Positions 1 to 64,000 of a stretch of DNA of 64,000 nucleotides are shown here, in pieces. The notes beneath the pieces were generated by a model. That model ran no database searches. It had not been told where the DNA came from and saw nothing but the letters and a program-made list of their open reading frames with translations. Position numbers and translations under genes: made by a program. How positions within the stretch are numbered: the stretch's first letter is position 1; every line of letters starts with the position of its first letter. Source of the stretch: Promethearchaeota archaeon (GTDB taxonomy: Archaea; Asgardarchaeota; Lokiarchaeia; Sigyniarchaeales; SOKP01); assembly GCA_019057795.1 (NCBI GenBank), contig JAHLWS010000021.1, forward strand, positions 1 through 64,000. Direction: 5' to 3'.

Positions 1-1127
1 CCTTGGATAATCATAAAAAATAAAAAATCTGAAATCGCCATCAGAAAAGTTAAAACAGCATATAATCCAACTGTAATAACGATGATCTTTTTTCGATTAG
101 ATAGCTTAAAAGCATACAATACTTCGTCTTGATTATCATCCTTAACGTTCAATTTATATGGGTCTTTAGCCATAATTTTGTTAATTTTATTATTCATTTT
201 GTTTGAAATTCGTTGCCCCATTATACAACCTCCAATGTTAAGTAAGATTAACACAACATATAATAAAGAGTAAATATTAAATTCTTCTTCTCCGAATCTG
301 GTTAAAATCCAAGACATAAAAGGAAATTTATACAAATTATCACTCCATATCAATAAGAACGATAGAAATAACAGAATCAAATTTAAAGTATTATTTCCCC
401 CTAAACTTATAACATCCTTCTCACATTGTTCGGAGTTTTTTTCTGGTTTATTAGCTGTTTCTCTCAAAAAAACTGTTGATAAGATTATAGGAAGAGATGA
501 TAAGAAACCAATAAAGAAAAAACTGTTCCATTGATTGACGTTAAAGATATCGTTTACAGTAAAAAGGAACACAACTGATGGTATAAACGAGCCAATATTT
601 GAAGATATATTAATAGCAACTAAATTATTGTCTTTAACAGTTTCATTGAAGGAAAGATCAATGATCATTTTTGAAATTCCAACTCTAACGATTTCTTGAC
701 TCAACAAGTTCAATGCTAAGAAGAGACCGAATACACCTAAATTTCTACCACTAAACACAGTAAGTAAGAAGCTAGCCAAAAAAAGTATACTGGATGATAT
801 AATTATTAACTTTTTATTTTTGGAATACCTATCAAATAAATATCCTAATCCTGGGCCTAAGAACATAACGAGATAAACAAATACTTGGATGAATGCTAAT
901 TGGCTTCTATCAACGTTCAAAATGTTTAATAAATAGACTGGAAGATATACTACTAAATAGATTCTTATGACGCTAATGGCAAAATACAGAAAGAAGAACC
1001 CGATATAGTTTGATCTCTTAATATTTCCTTTTTCTCTTTGCTTAAAGAACCTAAAATTCCACTTATACTTAAACTCTGATATTTCAACCGATTTATTAGC
1101 TGTTGCCCTATCTTTATTATTAAACAT
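1..1127 (-). CDS. MFS transporter (3' end runs off the window; not in ORF track)
   Basis: Read by hand at both ends. ATG at 1127 gives MFNNKDRAT...IGFFFLYFAISVIRIYLVVYLPVYLL...GPGLGYLFDRYSKNKKLII (MFS motif A-like). The same frame near the window edge reads ...LNIGGCIMGQRISNK...IVITVGLYAVLTFLMAISDFLFFMIIQ. Multiple hydrophobic segments. Confidence 0.8.
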   Translation of the reverse strand, partial: MFNNKDRATANKSVEISEFKYKWNFRFFKQREKGNIKRSNYIGFFFLYFAISVIRIYLVVYLPVYLLNILNVDRSQLAFIQVFVYLVMFLGPGLGYLFDRYSKNKKLIIISSSILFLASFLLTVFSGRNLGVFGLFLALNLLSQEIVRVGISKMIIDLSFNETVKDNNLVAINISSNIGSFIPSVVFLFTVNDIFNVNQWNSFFFIGFLSSLPIILSTVFLRETANKPEKNSEQCEKDVISLGGNNTLNLILLFLSFLLIWSDNLYKFPFMSWILTRFGEEEFNIYSLLYVVLILLNIGGCIMGQRISNKMNNKINKIMAKDPYKLNVKDDNQDEVLYAFKLSNRKKIIVITVGLYAVLTFLMAISDFLFFMIIQ

Positions 1128-1300
1128 CTTCAAAATTCAACCGCGAAAAATTATTCAGTTTTTATTTTCAATAATTTTGTTCTTAAACTTAAAAACTACA
1201 CAGTAAATAATTTTATGATGTTTTAGAAAGCTATATTTATCAGCAAAAGAAAATTATTGATATTTATCCTTACTGAGCAGGTATCTTCCATCATACTTAC

Positions 1301-1331
1301 AAAAAAAAAAAGGGAAAAATATGGTTTTCCC
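1301..1331 (-). terminator. Hairpin plus U-tract terminator-like element
   Basis: The minus strand reads GGGAAAA-CCAUAU-UUUUCCC followed by U11 (plus-strand A at 1301-1311). Confidence 0.55.
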
Positions 1332-1370
1332 GCATTTCGGATTTTTTAATAATCCAAGCGGGAGAATCGT

Positions 1371-1400
1371 TTAGGGTGTAGTATCACAAGTTGCAGGCAT
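1371..1400 (-). promoter_or_regulatory. Putative leader peptide MPATCDTTP
   Basis: ATG CCT GCA ACT TGT GAT ACT ACA CCC TAA. SD-like GAGGT 8 nt upstream (1409-1413) and TATA-like TTTATATA at 1454-1447. Confidence 0.45.
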
Positions 1401-1576
1401 TTTAGCTTACCTCAGCTTATTTTAATGAAATTTAAATTGATTATTGTATATAAACCCGCTATCCTCAACCAACGAGCTCACAATATTTTATTTATAAATA
1501 AATATAAAAACACAACCGATTTAATGATAATAAAAAGTAAAATGAAATAAAATAGCTCAAACTTTAGCTCAAAGCG

Positions 1577-2566
1577 TTAATCCCGCGTTGTGGATAAATA
1601 CTCCGAAATGCCATCGCCTTCTTTACCATTGTATGTGAATATTGCTACTTGTTCGTAAATTTCAGTTAGCCCTTTCTCGGATGGAAGAGGTAAATATTGC
1701 GAAAATATTGTTTTTGATTCTATGGTTCTTTTCTTTCCATTTTCATCCGTTATGATAAATGTTGATGAAACAGGTGTTTTTTCGTCTTCTTTCGTTTTTG
1801 TGCTCACTTCAATATTTGTTATTCTAATATTATCAGCACCTTTAGAATAAATTATTCCATCTTGTCTTACTTCACCAAGGGCTTCAGCTTTGTAAAAATT
1901 AATAGTCTCATCTTCAAACTGGGCAACAACCCAATTCCACGAATCAATCCCGCCCCAATCTCTAATGCCCCAGCTATGATCGCGATGACCGAAACCTTTA
2001 ATGGTTCGCGTTTCAATTACTTCCCCCTTTTTCTTCAGAATCAAAGTACCTGTAGCTATCATAGGTTGCTCGTAATGCATTTGAGCAAATACTTGCTCTG
2101 TCTCAGTATAGTTATCCTCCTTAAGAAATGCTAATGGATCCGTACCCGCAGCTGAATTAAATATTGGAAATCTTCCCTCAAGGTTAACATCTAAATCAAC
2201 TTGGCTGTTTTTGAATTTAATTTTCCATTGCTTCATAGGTTTGACGCAGTAATACTTTACTTTATTATCGATTTCCCAATTAGCAGGCATTTTTTCAAGA
2301 GGAATTTCTTTAAAATAAACTCTAGCCTTACCATCAATTATCAGCAAAACTAAAACCAGAGACTTTTTTTTATCCATGTGGTAAGATAATCTAGTAACTA
2401 AAAAAACGTTGTTTGGGCGATCAATAAAATTGAAGTACCAACTCTCGTTATGGAATGGAGGAAACTTCCCCCAATCGTGGCTATATTCATCCTTATCAGA
2501 TAAATCATAGCTATCATTAACCTGTTTCTTTTGTTTTTTCTCTTTTGTCATAATACATCCATTCAA
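1577..2566 (-). CDS. Tocopherol-cyclase/AttH-like beta-barrel protein
   Basis: Motifs NESWYFNF, HYEQ and GHRDHSWGIRDW are typical of this family. Likely start is ATG 2551. Confidence 0.6.
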   Translation of the reverse strand: MNGCIMTKEKKQKKQVNDSYDLSDKDEYSHDWGKFPPFHNESWYFNFIDRPNNVFLVTRLSYHMDKKKSLVLVLLIIDGKARVYFKEIPLEKMPANWEIDNKVKYYCVKPMKQWKIKFKNSQVDLDVNLEGRFPIFNSAAGTDPLAFLKEDNYTETEQVFAQMHYEQPMIATGTLILKKKGEVIETRTIKGFGHRDHSWGIRDWGGIDSWNWVVAQFEDETINFYKAEALGEVRQDGIIYSKGADNIRITNIEVSTKTKEDEKTPVSSTFIITDENGKKRTIESKTIFSQYLPLPSEKGLTEIYEQVAIFTYNGKEGDGISEYLSTTRD

Positions 2567-2797
2567 AAAATTTTCTCCTAATAAAAACTAGAAATATAGA
2601 ATGTTATTTAAAAATCTTCATTTATCAATCAAAATAAGAGATTCTTTAAAGAGTAGCTAAAAAATCAATATATTGTTTTAGAATTTTGTTCCTTTTGTCA
2701 AATTAAATTTATAACCTAAATTAAATAAAGAATAAATTAAATATTCATGAAATTTTAAAAAAGAATATATAAAAAATTAAAAACAAGGTTTTTATAA

Positions 2798-3184
2798 TTG
2801 ATATTTGATTGGGCTCAAACTTTTAGTACTCTTGAAGGAATAATGGGGTTCCTTATTTTTTATTTGATCTTTCTTGTATTAATGGCGCTCTTTCTTAAGC
2901 TTGCCTTAAGTTTTTTCAGTAAAGCGAAACACAAAGAATTCGGACAGATAATTATAACGGCGTTTATCATAACTATTATTTATGCTCTTACATTTCTGTT
3001 TCTGGGTGGTTGGTTAGCATGGGTCATAGTTTTAATTGCTGCGTGGTTAATCATTAGCGGACGGCACCATACTGGATTTTTAGGAGCGATAGTGGTTACA
3101 GTTATTGCTTTTATACTATTTATAATTATTTCTATATTGCTGGTTGTGCTATTTGGTATTACCCTATTTATTATCCTAATTTAA
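2798..3184 (+). CDS. Hypothetical membrane protein (about 4 TM)
   Basis: 128 aa, almost entirely hydrophobic, followed by a T-rich tract. Confidence 0.7.
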   Translation: MIFDWAQTFSTLEGIMGFLIFYLIFLVLMALFLKLALSFFSKAKHKEFGQIIITAFIITIIYALTFLFLGGWLAWVIVLIAAWLIISGRHHTGFLGAIVVTVIAFILFIIISILLVVLFGITLFIILI

Positions 3185-3274
3185 TTTAAATTTTAATTTT
3201 TTTTTCTTTTTTTCTTTCTTAAATTTATATTAAATGAAAAAACCAATTTGACAAATGATAAAAAAAAGGATTTT

Positions 3275-4594
3275 TTAAGTATTAGTTAAAGATTTTATTC
3301 TCTCGTCAAATTCTTTCTCTGTAGATTCAATTTCTCTTACGACATTTTTAAGGACTGGAATCCAGAAAAAGGGAATAAAAATCCAAAAGAAAATTGAAAT
3401 CATCATTCCAGTAACAAAACCAAAAATGTCAGCGATAATGGTTCCGATTAAAGGACCAATCGCCCGTCCAATGATGTCAAAAAAATTTGAGGTTGCCAAT
3501 ACAGTTCCACGGTTTTCTGGTAGGTTTAAGTCTACGACTGTGGCGTACCAGTTTCCGTTAACGGCTCCATTTGTAAACATTCCAATACTGAATAGTACGA
3601 TCCAAATTAATAAGCCTGGAAATAAATTAGGAGCGCTAAACGGAATAATTAATGCGACGAATAGAAATGGAATAGGAGCAATATTGCCAAATAACGCTAA
3701 AAGAACCCTCGCTTTTTTATTGCCTTTTTTAAACTGCTTGTCTCCAATATACCCAAACACTACAGTCCCAAGTATGATACTTACGAGGATGACTAAAAAA
3801 ATTAGCACAGTCACATCCGCGGTAATCCCATGATATACTTCCATATATGCGTACAGTAATGTTAGTATAATGCCGGTCGGAATTGTGTCTACAAAATTAA
3901 CAACTAACCAAATATTAGCTTTCTTTTTAAAAATTATCCTTACATCTGATAGTTTTATCCTATATGAGTAATCGACAGCGTCTATATCAAAGGCGTGGTC
4001 TTTACCCAAACGAGAAGGTTCTTTAAATAGTAAAAATAATAACGATGCCAGAATTCCAACAATGCCAATTACTAGAAAAGGGAATCTCCAATCAGTACTG
4101 CCTGCATATGTAGCTAAGGCGCTACCAAAAACTATTCCAAATAAAGATGCGATCGAGAAAAATGAGAAGCCTTTAGAGCGATCCTCACTTGAGACCATAT
4201 CCCCCATTAACGAAAAAATGCTCGGAATTAATGCGCCGTACCCTATTCCTGTTAAGATAGTTAAAAAGAAAAAAATTGAATAACCAAAGATTCCAGTTGG
4301 GACAGTTATAGTGAAAAGCGAAAATATTGAAAATATTAATGAACCAAAAAACACAATCCATTTTCTAACGATTTTATCGGCCAAATACCCAAAAATTAAC
4401 ATCGTTATCCCAGTAAAAATCATAAAAGAGAAAGTAAGTACTCCAAGAGGTGCAGTATCACCGCCAAACCCGAAATAACTTGAAATCACGAGTAAATTCG
4501 GCGAAATCATGTTTGATACTGAATTTATTAGCGTAATGATCAAAACAAATAGAATAATTGATAATAATGGCAATTTCTTAGAATTATCGTTCAT
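3275..4594 (-). CDS. MFS transporter
   Basis: GYLADKIVRK motif A, about 12 TM segments, EDRSKG and ENRG loop motifs. Confidence 0.9.
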   Translation of the reverse strand: MNDNSKKLPLLSIILFVLIITLINSVSNMISPNLLVISSYFGFGGDTAPLGVLTFSFMIFTGITMLIFGYLADKIVRKWIVFFGSLIFSIFSLFTITVPTGIFGYSIFFFLTILTGIGYGALIPSIFSLMGDMVSSEDRSKGFSFFSIASLFGIVFGSALATYAGSTDWRFPFLVIGIVGILASLLFLLFKEPSRLGKDHAFDIDAVDYSYRIKLSDVRIIFKKKANIWLVVNFVDTIPTGIILTLLYAYMEVYHGITADVTVLIFLVILVSIILGTVVFGYIGDKQFKKGNKKARVLLALFGNIAPIPFLFVALIIPFSAPNLFPGLLIWIVLFSIGMFTNGAVNGNWYATVVDLNLPENRGTVLATSNFFDIIGRAIGPLIGTIIADIFGFVTGMMISIFFWIFIPFFWIPVLKNVVREIESTEKEFDERIKSLTNT

Positions 4595-4730
4595 ACTATA
4601 AATTTAAACTTTATTCTATAAAAAGATTAAAAAAGACTTTGAAACTTAACATAATTCACAAAGAATTAGATTTGCAATATTTTAATTAGTCAAAGGAAGA
4701 ATTTAATAATAAAAATATGCCGATTAAAAC

Positions 4731-5189
4731 TTAACAAAGCTCTCCTTGTTTTTCGTAGCAATCAAAAACACTATCTAAATCTTCGATATAATTTAGCATA
4801 GATGCGTACCATTTATCAAGTAAATCGCGAGTCTGCTTCTTAACCATTTCTAAATCTTTTGCTCCGTAAACATATAAGTATCCCCGTTTAATTTTCTCTT
4901 CTAAATCCTTTTTTTCGCTGAAGTCTTTTAAAGACATTGATTTTCTTTCGATAACATTAACTTCAATAAGAGTTTGGAGGGCTCTTTGAATTGAGCTACG
5001 ATCTTTTTTAAATATTTTAGTTAATTCCATCGTACTAACATTGTCGTGTTTTAATAAATAAGAAAAAACAACTGATTCTATGACGTTAAGTCCTAATATG
5101 CATTTAAATAATTTTCCACTTTTAAAAATCTTTTTCTCTTCTAACATACCTTTTAATTGATCTGAAATACTTTCTATTTCCATTTCCAA
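4731..5189 (-). CDS. Winged-HTH transcriptional regulator (TrmB-like)
   Basis: CILGLNVIES...ELTKIFKKDRSSIQRALQTL HTH and GYLYVY wing. Confidence 0.75.
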   Translation of the reverse strand: MEMEIESISDQLKGMLEEKKIFKSGKLFKCILGLNVIESVVFSYLLKHDNVSTMELTKIFKKDRSSIQRALQTLIEVNVIERKSMSLKDFSEKKDLEEKIKRGYLYVYGAKDLEMVKKQTRDLLDKWYASMLNYIEDLDSVFDCYEKQGELC

Positions 5190-5252
5190 GGATTAACACC
5201 AAAATTTTGCTATATAATAAAAAATTCAATAAAATAAACAATAAAAAATAAA

Positions 5253-5660
5253 TTACGCGAAAGATTTAAGTTTTTCCAGGATTCTGTTCATATAATCTTC
5301 GTTTACTGCGCCAACAATTTTATGTATTACCTTATTATCTTTAATAAATAATGTCGTAGGAATTCCAGTAATTCTGTAAGTTTGGGCTATAGAGCCGACT
5401 TCGTCAACGTTTACTTTAACAAAGATAAAATCTTGATAGCGTTCCTTTTGAATTTTTTCGAATATTGGAGCAAACATCATACAAGGAGAACACCAAACCG
5501 CCCAGAAATCTATTATTATAACTTTATCAGAGAAATCTTGGGTTAATTTACTAAACTCTTCTGCCGAATGAATTTTAACTATTTCTGTTGGCATCGATTG
5601 AGCTTTTACCAGCATTTCGGCCTTTTTTAGCCGAATCTTTTCTAAATCATTATCAGACAT
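5253..5660 (-). CDS. trxA: Thioredoxin
   Basis: DFWAVWCSPC active site, KVNVDE, and GIPT cis-Pro motif. Confidence 0.9.
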   Translation of the reverse strand: MSDNDLEKIRLKKAEMLVKAQSMPTEIVKIHSAEEFSKLTQDFSDKVIIIDFWAVWCSPCMMFAPIFEKIQKERYQDFIFVKVNVDEVGSIAQTYRITGIPTTLFIKDNKVIHKIVGAVNEDYMNRILEKLKSFA

Positions 5661-5937
5661 TTTCTTTTCCGTTTTTGTGTTGTTTTTAAAGTGGTGATAT
5701 AGTGTATCACAATCACATAACTTTATTAATTTATAAAATTTAGCCTTCTATTTAAAGCTCGCGATTATGAAAAAAAAGTCCCAACAAAAGAACGAAAAAA
5801 CGAAAAATTTTCAAAACTCTTTTTATAATTATAATTAATAAAGATCAATAATATTAGTAGACTATTTTTCTATTAATAAGACTTAAAAGAGCAAATTTAT
5901 TCTATTTTTCTATAAATAGATATTGGTGTAATTCAAG

Positions 5938-6690
5938 ATGAACATCCATTCGCTTTTTATATTAAAAAATACTGGAGTTTGTATTTACAGCAGAAATATC
6001 ACGAGCGATTTTGATAATATTGATCCTAATTTAATTACACCCTTTTTTTCTGCGTTATTTTCATTCTCTGCAAACGTTATATCTAAACAGACTCCGGAAA
6101 TTCTCGAAATGGGCGGATTTAGAATTGCTTTTAAAGTGAAAGGAGAATTTATTTATGCTATTTTAGCAGATTCAAGTGCAAGTTTATTATTTATTAATTC
6201 CCGTTTGGTTAGTATAGTTGATGTATTTGAAGAATTTTTAGAGAACAACGATGTTGAAGATTACGAAGTAATCGAAAGCGCCGAATTCGACTCTAAAATT
6301 GATTCAATTATTACCGGGGAAGCTGAATTGATCGGTAGTCAACCTTTATATAAAAAAATTATCGATCTCATTAAGAGATTAACTTTAGAAAACGAGATAT
6401 TAGGCGCTACTTTATTTACTATCAATGGAAAAGTAATTTTTACTTCTCTCCCGCACGACATATTGTTATCCTCTTTAAAAGAATTAGAAATTAGACATAC
6501 GGTGGCAAACGAATTCAAATTGACTTTTGTCTGCTTAGACAATGGACAAAAAGTCTTTACGGGAAAAATAAATATTCCGTGGAAGCTCGATCCATTATTG
6601 ATCGTAGTGTTATTCGAGTCTTCGGTCCCTCTCGGTATGGCCGAACTAAATTTAGATAAACTAATTAAAACAATCGAAAATATCCTTTAG
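5938..6690 (+). CDS. Longin-domain protein with C-terminal roadblock-like domain
   Basis: N-terminal IHSLFILKNTGVCIYSR...LITPFFSALFSF fits a longin pattern. C-terminal EILGATLFTINGKVIFTSLP fits a roadblock/LC7 pattern. Confidence 0.6.
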   Translation: MNIHSLFILKNTGVCIYSRNITSDFDNIDPNLITPFFSALFSFSANVISKQTPEILEMGGFRIAFKVKGEFIYAILADSSASLLFINSRLVSIVDVFEEFLENNDVEDYEVIESAEFDSKIDSIITGEAELIGSQPLYKKIIDLIKRLTLENEILGATLFTINGKVIFTSLPHDILLSSLKELEIRHTVANEFKLTFVCLDNGQKVFTGKINIPWKLDPLLIVVLFESSVPLGMAELNLDKLIKTIENIL

Positions 6691-6787
6691 TTTTTTATTA
6701 GTTAATATTTTCTACTAGTGAATTTAAGAGGTTCTATTAAAATTCTATTTAATAATCTTTTTTTTTTATTAATAATTTAAAGATTTA

Positions 6788-8053
6788 ATGAACTACGATA
6801 TTATTATTATCGGTGCGGGGATTTCTGGAGCAACTTTAGCGTATAAGTCATCAAAATACGCAAAAACGCTTCTAATTGAATCACAAGATTTCGATCGGGA
6901 AATACCTGTTAGAATAAATATATTTGCTGAACATAATAAACCTTTTATTGACGATACCTTCTGGAACGACGATTCAATTTTTCCACGTCCTTTTCTCCAA
7001 TTAAACTATAAGAGCGACAAGTATGACGGCCTTTTGAATTCGAAAGAATTTGGGGCGCCGTTAGGAAAGATTTCACACACAGAAATATTCATTAAAAAGC
7101 TTATTGAAAAGTTTAAAGATCAAGGTGGCACGACGCAATTTAATGAAAAAATTGCAAAAGTAGTTAAACACAATGATTATGTTGAGGTTATTAACAATAA
7201 AGGAGAATCTTATACTGCTAAACTTTTAATTTTAGCTACAGGTTCTCGTGGATTTGATTTACAGAAATCGTTAGGATTTGAAATTCCCGACTCTTTTATG
7301 GGAATTTATACTAATACCTACGCTGATGAAAGCCTACTAGATGAGAATTTTAACTTTCAATATATGTTTCATCTAAACCCCAACATAAGCCCTAATGGAC
7401 CCTTCTTTTTTAATGTAGGAAAAGGTAGGGTTTCGACAGGATATTTAGGAAATAAAGAATCTCCCGACCAGCTCAGAGAAAAATTAGAAAGAATTCTAAG
7501 AAACTATAAGAAAATTCAACCTTTTATGAATGGATTGAAATGGGACAGAAATTTTATAACTGGAGGGATTTCAAAACATCCAATAAAAACCATGACTAAA
7601 GATCGCGTAATTGTCTTGGGGGAGGCCGCAGGAGTGGTTACCGCGTTCTTTTACGAAGGCCTTTTAGGTGGTTTAGCTAGCGCTGATATCGCGGCAAAGC
7701 TTATTAAACCATTATTAGAAAACAATTCAAACTTTTCTAGATCAGAATTAATAACATACGACCGTGAGATTGCTCGAATTTTGTTAAATGGATATTTTAG
7801 AAATGGTGTTGCTTGCGAATTGCTGTTCTATAGTAATGATTCGTCCGCAAAAACCTTATGGACAACTTATACTAATTTATTAAATACAAATAAAACAGTT
7901 AGAAAATATGTGTACGAAGCGCATACTATCCAAGATTTATGGAATTACGAGACGGATAGAGATAGATATGTCGGAGAGCGCTTATTTGGTGCTCTACCTG
8001 GTCTACAAAAATTAACCTTGTGGCCTAAATTTCTAAAAGCGATGTCCAAATAG
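6788..8053 (+). CDS. FAD-dependent oxidoreductase, geranylgeranyl-reductase family
   Basis: YDIIIIGAGISG Rossmann motif, LILATG, and VIVLGEAAG...EG. Confidence 0.75.
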   Translation: MNYDIIIIGAGISGATLAYKSSKYAKTLLIESQDFDREIPVRINIFAEHNKPFIDDTFWNDDSIFPRPFLQLNYKSDKYDGLLNSKEFGAPLGKISHTEIFIKKLIEKFKDQGGTTQFNEKIAKVVKHNDYVEVINNKGESYTAKLLILATGSRGFDLQKSLGFEIPDSFMGIYTNTYADESLLDENFNFQYMFHLNPNISPNGPFFFNVGKGRVSTGYLGNKESPDQLREKLERILRNYKKIQPFMNGLKWDRNFITGGISKHPIKTMTKDRVIVLGEAAGVVTAFFYEGLLGGLASADIAAKLIKPLLENNSNFSRSELITYDREIARILLNGYFRNGVACELLFYSNDSSAKTLWTTYTNLLNTNKTVRKYVYEAHTIQDLWNYETDRDRYVGERLFGALPGLQKLTLWPKFLKAMSK

Positions 8054-8156
8054 TATTTTTTTTAAAAATCTTTTCTTGAATATTTATAAAATTTAACATG
8101 AAAGTGAATTAGAATAAGATCAACAAATTAAAAATAAATTTATATGAGTAAGAAAT

Positions 8157-10475
8157 TTATTTGTTAGCAAACTTCTCTGATAAGCCTTTTTGAAGTTTTT
8201 CTATTGATTTTTTAATATCCATAATAAAAGGACTAATTTTGTTTCCTATTTCGGGATTTATATTGATTGCTTTATCTAGGTTTTGGATCGCTGAATGGTA
8301 ATCATTTTTATCTAAATAAGCATATCCCATAAAAAGCCAAGCAAACGCGTAATCTGGGTCGATTTCCGTTGCCTTTTTATAAGCATCAATTGCGTAATCA
8401 AATTGTTCTTTATGTTTATACGAATTTGCCATATTGTAGTATGCTAATGCGTAAATTGGTTCAAATCCTACTGCTTTTTTATAAGAGTCGATTGCTTTAT
8501 CGAATTGCTTTAATTTTTCGTGACTAAATCCCATATTATTCCATGATTTTGCGTGTTTAGGGTTGAAATTAATAGCTTTTTTAAAATAGTCAATAGCAGT
8601 GTTGTACTCGTGTTTATCGTTGTTTGCAATACCAATGTAATAGAAAGCGTCTATAAAAGTACTATCAAGTTCTATTGCTTTATTGCAATCTGCAATGGCA
8701 TTATTAAAGCTTTTTCTTTTAATTTCTAATATGGCTTTTTCAATTAATTTCAGTTTGTATTCGTATTTAATAGCAATTAGGTTTTTAAATTCTGGACTTT
8801 TGATGGATTCGTTAATTTTAATTGCTCTTTCAAAGTTTTCAAAGGATTCTTTAAAGGATTCGCTATCTGCTAACTGTACGCCTTGTTCAACTAGTAGCTT
8901 GATTTCAGAGTGGTATAATTCGTCAATAGATTTCTTTATTTGTTCCATTTCTTGAAATCTACGGTTGGGGTCATCGATAGTTTTGGCGTAATCCATTTTT
9001 TTGTTAAGTTTTTCGAGTTCTTTTTCGTATTTCTGTATTTCTTCAGATAAATCTCCACGGTCTACTAACTCTTTTAATTCTGCTTGATAGACTAAACCTT
9101 TAATTTTATTAATCTCTTCTTCCATCTCTTGAGTTAGGTACATTTTATTCGTCATTTCAAGAGCCCTATTAAAAATTACTATCGCTTCCTTATAATTTTT
9201 CAGAGCTAATTTATCTTTACCTTCTTTAAGAACATCCTCAATTTGGGCGAGATAGACCTTATTAACAGTATTTTTCAAATCTATAAAAAATTCATTTGTT
9301 TCTTCAGGAATAGCCATTTTCTTTGCGACACTAATTGCGGCATATAGCTCGTTAATTGCTTTTTCGTAATCTCGTTGTCCGATTTTTTGGATCGCTTTTT
9401 CTTTAATAAAATTAATTCTCTTTTTGCAAGTGTTGTTAATTAAATCAGTTATATCGGTTATCTGATCGTTTCGTTCTCTTGATTCAGCCATTTTATTTGC
9501 AATATCCAAAGCGTTACGATATAAATCAACTATTTCGTTTACAACGCTAACATTTTCCTCAAAATTTTCTTTAATTTCTAACTCTTTTCCCTTATTTAAA
9601 ATAGGTTTAATTCTTTCTAAATAAATTGGATTCAGCACATCTGAGGCAATAGAATTTATTCGGTTTATTTCCGATTTCTTTTGTTCTGAATCGTACATTT
9701 CATTAGTAATTCTTAATGCTTCTTCGAATTCTTTGGCTGCTTCTTCGAAATTATTTTGTTCGATTAAGTTTTGTCCATTCTGTACAATAGATTTCACTTT
9801 ATTCGAATAAACTTGGTTGATCAAACTTCTTAAATTAGTTATTTCAGTATCTTTTAATTGAGACTCGTAATAGTGATCTGTCAATTTAAGACCTTCACTA
9901 AACGTTTTAAGCGCGCCATCAAGATTTCCGCTTACTTTTAATTGATTTGCTTTTTCAACTATAAGATTAACTTTTATGGAATATATCTCATTGATTGAAT
10001 TTTCAATTTTTTTAATCAGTTCACCTTCGAGATCTTCCATATAAAACTCTTTGGCGGCATTTAAGGTGTCTCTAAGCATACTAATGGCTCGATCGTATTG
10101 CTCTTCCTTTTTTACTGTTTCGGCTTTGAAGATGGACTCTTCAATTTTGGTTTTATTTATTATATAATTAATTTGATTAACTTCATAATCTCTCAAGCCC
10201 TTGTCTACAATTTTATCAGCGATCCTTCCTACTTCGTCAAAAATTTTATAGACATTGTCGAAATCGTTGTTATTAATTAAATTATTTGCCGTCTCAATAA
10301 TATCGATGATTTCTACAGAATATATTTGGTCAATTTGAGATTTGATGTTTGCTGTCTCGTCTTCGCGTTCTTCTGGTTCTTTTACATTCTCCTCTACGAA
10401 CCTCAAAGCTTCGAAATACTTTTCAACCGCTTTATTGTACTTTCTAAGGTTTTTGAACTCATTTCCTTCTTGCAT
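8157..10475 (-). CDS. TPR/alpha-solenoid repeat protein
   Basis: C-terminal canonical TPRs (AYYNMANSY...AIDAYKKATEIDPDY) preceded by longer helical repeats. Confidence 0.9.
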   Translation of the reverse strand: MQEGNEFKNLRKYNKAVEKYFEALRFVEENVKEPEEREDETANIKSQIDQIYSVEIIDIIETANNLINNNDFDNVYKIFDEVGRIADKIVDKGLRDYEVNQINYIINKTKIEESIFKAETVKKEEQYDRAISMLRDTLNAAKEFYMEDLEGELIKKIENSINEIYSIKVNLIVEKANQLKVSGNLDGALKTFSEGLKLTDHYYESQLKDTEITNLRSLINQVYSNKVKSIVQNGQNLIEQNNFEEAAKEFEEALRITNEMYDSEQKKSEINRINSIASDVLNPIYLERIKPILNKGKELEIKENFEENVSVVNEIVDLYRNALDIANKMAESRERNDQITDITDLINNTCKKRINFIKEKAIQKIGQRDYEKAINELYAAISVAKKMAIPEETNEFFIDLKNTVNKVYLAQIEDVLKEGKDKLALKNYKEAIVIFNRALEMTNKMYLTQEMEEEINKIKGLVYQAELKELVDRGDLSEEIQKYEKELEKLNKKMDYAKTIDDPNRRFQEMEQIKKSIDELYHSEIKLLVEQGVQLADSESFKESFENFERAIKINESIKSPEFKNLIAIKYEYKLKLIEKAILEIKRKSFNNAIADCNKAIELDSTFIDAFYYIGIANNDKHEYNTAIDYFKKAINFNPKHAKSWNNMGFSHEKLKQFDKAIDSYKKAVGFEPIYALAYYNMANSYKHKEQFDYAIDAYKKATEIDPDYAFAWLFMGYAYLDKNDYHSAIQNLDKAININPEIGNKISPFIMDIKKSIEKLQKGLSEKFANK

Positions 10476-10693
10476 AATCGAATTAAGTTTCTTTATGTCG
10501 GTTTTTTTAATTTCTATACGCCTTCCTTATTAACTGAAGCTATTTATTTTTTTACAGTTAAATCTAAGAATTAATCAAAATTTTTTAAACTTTTCTTATA
10601 AAATACTTACTCAATGAAAAAAATCGATTTTTAATTTATTTAATTCAATTCTCATAATATAATAATAATTTATAATTATCAAATATTGGTTTT

Positions 10694-12310
10694 ATGAGCA
10701 TGATAAATTTAGAAAAAAAAATTTATTTTGGAGGGTCAATAGTAACTATAAACGAAAATCAACCCTTCGTCGAGGCTGTAGGAATTGAAGGCGAAAAGAT
10801 AGTATCTGTTGGTGATTTAGAAGATGTTAAAAAAGTCTTAGGGAGTGAATCTGCCCTTATTGATTTAAAAGGTAACTCTTTGCTTCCAGGATTTATTGAT
10901 TGTCATCTACATCCGATTATTTATATTTTTTATTTATTAAGTCCTGATGTATCAGATGTGAAAAGCATTGAAGAGCTTAAAGAATATTTAGGGAAAGTAT
11001 CAAAAGAAAAGAACAAAGACGAGCTTATGACGGTATTTAATCTATGCGAGGAAAAATTCGATGTTCCAAAGTTACCTAATAAGGGAGATTTAGACGAAGC
11101 ATGCCCCGACCATCCTGTTTTTGTGTTGAGATATGACGGACATATAGGTATCGCAAACACTAAAGCGTTAGAGCTAGCAAATATAGACGAACATACAACA
11201 GTTCCTGAAGGTGGTGAAATACGAAAAGATAATAACGGAAATCTTACAGGCGTCATATCTGAGCAAGCATTAGACATCATTTTATCTAAAATGTCATTTC
11301 CAAATGTAGAAAAAATAAAAGAAGCGGCTGTTAAAGCCTTTAGAATTTTCGCTCAGAAAGGATTGACATCGCTTCACGGCATACTTAGTGCCGATAGCAC
11401 CGGAGAATTTGGTGATGCAGGAGCAATGGAACTTCCATTACGTAAATCAATCCAAAATAGTATTTTACAAAATTGGTACGCTTTAATCAATACTGACAAA
11501 CCTAAAAAATTGCTAAAATTAAGAAAACCTCCCTTAGATGGTGGAAAGAAAGATAGTAAGTTTAAAGTTGGTGCTTTAAAACTATTTCTCGATGGTACTT
11601 TTGGAGCAAAAACGGCTTGTATGTTCGAACCCTTTTCAGATGAGCCAGGAGCGTGTGGGTTTTGTGTTGTTGAGGAGGGAGCAATTTACGAGAAGATGGT
11701 TGCAGCCCATAACAATGGTTTTCAAATTGGGATTCACGCAATCGGAGATAAAGGAAACCGAATAGCCATGGATTTATATAAAAAGCTTTTAACGGAATTT
11801 CCTCGGGACGACCATCGCCATAGAATTGAGCACGCTTCTATGTTAACTAAGGATGTTATTAAAGATATGGCTACTTATGGCGTAATTGCTTCGTGTCAAC
11901 CACCCTTCATTAATTCAGAATACACTTGGTTGGTAAAACGGCTCGGTGAAGAACGATGTAAGTATACTTATCCAATGAAATCAATTATTGACGCGGGCGT
12001 CGTTCTTGCTTCAGGATCAGATTGTCCGATCGAAGATCCTAGCCCTATCTTAGGATTACATGCTTTAGTAACTAGAAATGGTTTTATTCCAGAAGAGAGT
12101 TTAAGCATGGAAGATGCTTTAAAAACCTATACTATTAACGCTGCATACGCTGCCTTTGAGGAAAGCATTAAGGGGAGCATAGGAGTAGGAAAGCTGGCTG
12201 ATTTTGTTATTTTAGATAAAAACCCATTAGAAGTTCCTAAAGACGAGATTAAAGAAATTCGCGTTCTTGAAACAATTATAAGAGGTAAATCAGTTTTTAA
12301 GAAAGAGTAA
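10694..12310 (+). CDS. Amidohydrolase 3 family (YtcJ-like) metal-dependent hydrolase
   Basis: PGFIDCHLH, KLFLDG, HAIGD, RIEH, GSDCP and GKLADF motifs. Confidence 0.9.
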   Translation: MSMINLEKKIYFGGSIVTINENQPFVEAVGIEGEKIVSVGDLEDVKKVLGSESALIDLKGNSLLPGFIDCHLHPIIYIFYLLSPDVSDVKSIEELKEYLGKVSKEKNKDELMTVFNLCEEKFDVPKLPNKGDLDEACPDHPVFVLRYDGHIGIANTKALELANIDEHTTVPEGGEIRKDNNGNLTGVISEQALDIILSKMSFPNVEKIKEAAVKAFRIFAQKGLTSLHGILSADSTGEFGDAGAMELPLRKSIQNSILQNWYALINTDKPKKLLKLRKPPLDGGKKDSKFKVGALKLFLDGTFGAKTACMFEPFSDEPGACGFCVVEEGAIYEKMVAAHNNGFQIGIHAIGDKGNRIAMDLYKKLLTEFPRDDHRHRIEHASMLTKDVIKDMATYGVIASCQPPFINSEYTWLVKRLGEERCKYTYPMKSIIDAGVVLASGSDCPIEDPSPILGLHALVTRNGFIPEESLSMEDALKTYTINAAYAAFEESIKGSIGVGKLADFVILDKNPLEVPKDEIKEIRVLETIIRGKSVFKKE

Positions 12311-12387
12311 AAAAATATTATTATTTTTATTTTAAATGTTCTTGAATAATGTCAAATTTCTCTCGAATAAAATTGAAAGTATAAGAT

Positions 12388-13542
12388 TTAATCTGTAAAA
12401 TAGAGGTGCTCGTCAAATCCCGTTTCTGCTATAAGATCTTGACCAAGCTTTTGAATGACTTTTTTAGTTGGGTTTTGTAGAATATGTTTAGCAATATTAA
12501 CAACTTTAGTTAACTTTCCATCCGAAAATTCACGGATAATGTTATCGTATCGAGAAAAATCTAATCCAGCCGTATAAACGCCTGCGCTTCCATGCCCTGC
12601 CGTAGACGAAACTTGCCAGTGCTCTACTTTTAACTCTATTTTAGAAAGAAGTAAACTAGCTGTATACCATTCTATGAATAAATTCATCCGTTTTGATTTT
12701 CTTTTTGTTGATTTGAGCATCTTCAACGCTCGGTTTAATCTATCTGGGTGCATTTGTCTAAACACTTTTTGTTGGAGCTCGCTCATGTTATCTCTAACAT
12801 GCGCTTTTATTTGCTCAACGATTACTTCGACCTTTTGCGCTCTTTCTTCTGTTATATCTTGGTGAATTGATTGTATATGACGCGCAATTGTTTCGTTCAA
12901 ATCTTGACTTTGATCGATGGATGTTTCTTGATGGCTCGGTGGAGATGCTGAAGAACCTTGTTGGATTTCAGAAGGCATGCTATAAATTTCTCTCTGTTGT
13001 AGGTTAAAAAGAGCTTCTAATTTCGTAGGATCTTGTCTAACTTCGTTAAATCTTTTTTGGATATCCTCTCGAGAATATCCCATATTCATTAAGTAAAATG
13101 CAGCACTTGATAGTTGGTGTTCCAAAGCTTCCGAAGTATTGTAATTTCCTGTACCACCAAATTGTTCCCTTAACTGATCGTCTGCAAGCAAACTGATTTT
13201 CTCTTCGTTAATTTCATTTACTTTAAGAGAATTTATTTTAGTAAGTATGTGTTCGATTTGTTCGCTAGCTAAGTAGCTTAAGTTCCCTGTTGGTCCAACC
13301 ATATAGGAAATTTTTTCCATTTTTTTTAAAAGTTCGGCGACATCTTGCTGTGTTTTACCGTTTGAAACTATTAAAAAGTGCTCCAAGAATTTTTTGGTAA
13401 AGCCCGCAATTATAACAAGATTTTTCTCGTCAAATTTATTAAGATGGCTGGTCAATCCATTATCTTGAAATTCAGTAGGAAGATTAATGTTATAGACCAA
13501 TATATTATCTAATATCAAGTAAATATAATCTTCCTTATTCAT
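12388..13542 (-). CDS. Hypothetical protein with an internal UBA-like segment
   Basis: 384-aa ORF containing YLMNMGYSREDIQKRF and a low-complexity Q/S/P linker. Confidence 0.6.
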   Translation of the reverse strand: MNKEDYIYLILDNILVYNINLPTEFQDNGLTSHLNKFDEKNLVIIAGFTKKFLEHFLIVSNGKTQQDVAELLKKMEKISYMVGPTGNLSYLASEQIEHILTKINSLKVNEINEEKISLLADDQLREQFGGTGNYNTSEALEHQLSSAAFYLMNMGYSREDIQKRFNEVRQDPTKLEALFNLQQREIYSMPSEIQQGSSASPPSHQETSIDQSQDLNETIARHIQSIHQDITEERAQKVEVIVEQIKAHVRDNMSELQQKVFRQMHPDRLNRALKMLKSTKRKSKRMNLFIEWYTASLLLSKIELKVEHWQVSSTAGHGSAGVYTAGLDFSRYDNIIREFSDGKLTKVVNIAKHILQNPTKKVIQKLGQDLIAETGFDEHLYFTD

Positions 13543-13649
13543 AATAACCCTTAATAATCAAGAATTTTAGATATAAATATTTTTTTGACAACTTATTCAA
13601 TACAAAATTACTAATCTAATAAAATTAATCTAATAAATACTTTACATTA

Positions 13650-14126
13650 TCAATTTTTTTGATATTTTTTTGCTATTCTCCGCGCAAAATTCATTTGTTC
13701 TTTAGTCTCAAGACTGCATGGTCTATATTTTCGTATCCATCTTACGGGATCCATATGTTCGGGTATATATCCATTATTGGCACCCCATGCTACAATAAAT
13801 TGTCCGGTTCTCCCACATCCCGCAACACAATGAACGACGATTGATTCATTATTTTGTCTATGTTTCTCACAAATTACCAGAAAATCTTCTATTTGCTTTT
13901 CTGTTGGTAATCCATAATCAGGAACATTTATATGATAATAATTAAATCCGTTAGGGATATCTTTTCTGTTATCAAATTCCGAACAATTGATTATAACTGA
14001 GATTCCTTCTTTTTTGTATTTTTCAAAAACCGGCGGATCAGGCCACCAACTTGCTGCCATTTTTTCCTTAACAATCCATGTAAATGGTTGTGTTTTTTCA
14101 GGCATCCCACCTCTAGGCCAATACAA
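13650..14126 (-). CDS. Dual-specificity (Cys-based) protein phosphatase
   Basis: VHCVAGCGRTG CX5R loop, VPDYGLP acid loop, and RPCSLETKEQ. Confidence 0.9.
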   Translation of the reverse strand: MYWPRGGMPEKTQPFTWIVKEKMAASWWPDPPVFEKYKKEGISVIINCSEFDNRKDIPNGFNYYHINVPDYGLPTEKQIEDFLVICEKHRQNNESIVVHCVAGCGRTGQFIVAWGANNGYIPEHMDPVRWIRKYRPCSLETKEQMNFARRIAKKYQKN

Positions 14127-14342
14127 AGGACGAATATTTAATTACCTCTTACTTTCTATTTATTATTACTCATTAAATTCTAACAGTTTAACTCAACGAC
14201 AATGAAAAATAAAATTTCCTCTAATATTTTTTGTTATTCGAAAAGATATGTTGTATCTTTATCTCCTAATTTTAAATTTCTGACTTAATTAGAAAATAAA
14301 TAATATAATAATAAGAAAAAAAAAAAAGAATTTAAGATTTTT

Positions 14343-17300
14343 TTAGTATTCACTTCTTTTTTTACGCCGGTTTCTAATTGTTATAGCAGAAACTATACCT
14401 ATTGCTGCAAATATGAAGTAGAGGTTGTATCCAGGAATTACGGGCGGTGTTGGCTCCGGTTCCGGTTCCGGTTCTGGTTCCGGTTCCGGTTCTGGTTCTG
14501 GTTCCGGTGGGATTTGCACAACAACTTCGATGCAATTGGAAAGAGTATCACCATAGGCGTTATGTGCGACAACTATAAAGTAATAGGTTCCATTAGTATA
14601 ACCACTCAAAGCAAGAGAAAGATCTGTTATTCCATCTCCTAAAAGGGTTAAACTTCCATTGATTTCGGTAATAAGACCTGAATATTCATACACAGAGTAG
14701 GTAAGAGCTCCATCTGCACTTTCCCATGTTAAATCAAACGCACCATTATCATCCGGCGTTCCCGCATTAGATGATAGTTCAAAATCACCTGGTGATAGGT
14801 CTAAATAAGTAAATTCTACATTAGTATCGATGAAATCAAGAGTGTAATTCATACCACTACTACTTATAAAGGTACCATTCAACAATATACCCGTACTTTT
14901 CTCATACCATGCAATTCCACCTGGAACAGTTAAATCCTCTAATACCCATACTTCTACTGGACCATAACCTGGAAGATTATATATCAAATCATCAATAACA
15001 TTGAAGATATGCTCTTCTCCACCCATAGTAGCTATTGGGATATCATCACCTATATTGGTATCTGTAAATATCCAGCCAGGATCGTGATGTCCCACTCCGA
15101 AAAATACATCCCCCCAGACATCTGTCATTATTCTGGTAGTAGAATCTACATCATAAAAGCAATGATAATCATAACCTTCATCATCCAAGTAAATCCACCA
15201 ATCACCCTGAAATATAGATTCTGAGACATAAGAATATAAGAAATGGGAAGAACCTATCCATTCATCCATATATATGAAAGTATAATCTGTAAGCATACCA
15301 TCGAATAATTGACTGTCAACAATAGGTATTAACTCAGTTGCTATATTATTTTCTATATGGGTTTCACCAAGTACAGGAGGAGCATAAGCAGTGAAATTGT
15401 AGGTGTTATATTCAGTTGGAGTCCACATATAATTAATTGTTTCACTCGCACCAACAAGTAAACTTGAAATAGTAATTGAATTGACAATTAGGTCATCAAG
15501 ATATAAAAACAGATCAACGTTTATTTCATCATTTTCACCATTATTTATAACAGTCGCATTAATAGTGTAAGTATTACCAATTTCTGGATTGGTTGGAACT
15601 TCTAAAGAAACGCTTAATTCATGATCAAAGGAAATATAAGTAAATTCAACATTAGTATCTACGAAATCAAATGTATACCAACCCGATCCTCCAGCATAGT
15701 AAAACATTCCATTCAAGAGAATTCCAGTACTTTTTTCATACCAAGCAACTCCACCAGGAAGAGTTAAGTCTTCTAGCTCCCAAACCTCTATTAGTCCAAA
15801 ACCAGGTAGATCATAGATTAATTCGCCTGCTACGCTGAAAAGATGATCGCCTTTACCATCGGCAGCAATTAAAATTTCGTCACCTAAAGATACATCGGTA
15901 AAAATCCAAATAGGAGTATGAAATCCATTTCCAAATTGCCAACCGTCACCACCAGAATTCTCCATAATTCTTGTTTGGCTATCGACATCCCAATACATAT
16001 GACTAGGAGATCCTCCTTCATCCATATACCAATCAACATGAAAAATATCCCCTGAAACATAGGAATATATGAAATCTGAAGGTTTTACCTCACCAAAAAT
16101 TGTCCAATCATAACTAACGAACATTCCATCGAATAATTTAGTTTCTCTAATTGATAATAACTCAGTTGCGATATTGTTATCAATGTAAGACTCATCAGGT
16201 ACAGGTGGAGCATAAGCAGTGAAATTGTAGGTTTTATATTCGGTTGGAGTCCACATATAATTAATTGTTTCACTCGCACCAACAAGTAAACTTGAAATAG
16301 TAATTGAATCTACAAGTACTTCATCAAGATATAAAAACAGATCAACGTTTATTTCATCATTTTCACCAGTATTGGTGACTGTTGCATTAATGATGTAAGG
16401 ATTATCAATTTCAAGAAAGGTTGGAACCTCTAAAGAAACGCTTAAATCATGATCAAATGTCGCATATGTAAATAAAATTGAAAAATCATCAGTTAAATCA
16501 TTTAGACCCTGATATGAATTATAATAATCTGTATCTATGCCTAAATTTAATCCACATGTATATCCATTATAAGGATCGATATAGTCAAGATAATCATAAT
16601 TAAACACAATTTCGCCTGTATCGTATAAAACTACTTGAAATGAACCTAGTAAAGGGCCATCTATATGATATATATCTTGCCATTCTGCCACCCAATAAGT
16701 CCCAAATGATTGTACATAGATATGTCCTCCATAGGCGGGATATATATCATCCCAAAATGGAGCAATCATATAAGTATGTGTGGGATCTGCCGAGGGAAAG
16801 GGAACATTTGAATATTGCCAAGGTGTCGTATCAGTGAAACTAAGATATCCATTGGCACCTAAATATATAGTTGAAAAGGTGTCATCGTAGAATTGAAAAT
16901 TAAAGGGTAAAGCTATTGTAGCATATCCATCATCACTTAAAATAAGTTCTGTTCCACCAGAAGCGTCTATCCAACTATAAGGATATCCTGTATCCATAAT
17001 ATAATTTTGAAGATAGCTAATTGTTATTAACTCAGTTGCGATATTATTTCCTATATATGTCTCATCAGGTACAGGTGGAGCATAAGCAGTGAAATTGTAG
17101 GTCCTATATTCAGTTGGAGTCCACATATAATTAATTGTTTCACTCGCACCAACAGGTAAACTTGAAATAGGAATTGAATCAACAAGTACTTCATCAAGAT
17201 ACAAAAACAGATCAACGTTTATTTCATCATTTATGCCAGTGTTCGTAACAGTCGCATTAATAGTGTAAGTATTACCAATTTCACAATCTGTGGGATATTC

Positions 17301-18781
17301 TAAGGAAACTTTCAATTCATGATCTAAATCCATGAATGTACCGATTACATATCCTGGGGTTGTTTTAGGAACATCTGGTGACTCAGGTGTAATTTCTTGT
17401 AGAACTCCAGATATATATCTCTCAATACGGAAAGAAGAGATTATCCCAGGCGTGTTTGATGATCCTAATTCTAAATAAAATAAAACATCATTATTCGAGT
17501 CATAATAAGATTGGAACTCCGAAATATCTAAAGCCATAAACGAAGGAAATAGAGCAGTTGTATGTTCTTGATACTCAGGATTCAGTGTATTTAAAGGTGA
17601 ACCATACGGTCCAACTCCCAAGGTGACTATGTCATTCATCCTAGTGGGACAAGTACTAAATTCCCAAGTGGAAACCAAACTTGGGTGATAATCAATTCTA
17701 TCATCATAATATCCTATTTGGATATAACCATCCCCAAGCACTCCAATTTCTTTTAGTGTTTCGTAGGTCAACCAGTAAAAACCGCTTTCGCCCCAGCTAT
17801 CGCCCCATGAATTTACGACTCTAAACGCGCCAACATCACCATCATCCGTTATACTATCATCGAATCCAACAATACAATTAGCATGATTAATTGTTGAAGA
17901 ACTATATTCAGCAGAAGATATAATAAAATTATCAACAAATCCCTGATCATATCCATTAGCATCGATATTAAATGTCACTGGGGTTCCCCCCTCGACAAGA
18001 TTTTTAATTGTTGTGATCGTTGGATCTCCCAAATAGGAAAGCCAATTGAATTGTAGAGGTCTATGGAGTGGTGCTTCTCTCCATGCAGATTCATCACCCC
18101 AATTAGTGTAATCAGTGTCTGTATATGGTATTGTTTCCCAAGTGGCTGCGCCCCACTCTTCTAAAAGAAGCCCCGTCTCAATATGATGAGTACCGGACCC
18201 CTCATAGGTGAGTTTATTATAGGACCAAGCTGGACTCAGCAGATAAGCATTATTTCCAGAACTCGCATCCCACCCATAATCTTTTGCTTCTAAATAACCC
18301 ATTGAATAATAAACGCTTGCCCAAGAGGTGCAAGATCCTTGGCTACCTTGACTTCTTACAGGGGGAAAATAGATTTCTGAAGAAAGGTCATAAGCTGCTT
18401 TCGAATCTACTGGATTATTGGGGTCTTTAATCACATTTAAAATCATAATTTGCCCAACCGTCTTTTCCAACGCCTCTTCTGTTAGAGATTCAGCCCCAGT
18501 GCCCATCCCATTGATGATTTGGTCAGAAGCTTTACTGGAATCTGTGATTCTAATTTGTTTTTTCATTAATTCAACTTTTTCTTTTGTTAAAAACTCAGCA
18601 AAATATTTCAAACCATTTTCAGTATAGGTAAAAATTCCATCATTTCCAACATTACTGGATAGAGTAGATTCAATGTCTGTAGATTTGTAAAAAGTATTTA
18701 TAGTGCCTAAAGAAGAGAATACTAAGATAGATAAATATAATACCAAAAAGATTTTTTTTTTTTTAAATTCAAAAATTTCAT
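14343..18781 (-). CDS. Secreted C1A papain-family cysteine protease with CARDB repeats, nidogen-like domain, PE linker and Loki-CTERM-type anchor; start separated from the main frame by an A13 tract
   Basis: Catalytic motifs QGSQGSCTSW, HANCIVG and NSWG. Three INATVTNTG...YNFTAYAPPV repeats, IAPFWDD, and an IPGY + TM + RRKKR tail. The main open frame is 14343-18746. ATG 18781 with SD GAGGCG is out of frame by one base. Confidence 0.85.
14451..14507 (-). repeat. (PE)9 hexanucleotide repeat linker
   Basis: Tandem CCGGAA/CCAGAA units just before the membrane anchor. Confidence 0.95.
14810..17324 (-). repeat. Intragenic domain repeats: three ~297-bp CARDB-like units (about 15329-15626, 16159-16454, 17029-17324) and two ~828-bp larger units
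   Basis: Near-identical DNA, e.g. GGAGTCCACATATAATTAATTGTTTCACTCGCACCAACA occurs three times. The LFDGM...AWYEKSTGILLNG domain occurs twice. Confidence 0.9.
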
Positions 18782-18936
18782 TTATAATTTCGCCTCTTAA
18801 AAATTATTAAAACAACTTTTAAGGTATGAATTATTTCTCCATCTTCCTTATTAAACTTATTCCTCTAAAGGAAATTTATAATTATAAGTTATCTTTATAG
18901 ATTTAATACAAAAAGAATCTAATTTATTATTTAAAA

Positions 18937-19404
18937 ATGGTAAATAAAAAAAATTTTACCCCTTTCGGTTTAAGACGTTATCCTATCGTTCCATTAATAG
19001 GAGTTGGCGTTTTACTGATTCGCAATAATTCGTTATTGCTAGTTAAACGAAAATTCAATCCTGATGCGGGATATTGGTCCATTCCCGGAGGGCACTTAGA
19101 TCTCGGTGAAAGAGTACAATCTGCTGCCGAAAGAGAGGGTTTTGAAGAAACAGGCTTTAAGGTGAAGGTTACAAAATTAGCCGGCATAATAGATAAAATA
19201 ATGTACGATGATACCGGGAAGATCGAATACCATTATGTTTTGATTAATTATTTCGTAGAACAAATGGAGGGCGATCTAAATCAACCCCCCATACCAGATT
19301 CCGATGCGTTGGACGCTAAATTCGTGCCATTTGAAGAATTAAAAACTTATAAATTAACCGAATCTTTAATTGAGCTTTTAAAACAACTAAAATTGGGATA
19401 CTAA
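18937..19404 (+). CDS. NUDIX hydrolase (ADP-ribose pyrophosphatase-like)
   Basis: Nudix box GGHLDLGERVQSAAEREGFEETG and YHYVLINY. Confidence 0.9.
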   Translation: MVNKKNFTPFGLRRYPIVPLIGVGVLLIRNNSLLLVKRKFNPDAGYWSIPGGHLDLGERVQSAAEREGFEETGFKVKVTKLAGIIDKIMYDDTGKIEYHYVLINYFVEQMEGDLNQPPIPDSDALDAKFVPFEELKTYKLTESLIELLKQLKLGY

Positions 19405-19588
19405 CAAGATATTTTTTATATATTTGATCATAAACTTTAGAAAAAATTCCTTTTTTTTTGTTTTTTGATAATTAAAGTCTATATTCTTAACGAAATCCTA
19501 TACTTTGATTAACAAAAAGGTAAAGATTTAAATATTTTTGTATCTGATTATTAAATTCTACGAAATCTAATTTAATTAAAAGAATGAT

Positions 19589-19930
19589 GTGATTAAAATA
19601 ACAATCCTAATAAATCGAGTTTGGTTTCCTGCTGAACAGTCAAGTAAAATAGTAAAAGCATTTACAGAATTTCTAAAAGATCACCCTCCGGATAAATCAA
19701 TTGAAAAAACACTCGTCATTGCTGTCGGTTCCGACGAAGATGGAACTCTTTTAACTTATGGTATTGGCGAAATAATGAAAGGCATGGAAAAAGAAGCCCT
19801 AAAGCGGTCAACTCAACAAAACTTATTCATGGCTTCTAAAATTGATGGGCTTAAATATAAAGTAGAAATCTTTTTGGACTTTACAGAGGCTTATAAAATC
19901 TTAGGTATGACGGCACCAGAAGTAGTATAA
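19589..19930 (+). CDS. Small hypothetical protein, paralog of 59709-60035
   Basis: Shared C-terminal pattern I.G.KY..E......EA....GM..PE. Confidence 0.7.
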   Translation: MIKITILINRVWFPAEQSSKIVKAFTEFLKDHPPDKSIEKTLVIAVGSDEDGTLLTYGIGEIMKGMEKEALKRSTQQNLFMASKIDGLKYKVEIFLDFTEAYKILGMTAPEVV

Positions 19931-20034
19931 AATTCTATCAATAAAATTAATTTCTTTTTATTTTTTGCTCTTAAAGCAGCTAAAAATGAGATTTGAATAG
20001 AAAAATATGTTTGAAATCGATAAAAAAATAATAA

Positions 20035-20967
20035 TTATTTGAAAATTTTATTAATAAATTCTCCTATTTTCTCAATACCTTCTTGGCCTTCAGGTGCTAA
20101 AACAGCAAACGCTTGAAATACATGAACCATGTCTTCCCATATATCCAATTGTACTTCAACGCCGGCTTCTTTAGCCCGAGTTGCTAATCTGATAGCATCG
20201 TCAAGTAATACTTCTGCAGTTCCAACTTGGATGCATAAAGGCGGAAGATCTTTAAGATTTGCGTATAATGGAGACGCATAGGGGTTTTTCGGATCAGTTT
20301 TTCCTAAATACATGCTGGCAGAAAACATTATATCGTCGGGGGTTACGAATGGATCTTCATGAACTTTTTCCTTTATTGACTCTCCAGTTAAAGCTAAATC
20401 CGTCCAAGGAGAAAGACAAACCGCAGCAACCGGTAAAGCTATTCCCTCGTCGCGCAATTTTACAAGAGTAGCCACCGTTAAACCTCCACCGGCAGAATCT
20501 CCTGCGAAAATAATGTTTTGAGGTAAATATCCTTCTGTGTCAATTAACCATCTATACGCCCTAATTGAATCTTCTAAAGCGGCAGGAAAAGGGTGTTCTG
20601 GGGCTAAGCGATAGTCTAGTATCAATACTTTAGCTTTAGAAACTCTAGAAATCCTTTGTGCGAGATCCTTATGGGATGTTATGGAACCTTCGATATATCC
20701 ACCTCCATGTAAATATAGTATAGCCCTTTCTTTTACAACTTCTGGTGTGCTCACCCAAGCAGCAGGAATTCCGTCTACATCTATATTTTCAAGTTTGGTG
20801 TCTTTTGGAAGTGGTGCTATAGCTGCCAACTGATCTAATGCGGCACGAGAATCGTTAATTCTTTTTTTAATAGCAACTTCTCTGTTTTGTATTAATATTT
20901 TAATTACACTTTTCATTCCTCTACTAACCATACGATTCACATCCAAGAAATTTTTATGAAGTTCCAA
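20035..20967 (-). CDS. HSL-family (family IV) esterase
   Basis: HGGG oxyanion motif, DYRLAPEHPFPAA, GDSAGG nucleophile and HVF. Confidence 0.92.
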   Translation of the reverse strand: MELHKNFLDVNRMVSRGMKSVIKILIQNREVAIKKRINDSRAALDQLAAIAPLPKDTKLENIDVDGIPAAWVSTPEVVKERAILYLHGGGYIEGSITSHKDLAQRISRVSKAKVLILDYRLAPEHPFPAALEDSIRAYRWLIDTEGYLPQNIIFAGDSAGGGLTVATLVKLRDEGIALPVAAVCLSPWTDLALTGESIKEKVHEDPFVTPDDIMFSASMYLGKTDPKNPYASPLYANLKDLPPLCIQVGTAEVLLDDAIRLATRAKEAGVEVQLDIWEDMVHVFQAFAVLAPEGQEGIEKIGEFINKIFK

Positions 20968-21136
20968 AAATTCCTTGCATTAATAAATAGATATAATTAC
21001 AAAAATATTTCTGAAATGGTGTCTTATTATTATTTATTAAACAAAACAATTTAATTCAATTATTATTAATTGGTATTAGATATAAGTTATTTAATCGTTA
21101 GTAGAAGAATAATCACATACGAGAAGGTCTAAAAAT

Positions 21137-22456
21137 TTGCCCACATTAATGAAAATCGCTCGAGATGGTAAAATCACCAAAGAAATGGAGTTAGTTGCAA
21201 AAAAAGAACAAGTAGATGTAGAATTCCTCCGAAAAGGAATCGCAAAAGGCCGTATTATTGTTCCAAAATCCAATAAACGCGATATCGAACCTATTGGCAT
21301 CGGTGAAGGTTTGTTAGTAAAAATTAACGCCAATATAGGCTCCAGCAAGCGAGTGTGTGATATTAACGAAGAATTAGAAAAAGCCAAGATCGCTGTAAAA
21401 TATGGGGCAGATACCGTCATGGACTTAAGCACCGGAGTAACCGAGGACGATGTGAAAACCATTCGAAAACAAATTTTAAAAGAAATTAAAGTCCCAATAG
21501 GAACGGTTCCTATTTACCAATCCGCGTTAAGAGCGTTAGAAAAAAAAGGAGCTATTATAAACTTTGACGAAGATGACCTCTTTAACGTAGTAGAAGAACA
21601 GGCCAAAGAAGGCGTGGACTTTTTTACGATTCATGTTGGAATTACGAAAGAGATAATAAATTACCTAAAAGATCATCCGAGAACTATGGGAGTAGTATCT
21701 CGCGGAGGGACTTTTTTAGCCGCATGGATACTTGAGAACGATTTAGAAAACCCATTTAATCGAAATTACGATTATTTATTAGATATGGCTAAGGAGTATG
21801 ATTTCACTCTCTCACTTGGAGACGGCATGAGGCCTGGAAGTATATTTGATTCCACTGATTACGCTCAGATTCAAGAACTTATGGAAATATCTAAATTAGT
21901 AAAGCGCGCTTGGGTACATAATGTTCAAGTAATGGTGGAAGGTCCAGGGCATATACCCGCTAATGAGATCGAACGCAACATCAAAATAATGAAATCTTTA
22001 TGCAATAATGCACCTTTTTATGTTTTAGGACCACTTGTGACCGATATCGCTCCAGGTTACGATCACCTGGTAAGCGCTATTGGGGGAGTAATGGCAGGAT
22101 TAGCTGGTGCCGATTATCTCTGTTATGTTACGCCCTCTGAACATTTAGCATTACCCAATAAGGAAGAAGTTAAAAGAGGAACAATTGCTTGTAAAATAGC
22201 AGCTCATGCAGTAAATATCGCGAAATACGGTAAGAGGGCATCAGATTGGGATTACAAAATGGATATTGCCCGAAAAAACCTAGATTGGGAAGGAATGATA
22301 AAATACTCAATCGATCCAGAATTATCTCGTGAGATTCATTATAGAAATGGGAGTGTTGGCGATGATGATGATGTATGCAGTATGTGTGGCGAATTTTGCG
22401 CGATAAAAATCTTAAAGGACGCTTTGGAAAAAAAAGCTTCAAAAAATATATTATAA
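21137..22456 (+). CDS. thiC: Phosphomethylpyrimidine synthase
   Basis: KINANIG, GADTVMDLSTG, SRGG, LGDGMRPG, EGPGH, YVTPSEHL and C-terminal CSMCGEFC. Confidence 0.92.
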   Translation: MPTLMKIARDGKITKEMELVAKKEQVDVEFLRKGIAKGRIIVPKSNKRDIEPIGIGEGLLVKINANIGSSKRVCDINEELEKAKIAVKYGADTVMDLSTGVTEDDVKTIRKQILKEIKVPIGTVPIYQSALRALEKKGAIINFDEDDLFNVVEEQAKEGVDFFTIHVGITKEIINYLKDHPRTMGVVSRGGTFLAAWILENDLENPFNRNYDYLLDMAKEYDFTLSLGDGMRPGSIFDSTDYAQIQELMEISKLVKRAWVHNVQVMVEGPGHIPANEIERNIKIMKSLCNNAPFYVLGPLVTDIAPGYDHLVSAIGGVMAGLAGADYLCYVTPSEHLALPNKEEVKRGTIACKIAAHAVNIAKYGKRASDWDYKMDIARKNLDWEGMIKYSIDPELSREIHYRNGSVGDDDDVCSMCGEFCAIKILKDALEKKASKNIL

Positions 22457-22464
22457 ATCTAATT

Positions 22465-23871
22465 CTAAGATACTATTTCTATAATTTTACTGAGTTTTTC
22501 TATCATATCTTTTGAATTTTTACTAAATAATCTAATTATCGGTTCCTTCCCCATTGCTCCTTTATCCCAAATAATATCTGGTATTTTACCTTTACTAGCA
22601 ATACTTTCTTTAATTAACCATTGCATAGTTGAAAATTCTTGTTTTTTAATCTTTTCCGGTTGATCTTCTCTGATTATCTCCTGTAATTCTAAATCAGTGT
22701 TTTGCTGAATTAAATCTATCCAGTTTGGATTATATTTAAGATTCATTACGTAATTAATTGAGTTATCGAATTCTTTTGCCGAAAGTATCAATCGAGCAGT
22801 ATGATCTGTGACACCAAACTTTATTTCTCCGGAAGCTTGTGGATAACCATTGATAATTGTAATTCTACCTTCAATACCCGCGATGTCCTCTTTTATAGTA
22901 GCGTTAGGTAGGGACCCAGATATATTCATTCTAACTTCAGGAATTAATTTGCTAAATTTTTTCAATCTGGAGATAAAATTGTAAATCTCCTTAATTTGAT
23001 TTATAACTTCCACTCTTTCTTCTGAAATAGTTAGATCAATTACTTTACCTTTATTGGGTAATTCAACAAACTTCTGAAATTTAGCATCAAAAAAACTTTC
23101 TGCTTTTTCAATAGCCATAGCTAATGGATTTCCTCTAGCAAGAAAAGCAGTTATAGCAGAAGAAAAAACACATCCCGTTCCGTGGACATTTCCATTATCC
23201 AAAAAAGATAGTTTTGGCTTCTGATATAATGTAAATTCATAATTTTTATTGGAACCTATTCCTTTACTAATACATACTAGATCGAAAATCTCTCCCTGTT
23301 TAGTTCCTGCACTTTTAATAACAACTGCTTTCTCCGTATCCAATGCCTGATTTTCAGAATATAACTTTTTTACCAATATTATTGCTGCTTCTTTAAGTTC
23401 AGCAATATTTTCTATAGTTTTATTTGATAAATCTCGATTCGCATAAAAACTGGCTTCATTTATATTTGGTGTAAGGATTTTTATGTACGGAAACAAACTT
23501 CTTTCTATTTCTAATTCGAATCCTTCACTCGAGAGCCTTTCACCCGCGCTAGAAATACAAACAGGGTCTAAAACAACAATTAAATCGTGTTGTCTTACTA
23601 CATCTACGATAATGTCTAATGTTTTGGCATCTGGTATCATCCCTATCTTTACAAATCTAACAGGATAAGAAGTAAAAATAGCATCTAGCTGTTTATTTAA
23701 ATCATCTGAAAGAGATTTATATCCATAAAATTCTGTTGCTGATTGATAAGTAATAGCCGTTATTACCGAAAAAGGGTGTACTCCACACCTATCAAATGTT
23801 CTAATGTCCGCTTGAATTCCTGCTCCACATGTAGAGTCTGAACCTGCAATAGTTAAACAAAAAAGTTTCAT
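22465..23871 (-). CDS. thiDN: Bifunctional HMP/HMP-P kinase - thiamine-phosphate synthase (ThiDN)
   Basis: IAGSDSTCGAGIQAD and HGTGC in the ThiD part. LIPEVRMNI, AGIEGRI and GKEP in the ThiN part. Confidence 0.88.
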   Translation of the reverse strand: MKLFCLTIAGSDSTCGAGIQADIRTFDRCGVHPFSVITAITYQSATEFYGYKSLSDDLNKQLDAIFTSYPVRFVKIGMIPDAKTLDIIVDVVRQHDLIVVLDPVCISSAGERLSSEGFELEIERSLFPYIKILTPNINEASFYANRDLSNKTIENIAELKEAAIILVKKLYSENQALDTEKAVVIKSAGTKQGEIFDLVCISKGIGSNKNYEFTLYQKPKLSFLDNGNVHGTGCVFSSAITAFLARGNPLAMAIEKAESFFDAKFQKFVELPNKGKVIDLTISEERVEVINQIKEIYNFISRLKKFSKLIPEVRMNISGSLPNATIKEDIAGIEGRITIINGYPQASGEIKFGVTDHTARLILSAKEFDNSINYVMNLKYNPNWIDLIQQNTDLELQEIIREDQPEKIKKQEFSTMQWLIKESIASKGKIPDIIWDKGAMGKEPIIRLFSKNSKDMIEKLSKIIEIVS

Positions 23872-23897
23872 TTTATATTATTAGTAAAAATCAAAAA

Positions 23898-24473
23898 TTA
23901 ATTAACTCTATCATACGCCCATTTGGCCTGATCTTTTAAACCTATGGCTTCATAGGATTTTCCAAGATATAAAAACCCTTCTGGATAGTCATATTTTTCT
24001 TTTACTAATTTAGTTAATAAGTTAATTGACATATCATAACGACCTCTCAAGTAATTAATCTTTCCCTTTAAAAACAAAAGGTTTTGACTTTTTTGATTTG
24101 AAGTGGTATCGTTATCATGTAAATCTAACCTTGATAGAGCATACTCGTATTCTTTCGCATCCATTAATACCTCAATAGATTCAATAAATTTCAGAAATAT
24201 CATTTTTTCAGCAATTTTCCCCATTTGTTTGATTTTTTCTTGTTTTAGTTCACTTTCTAAAGCTTCTTGTTTTTCTTGCTCTTTTTGCTGAATAAAATCT
24301 TTAAAGCCTTCAATAACGTGATTTGAGTACGGCTCTCTACATAAAGGACAGTTTGAAGCGTGAAGCAACCATTCTTTCAAGCAATCGGTATGAGTGGGAT
24401 GTCCGTTAGGGCACTCCTGAGAAGAATCTACTCCTTCAATAATTTCCAAATGACAAATAATACAAGTAGCCAT
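23898..24473 (-). CDS. RING-H2 zinc finger + coiled coil + TPR protein (candidate E3 ligase)
   Basis: CIIC-x13-CPNGHPTHTDC-x3-W-x6-CPLCR, followed by C-terminal TPRs (GFLYLGKSYEAIG). Confidence 0.8.
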   Translation of the reverse strand: MATCIICHLEIIEGVDSSQECPNGHPTHTDCLKEWLLHASNCPLCREPYSNHVIEGFKDFIQQKEQEKQEALESELKQEKIKQMGKIAEKMIFLKFIESIEVLMDAKEYEYALSRLDLHDNDTTSNQKSQNLLFLKGKINYLRGRYDMSINLLTKLVKEKYDYPEGFLYLGKSYEAIGLKDQAKWAYDRVN

Positions 24474-24545
24474 AGCAATCAGAAAACTATTTAATAAAAA
24501 TTTTATAATAATATAAAATTATTACTTTTAAACCTAGGTTTTTAT

Positions 24546-24577
24546 TAATCTTGAATCCATAATAATCTTGAATCCAT
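24546..24577 (+). repeat. 15-bp tandem direct repeat in the divergent promoter region
   Basis: TAATCTTGAATCCAT at 24546-24560 and 24563-24577, ending just before ATG 24579. Confidence 0.9.
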
Positions 24578-24578
24578 C

Positions 24579-26165
24579 ATGTCTATAAATAAAAAACGAC
24601 TTTTTAATGAACTTCTTACTAACTTTTTGCTTATTAATGAAGATGTAGAGGCTCTAATTGTATCTGATCGCGAAGGTTTTATTATAGCTGGTCAAAAAAA
24701 AGCAAGCACTGATATGGAATTAGTATCTGTTTTAACCGCATTAATAAATCCACTTTTAGAAAGAATGCGAGAAGAATTTGCCTTTAAAAAGTTTGGATCA
24801 GCTAGTTTTGACACCGAAAAAAATCGATTGCTCTTTATTTCTATAGACGAGAATATCACTCTTAGCGTAGTTTTAGACGTTTTAGCTTCTGTTGATAATA
24901 TTAGCCCATATGCTTATTTTCTAGCAGAAAAAACTGCTCAAATCATATTTGCAAACGAAGGCGATTTAATTCAAGTTAATATACCGAATTTTGAAACAGA
25001 ATCTACTACTTCTGATAGTACTGGTAGAATAAAAGAACAAATATACCAACTCCGTTTAGATTCGGGAGGAATATACAAATTTAAATTTATAATAATCGGC
25101 GATAGTTCAGTGGGAAAAACTTCCATTATAAGAAGGTTTGTTGAAAATAAATTTTCTCTCGATTATCGGGCAACCTTAGGGCTTAATGTGTTAGCTCACT
25201 CAATTAAATTTTATGGAAATGAAGTATCTTTATCACTTTGGGATGTAGGCGCACAAGATTACTTTAAACGCTTTAGAAAGACTTATTATATGGGCGCGCA
25301 AGCTGCTTTCATCGTGTTCGATGTTTGTAAAAGAGATTCCTTTGTAAATGTGAAAGTATGGTACAAAGAACTAGAAGATTTTCTCGATAAAAAAAATTTT
25401 CCAATAGTAATTGTAGGTAATAAAATAGATTTAGCAGATCAGAGAAGCGTCACATACCAAGAGGGTATTGAGCTAGGTGAAGAGCTCAAAAAGGAGAATA
25501 TTGAAGGCCACTTCTCTTACATTGAAACTAGCGCATTAACCGGTGAAAATGTGGAAGATGCGTTTAGCTTAATAGCTTACCATTATATAATGAAGAGCAA
25601 AGAGAGAGAGGAGCAAAAGTTAAAAGAGAGCTTAATGGATCAAATCAATTCGTTATTAAATAAAAGAGGAAAATTAACCCTCTCTTTTATTACTGAAAAC
25701 CCATACTGGAGCCCCGGATTGCAGATCCTAAATGATGTGAATATATTATGTGAGTGTGAAAAACTAATAGGTGATAAAGATAAAAGATTGTATAAATACT
25801 CCAACGGGCTAATTATTAAGAATTTTTCATTAGATAACATAGATATTAAAGATTCTGATGGAGTTTTCGTTATATTTGAAGCTCGAGGTAAGAAGCATAT
25901 CGAACCAAAGTGGAAAGAAGTTGTTATTAATATAATCCAAAACCTTGGCGAAAATAAAGTTGCACTAATAGGTATAAGAGTATCTGGTCAGAGTGATTGG
26001 TCAAATATTATAGAAGAATTTAATGTTAACGAATATCTAGAAAAAAGTATGATCTCTCTTTTATTTTTTAGGATTGGTTTCGAGTATCGCTTGGAAATCT
26101 ACGACCAACTTGAAGTAATGTTTAGCACCATCATAAACCTCAAAAATTTTCTCAAATATTTCTAA
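24579..26165 (+). CDS. Roadblock-domain + Rab-like small GTPase + degenerate G-like domain (paralog 1)
   Basis: Roadblock DVEALIVSDREGFIIAG, G1 GDSSVGKTS, G2 ATLG, G3 WDVGAQ, G4 NKID, G5 TSAL. Confidence 0.88.
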   Translation: MSINKKRLFNELLTNFLLINEDVEALIVSDREGFIIAGQKKASTDMELVSVLTALINPLLERMREEFAFKKFGSASFDTEKNRLLFISIDENITLSVVLDVLASVDNISPYAYFLAEKTAQIIFANEGDLIQVNIPNFETESTTSDSTGRIKEQIYQLRLDSGGIYKFKFIIIGDSSVGKTSIIRRFVENKFSLDYRATLGLNVLAHSIKFYGNEVSLSLWDVGAQDYFKRFRKTYYMGAQAAFIVFDVCKRDSFVNVKVWYKELEDFLDKKNFPIVIVGNKIDLADQRSVTYQEGIELGEELKKENIEGHFSYIETSALTGENVEDAFSLIAYHYIMKSKEREEQKLKESLMDQINSLLNKRGKLTLSFITENPYWSPGLQILNDVNILCECEKLIGDKDKRLYKYSNGLIIKNFSLDNIDIKDSDGVFVIFEARGKKHIEPKWKEVVINIIQNLGENKVALIGIRVSGQSDWSNIIEEFNVNEYLEKSMISLLFFRIGFEYRLEIYDQLEVMFSTIINLKNFLKYF

Positions 26166-26265
26166 TTATAAATTTAAATAGCTACTTTTAAAAACAAGTT
26201 ATATTATAATAATGATAAATACAAATTCCGTATTGAATTCAATATTATTTTAAAGGTAGATTTGA

Positions 26266-27822
26266 TTGATTATTAACAGAAATCAACTTTTTAACGAGAT
26301 TTTAAATAATTTTTTAGAAAGATTTACAGATGTTGAAGCAATTATCGTTTCCGATATCGAAGGATTTGTTATTGCGGGAGAAAAAAGAAAAGATATTGAT
26401 GTCGAAATTGTATCTGTTTTAACTACACTAATAAAACCGATTTTAGAAAGGATACGAAATGATTTCTCTTTTAAGAAATTTGGAACTGCTGCGTTTGATA
26501 CAGACGAGTATCGTCTCCTATTTGTCACTATTGACGAAGAGAGAATATTAAGTATAATTTTTAACAGTATGGCGTCAGTAGAAAAGGTCTCACCATATAC
26601 ATACTTTTTAGCTGAGAAATCAGCTCAAATATTGAACGCCCAAACGGGCGATTTAGTTCAATTGGCAATTCCCGATTTTGATAATGAAGCTGAAAGACAT
26701 GAAAGGTTAAAAGCATCAATATGTCAATCGGAATTCATTGAATGCGGTAATTATGCCTTTAAGTTCGTAATTGTTGGTGATCATACGGTTGGAAAAACAT
26801 CATTGATTCGACAATTTGTAGAGCGCAAGTTTTCACACGATTATAGAGCCACTATTGGCCTAAATATTTTAGCACATAATTTTGACTTTCAAGGAAACGA
26901 AATTTCAGTTTCGCTCTGGGATATTGGTGCCCAACAATATTTTAAACGTTTTCGCAAGATATACTATGCTGGCGCGGAGGCTGCGTTCATCGTTTTTGAT
27001 CTTACTAAAAGAGAATCTTTTGAAAATGTAAAGAGTTGGTATGAAGAAATATCTGAACTTATCAAAGAAATAGATATTCCCTTAGTGGTTATTGGTAACA
27101 AAAGCGATTTGACCGAAAATCGATTAATATCTACCGAAGAAGGAGAAGAATTAGCCAAATCGTTATCTGAACATGGTTCATCCTATATAGAAACGAGTGC
27201 ACTTACGGGAAATAATGTTAAAGACGCTTTTGAATTAATTGCTTATCATTATATCGTAAAAAGTAAAAAAAAGGAAAAGGATAGAATCAAAGATGGTTTA
27301 ATAGAAACGATTGAATCCGCTTTAAAAGAGTTGATTATATTGGAATTAACTTTTATTACTTATAGCTTTAGTTGGAACCCTGGATTCCATACTATATTGG
27401 ATATCGAAAAACTAGGAGATTTTTCTAAGATAAAAGATAGTAGCGAAGAAAAATTATTCACTTATAAGAACGGAGTGATCTTAAGTAGTTATCTTTACGA
27501 TAAATTTAACCTTTCTAATTCTGACGGTATTTTTTGTATATTCGACGCTAGAGATAAAGAACACATCGATCCTAAGTGGAAGGAGGTTTTAATTCAAATT
27601 ATTCAAAAAATTAGAAAAAAACGAACAATTATCGTTGGAGTTCGAGTTTCTGAGGACCAAAACTGGTCCCAATTAATGGAAGAACTTGTTATTGACGAAG
27701 ATTTAGAAGAAAAGGTTGTATCGATAGTGTTTCTCAAAATTGGTTCTGATTACAGAGAAAAAATACACGATTACCTTAAGCTCTGGTTAAACGCAATAGT
27801 TAACACGAGAAACTTAAAATAA
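26266..27822 (+). CDS. Roadblock-domain + Rab-like small GTPase + degenerate G-like domain (paralog 2)
   Basis: DVEAIIVSDIEGFVIAG, GDHTVGKTS, ATIG, WDIGAQ, NKSD and TSAL. Collinear with paralog 1. Confidence 0.88.
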   Translation: MIINRNQLFNEILNNFLERFTDVEAIIVSDIEGFVIAGEKRKDIDVEIVSVLTTLIKPILERIRNDFSFKKFGTAAFDTDEYRLLFVTIDEERILSIIFNSMASVEKVSPYTYFLAEKSAQILNAQTGDLVQLAIPDFDNEAERHERLKASICQSEFIECGNYAFKFVIVGDHTVGKTSLIRQFVERKFSHDYRATIGLNILAHNFDFQGNEISVSLWDIGAQQYFKRFRKIYYAGAEAAFIVFDLTKRESFENVKSWYEEISELIKEIDIPLVVIGNKSDLTENRLISTEEGEELAKSLSEHGSSYIETSALTGNNVKDAFELIAYHYIVKSKKKEKDRIKDGLIETIESALKELIILELTFITYSFSWNPGFHTILDIEKLGDFSKIKDSSEEKLFTYKNGVILSSYLYDKFNLSNSDGIFCIFDARDKEHIDPKWKEVLIQIIQKIRKKRTIIVGVRVSEDQNWSQLMEELVIDEDLEEKVVSIVFLKIGSDYREKIHDYLKLWLNAIVNTRNLK

Positions 27823-27829
27823 TAAAATA

Positions 27830-28894
27830 TTACTTTTTCAACCTATTTTTTAATAGTTTGGCGATTAAATCGCCCATTTCCTCGGTTGAGAAAGTTTTTA
27901 ATTTTTCACTTTTTATATCTACAGTTCTACCTTCCTTAAGGGCTTCTTCTACTGCTTTATCAACTTCGTTTCCTATTTCAAGTGAATTAAACGACTCCTG
28001 CAGCATTAATTTTACGCTTAATATAGTACCAATAGGGTTAGCTATGCCTTTTCCGGCGATATCAAGCGCAGAACCGTGAATGGGCTCATACATAGATACT
28101 TTTCCAGGATTAATATTCCCGCTGGAAGCCATCCCTAAACTCCCTATAAGAAATGCTCCTTCGTCACTAATTATGTCTCCAAACATATTTCCCGTTACAA
28201 CCGTTTGAAATTTGTATGGTGCTCGAATAAGCCATTGACAATACGCGTCAACGTAAATATCTTCTTTTTGGATTTTTGGATAGTTTTCACCTATTTCGTG
28301 AAATATTTTGCGCCACAATTGACTAGTCATTAAAAGGTTTGCTTTATCAACAGAAGTAATTTTGCTGTGCCCCTTTTTTTTGGCAAATTCAAACGCATAT
28401 TTTATTATTCGTTCACAGCCTTTTCTGGTGTAAAGCATTAGATTCTGAGCAGAATTCTCGTCTATATTCCCTATATTTTTATAGAGACCTTCAGTATTTT
28501 CCCTTACAAAAGTGATATCTATCCCACTACCTATAAATTCGTCTTTCAATGGACATTTCTCGCGAAGTATGTCGTATAGTTTAATTGGTCTTAAATTAAC
28601 GTATAAATCTAATCCTTGTCTTATCTTCATTATTGCGCTTTCCGCTACTCCAAAAGGTAAATCAGGTAATCCTATGGCGCCAAATAATAACGCATCGGAA
28701 TTCTTAATCGTTTCAAACGATTGTTCAGGAAGGTTGTTCCCAAATTTTTTCCATACTTCCCCTCCCGCTGGTGCTTCTTTGAATTCAAAATCAAACTCAG
28801 TATAACTCGAAATGACTTCGAGGACTTTTACTCCTTCGTTTACAACCTCAGGACCTACGCCGTCCCCCCTGCATACAGAAACGATTTTTTTCAT
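27830..28894 (-). CDS. leuB: 3-isopropylmalate dehydrogenase / beta-decarboxylating dehydrogenase
   Basis: GDGVGPEV, LYVNLRP, RENTEGLY, VDKAN, NMFGDIISD and EPIHGSA. Exact substrate is uncertain. Confidence 0.7.
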   Translation of the reverse strand: MKKIVSVCRGDGVGPEVVNEGVKVLEVISSYTEFDFEFKEAPAGGEVWKKFGNNLPEQSFETIKNSDALLFGAIGLPDLPFGVAESAIMKIRQGLDLYVNLRPIKLYDILREKCPLKDEFIGSGIDITFVRENTEGLYKNIGNIDENSAQNLMLYTRKGCERIIKYAFEFAKKKGHSKITSVDKANLLMTSQLWRKIFHEIGENYPKIQKEDIYVDAYCQWLIRAPYKFQTVVTGNMFGDIISDEGAFLIGSLGMASSGNINPGKVSMYEPIHGSALDIAGKGIANPIGTILSVKLMLQESFNSLEIGNEVDKAVEEALKEGRTVDIKSEKLKTFSTEEMGDLIAKLLKNRLKK

Positions 28895-28991
28895 AAGATT
28901 TCAAGTCAAATAATTTAATTGTGTAAAATAAATTACCAGATGTAATAAAACTTATCAGATCTGGAAAATAAAGAAAAAAAAGTGTTAATTT

Positions 28992-30677
28992 TTAGGCAAA
29001 TGGAAAGAAATTGATCATTATCCACGAGTAAAGAATGCAGAGAAAAACAGTTGAGCCCACGATATTTCTACCCGAATGCATATAAACCCAAGTCACCAAA
29101 ATTTGTTGAATTACCGCCATAATAAATGTTGCAGTTAACGACAAAGATATAAACGATAACATAGAATTAGCAGATCCCCATGTTAAAAGTGCTAGTGGAA
29201 CAGTCACTACGGTTTCCATAAAAATTCCGATAAATACCATGGAAAAGTATTCCTTGAATCTATTTGAAAAGTTAAGTTTACTTTGAACCGTTCTGAAATA
29301 GAACTCTTTAACAAATAACAGTGGAAAGAATATAAATGTTAATCCAATAATCGTTCCTATTTCTCGTGTAGTAGGCCAGCCAGGCGATTGGCTCCAAAAC
29401 GAAATTTTTGTAATTCCTATAATTAGAAATATAGCCGCTACGACCCCAAAAATCAAAGAACTTGTTATATTATTCGATGTAAGTTCTTTAAACTTCATTG
29501 GAAGATCTTTGAGGCTAACTCTTTCTTTTCTAAGAACAAGTAAGGAATAAACTATTAATACTCCCAACGCAAATCCGAAATTAAATGCGAAAATTTGATC
29601 GCCAGCAGAAAAAGTCACAACATCAACAAATAGATCAGCAAAAATCAAGTAGGATAAAAGACTTATTATTCCTATTATAATGGAATATAACAAAAGCAGT
29701 AATAGTGAGGTGTTTTTCGTTAAATCTTTTCTCATATCCATCGTTTTATCTTTCCAAATAAACTTACTTAGATAGATTATAACAACGAAACATAGACAAA
29801 CCGAACCGAATATTGAAATGTAGAAGAATGCATTTTGGAAAACGCTTGTAATAACAATTTCCCACCTTACAGAACCGTAAAATGCTAGTTCAAACCAATT
29901 GACAATCTCGTAAATAATAACTGGGTCTGTTCTTTCATATAAATGCTCGCTAAATGGGCCTAGTGCTACTTTAGTTGCGCTTCCATCTGTAAAATCTCCA
30001 TAAAGAGTATCAAAAGCTAGACCAGTTTGACCCGTATATAATTCTAAGAAATCCAAAGCAGAATCTACCACCATAGCTTGCTCAAACTGTCCTAGAGCAA
30101 CTAATAAATTAGGAATTAGCGTTGCATTTGCTGAGGATGGTATACTACCCATTGAAACAGTTGCGTTAATCTGATTTGGAATCTTCTCTGCTACTCTTCT
30201 GACTGTACCTGCGCCCATTGAGTGCCCCATTAATCCTATCTTATCCACCACCCCTGAATCCTTGAGGTACTGTATTCCCGCCATTACATCCATTTCTAAT
30301 TTTTCGTATCCTTCAGGATCTCTCGATAAATATCCCCCACTTGCTCCATGCCCTCTGAAATCTATGTTGACTACAAGAAAATTTCGTTTTACAAGTTCTA
30401 TACCTATACTATTTAAGGAACCTTTACTCCCACAGTAACCGTGGGCTAACACTACGCCCGGGATGCTACCTGAAGCGGTTAGTGGCGCGTAAATTAAAGC
30501 TTGTATTTCGGTCCCGTCTTCTGAAATTAATGTTTCTTGAGTAATAGTATAAGGATGAGCAGGGTCCGCAAAAAACGTAAAAATTATTAGAGGAACAACT
30601 CCAATAAGAAGTATTATTATGGATATAATCACTCCAGCTCTTTTTTTATCAGCTTTTAAAAATTCTATAATTGACAT
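28992..30677 (-). CDS. Membrane-bound alpha/beta hydrolase
   Basis: N-terminal TM, AHG, DFRGHG, GHSMG nucleophile and a multi-TM C-terminal half. Confidence 0.8.
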   Translation of the reverse strand: MSIIEFLKADKKRAGVIISIIILLIGVVPLIIFTFFADPAHPYTITQETLISEDGTEIQALIYAPLTASGSIPGVVLAHGYCGSKGSLNSIGIELVKRNFLVVNIDFRGHGASGGYLSRDPEGYEKLEMDVMAGIQYLKDSGVVDKIGLMGHSMGAGTVRRVAEKIPNQINATVSMGSIPSSANATLIPNLLVALGQFEQAMVVDSALDFLELYTGQTGLAFDTLYGDFTDGSATKVALGPFSEHLYERTDPVIIYEIVNWFELAFYGSVRWEIVITSVFQNAFFYISIFGSVCLCFVVIIYLSKFIWKDKTMDMRKDLTKNTSLLLLLLYSIIIGIISLLSYLIFADLFVDVVTFSAGDQIFAFNFGFALGVLIVYSLLVLRKERVSLKDLPMKFKELTSNNITSSLIFGVVAAIFLIIGITKISFWSQSPGWPTTREIGTIIGLTFIFFPLLFVKEFYFRTVQSKLNFSNRFKEYFSMVFIGIFMETVVTVPLALLTWGSANSMLSFISLSLTATFIMAVIQQILVTWVYMHSGRNIVGSTVFLCILYSWIMINFFPFA

Positions 30678-31113
30678 TTTTTTAAATAAATGCTTTTGAG
30701 TGATATAACTTTCGAGAATCTAATATTTAAAATTTTCAATCAATTAAGTGATATGTAATCAAAATCAAGAAAGTAACAAAGACTTTGAAAATGTTAACTT
30801 TTATCCAGAAAATATATCAAAATAATAGTATTTTCACCAAAGCTAGCCTATCTTCTCTATGTTTAAACCTGTCTCGTCTACATTTTCCAAAATAAAAAAA
30901 GATCTCTGATCTAACGGCTCAGAAGTATATCTCCCGCTTTTCTTCTCTAACATCGTAATTTTGTCGATTGGAAGAAATTATTAACCGAAACATACTCTAT
31001 CAAAAATATTACGCAAGTTTTAAATATTTAAAAGAAAATATATAATATAATAAGGTTCAAATTGAAAAATGTGAACTTTAGAAAAAAAATATTAAAAAGT
31101 TAAAAGTGGAGGA

Positions 31114-31335
31114 ATGAAAAAAATGGCTAAAAAAGTATTTGCCTGGTCACCAGTTCGAAAGTTAATGAAAGATAACGGCGCTGAAATGGTTGCTCGTGAA
31201 GCAGTAGACGCTCTAATTGATTATTTAGAGAAAGTTGCTAGAGGAGTAACAAATAAAGCATTAGAAATGACTCGACACGCCCAGAGGAAGAAGCTGACTG
31301 TTAACGACATGACTCTGGCAATGGAATTATTGTAG
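31114..31335 (+). CDS. Archaeal histone (HMf-like fold)
   Basis: PVRKLMKDNGAEMVAREAV...HAQRKKLTVND. SD GGAGGA favours a start at ATG 31123. Confidence 0.9.
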   Translation: MKKMAKKVFAWSPVRKLMKDNGAEMVAREAVDALIDYLEKVARGVTNKALEMTRHAQRKKLTVNDMTLAMELL

Positions 31336-31474
31336 ATTTCAATTATACTGTAAAAAATTATATAATTTTCTATTTTTTTATTTTTTTATTTTAAATGTTA
31401 AAATATTAATTTTTACTTTCATTCCTATTTTTAATCAAATTCAATGAGATATGAATTTTATTTGATGTTAAAAC

Positions 31475-32071
31475 ATGCCTGAAGAAAAAAAAGATAAAGA
31501 AGATAAGGAAGAAGAAGATGACGTATTTCCTTTCATAGAAGGAGAGACCATCGATTTGGTTGCTGGAAATTCTAAATGGGCTAATTTAGTTTGTAAATGG
31601 ATGAACGATCCAAAAGTTCGTCATTACTCTCGAAATATGTGGCCACTTACTCTTGAAGAAGTAAAAAAATGGTTCGAACCCCAACCAGACAGACAAATGA
31701 GGGAATTCATTGTCTTTACAATCTATCATAAGCACGCAAAACGACCAATCGGTAGTATAGGATTTAATCACATTAATTGGGTCAGTAGAAATGCTAATAT
31801 CTTTGCATCAATCGGAGAACCTGAATATTGGGGGAAGGGTATAGTTGTTGAAGCTGCTAGGTTAATGATCAATTACGGTTTTACTGAATTGAATTTACAT
31901 AAAATTTTTGCTGGAGTTTTTACACCAAATACAAGGTCTCTTCGCGCAGCTGAAAAATTAGGATTTAAAGAAGAAGGAGTTTTAAAAGAAGAAATGTACG
32001 TTGACGGGCAATATCACGATATCCACAAATTCGCATTGTTTAAAAGAGATTGGAAAAAAAACAATGAGTAA
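31475..32071 (+). CDS. GNAT N-acetyltransferase (RimJ/RimL family)
   Basis: YWGKGI, ELNLHKI and AEKLGFKEEG. Confidence 0.9.
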   Translation: MPEEKKDKEDKEEEDDVFPFIEGETIDLVAGNSKWANLVCKWMNDPKVRHYSRNMWPLTLEEVKKWFEPQPDRQMREFIVFTIYHKHAKRPIGSIGFNHINWVSRNANIFASIGEPEYWGKGIVVEAARLMINYGFTELNLHKIFAGVFTPNTRSLRAAEKLGFKEEGVLKEEMYVDGQYHDIHKFALFKRDWKKNNE

Positions 32072-32107
32072 CAATTATCAAATTAGTTATACTGGAAGAA
32101 AAACAAT

Positions 32108-32668
32108 ATGACAGATGACATAATACCAATATTTATCGAAGGAGAAACTATAGATTTCGTCCCATTAAATATTGAAAACGTTAAATTGTATGGAAAATGG
32201 GAAAATAACCCAAAAGTGCGGATATACTCTCGGAACATTATACCTCGTACCGAAGAAGAAATGAAGAAATACCTAGAGCCTTCGGATAAAAGACCTAAAA
32301 ATGAAGTAAGTTTCGAAATTTGGCATAAAAAAGATAAAAAGACAATTGGTTTAGGAGAATTGTCAGATATCAACTGGTACAACCAACAAGCGTATTTAGG
32401 GTTGCTTATTGGAGAGCCCGATTATTGGGGGCAAAAAATTGGAGAAGAAGCTACAAGGTTATTAGTTGAATATGCATTTAACGAACTAAACATTTTTAAA
32501 CTTAAAGCTTCTATACTTGTTGTTAATAAAGGGTCGTGGCGTTGCGCAGAGAAAAACGGTTTTACTCGCGTAGCTACACTTAAGAAAGATATGTATGTTA
32601 ACGGAGAATATTTGGATAATTACGTGTATTCCCTCCTAAAAGAAGATTGGTTAAAACTAAGAAAATAA
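32108..32668 (+). CDS. GNAT N-acetyltransferase (RimJ/RimL family), tandem paralog
   Basis: FIEGETID shared with the upstream gene, plus YWGQKIG and AEKNGF. Confidence 0.9.
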   Translation: MTDDIIPIFIEGETIDFVPLNIENVKLYGKWENNPKVRIYSRNIIPRTEEEMKKYLEPSDKRPKNEVSFEIWHKKDKKTIGLGELSDINWYNQQAYLGLLIGEPDYWGQKIGEEATRLLVEYAFNELNIFKLKASILVVNKGSWRCAEKNGFTRVATLKKDMYVNGEYLDNYVYSLLKEDWLKLRK

Positions 32669-32696
32669 AAAGTATTTCACTAGGGTGTAGCACAAA

Positions 32697-33134
32697 TTAA
32701 AACTTAACTCCAAATACCTTCTCGCTCCATATGGATTTAAGATAAGTTATACAAATTCCGAAATAATCCACTAATTCTAATGTTTCATAGTTACCTTCCA
32801 GAGATAAAAGAACCCCCCCCTCAGGATCAAGAAGTTCACCTTTCTCTTTTGAAATTTCGCACATGGGTCCATCATCATTACCTATTTTAGAATCTAAAAT
32901 GAATCCTATTTGGAAATTGTTATAGTTTAAGATATCATTATGCTTATCAAGTTTCATTAGAGGAAATCCGTTTTTATTTTTAACCATGTTTCCTTCTAAG
33001 GATCCCATTTTTCTCTGTTTTTTATCAAAATAGATTTTTCCATCTATGTATCCTATCTTTTTATGTTTATTATTATACACTTCTAACATATTAACATCTT
33101 TCGTGTTTTTAATTGATATAATTTTAGAAAGCAT
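32697..33134 (-). CDS. Hypothetical protein with short beta-hairpin repeats
   Basis: Repeated (N/D)xxxxxIG-type units. No family recognised. Confidence 0.55.
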   Translation of the reverse strand: MLSKIISIKNTKDVNMLEVYNNKHKKIGYIDGKIYFDKKQRKMGSLEGNMVKNKNGFPLMKLDKHNDILNYNNFQIGFILDSKIGNDDGPMCEISKEKGELLDPEGGVLLSLEGNYETLELVDYFGICITYLKSIWSEKVFGVKF

Positions 33135-33270
33135 CTAAATTTTTCTAAAAAAGGAGCGTTCTAATTACATATTCATTTAATAATTTAATATAACGAGTAA
33201 TCAGACTCTTAACTTAAAAAATAAAAAAAAAGAATTTTGTGATTATTTTTCAGTATTACATCTATTCCTA

Positions 33271-33564
33271 CTAATCTTCGACGCGAGTAAAATACCATTT
33301 ATACAATAAAGCTTGGTTTCCAGCGAATATTCCGACTCTATCGCCATCGTTTACCTTTTTATTAAATCCAGAGTACACTCCATTTACAAAGATGTGGCTG
33401 GTTTCACTTTCTTTAATCGAAAATTTCTTTAAAATGTCAGAAACTCGCTCTATTCCTTCAGTGCTTATTTCTGCGTTAGTTGGGCTCTTTGGAGATTTTT
33501 GTTTTGATATTTTCTTTGCTAAATCACCGAATAGTTTGACTAAAATTGTCATCTTTTTAGGCAC
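33271..33564 (-). CDS. MoaD/ThiS-like beta-grasp protein lacking C-terminal Gly-Gly
   Basis: VKLFGDL...IFVNG...VNDGDRVGIF. Abuts the AOR stop codon. Confidence 0.75.
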   Translation of the reverse strand: MPKKMTILVKLFGDLAKKISKQKSPKSPTNAEISTEGIERVSDILKKFSIKESETSHIFVNGVYSGFNKKVNDGDRVGIFAGNQALLYKWYFTRVED

Positions 33565-35310
33565 TTAAGATTCAAAGACGCTATCTATCTCATCGTCTGT
33601 TACATCGAACACTTCATTGTGTGGTGGCAGTGGTTCTTTTAGAAAGAATTCAGGCAATCTATCGTCTGCGCTAGTAAATCCTGCTGCCTTATTGAACTTT
33701 AGTTCTGTATCAATAATTGACTTTCCTAGTCCCGCGATGTCGTTAACAGTTAGATTAACTCCTAATACTCCATTTACGGATTCTACCATTCCTTCTAAAC
33801 CTTCGGGGATATCTAATACGGCAAAAGCGGTAAATAGACAATAACCCGCAGCATCAATTACCGCTGTTGCGAACTGTAAATTCCGCGACAATTCTGCTTT
33901 TTTAGGGTCTCTAGGATCTGCGGTACCACCCACTCCCATAATTTCGGTTGCTATTGCGTACCCAGCCGTGTGGTCTGCTCCCATTGGAGTTGTTGCGTAT
34001 GTTACACCAATACCTTTAATTGCTCTAGGATCGTAAGCCGGTAGCGCTTGGTTCTTTACTACTGGGACTCTTGTTACGCCCATAGCTTTTCCAGTAAATC
34101 CCGTACCATTTGCTAATATCCTTCCAGTTGGAGTCTTCTTTCTAACTTCTTCCATGAGCTTTAACGCTCCCTTTGCGTCTCCAAATTCGACTAATCCACC
34201 TTCCATCGCTACGGCAATTGCGTTTCCCATTTCAATCGTGTCAAGTCCTAAGTCGTTACAAGCACGATTTAGTTCACCAACATCATCTAAGTTGTAAATG
34301 CTACAATTCGCTCCTAAGGCCCAGACAGATTCATATTCTAAAACCCCAACCGGATCTTTACCGCCCGGTTTTGTCCACACTTCAGAGCATTGAATAACGC
34401 AACCTGGGCTACAGAAATGAGGACGAACGCCGCCTCTCTTTTTGATTTCTTCCGCCTTTTTCTCACCTGAAATGTTTTCAACTCTATCATCTTGACCAGA
34501 TGAGAAGTTTCTCTGGGGTAACCCTCCTGATTCGTTAATAATATTAACTAAAACACCCGTACCATAAGTGTTTAGCGCACCTCCAGGTTTTGTCACGTCG
34601 TGAGATGTAAGTGCGTCCCTTAACTTTTTCGCCCCTTGTTTGAAAACTTCTAGGTTTTTAATTTCAACGCCTGGTGCTCCAGCATCGTCAACAACTATAA
34701 ATTTCAATCCTTTTGACGCCATAACGGCTCCAAGTCCACCCCGTCCTGCGTACCTACTAGGTAATCCTTCGGGGTCGTTAAAACAGACCCCAGAAGCTGT
34801 CCCTAACATTTCTGCAGCGATTCCACAACTACTAATGCTTACCTTATCTCCGAATTCCTTATAAAGGTCTTTGTAGACTTGATATAGTCCTTTTCCAGAC
34901 CACTTATTTGCATTTGTAAATTCAATGCCATCGTTAGTTATTTTTAGAAGGTAATAGTCCTTTCCTTCGTGCTTCCCTTCCACGATTATTGCAGCGATTT
35001 GTAATCGAGCTAACATTTGAGCGAACGTAGTACCTGCGTTTGCTTCCTTAATTCCTCCCGTTAAGGGGGATTTTGCCCCTACTGATAGTCTTCCTGATGT
35101 AGGCGCTGAAGTTCCTGTAACAATACCGGGTGCAAATACAAGTTTATTATTTGGACCCAAAGGATGGCAAAGAGGGGGTACTTCGTTTAATACAATCGTC
35201 GAAGTAAGCGAACGACCTCCAAGAGCCATGTAATCTTGAGGAAAATCCTCAAATTTGGCTTCAAGTTTGTTCATATTTACTCTTAATATTCTTTTTGGCA
35301 TAAATTTCAC
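33565..35310 (-). CDS. aor: Aldehyde:ferredoxin oxidoreductase (tungstopterin AOR family)
   Basis: KSPLTGGIKEANAG, GRGGLGAVMASKGLK, CSPGCVIQC, EYES and DLGLDTI. Confidence 0.92.
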   Translation of the reverse strand: MKFMPKRILRVNMNKLEAKFEDFPQDYMALGGRSLTSTIVLNEVPPLCHPLGPNNKLVFAPGIVTGTSAPTSGRLSVGAKSPLTGGIKEANAGTTFAQMLARLQIAAIIVEGKHEGKDYYLLKITNDGIEFTNANKWSGKGLYQVYKDLYKEFGDKVSISSCGIAAEMLGTASGVCFNDPEGLPSRYAGRGGLGAVMASKGLKFIVVDDAGAPGVEIKNLEVFKQGAKKLRDALTSHDVTKPGGALNTYGTGVLVNIINESGGLPQRNFSSGQDDRVENISGEKKAEEIKKRGGVRPHFCSPGCVIQCSEVWTKPGGKDPVGVLEYESVWALGANCSIYNLDDVGELNRACNDLGLDTIEMGNAIAVAMEGGLVEFGDAKGALKLMEEVRKKTPTGRILANGTGFTGKAMGVTRVPVVKNQALPAYDPRAIKGIGVTYATTPMGADHTAGYAIATEIMGVGGTADPRDPKKAELSRNLQFATAVIDAAGYCLFTAFAVLDIPEGLEGMVESVNGVLGVNLTVNDIAGLGKSIIDTELKFNKAAGFTSADDRLPEFFLKEPLPPHNEVFDVTDDEIDSVFES

Positions 35311-35426
35311 CTTAATTTTTAGGCATTTTATAATTGTGAATAATGTTTATATAAATTTACGTTATGTTTTTTCAGACCGAACGAAAGTTATTAGGATTAG
35401 TAATAAAAATCCAAATCATAAAAAAA

Positions 35427-35549
35427 CAGGCCCGAGGGGATATGTTCAAAAAACGCGAAGTGCGTATTATATTGAACCCCCGACCTTCTGCTTTCTCCAT
35501 ACACATTATGTAGGAGGCAGCCGCGATATCCATGCTTCGCCACGAGCCT
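35427..35549 (-). tRNA. tRNA-Arg(CCU) with two introns (35493-35510 at 37/38; 35442-35471 at 58/59)
   Basis: Acceptor AGGCTCG/CGGGCCT + G73, D-stem GCGA/TCGC, anticodon loop CT-CCT-AA, T-arm GGGGG-TTCAAAT-CCCCT after splicing. Both introns have bulge-helix-bulge junctions. Mature length is 75 nt and CCA is not encoded. Confidence 0.92.
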
Positions 35550-35644
35550 TTATGTATAAAAGATTCTAGGAATATATTCCATATATGTTTTTTGATTCTT
35601 AATAAATCATATTTTAAAAATCCATCTAAGACCATGTTATTATT

Positions 35645-36601
35645 TTGGTTTTTATTTTTCTTAAAATTGTGACCATAAAGAATAAGAATCCAAGAAGAAA
35701 TAAACTTTACAATGATGGAGAAAGAAAGGAATGTGGAGAATGTCATGAGATCAAATCTCATGAATATTTTCGAAAAAGAAAAGGGCGTTTAAGGTCCATT
35801 TGTGAAGATTGCAGACAAAAAATGTATGCAATTAATAACTTTAAGAAACAAATTAAAATAATTACCTTACTATTTGATAAAAGATGTCACAATTGCCATA
35901 GTGGTCTTCAAATTTTACCTGCGATGGAATTTCATCACTTGAATCCGTACTCCAAAAAGTATTCATGGAGAGACTTAAGAGGAAGAAATGTAGATGAGAT
36001 AATTAGAATTATTAAAAACGAGAATCTTCAAGTTTTATGTAGAAACTGTCATAGTTGTGCAGAAATAACTAATTATGACAAATTTAAGGAGATTATCCTA
36101 TCAGAGAAATTATCAATTAATAATGTTGGAGAAATTGATGCCATAGTTTATGAAGAGATCAAAAGTAATATTAAATATCGATCTGAAAGTCTTAAAGGAG
36201 CTCAACATAGAGCAAGAATTAAATATAGAATTAAGAAATGGATCAAAAAGAGGATAATTATTGAAATCTTATATAATGGTGCTTGCATTGGTTGTCGAAA
36301 CATAAGAATTAATGACAAATTACCTGCTTTAGATTTTCATCATCGAAACCCAAAGATAAAAGAATTTAAATGGGAAAAGCTATCTAAACTTCCTATAAAT
36401 AATATAATTACCATTTTAAAGAATGAAGATTGTATTTGTTTGTGCAAAAATTGCCATTCCTTAATCCATTCAATAAATTTTGAACAATTTATTGATGAAA
36501 TCTTTGAAAAGGAGAATGCATTAGTGATAGAATTAGTGGAAGAAAGCTATTTGCAACTAAAAGAAAACATTAATAACTTCTCCTTTAAAGAAAAACTATA
36601 A
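35645..36601 (+). CDS. Protein with N-terminal Zn finger and two HNH-type nuclease domains
   Basis: CGEC...CEDC; CHNC..EFHHLNP..NLQVLCRNCH; CIGC..DFHHRNP..CLCKNCH. Start is uncertain (GTG 35669 possible). Confidence 0.75.
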   Translation: MVFIFLKIVTIKNKNPRRNKLYNDGERKECGECHEIKSHEYFRKRKGRLRSICEDCRQKMYAINNFKKQIKIITLLFDKRCHNCHSGLQILPAMEFHHLNPYSKKYSWRDLRGRNVDEIIRIIKNENLQVLCRNCHSCAEITNYDKFKEIILSEKLSINNVGEIDAIVYEEIKSNIKYRSESLKGAQHRARIKYRIKKWIKKRIIIEILYNGACIGCRNIRINDKLPALDFHHRNPKIKEFKWEKLSKLPINNIITILKNEDCICLCKNCHSLIHSINFEQFIDEIFEKENALVIELVEESYLQLKENINNFSFKEKL

Positions 36602-36742
36602 ATAAAAAATTAGAGATAATAGTGGGATATTTATATCCAAATTACGATGGAATAAATAAATCAAAAGGTTTTAATTCTGAACTTTAATTTAAATTATTAT
36701 TAGTATAGATTTTTTTGAAATATTATTTTTAGTGTATATAAA

Positions 36743-37027
36743 ATGGAAAGAAGAAATTACCCACAACATAGGCCACAAAGACCTATTGATTATTTAAAGA
36801 ATTCTGTGAATAAGATCATATTAATTAAAGTTAAGAGGAATCGTTTATTTCGAGGTAAATTGGCCGGATTTGACGAGCATCTTAACCTGTATCTAGAAGG
36901 AACAACTCAGCTTTTTGAATACATAGATGAGGATGGTTCTGTTCACGAGGAGCACGAAACGCTTGGAGACATCGTTGTACGCGGTGATAATGTAATATTC
37001 GTCAATCTCGCCAACCCAGACGGTTAA
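36743..37027 (+). CDS. Sm-like archaeal protein (LSm/SmAP)
   Basis: Sm1 RGKLAGFDEHLNLYL and Sm2 IVVRGDNV. Confidence 0.92.
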   Translation: MERRNYPQHRPQRPIDYLKNSVNKIILIKVKRNRLFRGKLAGFDEHLNLYLEGTTQLFEYIDEDGSVHEEHETLGDIVVRGDNVIFVNLANPDG

Positions 37028-37188
37028 AAACTCTCTGAAATAAATCTTCTCGTTCTTGGAAATCCTTACATGATATTAAATCTCATTTAGATCACTCAAA
37101 ACTTATTAGATCGCAATTCTTTAAAATAGATAGGAATTGAAATTTGATTTTTAAATTAAAAAGCAATTTTACGAGAGATCTTTAAATA

Positions 37189-37533
37189 TTGATTGAAGCT
37201 GAGAGTATTAAACCCGAAAAGACATTATTGATAAGCCCAAATTTGGGACACCCTCTATTTTTAGATATAGATCGTAACTTCAAGCAAAAAGAATTTGAAG
37301 TTAACTTATTATTTGTGAGCAATATAAAAGATATCGAAAATTTCGAGAGGCTCATTAAGCATGGGTTAGATTTTATCCCCATTCTTGAATATAAGTGGAA
37401 ATTGAAAGCACATTTCGAAAAAGAGAAAGAAGAACGATTGGAAAGAAAAAAGAAAAGAAGTATCTGGGATAAAATTAAAAGCATTTTTACTCGGAAAAAA
37501 AAAAGAAGGAAGAAGAATTACCACCCGTTTTAG
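37189..37533 (+). CDS. N-terminal part of a metallophosphoesterase gene, split at an A10 tract
   Basis: The -1 frame after A10 (37495-37504) reads KKEEELPPVLEITDSTGK straight into the 37557 ORF. Confidence 0.6.
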   Translation: MIEAESIKPEKTLLISPNLGHPLFLDIDRNFKQKEFEVNLLFVSNIKDIENFERLIKHGLDFIPILEYKWKLKAHFEKEKEERLERKKKRSIWDKIKSIFTRKKKRRKKNYHPF

Positions 37534-37556
37534 AGATTACAGATTCTACGGGAAAA

Positions 37557-39332
37557 ATGTTTGATATTGTGCAAGCCGAAAAAATCGAAACGTTAAGGCC
37601 GCGAGCATTTAGAGGGGATTTAATAAAAGGGACTCTTTTAAAGGTAGAACCCGTAAAAACCTGCGAGATTGATAACATTAAATTTGACAATTATTATAGT
37701 CCTCGAAATTACTTAATTAAATATAATATTTATTCGGGTTTAAATGAATTTTACAAGGCGACAATTCAGTTCAAGTTATCGAAAGAAGTATTGGAATTTT
37801 TAGAAAGTTTTAATTTTGTAATGTTTGATCTTTGGCAAGAAATGCCCAATAAGGAAATTCGCGTTTCTTATCATTCAATCGTCGTTTCAAAAAATAAATG
37901 GAGCGATTTTAAATTCTTTCACGCGACAGATTTACACTTGGCAGAACGTAACGATAGAATTTACGAAATCGTTAAGAAATGGAATGTTTTAGTGAGAAAA
38001 TCAGATTTTGGCGAACTTCTTGCCCAAGGCGCGAAGGCAGTTTCATTTTTTCAACGTTTACTAATAAAAAAACCAGAAGATAAAATTCCAATTAAAAGTA
38101 CTGAACCACTTCGTAAACGATTTGTAAACCCTAACAATAACTTTAGAACGTTTATTAAGCTCGTTAACAAGAAAGTAAATAAGAACGATTTAGATTTTGT
38201 CGTTTTAACAGGAGATTTAATAGATTTTGCTATTCTCTCCAAAATACCCAGAGAAAAAAGAAAAAATCTAGATTATAACTATAAGGATAGTAATTGGCGG
38301 ATATTTAAAGAGATTTTGTTAAATTTTCCTCAAGAGAAAAGAAGAGGGATGGTTTCTGGAGAAGAAATACTTTGTCCTATCTTTACTATTCCCGGTAACC
38401 ACGATTATCGACCGTTTCACTACGACCTTCGGTGGGGAAATTTATACCGAAAAATTGGTTTAAATAGTAACGAAGCAATCGCTTTGAACGAAGAGTTAAT
38501 GGCAAACCCAATTAGTTCAATAACTAAGAGCTTCAGCGCTTTGAAAGCATATTTGATAGAAATTAACTCTTCTTTAGATTATTGTATCAAGTTAGGAAAT
38601 AACAACTTTATTTTCTTAAATACTGGCTCAGATTCTTTTAAAAAATTAATGGATTTTCTCAGTGGTCATCCATCGGTTACTGGAATTTCAGAAAAACACA
38701 TTAAATATTTAGAAAATATAATTAATAGTAAAATAGAACCAGAAAACAACAATTACCTTATGCTTCATGGACCACCAATTAATCCAAAAAAAAGTATTAG
38801 CCCACTTAAACGGTATGCAATGTCAAAACAATCCGAAGAATTATTAACAAAAATTGATGAATTTAAAGAATCTTTAATCCAAAAGTTAGGTAAAAAACTT
38901 TCCTTAGCTCGAATTGATAACAAATTTGACGTGCAATATGGCGCAGTCTCAAAAAACTGGGAGAAACTTCTTAAATTTTGTTTAGATTTCTGTATTCTTA
39001 CGCTTTCAGGACATACGCACGAATTAAAAGAATTTAGATTGAGCGACCCACAAGATTTAAAGACTAAAGACGTCGATACACACACATCGCCTTTTAGTTT
39101 AGAAAAATTAGAAAATCCTGCGGAGATATACTATGATATCTATTCTGAACTATATAATAATCCCGAAGATATTGAAAATAATGGCCCCTTTGTCGTTCAA
39201 ACGCCTGCACTGGGCTTAGGGAGTTATAAAAACCCTAAATCTGCAAGCGCTTTTCGAGAGATCGTTATTAAAAAAGGGAGACTCGCTTCTTTTAAAGTTA
39301 AGTACTTAAAACATCAATTTAAACAATTATAA
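37557..39332 (+). CDS. Calcineurin-like metallophosphoesterase
   Basis: TDLH, TGDLID, PGNHD, LHGPP and SGHTH motifs. Confidence 0.85.
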   Translation: MFDIVQAEKIETLRPRAFRGDLIKGTLLKVEPVKTCEIDNIKFDNYYSPRNYLIKYNIYSGLNEFYKATIQFKLSKEVLEFLESFNFVMFDLWQEMPNKEIRVSYHSIVVSKNKWSDFKFFHATDLHLAERNDRIYEIVKKWNVLVRKSDFGELLAQGAKAVSFFQRLLIKKPEDKIPIKSTEPLRKRFVNPNNNFRTFIKLVNKKVNKNDLDFVVLTGDLIDFAILSKIPREKRKNLDYNYKDSNWRIFKEILLNFPQEKRRGMVSGEEILCPIFTIPGNHDYRPFHYDLRWGNLYRKIGLNSNEAIALNEELMANPISSITKSFSALKAYLIEINSSLDYCIKLGNNNFIFLNTGSDSFKKLMDFLSGHPSVTGISEKHIKYLENIINSKIEPENNNYLMLHGPPINPKKSISPLKRYAMSKQSEELLTKIDEFKESLIQKLGKKLSLARIDNKFDVQYGAVSKNWEKLLKFCLDFCILTLSGHTHELKEFRLSDPQDLKTKDVDTHTSPFSLEKLENPAEIYYDIYSELYNNPEDIENNGPFVVQTPALGLGSYKNPKSASAFREIVIKKGRLASFKVKYLKHQFKQL

Positions 39333-39352
39333 TTGAATTTAATAAAGAGATG

Positions 39353-40006
39353 TTAATCAATTAAGCTAGTTCCTAATTCAAATGCGCGTATATCTCTTGA
39401 AGAGTCTTCATGAAATTCTCTTAAAATCGTTAAAATTAGCTTTTCATAAAATATGTCTCGAAATTCTTTTACCCCCACTCCTAATGCTATTATAGTGCTG
39501 TAATTGGGGTTGTTAAAGTATTTAATTGAGAGCTCGTTGAAATCGAGCGAAAATACCTTTCTAGCCAATTGATCTAAAATGTCAACAATTTGAGCAATCG
39601 AAGGATATATGATTTTCTTTTTCGAATCTTTGATGCTTTGCTTTAAATCTATTTGATGAGTATTTAAAATCACCACAGTTTTTTCTGAAATGTATTTTAA
39701 ATTCTTTAAGGTTTCAAGGGGTTCAAGTCCTAAAAATAGATGTGCATCTCTTATAGGGATTTTCGAGGAATTAAGATCTTCTATAGTATAATTCTGGTCG
39801 AGGGAATATATCCTACTATCAATAAGATACCGAACAAATGCTATCTTCGATCGTTTCTTTTTTGATTCATAGTCTAAGGTGGACCCAACAGCCTTTTCAA
39901 TTAAAATACTTCTATCTCCGTACTCCTTTAAGATGTTACGTAAAAATGAAACTTCTCGTTTATCTACTCCGATTACCAGAATGTTATACATATCTCCAAT
40001 TAGCAA
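39353..40006 (-). CDS. Degenerate IorB / 2-oxoacid oxidoreductase gamma-like protein
   Basis: YNILVIGV, AHLFLGLEPLETLK, VILNT and the terminal N/DxxAFELG pattern. The GGQG and QRGG motifs are absent. Confidence 0.6.
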   Translation of the reverse strand: MLIGDMYNILVIGVDKREVSFLRNILKEYGDRSILIEKAVGSTLDYESKKKRSKIAFVRYLIDSRIYSLDQNYTIEDLNSSKIPIRDAHLFLGLEPLETLKNLKYISEKTVVILNTHQIDLKQSIKDSKKKIIYPSIAQIVDILDQLARKVFSLDFNELSIKYFNNPNYSTIIALGVGVKEFRDIFYEKLILTILREFHEDSSRDIRAFELGTSLID

Positions 40007-40124
40007 TCACTTTATTATTTAATAATTCTAATTCTAAAAAATTCTCATCATTAATTATTCTTATTTATTAACGAAAAATGCTCGGTATTGAAAAATGAAA
40101 GAAAATAGAATAAGATTTACAAGT

Positions 40125-41609
40125 TTAATGATGAACTGGTCGACCCTTTTTGTGTATTGCCATACCAAAAACATCTTCCATCCCTTCTAAAACCATCTCG
40201 CTGATGGTTGGGTGTGAATGTATTGTTTCTGCGACATCGTGAACTGTTAATCCGTGTTGCATGGCTAAAGCGATTTCTGCAATCAATTCTGGTGCTTCAG
40301 TTCCAATACAAGATGCTCCAATAATTTTATGTGTTTGCTTATCCGCCAAAATTAAAATAAAGCCTTCTTCTTCACCCATACACTTCGCTTTTCCTAGCGA
40401 CATATACGAGAATCGTCCCATCATTAATTCGTATCCCAAATCTTTAGCTTGTTTTCTACGTATACCGACTGAACCAATATTTGGGCTTGTAAAAATGGTT
40501 GCTGGAACAACCTTATAATCTGTGGTTCTTTCTTCAACAGGAAATCCACCTAAGCTAGCTAAAGTGTTTGCAACGGCAACATCCCCTTCGTGACTAGCAA
40601 CATGGGCAAGCATAAGTCCGCCTGTCACGTCACCAATGGCATAGATCCCTTTTACGGAAGTTTCTAAAGTCTTGAGATCTACTTTTATTGATCCTCTAGC
40701 AGTTTCGATTCCAAGTTCTTCTAATCCTAAGTTACCCGATTCTTTTGCTCGGCCAATAGATACTAAGCAATAATCAGCTTCAAAGTAGGACTTTTCGGCA
40801 GATTCTACTTGGGCTCTAGGAACAGCTGCTGAACAAGTTGTTGCTTTCACGCCCGTTCCAGTATTTTCAACTGATAAGACGTTTTGAGAGACATGAATTT
40901 CGATTCCTAAAGAATTTAATTTCTTTTGTAGCTCTTTCACGATCATCGGCTCTTCGGTTGCGATCGGAGAGGGAAGATATTCTAATATGATAACCTTACT
41001 TCCAAAAGCAGAAAATATGTTTGCAAATTCGCATCCTATCACTCCAGCTCCAATAATGAGCAATCGTTTTGGAACAATTCTGAAATCGGGCAAGAGAATA
41101 TCGTCGCTAGTTAAAATTCTATCGTGATCAATATTGAACGCGGGAATCAGTGCAGGAGAGGAGCCTGTAGCAATTATGACTCTTTTTGCTTTAATAGTTT
41201 TCTTTTCTTCTCCTTCTATTGAGATTTCAAAGCCATCGTTAGCATTTCCACCTAAGATTTTTCCATGTCCCATAAAAACATCGTTCTTCCACGCCTTTTC
41301 TAATGCAGCAATTCCGCCAGTTAATTCTGAAACAATTTTATTTTTACGCTCTACAGCTTTGCTAAAATCTAACTTTATATCACAAGTTACTCCAAGTTCT
41401 TCTCCATTTTCTCTTATACGTTGTATAAGTTCTGCAGACGCATATAAAGCTTTAGTAGGGATACAACCCACATTTAAACAAGTCCCTCCAAGACTCTTTT
41501 TCTCTATTAAGGCGACCTTAGCACCATATTGAGCTGCTCTAATGGCTGAGTGATAGCCACCGGGTCCACTTCCAATAACCGCTATATCATATAATTCAGT
41601 ATCCGACAT
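40125..41609 (-). CDS. lpdA: Dihydrolipoyl dehydrogenase
   Basis: GSGPGG, GGTCLNVGCIPTK, GAGVIGCE and HSHPTISE. Confidence 0.95.
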   Translation of the reverse strand: MSDTELYDIAVIGSGPGGYHSAIRAAQYGAKVALIEKKSLGGTCLNVGCIPTKALYASAELIQRIRENGEELGVTCDIKLDFSKAVERKNKIVSELTGGIAALEKAWKNDVFMGHGKILGGNANDGFEISIEGEEKKTIKAKRVIIATGSSPALIPAFNIDHDRILTSDDILLPDFRIVPKRLLIIGAGVIGCEFANIFSAFGSKVIILEYLPSPIATEEPMIVKELQKKLNSLGIEIHVSQNVLSVENTGTGVKATTCSAAVPRAQVESAEKSYFEADYCLVSIGRAKESGNLGLEELGIETARGSIKVDLKTLETSVKGIYAIGDVTGGLMLAHVASHEGDVAVANTLASLGGFPVEERTTDYKVVPATIFTSPNIGSVGIRRKQAKDLGYELMMGRFSYMSLGKAKCMGEEEGFILILADKQTHKIIGASCIGTEAPELIAEIALAMQHGLTVHDVAETIHSHPTISEMVLEGMEDVFGMAIHKKGRPVHH

Positions 41610-41739
41610 AATTTAGTTTCCGACATCCTTTTTATCAACTTCTTTAATATAAAGTAATAAATACTATATTTTAATTGATATAAATTATACAAACAATATT
41701 AAATTTAATAAATAATAATTCAAATAGCAGTGTTCAAAT

Positions 41740-43167
41740 TTGTTCGTTAAAAATTTATCGCAATTATCTCCTAAAAGCTTAGACAAACTTACGTTAGAGT
41801 TAAGAAAAGTAGGACTTGAAGCTTTGGAAATTGCGATTAAATCAGTTGAGCCGAGCAATCTAATCCAGAATAATGTTAAAGTTTTTGATGGTAAATTAAA
41901 TATTCAAAAGGATAAATTCGATCTCAATAAATATAACAATATTTTTATAATTGGAGGTGGAAAAGCTTCTGCTCAAATGAGTTTAGCACTCGAAAAAATT
42001 TTGAAAAAACAACCTAAGATAAAATACGAAGGATTTATCAACATTCCAGAAGGTCAAAAAATAAGAGACTACAGTCCTTCGAGCAAAATAAGGATGAATC
42101 GTGCTTCCCATCCTATTCCAAACGAAAAGGGTTTAACTGGCACGAAGGAAATGGTGAAAATTGTTGAAAATGCCACAAAAAACGATTTAATTATTTGCGT
42201 AATTTCAGGTGGAGGTTCCGCCTTATTGCCTTTGCCTAAACAAGGTATAACTCTCGAGGATTTACAAAAAGTCAATTCGTTATTATTAGCCTCGGGAGCG
42301 TCAATTCACGAAATAAATATTATCCGAAAACATCTATCGGACTTTAAAGGCGGAAATTTAGCAAAAAAAGTACATAATACTAGTAAAGCAACTTTAATAA
42401 CGCTAATTATCTCGGATGTAGTAGGAAATAATTTGGATTCTATTGCCTCTGGGCCTACAGTTCCAGACTTGACAACTTTTAACCAAGCTTATGATGTGTT
42501 AAAAAAGTATAATTTAAGCGATAAGATTCCTTCTTCGATAAAAAAAATAATTGAAAAAGGTTTGAGCGACCTGAGATTAGAAAACCCTAAGGAACACGAT
42601 GTTTGCTTTAATAATATATTCAATTATTTAATCGGAAGCGTCGATTTAGCTGTTGAAGAAGTATCAGCAAATCTGAAAGCTTTTAATTATATCATCGACT
42701 ATTTTACAAATGAAATTGTAGGTGAGGCTGTAGATTTTGGAAAGGATTTACACGAATTAATTTCAAAAAAATTAAAACCATATACCAAAAAACCTGGTAA
42801 ACATAAACTAGCTCTAATTGGCACCGGTGAATTGACAGTTACGATAAAAGGAAAAGGAGTTGGTGGAAGAAACCAAGAAATGTTATTGAGTTTTCTTGAC
42901 AATGTAAAAAATAAGGAAATTGATTACAATTTCTTAATTATCGGAGCCAATTTAGATGGGATTGAGGGGAATAGTAAGGCAATGGGAGCACTTATCGATA
43001 ATGTTTCACTTAATCAAATAAATAACGAAAAAATTAAGACTAAGAGCTATTTAGAAAACAACGACTCCAATAGTTTTTTTAAGCTATTAAAAAGCGAGAT
43101 AATTACAGGCCCTACCGGTATCAATGTTAACGATTTACTTCTTATTTTGATAGAACTTTATGTTTAA
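41740..43167 (+). CDS. Glycerate 2-kinase (MOFRL family)
   Basis: GGGKA, SHPIP, SGGGSAL, RKHLSDFKGG, IASGPT, GGRNQE and TGINVND. Confidence 0.9.
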   Translation: MFVKNLSQLSPKSLDKLTLELRKVGLEALEIAIKSVEPSNLIQNNVKVFDGKLNIQKDKFDLNKYNNIFIIGGGKASAQMSLALEKILKKQPKIKYEGFINIPEGQKIRDYSPSSKIRMNRASHPIPNEKGLTGTKEMVKIVENATKNDLIICVISGGGSALLPLPKQGITLEDLQKVNSLLLASGASIHEINIIRKHLSDFKGGNLAKKVHNTSKATLITLIISDVVGNNLDSIASGPTVPDLTTFNQAYDVLKKYNLSDKIPSSIKKIIEKGLSDLRLENPKEHDVCFNNIFNYLIGSVDLAVEEVSANLKAFNYIIDYFTNEIVGEAVDFGKDLHELISKKLKPYTKKPGKHKLALIGTGELTVTIKGKGVGGRNQEMLLSFLDNVKNKEIDYNFLIIGANLDGIEGNSKAMGALIDNVSLNQINNEKIKTKSYLENNDSNSFFKLLKSEIITGPTGINVNDLLLILIELYV

Positions 43168-43587
43168 CGTTTCGTTTAATATGGTTGCTTCTGGACCTAC
43201 GATGATTCCCTTCTCTACTTTCTTAATTTCATATTTCTCCAAAGTTCTCCAAACCTATTGGGGTAAATACTCCGGCAAGAACTCAAAAAGCTCCAGCCCA
43301 GATCGCTCGAAAAGAAAGCGGTTCTAAAGCGGTGCTATCCTCCGTAAAAAAAGTTAAGCGAGTTAAACAGGAAGGTTCGGGTTCGATACCACCAATAGAA
43401 AACTTTCGAGAGTTTAAGCTGTGGACTTTAAAAAAATTATTCTATGGAATAAGTACAAGTAAGAAAAAGCGTAAAAATTGTGGGTTATATGATGGAAATG
43501 CTTATAATTGCTTCCATGTGCATGATATTTATATAATAAAATTATTACTTTATTAATAGAAGTATTAAATTATAATCCTTTAATTTC

Positions 43588-44163
43588 ATGAAGGAATTTC
43601 AAATTAATAGATTTTTAAAGTTACGGTTAGAGAACGGTAAAACAAGTATTTACATAAAAGATCAATTATTTAGACAGTGTAAATTTTTACTAATTAATAT
43701 TGACCCTAATAATGCTTCTAATTTTGAAGGAGTAACTTCTATAGACGAAGCAGAAGAAATATTAGATGCAACTTCTATAGACAAAGCAGAAAAAATATTA
43801 GATCAATCATTAGAAGAAAAAGGATTAGAAGAATATGAAATACGGCCAGAAGAGGAGTTTTGGGCACATTGTTCTAACTTGGATGCGTGGGCAAAGCATA
43901 AATACGATACGCGATTGCTACATAGAACTCTGGCGTTTCCTCTTTTAAAGGTATTAACTGAAGCAGGAGATCAAATAGCAAAAGCAGTATTTAAAGAAGA
44001 AATTATAAAGAGATTCGAAGGCGGTCATCCAAAGGTTGTTCGCTATCTAATTAGAGAAGGTTACATAAATGAATATGCCAAAAATGAACTAATAGAAGCT
44101 TTCTTGGAAAGTGAGGATGTATCTAATCTAAAAAACTGCAAACTCTTTGTAAAACGGATATGA
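43588..44163 (+). CDS. N-terminal domain of a Lokiarchaeal-type LRR protein (split from its LRRs by a frameshift)
   Basis: LKLRLENGKT.IYI...F.QCKFLL, PEEEFWAHCSNL, YDTRLLH and LAFPLLK. The -1 frame at 44130-44135 continues KKLQTLCKTD into the LRR ORF. Confidence 0.7.
   Translation: MKEFQINRFLKLRLENGKTSIYIKDQLFRQCKFLLINIDPNNASNFEGVTSIDEAEEILDATSIDKAEKILDQSLEEKGLEEYEIRPEEEFWAHCSNLDAWAKHKYDTRLLHRTLAFPLLKVLTEAGDQIAKAVFKEEIIKRFEGGHPKVVRYLIREGYINEYAKNELIEAFLESEDVSNLKNCKLFVKRI
43734..43805 (+). repeat. 36-bp in-frame tandem duplication
   Basis: Encodes TSIDEAEEILDA / TSIDKAEKILDQ. Confidence 0.9.
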
Positions 44164-44897
44164 AAATCGCGGAAGAGTTTGACCTTTTTATGCAACCCGA
44201 CATTCCACAATATTCACTTGAATTTGATAAAAAAAAGCTTTCTGGATTGAATTTAAGATTAAATAACTTAAAGCAGTTTCCGCAAGAAACAACACAATTC
44301 GTCTCTCTTAAAAAACTTTTCTTAGATGATAACATGTTACGATCCATTCCAAATGAGATTTGGCAATTAAAGAATCTACGAGAATTGAGTTTATCAGGTA
44401 ATTTACTAGAAGTGCTTCCTTCTGAGATTAGTTCCCTAAAATCTCTTGAATCTCTCTCTTTGGACGTTAATAAATTTAAAATATTTCCAGAGGCCATAAT
44501 GGAATTAAATAATCTTAAATATTTAGGTTTAGGAATGAATCAAATCCGTGATATTCCTGAATCAATCGAAAACTTAAGAAATTTAAAAATTTTAGCATTA
44601 AATCGTAATCGTATCTCTAGATTGCCTGAGACTTTTGGGAAATTAAAATCTCTTGAGTTTTTAAGCTTGGATAACAATAAAATAGGTTATATCCCCGAAT
44701 CACTTGGTAAATTAAATTCCTTAAAAGAACTTGAGGTTCGATCTAACAATTTGGCTTCTCTTCCAGAATTTTTATTTAAACTCAAGTACTTTAAAAAGTT
44801 AGATATATCAGACAATAATATTTATCATATCCCAAACCTAAAAAAAAAGATTAATTCTTTAGAAGTGTTTAATTATGATAAAAAAAAATTAAGTTGA
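44160..44897 (+). CDS. Leucine-rich repeat protein
   Basis: About 8-9 units of 23 aa with pattern LxxLxLxxNxLxxLPxxIxxL. Confidence 0.92.
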   Translation: MKIAEEFDLFMQPDIPQYSLEFDKKKLSGLNLRLNNLKQFPQETTQFVSLKKLFLDDNMLRSIPNEIWQLKNLRELSLSGNLLEVLPSEISSLKSLESLSLDVNKFKIFPEAIMELNNLKYLGLGMNQIRDIPESIENLRNLKILALNRNRISRLPETFGKLKSLEFLSLDNNKIGYIPESLGKLNSLKELEVRSNNLASLPEFLFKLKYFKKLDISDNNIYHIPNLKKKINSLEVFNYDKKKLS

Positions 44898-44903
44898 ATT
44901 ACC

Positions 44904-45068
44904 ATACCTAAAATTGAAGACTCAGTAATAACATGCCCAGTTTGCGGATTTACTTTTAGAAACCGCGATCCCTTCGCAAAAAATAGGGATATAATTTGCC
45001 CAATGTGTGGATTTAAGTTTAAGGAACCAAGTTTTTTCCCTAAAAGAATAAACGGGTTTTCAGTTTAA
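44904..45068 (+). CDS. Small CPxCG Zn-ribbon protein (start codon unclear; not in ORF track)
   Basis: IPKIEDSVITCPVCGFTFRNRDPFAKNRDIICPMCGFKFKEPSFFPKRINGFSV*. In frame with the LRR TGA, with only ATT/ATA available as a start. Confidence 0.65.
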   Translation: MPKIEDSVITCPVCGFTFRNRDPFAKNRDIICPMCGFKFKEPSFFPKRINGFSV

Positions 45069-45226
45069 CGCATTAAATGACTTTTTATTAAATTCATGTT
45101 TTAGTTAAAAAATCTTTTTTAACTATCGTGAGAATATTTATTCTATAAAAATATATTAATTATTATTCCATAGATATTTATGGAACTATAATATTAACAG
45201 AAATGTAAAAATTGTGGTAATCTAAC

Positions 45227-47392
<2,166 letters not shown>

Positions 47393-47550
47393 TCATTAAA
47401 ACTAAAATTATTTTTTTTTATATTTATATTTTTAAATTATCATAATCATTTAATAAACTAGAAAAAACTTCTATATTTAAGACTAATAGATTATGTATTG
47501 ATTTTGTACAGAATAAAATTTATAAATTTTAAAATTTAGAGATAAAACAC

Positions 47551-49221
47551 ATGTCGGTCAATAAACAATTTAACTTAGATTGGATGTTTGAATGTCCTGA
47601 TGCTGTTTTAACTTGTTCGACCCTTGAATGTGGAGACGACACGTATTTAGTATTTGGAGGCCATGATAAGACTCTATACTTAATGAACGAAGAATTAAAC
47701 ATCCTCGATAGTATTATGTTTGATGGGTGGGTAAGAACTACTTTCCCTATAGATATTACTAAAGACGGATGCCAAGAAGTATTAGTAGGAGCAGGAGACG
47801 GTAATTTTTTAGTAGTAAAATTCGTAAAGGGGATAAATAAGCTAGCAGGGATTATGAATTATAAATCTAAGGGTAAAGTATTATGTGTCACGGCGGGTGA
47901 TTTCACTAGAGATGGAAATATTGAATTGATTCACGGTAGCGAAGATAAAACTTTAAAGATATTCGAAAACATTGATTCCACTGAACCTAAGTATGTATTT
48001 TATTACGACTCGTGGGTAACTGCTTGCGTATTAGGATATTTAAAACTGTTAAATGTGAATAAACCTATTTACGGATTATTAATTGGTACTAAAAACGGTA
48101 TGCTTCAATTAATCCAGTTTAAAGAAGGCAAACCAGATATTATTTGGCAAAAAGACTTAGGCTCTCAAATTAATACAATTGAAGTGGGCGATGTAAAAAA
48201 TGACGGTTTCAACGAAATAGTAGTAGGTACAGACGCATCTCAATTAATAATATTTAATAGCGAAGGCGATGAGTTAAAGTCTATAACTCTTGAAGAAGGG
48301 CGACCTATATCTTTAAAATTAGTTGATATTGACGGTGATAACGCAAAAGAAATTATTGTAGGATGTGCAGATGGCACTCTTCGAATATATCACAACACAA
48401 ATCTAAATTCAATAGATCTAGAGCTGAAATGGAAAGCTTCAGCAGAAAACTCAATAAAAATCGTATCTACTATGAAGGATCCTAAAGAAGATTTAACGCG
48501 CATTATAGTTGGAGGATACGATCGAAGTATTAGGTGCATCTGCGATCTCGAATGGGGCAAAAAACCACCACTTGAAATTCCAAACAACATTGTAGAAACT
48601 CAACCGACAGAAGCGGAAGCAAAAGTGGAAAAAACTATCAAATTTGAGACAATTCCGACAAACATCAGAGAATACATTTTCAAATATTTAATAGATAATA
48701 AGATTATATTAAGTATTGCAAATGAATTAGAGAAAAAAGGATATCTCACTGATAGCGTTGTCGAAGAATTCCAACGTATGATCTCAGAAAAATCTGATTC
48801 TTACGAAAAAATTACATATTCAGTTTGGACACTACCAGAGGATAAGATAGGTTTAGGCGTTGCGGTCGGAACTCCCGCCAAAAAAGGTAAGAAATTAAAA
48901 CCTGTAGTGATAGAGCAAGAGATACCCTCACAAAAAGGAGGAGCGCTAATCGACGCGTTAAAAAAAGAGCCTCAAAAAACAAAGGGAAAAGGAAAGAAGG
49001 TTCCAAAAGAGACTATAACGGAAGTGAATATAAGAACAATAATTATTACACATTTAGAAAAACAGAAATTAATTCGGTCAAAAACAAAACTGGTCGACGA
49101 TTTGGTCATTTTAGGATACGAGAGAGCAGTAGTGGAAAAACAAATCGATAAATTAAGGATGGAAGGCGTTCTTGTGTACTCGCGTTCAGAACCTAAAGGT
49201 TGGAGTTTAGGTGCCGTTTAA
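47551..49221 (+). CDS. WD40/FG-GAP beta-propeller protein with C-terminal winged-helix-like domain
   Basis: GGHDKTLY, GDFTRDGNIELIHGSEDKTLKIF, DIDGDNAKEIIVGCADGTLRIY and GGYDRSIR. C-terminus reads KLRMEGVLVYSRSEPKGW. Confidence 0.8.
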   Translation: MSVNKQFNLDWMFECPDAVLTCSTLECGDDTYLVFGGHDKTLYLMNEELNILDSIMFDGWVRTTFPIDITKDGCQEVLVGAGDGNFLVVKFVKGINKLAGIMNYKSKGKVLCVTAGDFTRDGNIELIHGSEDKTLKIFENIDSTEPKYVFYYDSWVTACVLGYLKLLNVNKPIYGLLIGTKNGMLQLIQFKEGKPDIIWQKDLGSQINTIEVGDVKNDGFNEIVVGTDASQLIIFNSEGDELKSITLEEGRPISLKLVDIDGDNAKEIIVGCADGTLRIYHNTNLNSIDLELKWKASAENSIKIVSTMKDPKEDLTRIIVGGYDRSIRCICDLEWGKKPPLEIPNNIVETQPTEAEAKVEKTIKFETIPTNIREYIFKYLIDNKIILSIANELEKKGYLTDSVVEEFQRMISEKSDSYEKITYSVWTLPEDKIGLGVAVGTPAKKGKKLKPVVIEQEIPSQKGGALIDALKKEPQKTKGKGKKVPKETITEVNIRTIIITHLEKQKLIRSKTKLVDDLVILGYERAVVEKQIDKLRMEGVLVYSRSEPKGWSLGAV

Positions 49222-49228
49222 ATTCGTA

Positions 49229-49666
49229 TTATGTATATGGAAACTCTTTGATTTCGTTTTGGAAAGGTGCAAATTGATTCAATTCTGAAAAGTCTTTATT
49301 GTTATATCTAGAAACAAAGAGTAGTGAAATAGGTTCGATTTTTTGTAGAAATTTCTTAACAAACTTATCCGTATCTTTTTTCTTTTTATCTATTAAACAA
49401 TACAAAATGATAGGCTCTTTCTCATCAGAATCTGAAGGTAATATGTCAAATGCTTTGAAGATAAATAAAATATTATTAGACTCTAAATATTCTAAACTTA
49501 AGTTGTTAAACGCATTCTTAACAAATATATTAATCGCCGATATAAAAGCTCCCCTTAAATCTTTATTAGGATTCTTAAGATTATCTTTTTTTTCAATGTT
49601 TTTAAACACATGGCTAACTAAAACAAAACCTCGGAATACAATTCCGATTTCATACAGTTCTTTCAT
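49229..49666 (-). CDS. Stand-alone longin-like protein
   Basis: YEIGIVFRGFVLVSH...DLRGAFISAINIFVKNAF...ILFIFK...ILYCLID, giving the beta-beta-alpha-beta-beta-beta-alpha-alpha pattern. Confidence 0.6.
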   Translation of the reverse strand: MKELYEIGIVFRGFVLVSHVFKNIEKKDNLKNPNKDLRGAFISAINIFVKNAFNNLSLEYLESNNILFIFKAFDILPSDSDEKEPIILYCLIDKKKKDTDKFVKKFLQKIEPISLLFVSRYNNKDFSELNQFAPFQNEIKEFPYT

Positions 49667-49775
49667 ATTATAACTTATTTATTTGAAGTTAAAACTCTAT
49701 AAACTATAAACTTAATAATAATATTCATATTTATTATTACACAAAAAAATCACTTAAATCACTTAGGTTACGCAA

Positions 49776-49973
49776 TTGAAAAAAGCATGTAAATGGTATC
49801 AATGTTGCCCGATTAAATATTTTGTAGATCACGGAATGCTTGAAAAAGAATGGGTTGAAGATTACTGTTTAATAGGAAATAAGAAGTGTATTAGATATCA
49901 GAAAGAAGAGAGTGGGGAATTCCACCCCGATAATTTACTTCCTAATGGAGAGATTCGACAAGAATTAAAATAA
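49776..49973 (+). CDS. Small Cys-rich conserved protein
   Basis: CKWYQCCP...YC....KCIRY...HPDNLLPNG. Confidence 0.7.
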   Translation: MKKACKWYQCCPIKYFVDHGMLEKEWVEDYCLIGNKKCIRYQKEESGEFHPDNLLPNGEIRQELK

Positions 49974-50654
49974 ATAACTATTACCAACACATATATCATT
50001 AAATTGGTCAGAAAATCTTTGCTTTATTTCCCTAATTCTTTGCGTACAGTGGCAAGCTCCTATGAATTCAACTCCTTCTAGAAAAGAAAAATTCCGAAAT
50101 CCATGGAATCCCCCTATAACGGCTTTAATTTTATTCGATATCGTTTGACCCTTTAAAATAAATGCTTCTAAACCCGGATGAGCGCAACCTGAGATTATTA
50201 TTAAATCGTTTTTTTCTGTTTTTAAAAATAAAGATTGCTCCGTTAATCTACCTCCAAATTGACCAGATGAAAAAATATTCTTGTCAACCTCAATCATCTC
50301 AGAGATACCTTGAACTTGAGCTTCGGGGTAAGTCCTTATAAAAGATTTTATATCGTGGAGTGGCACATAAATTTCAATATCATGATTTATTTGATAAATT
50401 TCTTTTAGACTCCCTGTGTGGTCGAAATGGTTATGTGAAATTATAACTTTTTTTATTTCTGAAACTTTAACATTAAACTTGTTTATGTTGTGAATTAGAA
50501 TATCCCCCTTGCTTCCTGTATCAAACAATAAGTGGGTTTTTGAGAGGTTATTATAAATTAAGGTTGAGAAACCAAAATCTGTTAAAAAACCCGGTTGTGC
50601 AGCACAGATGTCGTCATAAACAATTTTAATTTCAAAGGAAAAGTCAGATTTCAT
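49965..50654 (-). CDS. MBL-fold metallo-hydrolase
   Basis: LFDTG, SHNHFDHTG, SGCAHPG, GGFH and CHCT. Confidence 0.88.
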   Translation of the reverse strand: MKSDFSFEIKIVYDDICAAQPGFLTDFGFSTLIYNNLSKTHLLFDTGSKGDILIHNINKFNVKVSEIKKVIISHNHFDHTGSLKEIYQINHDIEIYVPLHDIKSFIRTYPEAQVQGISEMIEVDKNIFSSGQFGGRLTEQSLFLKTEKNDLIIISGCAHPGLEAFILKGQTISNKIKAVIGGFHGFRNFSFLEGVEFIGACHCTQRIREIKQRFSDQFNDICVGNSYLF

Positions 50655-50744
50655 ACTTTTAAAAAGACTTTACCCATTATTAACTATTAGTTTTTGGATA
50701 AATATCTTATTGTGATTTTTTCCTTAAAATAATAGCTTCTTCAG

Positions 50745-50766
50745 GATATAGTTATTGAACTATATC
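50745..50766. promoter_or_regulatory. Palindrome in divergent intergenic region (candidate operator)
   Basis: GATATAGTT-ATTG-AACTATATC. Confidence 0.4.
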
Positions 50767-50904
50767 TAATCCTTTCATCGGTTTTCGAGATCGCAGAGGA
50801 ACTCGTTTGAAAATTATGGTTAAATCAAGTTTAAAAAGAAGCAAACAATATTATAAAACATTACTTTAACTATTGAAAAAAAAATGTAAAATTGCTCGAA
50901 GCGA

Positions 50905-51339
50905 GTGAAAATGACGCCATTTTGTCCAAATCCGGAGTGTGAAGCTGAAATTGAAGAAAATTGGAATAGATGTCCGGAGTGTGAATGTGATTTAAATCTT
51001 AATGGTCAACAGTTAGATGAAAAATCTCAACAATCAGATGAAAATACTCAATATACTCTATTACCCCCGAAAACCTCTCAACTTCCAACATACACATACA
51101 AACCGCCACCTAAAAGTTCTAATGGATTTGGCACTCTTTCATTGATATTAGCGATAATAGGATGCTTCTGTTTTGCGTATGTCTTTGGCCCTATTGCTAT
51201 GATTCTAGGAGGTATTGGGATAAGTAAGGATGACAGCCCAAGCAGGGCTAAAGCGGGGTTAGTATTCGGGATTTTTGTTTTATGCTTTGGTATTATTTCT
51301 TTGATTTTCTCTATTCCGTTTTTAATATTTTCTTTTTAA
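50905..51339 (+). CDS. Zn-ribbon + Pro-rich linker + 2-TM (DUF4190-like) membrane protein
   Basis: CPNPEC...CPECE, GTLSLILAIIG...GPIAMILGGIG and AKAGLVFG. Confidence 0.7.
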   Translation: MKMTPFCPNPECEAEIEENWNRCPECECDLNLNGQQLDEKSQQSDENTQYTLLPPKTSQLPTYTYKPPPKSSNGFGTLSLILAIIGCFCFAYVFGPIAMILGGIGISKDDSPSRAKAGLVFGIFVLCFGIISLIFSIPFLIFSF

Positions 51340-51375
51340 TTAAGTGTGATATTCTTTTTGGGAATATTCCTTTTG

Positions 51376-51398
51376 AGAAAATCTCAGCGAGATTTTCT
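51376..51398. terminator. Hairpin between convergent genes
   Basis: AGAAAATCTC-AGC-GAGATTTTCT perfect 10-bp stem. Confidence 0.45.
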
Positions 51399-51410
51399 GG
51401 AGATATCCTC

Positions 51411-52217
51411 TTAGATACGATGTTTCCTTAAAGTAATTGCTTCTTCAGGACATTTAGAAACGCAAACTCCACAACCAAAGCATAAATCGGGGGAAAATGT
51501 TAATTTTTCGTTAAGGAGTTTTCGTGCGCCAAAGTAACACCATTGTTCGCATGATCCACAATTATTGCACTTGTTTGGGTCGCTATAGGCTATAAAATCG
51601 CTTTTAATCATTTGAGGTGAGCCACTTTTTAAGAACTTATTCATAACTACACAGCAACACGGACAACAATTGCATACCACATAATAAAATTCGGGATTAG
51701 GGAAATATATAATTTGGTGGACAAGTCCTCTCTGATCGCATTCTTCTAGAAGCTGTTTGATTTCTTCCTTTGTAACTTTTTCCAAATTTTCGGATTTATA
51801 GGGAATCTCGTGTAAAGAATTTCCAAACCCGATATGGATACAAGTTTTAATAGGATGGTCGCAATTAGGCAAATCTGAATGTTTTCGTTGCGTTTCTCTA
51901 CAGTAACAATTTCCTATTCCAACAACATTAGATCTACTTAAAAGCTCTAAAATTTCTTGAGAAGGAAGAAACTTAGTGCCAACCTCAAAGTTTACATTCA
52001 ATGGAACGACCTTTCCGCCCCATCTTTTCTTAAAGACATACCTATTTACTATATTGATGGTGCTAACGTTAAACTTATTATCGAGAAATCTGAAAATTTC
52101 TAATATTAACAACTCAAAAAGTCCAAAAATTGACGATAGAATTTTGCCTATTAATGGTACCCTCTTTAAGAGCCTATCAAATTTCGCATGAAATAACCGA
52201 TAAGGAAAGACTGTCAT
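51411..52217 (-). CDS. 4Fe-4S ferredoxin-domain protein
   Basis: CYCR, VCNCCPCCC, CNNCGSCEQWC and CFGCGVCVSKCP. Confidence 0.88.
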   Translation of the reverse strand: MTVFPYRLFHAKFDRLLKRVPLIGKILSSIFGLFELLILEIFRFLDNKFNVSTINIVNRYVFKKRWGGKVVPLNVNFEVGTKFLPSQEILELLSRSNVVGIGNCYCRETQRKHSDLPNCDHPIKTCIHIGFGNSLHEIPYKSENLEKVTKEEIKQLLEECDQRGLVHQIIYFPNPEFYYVVCNCCPCCCVVMNKFLKSGSPQMIKSDFIAYSDPNKCNNCGSCEQWCYFGARKLLNEKLTFSPDLCFGCGVCVSKCPEEAITLRKHRI

Positions 52218-52319
52218 GAAAGCAAATAAAAACTATTTTTAATCAATTCAATTATTATTCATTAAAGATTTATATTTATCATTATTTAAATGATATTATC
52301 AATAATTGAGTGATACATT

Positions 52320-52835
52320 ATGAAAGATAAAGATAAGAAAGATGAGATTTTAAATAAAGCATTTGAGTTGGGGAAAAAGTACGAGCAAGAATGTACTGGG
52401 TGCGCTCAAACGGCTGTTGCGGCGATTTTTGAATCGTTAGGTATCTGGAACGAAGATGTTTTTAGAGCTGCTAGCGGTTTAGCCGATGGTTTGGGGTTAA
52501 CAGGCAATGGTTCTTGTGGAGCGCTTGTTGGATCTTCTATGGTAATAGGGTATCTCTTCGGAAGGAGTCGGGAAGATTTTAAAGATATGTATAAACCCAT
52601 GAAATCTTACACGCTTGTTAAAAAGTTACACGATAAATATGTTAAGCAATACGGTTCTTGTCGTTGTTTCGATGTTCAAGAAAAAACGATGGGTAGGACA
52701 TTCAATTTATGGAATGCTGACGAAATGAAAGAAGCGTTTAAGGCGGGTATGATGGATAATTGCTCTACTATCGTTGGAAATGTAGCTAAGCTTGCTACAA
52801 AAATCATATTAAATGGTGGATTTAAACCTAAATAA
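52320..52835 (+). CDS. C-GCAxxG-C-C family redox protein
   Basis: GCAQ, GLG...GSCGALVG, GSCRC and a late Cys. Confidence 0.85.
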   Translation: MKDKDKKDEILNKAFELGKKYEQECTGCAQTAVAAIFESLGIWNEDVFRAASGLADGLGLTGNGSCGALVGSSMVIGYLFGRSREDFKDMYKPMKSYTLVKKLHDKYVKQYGSCRCFDVQEKTMGRTFNLWNADEMKEAFKAGMMDNCSTIVGNVAKLATKIILNGGFKPK

Positions 52836-52851
52836 TAAATTGGAGTGTTTT

Positions 52852-53370
52852 ATGTTGACTGAGAAAGATTATAAACTTTTGTTTGATGAAAAAATTAAAG
52901 AATTAGAACAATCACTACCTAAAATGAAAGAAGGCGTGAATTGTGCTGAATTAACTTTAACAAATATTTTGGACATTTTGGGTCTCCACAATGGCGTATA
53001 TAATAACATGATGATTCCTTTAGCGGGTGGACTTGGCGGTTACAAGTCTCAGAAAGGATGGATGGGCGCTTGTGGGGCTGTGGCTGGGGGTTGTGCGGCG
53101 ATTGGAGTGATTTTAGGCGGTAAGGAAAGGATGGATAACGCTCTAATTCCTATAGCATACCTCAAAGCGGCAAAATTCGCGTCGGAATTTGAAAACGAGT
53201 TTGGTTCTGTTGTTTGTTCAGATTTATGCGGCGTAAGTTTCAGCGATCCCAATGGATACATCGAGTACAGACAAAACAATATCTGGTCAAAAACTTGCTG
53301 TAGATTTATATATTGGGCGATTGATGAAGTGAGAAAGCTAACGCGCAAACAATTGAAAAAGAATTGGTGA
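52852..53370 (+). CDS. C-GCAxxG-C-C family redox protein (tandem paralog)
   Basis: NCAE, GGLG...GACGAVAG, FGSVVCSDL and KTC. SD GGAGTG precedes ATG 52852. Confidence 0.85.
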   Translation: MLTEKDYKLLFDEKIKELEQSLPKMKEGVNCAELTLTNILDILGLHNGVYNNMMIPLAGGLGGYKSQKGWMGACGAVAGGCAAIGVILGGKERMDNALIPIAYLKAAKFASEFENEFGSVVCSDLCGVSFSDPNGYIEYRQNNIWSKTCCRFIYWAIDEVRKLTRKQLKKNW

Positions 53371-53371
53371 A

Positions 53372-54589
53372 ATGAAAGGAATTAAGTTTGTTTTTAATAA
53401 TCGCTCAAGAGAGCCATCAATTGAGAAAGAATCTACCGATTTTATGTCTATAGATACTATCCAAAAAGTCAGAAATTTCCACAAAAAGTTCTCTCAATAT
53501 CAACCAACGCCACTTCGTTCGTTAGATGGTTTAGCCAATAAATTTCATATAGATAAAATTTGGGTAAAAGACGAATCCTATAGGTTTGGATTGAATGCGT
53601 TCAAAGTTTTAGGAGGATCGTACGCAATTGGATTCTATCTTAGTCTTAAATTGGGTATTGATATTAGCGAACTGTCATTTGACGACTTAAAATCGCCCGA
53701 ATATAAAAAAAAAATTGGAGAATTAACTTTTGTAACGGCCACAGATGGAAACCACGGGCGAGGTGTTGCGTGGGCTGCTAGAGAACTTGACCAAAAAGCC
53801 ATCGTATTTATGCCTAAAGGCTCATCCAAGTTCCGCGTTAATAATATTAAAAAAGAAAACGCTGAAGTTATCGTTACGGACGAATATTACGATGAAACAG
53901 TAAAAATAGCTGCGAATTTTGCAATTGAAAATAATGGCGTTTTAATTCAAGATACTGCTTGGGAAGGATACACCAAAATTCCAACCTGGATAATGCAGGG
54001 TTATGCAACTCTAATTGACGAGGTTTTTGAACAGTTAAAAATTGAGGGAAGATCCACGCCTACTCACGTATTCCTACAAGCAGGGGTTGGATCTTTAGCT
54101 GCAGGTGTTCAAGGATATCTTATGACTAAAGTAGGCAAAGAAAGACCCATAACTATTGTAATCGAACCGCATAACGCTGCGTGTCTATATAAATCAGCAA
54201 AGATTGGTGATAATAATCCGCATTCGGTTAAAGGGAAATTATCAACGATCATGGCAGGACTTGCTTGTGGCAAACCTAGCATAATTGCCTGGGATGTTTT
54301 AAGAGATTACTCCGACGTCTTTATTTCTTGCTCAGATGATATTGCTGCTAAAGGTATGAGAATTTATGGTAATCCGCTACCAAACGACCCTCAAATAATT
54401 TCAGGAGAATCTGGAGCAGTTAGTTTAGGTTTAATGGCAGAAATACTTCAAAATAACAGTTACGGCGATCTTAAATCGAAAATGAATTTATCTAGCGAAT
54501 CTAGAATTCTACTTATTAGTACAGAAGGAGATACAGACCCAGATCATTATAGAAAAGTTGTGTGGGATGGAAAATATCCTTTATTATAG
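53372..54589 (+). CDS. dpaL: Diaminopropionate ammonia-lyase
   Basis: KDESYRFGLNAFKVLGGSYA, ATDGNHGRG, QDTAWEGY, QAGVGS, TIMAGLACG and STEGDTDP. Confidence 0.93.
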   Translation: MKGIKFVFNNRSREPSIEKESTDFMSIDTIQKVRNFHKKFSQYQPTPLRSLDGLANKFHIDKIWVKDESYRFGLNAFKVLGGSYAIGFYLSLKLGIDISELSFDDLKSPEYKKKIGELTFVTATDGNHGRGVAWAARELDQKAIVFMPKGSSKFRVNNIKKENAEVIVTDEYYDETVKIAANFAIENNGVLIQDTAWEGYTKIPTWIMQGYATLIDEVFEQLKIEGRSTPTHVFLQAGVGSLAAGVQGYLMTKVGKERPITIVIEPHNAACLYKSAKIGDNNPHSVKGKLSTIMAGLACGKPSIIAWDVLRDYSDVFISCSDDIAAKGMRIYGNPLPNDPQIISGESGAVSLGLMAEILQNNSYGDLKSKMNLSSESRILLISTEGDTDPDHYRKVVWDGKYPLL

Positions 54590-54763
54590 GATTATAGTAA
54601 AAGTTCCAGAACTTGCACCTAAATCAAATACCAAAACGGTAAAAACTTTATTATCCATAATCACAATAAAATAATATTTTGAAAATTGATAATTTTTTAA
54701 GCAAATAGTATTTTATTAAAATTATTCAAAAGAAATTTTATTTCATTATACGATTATACGATA

Positions 54764-55018
54764 GTGATTAGAGTTATGACTGAAAATGAAACACGCTTCT
54801 GTCCTTACTGCGGCGTTAAGCTACAACGTCCTTATTGGGCCCACATCCAAAAAGAACATCCAGAAAAGTATACTCAAAAAGAAACATGGGTAAAATTGTT
54901 TGAAGATTATACAAAATTAGGAATGGACGAAGATATATCCTTAACAGTAATTTCTGAACTGTTTAACGCTACAAAAGAAGAAATAAAGTCTTTCTTAAAG
55001 AGTAGAAAAGTGCTTTAG
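54764..55018 (+). CDS. Small C2H2-type Zn-finger protein
   Basis: CPYCGVKLQRPYWAHIQKEH followed by a helical C-terminus. Confidence 0.7.
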   Translation: MIRVMTENETRFCPYCGVKLQRPYWAHIQKEHPEKYTQKETWVKLFEDYTKLGMDEDISLTVISELFNATKEEIKSFLKSRKVL

Positions 55019-55119
55019 TCTTATTTTTTAGTTGTGAGCTTTTGTTTTCTAATTAATATTTGAAAATAAAAATAAATAGAAAAATAGTAGTAAATATGTT
55101 AATTATACAACATTTTTAG

Positions 55120-55419
55120 TTAGAAATCTTCTTCGTCTTCTTCTAGTAGTCCCGATTGTTTTAATAGATCCTCAACACTATCTCTCATTTTCATTACTTG
55201 CTCGTTTTCTGAGAGTTTAAGGTTATCAATAACTGTGTCTGAGAATTCCATAAATTGCTTAATTGAGGCACTCGAAAATTCTTTAATTTTCTCTGAAGTT
55301 TCTTCAATAAAATCTTTACCACTTTCTCCAAAAGCCCCGCCAACGAAATCTACAAATGCTGTATTCAATTTATCTAAGATATTTTCCTTCTTCTCTTCTC
55401 CTTCTTCACTCATTGCCAA
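55120..55419 (-). CDS. Small acidic helical hypothetical protein
   Basis: 99-aa ORF with coding-like composition. No family recognised. Confidence 0.65.
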   Translation of the reverse strand: MAMSEEGEEKKENILDKLNTAFVDFVGGAFGESGKDFIEETSEKIKEFSSASIKQFMEFSDTVIDNLKLSENEQVMKMRDSVEDLLKQSGLLEEDEEDF

Positions 55420-55604
55420 TTTACCTTTTTTAATTTAATTAACTTTTATTTCACTTTTATTTCATAAAATAAATTTACTTGCATTAAATAATTTTTTCAA
55501 ATTCTTATGTATATTTGTTATATGATTTTAATGACAACCATACCATTTTATGCGTTCTTATAAAAAATTTTGAAAGGTTAAAAATAAAAATTTTAAATAA
55601 TGCT

Positions 55605-56594
55605 TTAAAAATCAATATCTTGCCCAATTCCTTCTTTTAAGGCTCGATCATAAACTAGTTTTCCAACTGCTACATCTTGCGCGCTTATTCCTACAGATTT
55701 AAACACAGTTATCTCCGATTCAGAAGTTCGACTAGAAACCTTTCCGGTTATAATATTTCCTATCGAAATTATATCCTTTTCAGAAATAAGCCCTTCACTA
55801 ATAGGAATTATATAATCACCTGCTTCAGCTAAACAAGCTTCTTTTAATCCAGCTACAAGTAAAGAAGCTCTTTTTATTGTTGTAGAGTCTAATTCCCGAA
55901 CATCGGCGGCATGAGCACCAATAGAAGCGATATGCGTACCCTCAGCCACTTTATCTCCTGAAAATAAGGGAGTTGTGCTCGTAGTTGCTGCGACTATGAT
56001 GTCAGTATTAGACAGTAGGTCGTCTCCAGACTCGGCGATCTCAACTTCAATTCCTAATTCTTTTTCGATTTCGGTTTTAAAAGCTTCAGCAATATCTTTT
56101 TTAAAATCAAAAACTTTACATTTCTCTAATTTTTGGTTTAATCCGTAATAAACACCCTCTACTTGCTTTCTTGCTTGAACGCCTGCGCTATAAATACCCA
56201 TTGTAGTACTATTTTTTCGCGCTAAGTATTTTACAGAGACACCAGTTGCTGCCCCGGTTCGTATTGCCGTAATAAGACCTCCATCCATAATTCCAACGAT
56301 ATCTCCCGTATTTATGTCTTGAATCATAATCTTTGCTAAAACAGTCGGCATGTTATACTTTTCTGGGTTTTGTTTATACACCGAAACAATTTTAGTTGCT
56401 AGAGCGCTCATATCGCCTCCAATGATGCCCGGCATTATCAATGTTAATCCTGGAGCTGGATCTGTAATAGCAATTCGTTGAGGAACAAAGGCATTTCCTA
56501 AAGTTAATTGTTTATAAGCTTCTTCGACGTATTTTAACGCGTCTGACATGTTTAGCAACTGAGCTACATTTTCCTTGGTTAATATCCTTACCAT
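55605..56594 (-). CDS. Ornithine cyclodeaminase/mu-crystallin family (archaeal alanine dehydrogenase-like)
   Basis: IMPG, TKIVSVY, TAIRTGAA, AGVQA and FKSVGISAQD. Confidence 0.88.
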   Translation of the reverse strand: MVRILTKENVAQLLNMSDALKYVEEAYKQLTLGNAFVPQRIAITDPAPGLTLIMPGIIGGDMSALATKIVSVYKQNPEKYNMPTVLAKIMIQDINTGDIVGIMDGGLITAIRTGAATGVSVKYLARKNSTTMGIYSAGVQARKQVEGVYYGLNQKLEKCKVFDFKKDIAEAFKTEIEKELGIEVEIAESGDDLLSNTDIIVAATTSTTPLFSGDKVAEGTHIASIGAHAADVRELDSTTIKRASLLVAGLKEACLAEAGDYIIPISEGLISEKDIISIGNIITGKVSSRTSESEITVFKSVGISAQDVAVGKLVYDRALKEGIGQDIDF

Positions 56595-56712
56595 TTTTAA
56601 AAATTCAACTCTTTTTGATTGATATATTAATGAAAATATTATTCGGGAACTATTAAATTAATATATTTAAATTTTAAAAGCATCAAATATTTTTTGTTAT
56701 AAGTGAAGATTT

Positions 56713-58194
56713 ATGAGCAGAGATCATTTCCTACAAGGATTTTTAAATCCTAAAAGCGTCGCTTTTTATGGCGCTAATAATAAAGGTGGTTCTTTAGCAG
56801 CAATTCAAATCATGAACCTAATAAAAGCCGAGTACAGCGGGAACGTATATCCAATCCATCTTAAACTAGATACCGTTATGGGGTTTAAAGCTTATAAAAC
56901 GCTTTCCGAAGTTCCTAAAGTTCCTGATCTTGTTGTTATTGTACTTAATTCCAAAATGGTCCCTCAAATTTTTAGAGAGTGTGGAGAAAAGGGTGTGAAT
57001 AAAATAATTCTGATATCTGGGGGCTTTCGTGAATTAATTGACGACCGTAAAAACACGCTTACAGAAGAAATTAACGAAATTGCTAAAAATTATGGGATAC
57101 GGTTTATTGGTCCAAATTGCTTAGGTTTGTTCAACAATTGGTTCGAACCTAGTAATAAAAGGAGTTCCTTTAATATTGCCATATGGGAACGTTTAAAGAA
57201 AGGAAATTTTTCAATAGCTTCCCAAAGTGGAACCTTGTCTTCTCACATTTGGTTTGACCCCGAAAGCTTAGATTTAGGACTAAGTAAATCCTTATCGGTT
57301 GGAAACGAAGCTAATATTGATCTCGTAGATTGCTTACAATATTATAAAGATGATAAAGAAACTGAAGTAATCGGACTATACATCGAAGAATTAAAGCGTG
57401 GAAAAGAATTCTTAGAATTAGCAAGGGAAACAACCCCTAACAAACCGATTATCGCGATTTATGTAGGGGGATCTCAGGGAGGGAATCGCGCTTTACAAAG
57501 CCATACAGGATCAATAGCGGGTGATTCTAAAATATATAACGCCGTTTTTAAAGAAACTGGTATTATTAGTACTGATTACGTTCAAGAATTTTTAGATATT
57601 GCTTTAATACTATCAAACGGGATTATACCAAAGGGTAATCGAATAGGTATTATAACTAATTCTGGAGGTCCAGGGGCTATGATTGCAAATAACGCCGAAA
57701 AGCACGGTTTAATCGTTCCAGAACTTTCAGAACCGCTCCAAAAGGAATTAAAAGCTAAGTTGCCTTCAACAGCTAGTTTTAAAAATCCTGTGGATTGCAC
57801 GTTCGATATGAATCTTCCCTACTTTTATATAACTCTTCCAGAAATGTTAATGAAATCCGGCGAAATAGATGCTATTTTCCAGTATGGCGTAGTTGGATTT
57901 CAAGATGTAATGGACGATTATCTTAAAAACGAAAAAATTGCAAAATACGCGGAATTCCAACATCAATCGGAAGAATTTATGGACAATTTAGCTGAAAAAT
58001 TGCTCCAGCCAACCATGAAGAACTGTCAAAAGTATTCTGTTCCGATATTATACATTAATCCAATGAGTTTTACTAGTCCGTGGTCAAAGAGACTAAGGAA
58101 GAACGGAGCTTTACTTTTTAAGTTATGGGATCGTCCTGTTAACGCCTTGGCAAAAGTATGCGAATACGTTAATTACAAGCAAAAAATTAAATGA
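56713..58194 (+). CDS. ADP-forming acyl-CoA synthetase, alpha subunit
   Basis: NPKSVA, GPNCLG, SQSG, GNEA, SHTGSIAG (phospho-His), TNSGGPG and NPVD. Confidence 0.88.
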   Translation: MSRDHFLQGFLNPKSVAFYGANNKGGSLAAIQIMNLIKAEYSGNVYPIHLKLDTVMGFKAYKTLSEVPKVPDLVVIVLNSKMVPQIFRECGEKGVNKIILISGGFRELIDDRKNTLTEEINEIAKNYGIRFIGPNCLGLFNNWFEPSNKRSSFNIAIWERLKKGNFSIASQSGTLSSHIWFDPESLDLGLSKSLSVGNEANIDLVDCLQYYKDDKETEVIGLYIEELKRGKEFLELARETTPNKPIIAIYVGGSQGGNRALQSHTGSIAGDSKIYNAVFKETGIISTDYVQEFLDIALILSNGIIPKGNRIGIITNSGGPGAMIANNAEKHGLIVPELSEPLQKELKAKLPSTASFKNPVDCTFDMNLPYFYITLPEMLMKSGEIDAIFQYGVVGFQDVMDDYLKNEKIAKYAEFQHQSEEFMDNLAEKLLQPTMKNCQKYSVPILYINPMSFTSPWSKRLRKNGALLFKLWDRPVNALAKVCEYVNYKQKIK

Positions 58195-58195
58195 C

Positions 58196-59443
58196 TTACA
58201 ATATATCTTTTGATATAGATAAAGCACAATGATTCCCGCACATAGTGCAAATCTCTTCATTATCTAAATGTCTTTTTTTTGGTTCGTCAGGGTCTATACA
58301 ATATTCAAATTGTTTTTTTCAGTTCTTTAAGAATCGATTCTTTGAGAGCTCTAAATCGTTGTTAAATAGATCGTTCAACCCAAATTTCATAGAGTCACCG
58401 ACATGGGCAGCAATTTTACAAGCAATTAATCCATTTTTAATATCATCAAGAGAAGGTAGACAAAGGTGTTCCGCTGGTGTGATTGCACATATGTAATCTG
58501 CACCAAAACCAGAGGCAAATGCTCCCCCGATCGCCGCAGCAATATGATCGTGACCTGTGGCGATATCAATGGGAAGTGGACCTGAAACAAATAACGGCCG
58601 ATTATTGGTTAATTTTTTATGTAGTTTTACCCATTTAATTATGTCTTTTGCGTTTATATGACCTCCCAAACTTTCTAATATTACTTGAAGACCGGCTTTG
58701 TTTGCTATTTTGGCTAACTTATTATTTGTTTTTATTTCTGAGAGTTGAAATTCATCCACTTTATCGTGAATGCATCCACTTCTCAATGCATTTCCTAGGT
58801 TTATTACAATGTCGTATTCTTTAATTAGTTCGAGAATGTGTCCAAAATTTTGTAGAAACGGGTTTTCAATATTGTTAGATTTCATTACAGAGGCCGTTAA
58901 ACTACCTCCTTTTGAAACTATTTTCATTATTCTTTTTCCTTTCATTTTATTCAGAGTTTCAAGGCTAAAACCAGTATGTATAACGATGGAACTAATTCCG
59001 TCTTTTATTTGCTTTTCGATTACTTTGAAAATCATATCTTCTGAAACATTTGAAACAGAATCTGCTTCAATAATAGCTTGATAAATTGGAACGGTGGTTA
59101 TAGGAATGCTTGAAATCTCTAAAACTCTCTTTCTAATCGCGTCAATATCACCTCCCATCGAGAGATCAGACAAAGTATCAGCTCCATATTTCTGAGCAAT
59201 TTCTACTTTTTTAAATTCTTCACTTAAGTTTATAGCCGAAGAGGATGTACCAAAATTAACGTTAATCTTTGTTCGCAAAGGGAAACCTATACCCACAGGT
59301 TTAAAACTCTCCCTCTTCATTATAACCACCTCTCCTTTTGAGATCTTTTTCATAAGTTTCCTAACATCAACTCTTTCGATCTCGGCTATGTGGAGCATTT
59401 CTTTAGTAATATTGCCTTTTAAGGCTTCCTCGAAAATTGTCAT
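58196..59443 (-). pseudogene. Second, divergent ThiC-family gene (ThiC/Bza-like) interrupted by an in-frame TGA at 58321-58319
   Basis: TKINVNFGTS, GADTLSDLS and TPAEHLCLP. After the TGA the same frame continues KKQFEYCIDPDEPKKRHLDNEEICTMCGNHCALSISKDIL* (TAA 58198-58196). Confidence 0.8.
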
Positions 59444-59605
59444 TATCTCGAAATTATTTCCGTTTAGATTATATAAGGTAGTAATGAAAAAAATTCAATT
59501 AAAATTTACTATTAAAATAAAACGAGTATATTTCAAATTGCTACATCCAATATTAAGTCATTTATAGAACTTAATTTGTCAAATGTTTATGTATTTGCAT
59601 TTCCA

Positions 59606-59667
59606 TTTACTTAAATGTAAATATTTAAATACAAATGAAATATAGAGCTAATTTACATTTAAGTAAA
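59606..59667. promoter_or_regulatory. Perfect 17-bp inverted repeat flanking a TATA-like box (paired operators)
   Basis: TTTACTTAAATGTAAAT (59606-59622) and ATTTACATTTAAGTAAA (59651-59667), each arm TTTAC-N6-GTAAA. TTTAAATA lies between them. Confidence 0.6.
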
Positions 59668-59708
59668 AATCATATTTCTTAGATGAAAAAAAAATAAAGG
59701 TGAAAAAT

Positions 59709-60035
59709 ATGCCGTATGTGTTTACATATAGTTTAATACCAGCTCATAAAACAATTAAATCAGCGGAAATATTTTTAAAAGAGAGGAAAGACGAGCGAGC
59801 TGCTGTGAGACCATTAGCTAAAGAAATTATACCAAATGCTGTAAAGGCTACTATGGATGGTATTGAAGTCATTAGCGTTCACGATGTAAAAGAAGGAAAA
59901 TTAGAGGAATTTCTAAATTTACAACAAAAATTAATGGTTGCGTACCATGACATAGAAGGGTTTAAATATAACATCGAAGTTCGGTTCAAAATAACAGAAG
60001 CACTAGAAATGGTCGGAATGAAGATGCCTGAGTAG
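59709..60035 (+). CDS. Small hypothetical protein, paralog of 19589-19930
   Basis: SD AGGTGA before ATG 59709. C-terminus IEGFKYNIEVRFKITEALEMVGMKMPE. Confidence 0.7.
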   Translation: MPYVFTYSLIPAHKTIKSAEIFLKERKDERAAVRPLAKEIIPNAVKATMDGIEVISVHDVKEGKLEEFLNLQQKLMVAYHDIEGFKYNIEVRFKITEALEMVGMKMPE

Positions 60036-60268
60036 TACTTTAATAATTAATATTATTTAATTTTACTTTTTTTTTATAGAATATTTTTGTTGAAAATCCC
60101 TTAAATACAAAAGTGAAAACAACAATTTTTTTCTATTTTAATTGGAAGAAGCACTTATATATTGCAATTCAGAAAGATTTAATAGAAAATCTGTAGTTAT
60201 AGAAATATTCAATTTTTAAAAAAAATAATTTAAATAAAATCCAAATAAAAAAGAAGAGTCGTTAAATT

Positions 60269-62254
60269 ATGAGCGATGATAGAAAAAAACTCTGGGAACC
60301 TTCAGATGAGTGGATTAAGAATGCAGAAATCACTCGTTTTATTGAATTTGTCAATAAAGAATACGGTCAAGATATTAAAGGCGGGAAAGACCTTTATAAA
60401 TGGTCGGTAACTAAAATTCCCGACTTTTGGGAGGCTGTGTGGAAATTTACGGATATTATTTCTTCTAAACCTTATGATAAAGTTGTTGAGGACTTAAAAG
60501 TTTTCCCTGGGACCAATTGGTTTCCTGGATGCCTTCTTAACTTTGCAGAGAACCTTTTAAAGTATAAAGATGATCAATTGGCTTTTGTATTTCAAGGAGA
60601 AACTAAAGTTACTAAACAAATGACATATGCCGAGCTAAACAAAACTGTAGCTCGTTTGGCAAAATCTCTTAAAGAAATGGGAGTTAAAGTAGGTGATAGA
60701 GTAGTTTCATATATCCCAAATCTTATTGAAACACCAATAGCTATGCTTGCGGCTACTGCAATAGGGGCCACATGGGCTTCTTGTGGAGCAGAATTACAAC
60801 CAAGCGCAGTCATCGATAGATTCGGGCAAATTGAACCCAAAGCCCTCTTTACAGTTGATGGATATTATTACAGGGATAAAAAATTCAATATTAGTGAGAA
60901 TGCCAAAGTTGTTGTAGATGCCATTCCTTCTATAGAAAAAGTAGTGGTGGTATCCTATATATCTGATAAAGCAGATGTTAGTGGAATTCCTAAAGCGGTA
61001 AATTGGGAGGAATTTATTTCAAAAGACGACGATCATGCTCTCGAATTTGAGCAATTACCTTTTGATCACCCATTATATGTGATGTTTTCATCCGGAACAA
61101 CGGGAAAACCTAAATGTATGGTTCAAGGCGCTGGTGGCGTATTGATCAATCATTTAAAAGAATTAATCTTATCTACTGATGTAAAAAGAAGCGATGTCAT
61201 TAATTATATTACGGCACCCTCTTGGATGATGTGGAACTGGCTTATCAGTGCCTTAGCCACGGGTGCAACAATATTCTTGTATGATGGTAATCCGCTATTT
61301 CCAGAACCATTAAGGTTTTTTGAATTAATAGAAAAACATAAGGTAACTATATTTGGTACTAGTGCTGCGTATATTCATTACCTAATGGGGCTTGGGGTAA
61401 AACCTGCTGAGAAATACGACCTAAGTGCATTAAGAGAGATCTCGCAAACCGCATCTACATTATCTCCTGAAGGTTTTGAATATGTCTATCGAGAGATTAA
61501 AAAAGATCTCTTTTTCAATTCAATTAGTGGCGGAACAGATATTAACGGTTGTTTTGCTGGAGCGATACCTATTTTACCGGTATATTCTGGAGAATTGCAA
61601 GGGCGTGCATTAGGTATGAAAGTAGAATCGTATTCTGGGAAAGCTGAACCTATCGAAGATGAACAAGCTGAACTAGTATGTGAAGCTCCCACACCTTCGA
61701 TGCCAACCTATTTCTGGGGCGATGACGATAACATGACAAAATATAAAGCTGCCTATTTTGACTATTATAAAGACATAGGAAAAATGGTTTGGAGACATGG
61801 CGATTATATAGTCATTCATAGCGATACAGGCGGTATTACCTTCTGGGGTCGATCGGACGCAGTTTTAAAACCTTCTGGAGTGCGAATTGGTACTGCAGAA
61901 ATCTATAATGTTGTAGAACAATTACCTGAGATCGCTGATAGTCTTGTTATAGGTCAAAAATGGGAAGGAGATGTACGCATTATAATGTTTGTTCTCTTGA
62001 ATGAGGGTTACGGATTAACTGACGCTTTACAAGCCAAGATTAGGACAACATTGCGTGAAAAGACATCCCCAAGGCATGTGCCAAAATTAATCTTTAAAGC
62101 ACCCGAAGATGGCATTCCTTATACTTTCAGCAACAAGAAAGTCGAAATTGCCGTGACAAAGATCATTCACGGTATGGAAGTGGCCAACCGAAGCGCATTA
62201 AGGAATCCCACATCTTTAGATTACTATATGGAAATGAAAGACAAGTTAAATTAA
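60269..62254 (+). CDS. Acetoacetyl-CoA synthetase (acetoacetate-CoA ligase)
   Basis: LNFAENLL, FSSGTTGKPKC, WMMWNWL, SISGGTD, GRSDAVLKPSGVRIGTAEIY and SPRHVP. Confidence 0.9.
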   Translation: MSDDRKKLWEPSDEWIKNAEITRFIEFVNKEYGQDIKGGKDLYKWSVTKIPDFWEAVWKFTDIISSKPYDKVVEDLKVFPGTNWFPGCLLNFAENLLKYKDDQLAFVFQGETKVTKQMTYAELNKTVARLAKSLKEMGVKVGDRVVSYIPNLIETPIAMLAATAIGATWASCGAELQPSAVIDRFGQIEPKALFTVDGYYYRDKKFNISENAKVVVDAIPSIEKVVVVSYISDKADVSGIPKAVNWEEFISKDDDHALEFEQLPFDHPLYVMFSSGTTGKPKCMVQGAGGVLINHLKELILSTDVKRSDVINYITAPSWMMWNWLISALATGATIFLYDGNPLFPEPLRFFELIEKHKVTIFGTSAAYIHYLMGLGVKPAEKYDLSALREISQTASTLSPEGFEYVYREIKKDLFFNSISGGTDINGCFAGAIPILPVYSGELQGRALGMKVESYSGKAEPIEDEQAELVCEAPTPSMPTYFWGDDDNMTKYKAAYFDYYKDIGKMVWRHGDYIVIHSDTGGITFWGRSDAVLKPSGVRIGTAEIYNVVEQLPEIADSLVIGQKWEGDVRIIMFVLLNEGYGLTDALQAKIRTTLREKTSPRHVPKLIFKAPEDGIPYTFSNKKVEIAVTKIIHGMEVANRSALRNPTSLDYYMEMKDKLN

Positions 62255-62335
62255 AACAATAAATTTTATTATTATTATTATTCTTTATAATTTTGATTAT
62301 AGAAAATCCATCATCTTCTTTCGTACAATTAATCT

Positions 62336-63997
62336 TTAATTATTATAGATCTCTTTAAATTGTATTCTAATTACTTTCTTATTTAACTTACCTACGCTGG
62401 TCCTAGGGATAGAGTCCACAAATATGATCTTGTTTGGTATTTGCCATTTAGCAAAATTCTTGGTGAGATATTGGCGAAGTTCTTTTTCAGCAATTGATTT
62501 AAAGCCTTCCCGTAGAACAACTAAAGCTAAAGGTCTTTCCTCCCATTTTGGATGTGGTAATCCTACTACGGCAGCTTCAAGTACGCCTTTATGAGACATT
62601 AACGTATTTTCCATATCAATTGAACTAATCCATTCTCCACCGCTTTTAATAACATCTTTAATCCTATCTGTTATCTTTAGATATCCTTCAGAATCAATAC
62701 AACCAGCATCACCAGTTCTAAAAAATCCATCTGGTGTAAAACTATCCTTAGTTCGATCCGAGTTATAATAGCACCTGGTAATCCAAGGACCACGTATAAG
62801 CACTTCTCCAGAAGACTTCCCATCGCTAGGAAGCTCATTACCCATCTCATCTAATACTTTAATGTCTATACCTGAATTAATGGTACCTTGCTTTTTCTTA
62901 AGTTCCCAAAGATCCTCTTCAGAAAGTTCTTTTTTAAGCCAGGGTTTGAAATAATTTAGGGTGACAATTGCTAACCCTTCTGTAGAACCATAAGTATGTA
63001 CAATTTCTCCACCAGTATCGTCCCAGAAACCTCGCATTAGAGTTATTGGGGGTTCAGATCCTCCGCAGAGGAAACGAGCACCGGTTAAATCTGGTTTTTC
63101 GTCCATTTTTCTGATTATTTCATGCATTGCCATCAAAACGGTCGGTACTGCAGCTGATATAGTTACTTTTTCTTTAACCATCAGATTGGTAAGTTCTTTT
63201 AGATCTTGTAAGCCCCACTTGCCCGAGAAAATTAATTTAGCCCCTGCATATGCTGAAGCTTGAGGTATCGACCAACCAAGGACATGGAACATGGGAACCA
63301 TTTGAAAAACAACATCATTCACTGATATAGAGAATTTAGCAGTAAACATTAAGGCATGAATATATACTTCTCGGTGAGAGTAATATACACCTTTTGGTTT
63401 TCCAGTAGTACCTGTTGTATAACACGCTGCATACGAAGAATTTTCATCTAAGTAAGGCCATTCATATTTCGGTGAGGCATTATTCACAAGTTCTTCATAG
63501 CTATAAATTGGGTTAAGATCAGTTCTTATATCACTTAAATCCTTTTCAGTAATAATTATGTACCCTTTTATTTCCTTGCATAAAGCAGCTACAGATTCAG
63601 CTACACTAATCAGATCTTCATCAACAATGATATATTTTGCACCAGAATGATTTATTACGTAAGATAATTCCTCAGGAATAAGGTTTAGATTCAAAGAAAC
63701 CATAACAGCCCCCATTCCAGGGAGGCCATAATAAATCTCAAAATGCTGATGGTGATTCCAAGCAATAACTCCAACTCTATCACCAACTTTTATACCAATA
63801 GAGTCTAACGCATTTGCTAATCTTTGCATTCTTTCATATGAATCCTTATAGGTATACTGAAATAAGTTCCCATCACTTTTTCTTGTAATGATTTCTTGTT
63901 TCGCGAAATTTCTTATACCCTGCCGCATATGGTTTATAACATTAAGCTGGTAATTTTTTTCTTGCTCAACCATAAAACCTTTAACAATCTTCCTCAT
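62336..63997 (-). CDS. Medium/long-chain fatty acid-CoA ligase (AlkK/DmdB-like)
   Basis: YTTGTTGKPKG, PMFH, FRTGD, DRIKDVIKSGGEWISS, KWEERP and TSVGK. Confidence 0.92.
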   Translation of the reverse strand: MRKIVKGFMVEQEKNYQLNVINHMRQGIRNFAKQEIITRKSDGNLFQYTYKDSYERMQRLANALDSIGIKVGDRVGVIAWNHHQHFEIYYGLPGMGAVMVSLNLNLIPEELSYVINHSGAKYIIVDEDLISVAESVAALCKEIKGYIIITEKDLSDIRTDLNPIYSYEELVNNASPKYEWPYLDENSSYAACYTTGTTGKPKGVYYSHREVYIHALMFTAKFSISVNDVVFQMVPMFHVLGWSIPQASAYAGAKLIFSGKWGLQDLKELTNLMVKEKVTISAAVPTVLMAMHEIIRKMDEKPDLTGARFLCGGSEPPITLMRGFWDDTGGEIVHTYGSTEGLAIVTLNYFKPWLKKELSEEDLWELKKKQGTINSGIDIKVLDEMGNELPSDGKSSGEVLIRGPWITRCYYNSDRTKDSFTPDGFFRTGDAGCIDSEGYLKITDRIKDVIKSGGEWISSIDMENTLMSHKGVLEAAVVGLPHPKWEERPLALVVLREGFKSIAEKELRQYLTKNFAKWQIPNKIIFVDSIPRTSVGKLNKKVIRIQFKEIYNN

Positions 63998-64000
63998 TCA

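Follow-up and report, generated by a model that had tools for sequence, protein, structure and literature searches.

The genes considered here lie in a window of 64,000 nucleotides (the whole stretch of DNA analysed) from a genome of the Lokiarchaeia, the source genome. The family of this genome is called the home family, and the other large family of the same order the second family. In window positions the features are as follows:

18937–19404, plus strand: NUDIX hydrolase gene, beside thiC in both the home family and the second family
21137–22456, plus strand: thiC, a member of the same conserved block
22465–23871, minus strand: thiD-thiN fusion, on the same strand as the RING gene
23898–24473, minus strand: RING-TPR protein of 191 aa (RING-H2 finger, charged coiled coil, about 2.5 TPR repeats)
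23901–24185, minus strand: its TPR region (about residues 97–191)
24339–24464, minus strand: its RING-H2 finger (residues 4–45)
24474–24578, no strand: divergent intergenic region, 105 bp, AT-rich
24579–26165, plus strand: paralog A of 528 aa (roadblock, Rab-like G domain, predicted pseudoGTPase)
24579–24953, plus strand: roadblock of A, three-helix type
25071–25592, plus strand: Rab-like G domain of A, with G3 at 25242–25256
25611–26144, plus strand: third domain of A, predicted small-GTPase fold with an N-terminal helix
26266–27822, plus strand: paralog B of 518 aa, TTG start, same three domains as A
27277–27819, plus strand: predicted pseudoGTPase domain of B
27830–28894, minus strand: leuB-like gene (isocitrate/isopropylmalate dehydrogenase family), convergent with B; often, not always, kept in relatives

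The initial annotation had described the RING-H2/coiled-coil/TPR gene, the 105-bp divergent gap, and two collinear roadblock-GTPase paralogs, and all of these are found again. More than 100 genomes of relatives have conserved each of the three genes, which can accordingly be regarded as real. A and B are collinear across their full length with 51% identity (37% between their pseudoGTPase domains), and B starts 100 bp past the end of A. The thiD-thiN gene starts 26 bp beyond the stop of the RING gene, of which it is the conserved downstream neighbor. The divergent gap, which measures 100–273 bp in relatives, would hold back-to-back promoters, close relatives having TATA-like runs that precede each start by about 25–30 bp. 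Conserved divergent gene pairs are often co-regulated.

The N-terminal domain of A and B (residues 1–125) is, judged by its predicted fold, a roadblock. Its sequence scores are weak: Robl_LC7 is matched by 11 of 28 members, all below the curated cut-off, and in the PDB the sole match (E 0.003) is to an entry titled Roadblock/LC7 domain protein. The fold pattern is clear, the predicted model having the order helix-2 strands-helix-3 strands-helix. The middle domain (residues 165–338) is a Rab-like G domain of the active type, for which GTP binding and hydrolysis are predicted from sequence. In Pfam the G domains of the two paralogs score 152 and 158 bits with Ras, as compared with 22 bits or no match with Gtr1_RagA; their top PDB matches are Thor-Rab and Rab11, and the fold matches are Rab6/Rab8. 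Among 62 orthologs G1 (GxxxxGK[ST]), G2 (Thr), G4 (NKxD), and G5 (SAx) are invariant or nearly so. It should be noted that G3 deviates from the canonical DxxG, most home-family members having DxGAQ (DVGAQ in A, with Ala at the position of the DxxG glycine, and DIGAQ in B). This position is Ala in 54 and Gly in 7 of the 62 orthologs; the outgroup family has a canonical DFGGQ, and DxGAQ is absent from every other readable G domain of the source genome.

The domain calls of the initial annotation hold, and the third domain, which it had left unnamed, is predicted to be a degenerate small-GTPase fold. With its AlphaFold model (pLDDT 89.9) the ten top Foldseek matches are all Arf/Sar GTPases (E about 1e-5). 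VIA puts Arf-type proteins at ranks 1–5, the best being the Asgard Arf HodArfR1 (Z 13.7, rmsd 3.8 Å, 168 residues) as compared with Z 11.2 for the best non-GTPase, and the sequence profile matches Rnd1 best (E 0.003). G1, G3, G4, and G5 are lost (no P-loop Lys, DxxG, NKxD, or SAx), and the domain has invariant residues of its own (W-x-P-x-x-Q, D-A-R, and G-x-R). It would be a pseudoGTPase of the class i type, predicted not to bind nucleotides. A generic flavodoxin-like alpha/beta domain of other than GTPase origin could be suspected from the sequence identity to GTPases of only about 10%, the Z of 9–11 that flavodoxin-like and receiver domains reach too, the weak match of the profile to the proteins' own G domain (probability 19%, E 0.0012), and a Pfam search that gave no match. 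This is quite improbable, however, since Foldseek, VIA, and the sequence profile each independently put small GTPases first and the elements of the domain align in order with the neighboring G domain. The AAGAB psGD, a class i pseudoGTPase (PMC12490416), is likewise a GTPase fold without G motifs, likely protein-binding; unlike it, the third domain is archaeal and fused behind an active-type G domain and a roadblock.

The initial designation of the pair as proto-Rag is not supported, given the Rab-like G domain, the reversed domain order, and the extra predicted pseudoGTPase. A and B are not Rags because their G domain is Rab-like with DxGAQ as G3, outside the Gtr1/RagA class, and their roadblock is N-terminal, not C-terminal as in Rags. 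As in Rag/Gtr and the Rag-like Loki proteins, each chain combines a G domain with a roadblock and the paralogs are adjacent in some genomes; unlike in Rag/Gtr, there is a third domain and no fixed two-paralog system. The true Rag-like Loki proteins are a distinct group, for example the operon pair of MK-D1 with a predicted roadblock heterodimer (PMC10933270), and LokiRagO (PDB 8yl2) and LokiRagM (PDB 9m28) are among the structure-search entries for the third domain. Better proto-Rag candidates than A and B are already published or solved. Closer relatives are the Asgard roadblock-GTPase fusions (Tran et al., 2024, PMC10933270; summarized for Lokiarchaeum in PMC4917890), of which the source genome has at least four further two-domain examples among 59 G domains. 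Like these fusions, A and B are lokiarchaeal proteins with a roadblock fused N-terminally to a small G domain; what sets A and B apart is the extra C-terminal predicted pseudoGTPase and the DxGAQ G3. MglA/MglB (PMC10933270) offers an analogy in the way of working, a roadblock acting on a small GTPase, although MglA and MglB are separate proteins and the MglA G domain is of another class. A literature search on Asgard pseudoGTPases, Asgard RING+TPR proteins, and LokiRagO/M, with most subscription papers outside it, found no describing paper.

A and B had also been proposed to act as a heterodimer. An obligate one is unlikely because there are single-copy lineages and one lineage has retained paralog B alone, so the gene contents do not support that both are required. 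The locus has a single GTPase copy in ten other genera, and genomes of the two outgroup families contain one each. B-only loci are L135, L143, L144, and L169, two of these belonging to genomes (G095, G099) that are 99% complete and give one match each; after the loss of A, B occupies the place next to the RING gene. As judged from the sequences, B arose by duplication within the home family (A/B tree by a quick method, without bootstrap), the A+B pair being present in two genera.

The RING-TPR protein has the RING-H2 spacing C4-C7-C21-H25-H28-C31-C42-C45. All 62 orthologs share the eight Zn ligands, W35, and P43; the Arg that follows the last RING Cys is not conserved (15/62). In Pfam the single protein gives zf-RING_2 above the cut-off and TPR weakly, the latter becoming clear with a profile, and an AKWAY-type motif is conserved at the C-terminal end of the TPR region. 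Profile matches in the PDB are Hrd1, RNF165/Ark2C, and Arkadia. The source genome has two ubiquitin, two UQ_con, and several ThiF matches, with one Ub-E1-E2 cluster on contig C43 and an E2 on C26; this presence of ubiquitin, E1-like, and E2 genes supports the initial call of a probable RING E3, and the protein is, from its sequence, probably a single-chain E3 ligase. Like the archaeal RING-H2 E3s, namely srfp of Caldiarchaeum (PMC5654768) and the Helarchaeia RING acting on UEV-Vps23 (bioRxiv 10.1101/2023.07.25.550441), it combines C3H2C3 ligands and an E2-contact Trp with a Ub/E1/E2 set in the genome. Unlike these it has its own coiled coil and TPRs, and its gene lies off the ubiquitin-gene contigs, beside thiamine genes. 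The gene is present in one copy per genome in about 130 genomes, almost only in one order. The cultured Loki strains, whose family is among those that have the gene, carry it by the thiamine ABC transporter. An ESM Atlas search with the protein matched its own cluster alone.

The synteny check that the initial annotation had proposed comes out in its favor: the RING and GTPase genes stand head-to-head throughout the home family, at 74 of 75 loci and at all 19 loci in ten further genera (12 of 13 genera of the family). The thiamine neighbors of the RING gene in the home family are kept to a similar degree (thiD/thiN 68/69, thiC 50/51), the RING gene lying on the same strand 24–130 bp ahead of thiD/thiN at nearly all loci. 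Counted as direct junctions, with some genomes counted twice, GTPase/RING is found in 95 of 96 cases, RING-thiD in 92 of 95, thiD-thiC in 56 of 83, and leuB in 36 of 70; GTPase/RING is the best-kept junction in the home family. In the second family 13 of 14 genomes have the RING gene, whereas the third-domain profile matched none of the 14, three of them single-contig, and the three-domain GTPase has no match in the family holding the closed 4.32- and 6.04-Mb genomes. Since the second family retains the RING gene with no GTPase found in it, a dedicated E3-GTPase partnership cannot extend over the whole order; within the home family such a partnership is possible. All 13 second-family loci, from 7 genera, have a thiamine gene within about 3 kb of the RING gene, the set varying between a thiamine ABC transporter (TIGR01254) with TPK, thiC/thiD, Thi4, and ThiW. 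The suggestion that the thiamine genes could be coincidental is thus not borne out, these being the most widely kept neighbors of the RING gene. There are exceptions: L177 has RING-thiD-thiC without the GTPase, in L124 the RING-thiD contact is broken, and in G038 RING and GTPase are on separate contigs with other neighbors on both sides. Where a genome has no RING match, thiC and the locus GTPase are in most cases missing too or the contig ends there, which fits assembly gaps. Related genomes are not independent, and a single ancestral event may underlie each linkage.

We consider it rather probable that the block comprises two units and no single dedicated module. The first would be a Loki-specific roadblock-Rab-like GTPase-pseudoGTPase switch, ancestrally single at the locus and duplicated in two genera. 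Its roadblocks may dimerize, as homodimers in lineages with one copy and, in those that have both A and B, as homodimers or optionally as heterodimers; they would give the G domain a built-in regulatory platform of the MglB/longin type. The Gly-to-Ala change in G3 may alter or slow switch II, and the third domain, with no nucleotide bound, could be a fixed protein-binding module. In the second unit, a thiamine-anchored probable E3, the RING would most likely recruit a ubiquitin-loaded E2 and the TPRs a substrate, as we infer because the RING residues are conserved and the genome has the Ub/E1/E2 set. In the home family as in the second family, the RING gene borders a thiamine cluster; only home-family genomes have it head-to-head with the GTPase, an arrangement kept there together with thiD/N, thiC, NUDIX, and often leuB. 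As a guess, thiamine proteins are better supported as substrates than the GTPases.

A stronger version, that the RING-TPR protein works in thiamine metabolism by ubiquitylating ThiC, ThiDN, or thiamine transporters for turnover at thiamine plenty or of spent enzymes, is conceivable, if rather doubtful. The RING gene precedes thiD/thiN closely in the home family, it lies beside whichever thiamine set is kept (synthesis, ABC uptake with TPK, or ThiW), and its 3′ end faces the thiamine genes while its 5′ neighbors vary. However, at most second-family loci it is convergent, not co-transcribed, with them, no thiamine protein is common to its neighborhood in all genomes, and G038 and G043, both outside the two big families, have it without thiamine neighbors; gene loss within a single ancestral cluster would look the same with no function involved. 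No paper in the literature searched connects thiamine with an archaeal RING E3. An E3 clearing spent suicide Thi4 was dropped as a candidate, the source genome having no true Thi4 and the one neighboring Thi4 lacking the Cys.

The module of the initial annotation, in which home-family GTPases dimerize via their roadblocks, are substrates or regulators of the RING-TPR E3, and are co-regulated from the shared gap, is unlikely. It agrees with the head-to-head junction, with the position of B once A is lost, with the ubiquitin genes, with a different Rab-like GTPase, not close to A/B, just upstream of RING at 2 of 13 second-family loci, and with off-locus A/B paralogs fused to TPR arrays (P0127, G086). 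But the likeness of these fused TPRs to the RING-TPR protein is a generic one (18 bits, with other TPR proteins at 14), and they come without a RING. Moreover, a heterodimer is probably not required, A and B are not Rag-like, and the thiamine neighbors are equally conserved in the home family and more widely outside. The RING gene occurs in a family without a found GTPase, and 3 of 4 genomes of another family (63–88% complete) have the GTPase with no RING match. A complex prediction for the RING-TPR protein with A from matched 62-row alignments (score 0.06, mark 0.32) bears neither way on binding. It is very improbable that in the home family a roadblock-Rab-pseudoGTPase dimer and the RING-TPR E3 form one GTP/ubiquitin switch over the neighboring thiamine enzymes; if true, it would be prokaryotic nutrient signaling with eukaryote-type parts, parallel and not ancestral to Rag signaling.

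On the preferred reading of two units, A and B offer a predicted archaeal pseudoGTPase and a fused regulator in a single polypeptide that can readily be expressed and tested. To our knowledge, partners have been identified for hardly any small GTPase or E3 of the Asgard archaea. Little would be gained from the proto-Rag reading, Rag-like Loki proteins, A and B not among them, having already been described. The new lead is the link between RING and thiamine: the position of this single-copy gene beside thiamine genes gives a concrete shortlist of substrates, and the RING-TPR protein could be the first ubiquitin ligase of an archaeon to be linked with a metabolic pathway.

The three genes at the locus are the following.

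23898-24473, minus strand: RING-TPR gene
24579-26165, plus strand: roadblock-GTPase gene A
26266-27822, plus strand: roadblock-GTPase gene B, tandem paralog of A

The initial annotation had described three ORFs, a 105-bp divergent gap and collinear paralogs, and re-derivation from the sequence bore out each of these points, the paralogs being 51% identical. The genes are real and conserved, and their homologs carry Lokiarchaeota/Promethearchaeota names. The gap itself (24474-24578) shows short local duplications and one deletion relative to close relatives, its total length being nearly constant (102-105 bp). A and B are a variant, with an added putative pseudoGTPase domain, of the Asgard roadblock-GTPase fusions already described (Tran et al., 2024; PMC10933270). 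Since the window genome encodes 59 small G domains and at least six roadblock-GTPase fusions, such a fusion is ordinary here.

Residues 1-125 of A/B form a three-helix roadblock, for which sequence scores are weak though consistent, and residues 165-338 a Rab-like G domain that scores 152 bits against Ras and 22 against Gtr1/RagA, whose closest solved relatives are Thor-Rab and Rab11 and whose top fold matches are Rab6/Rab8. The motifs G1, G2, G4 and G5 show little or no variation among 62 orthologs. The G3 sequence is DxGAQ, with Ala in place of the DxxG Gly in 54 of them; this form occurs in no further G domain of the window genome among those with a readable motif, and an outgroup family has the canonical DFGGQ. 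In Ras the equivalent substitution, G60A, impairs switch II, and by analogy the G3 Ala may affect switch II of A and B in a like manner.

The C-terminal third domain repeats the G-domain order of elements, with the G motifs absent. A Pfam search gave no match; a 40-sequence profile placed Rnd1 at the top of the PDB (E 0.003) and aligned weakly, in register, with the same protein's own G domain. The predicted model (pLDDT 89.9) has Arf/Sar GTPases as top Foldseek matches, and in VIA HodArfR1 came first (Z 13.7, rmsd 3.8 Å, 168 residues), the best non-GTPase scoring 11.2. The domain is very probably a pseudoGTPase. Its conservation (60%) is about equal to that of the other domains (67-69%) and it has invariant residues of its own, so that it is being maintained, not decaying. 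Among 1.84 billion representatives it was found in 48 clusters, preceded by a G domain in every protein longer than 250 aa. A literature search found no paper on the pseudoGTPase domain of these GTPases.

Paralogs also occur away from the RING locus. For example, P0127 (L204:1510-4194) and two proteins of genome G086 (L205:4687-7155 and 12526-15216) are 822-896 aa long and add a coiled coil and TPR array to the roadblock, G domain and pseudoGTPase-like domain; the TPRs of P0127 are confirmed by Pfam. At relatives' loci L095, L096, L098, L099, L182 and L205 such paralogs adjoin very large, surface-protein-like ORFs (1200-2400 aa) and are often flanked by two conserved unknown genes (~740 and 417 aa). 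Genome G065 has its own tandem pair of off-locus paralogs.

In the RING, neither the eight zinc ligands nor the E2-contact Trp vary among 62 orthologs; the Arg following the last Cys does vary. Archaeal RING-H2 proteins have been proven to act as E3s (PMC5654768; bioRxiv 10.1101/2023.07.25.550441), and the window genome has ubiquitin, E1-like and two E2 genes on other contigs. The RING-TPR family occurs as a single copy in 133 of the order's 154 genomes; outside the order, 1 of 246 genomes gave a match. In one genus the protein has a long N-terminal extension (L064:8801-10900, L071:4212-6239, L066:7487-9199); two of these three proteins begin with an additional RING-like finger and then a coiled coil.

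Synteny, a check proposed in the initial annotation, held up in the family of the window genome: the head-to-head RING/GTPase arrangement is kept at 74 of 75 assessable loci, and at 19 of 19 loci in ten further genera of that family. In the same family, however, thiD/thiN lies 3' of the RING gene on the same strand (68/69 loci) and thiC nearby (50/51 loci), and NUDIX, often also leuB, fill out the conserved block. In the second large family of the order 13 of the 14 genomes have the RING, and none of the 14, three of them single-contig, matches the third-domain profile. A thiamine gene lies within ~3 kb of the RING at all 13 loci, its identity varying: thiamine ABC transporter (TIGR01254 above cut-off) and thiamine pyrophosphokinase, or thiC/thiD, Thi4 or ThiW. 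The two small outgroup families have RING and GTPase at separate places, with no thiamine neighbours at the RING loci. The RING-thiamine contact thus reaches across two families, the RING-GTPase contact being limited to one. Because kin are not independent and each contact may go back to a single ancestral event, neither proves function. On balance we think a conserved gene block without direct partnership the most likely reading of the locus. That the putative RING E3 is functionally tied to thiamine metabolism, as the wider contact might suggest, seems rather doubtful to us.

Several further genes may be mentioned. At L129, L133, L137 and other loci thiD-thiN is split, with a stand-alone thiN after the RING and a different thiD on the opposite strand. 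The NUDIX hydrolase (window 18937-19404) adjoins thiC in both families and is a candidate thiamine-pathway hydrolase; for ADP-thiazole an unidentified NUDIX has been noted (PMC4215014). The window genome is without a true Thi4. An unannotated P-loop-like protein of ~232 aa, with zero Pfam or NCBIfam matches, adjoins ThiW (L072:10146-10844, L067:7769-8470), as does its homolog in the window genome (C73:112655-113224). Elsewhere in the window, a 1467-aa ORF (14343-18746), judged by its sequence, appears to combine a papain-like cysteine protease region with repeated beta domains and a Pro-Glu repeat, and to be anchored in the membrane at its C-terminus; at 33271-35310, again judged by sequence, a putative MoaD/ThiS-like small protein adjoins a putative aldehyde:ferredoxin oxidoreductase-like gene; and a 318-aa ORF (35645-36601) that is rich in Cys and His, carries two HNH-like repeats and is possibly a mobile endonuclease directly precedes an Sm/Lsm gene.

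The proposal that A and B are a Rag-like pair was not borne out, as both the G-domain class (Rab-like) and the domain order differ; MK-D1 is already known to carry a Rag-like pair in one operon, for which a roadblock heterodimer has been predicted (Tran et al., 2024; PMC10933270), and the PDB contains LokiRagO and LokiRagM. A family-restricted proto-Rag heterodimer with a dedicated E3 is improbable, even though the divergent RING/GTPase junction is the family's least often broken, B has shifted next to the RING at loci without A, and off-locus paralogs of one lineage bear fused TPR arrays. These paralogs, though, come without a RING, and their TPRs bear only generic likeness to those of the RING protein. 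Two large genera have A and B in tandem, at 50 of the 64 loci with room, and in several genomes inserted genes separate the two. Ten other genera of the family have one GTPase copy at the locus, and the two outgroup families one per genome. The second copies form one clade inside the family (support 94 in a quick tree), and a B-type gene stands alone beside the RING at four loci, two of which belong to genomes that are 99% complete and gave a single match. Dimerisation is expected of roadblock domains, and A and B likely dimerise through theirs. If so, a roadblock homodimer must function in many lineages, and an A/B heterodimer, if there is any, would be derived and optional.
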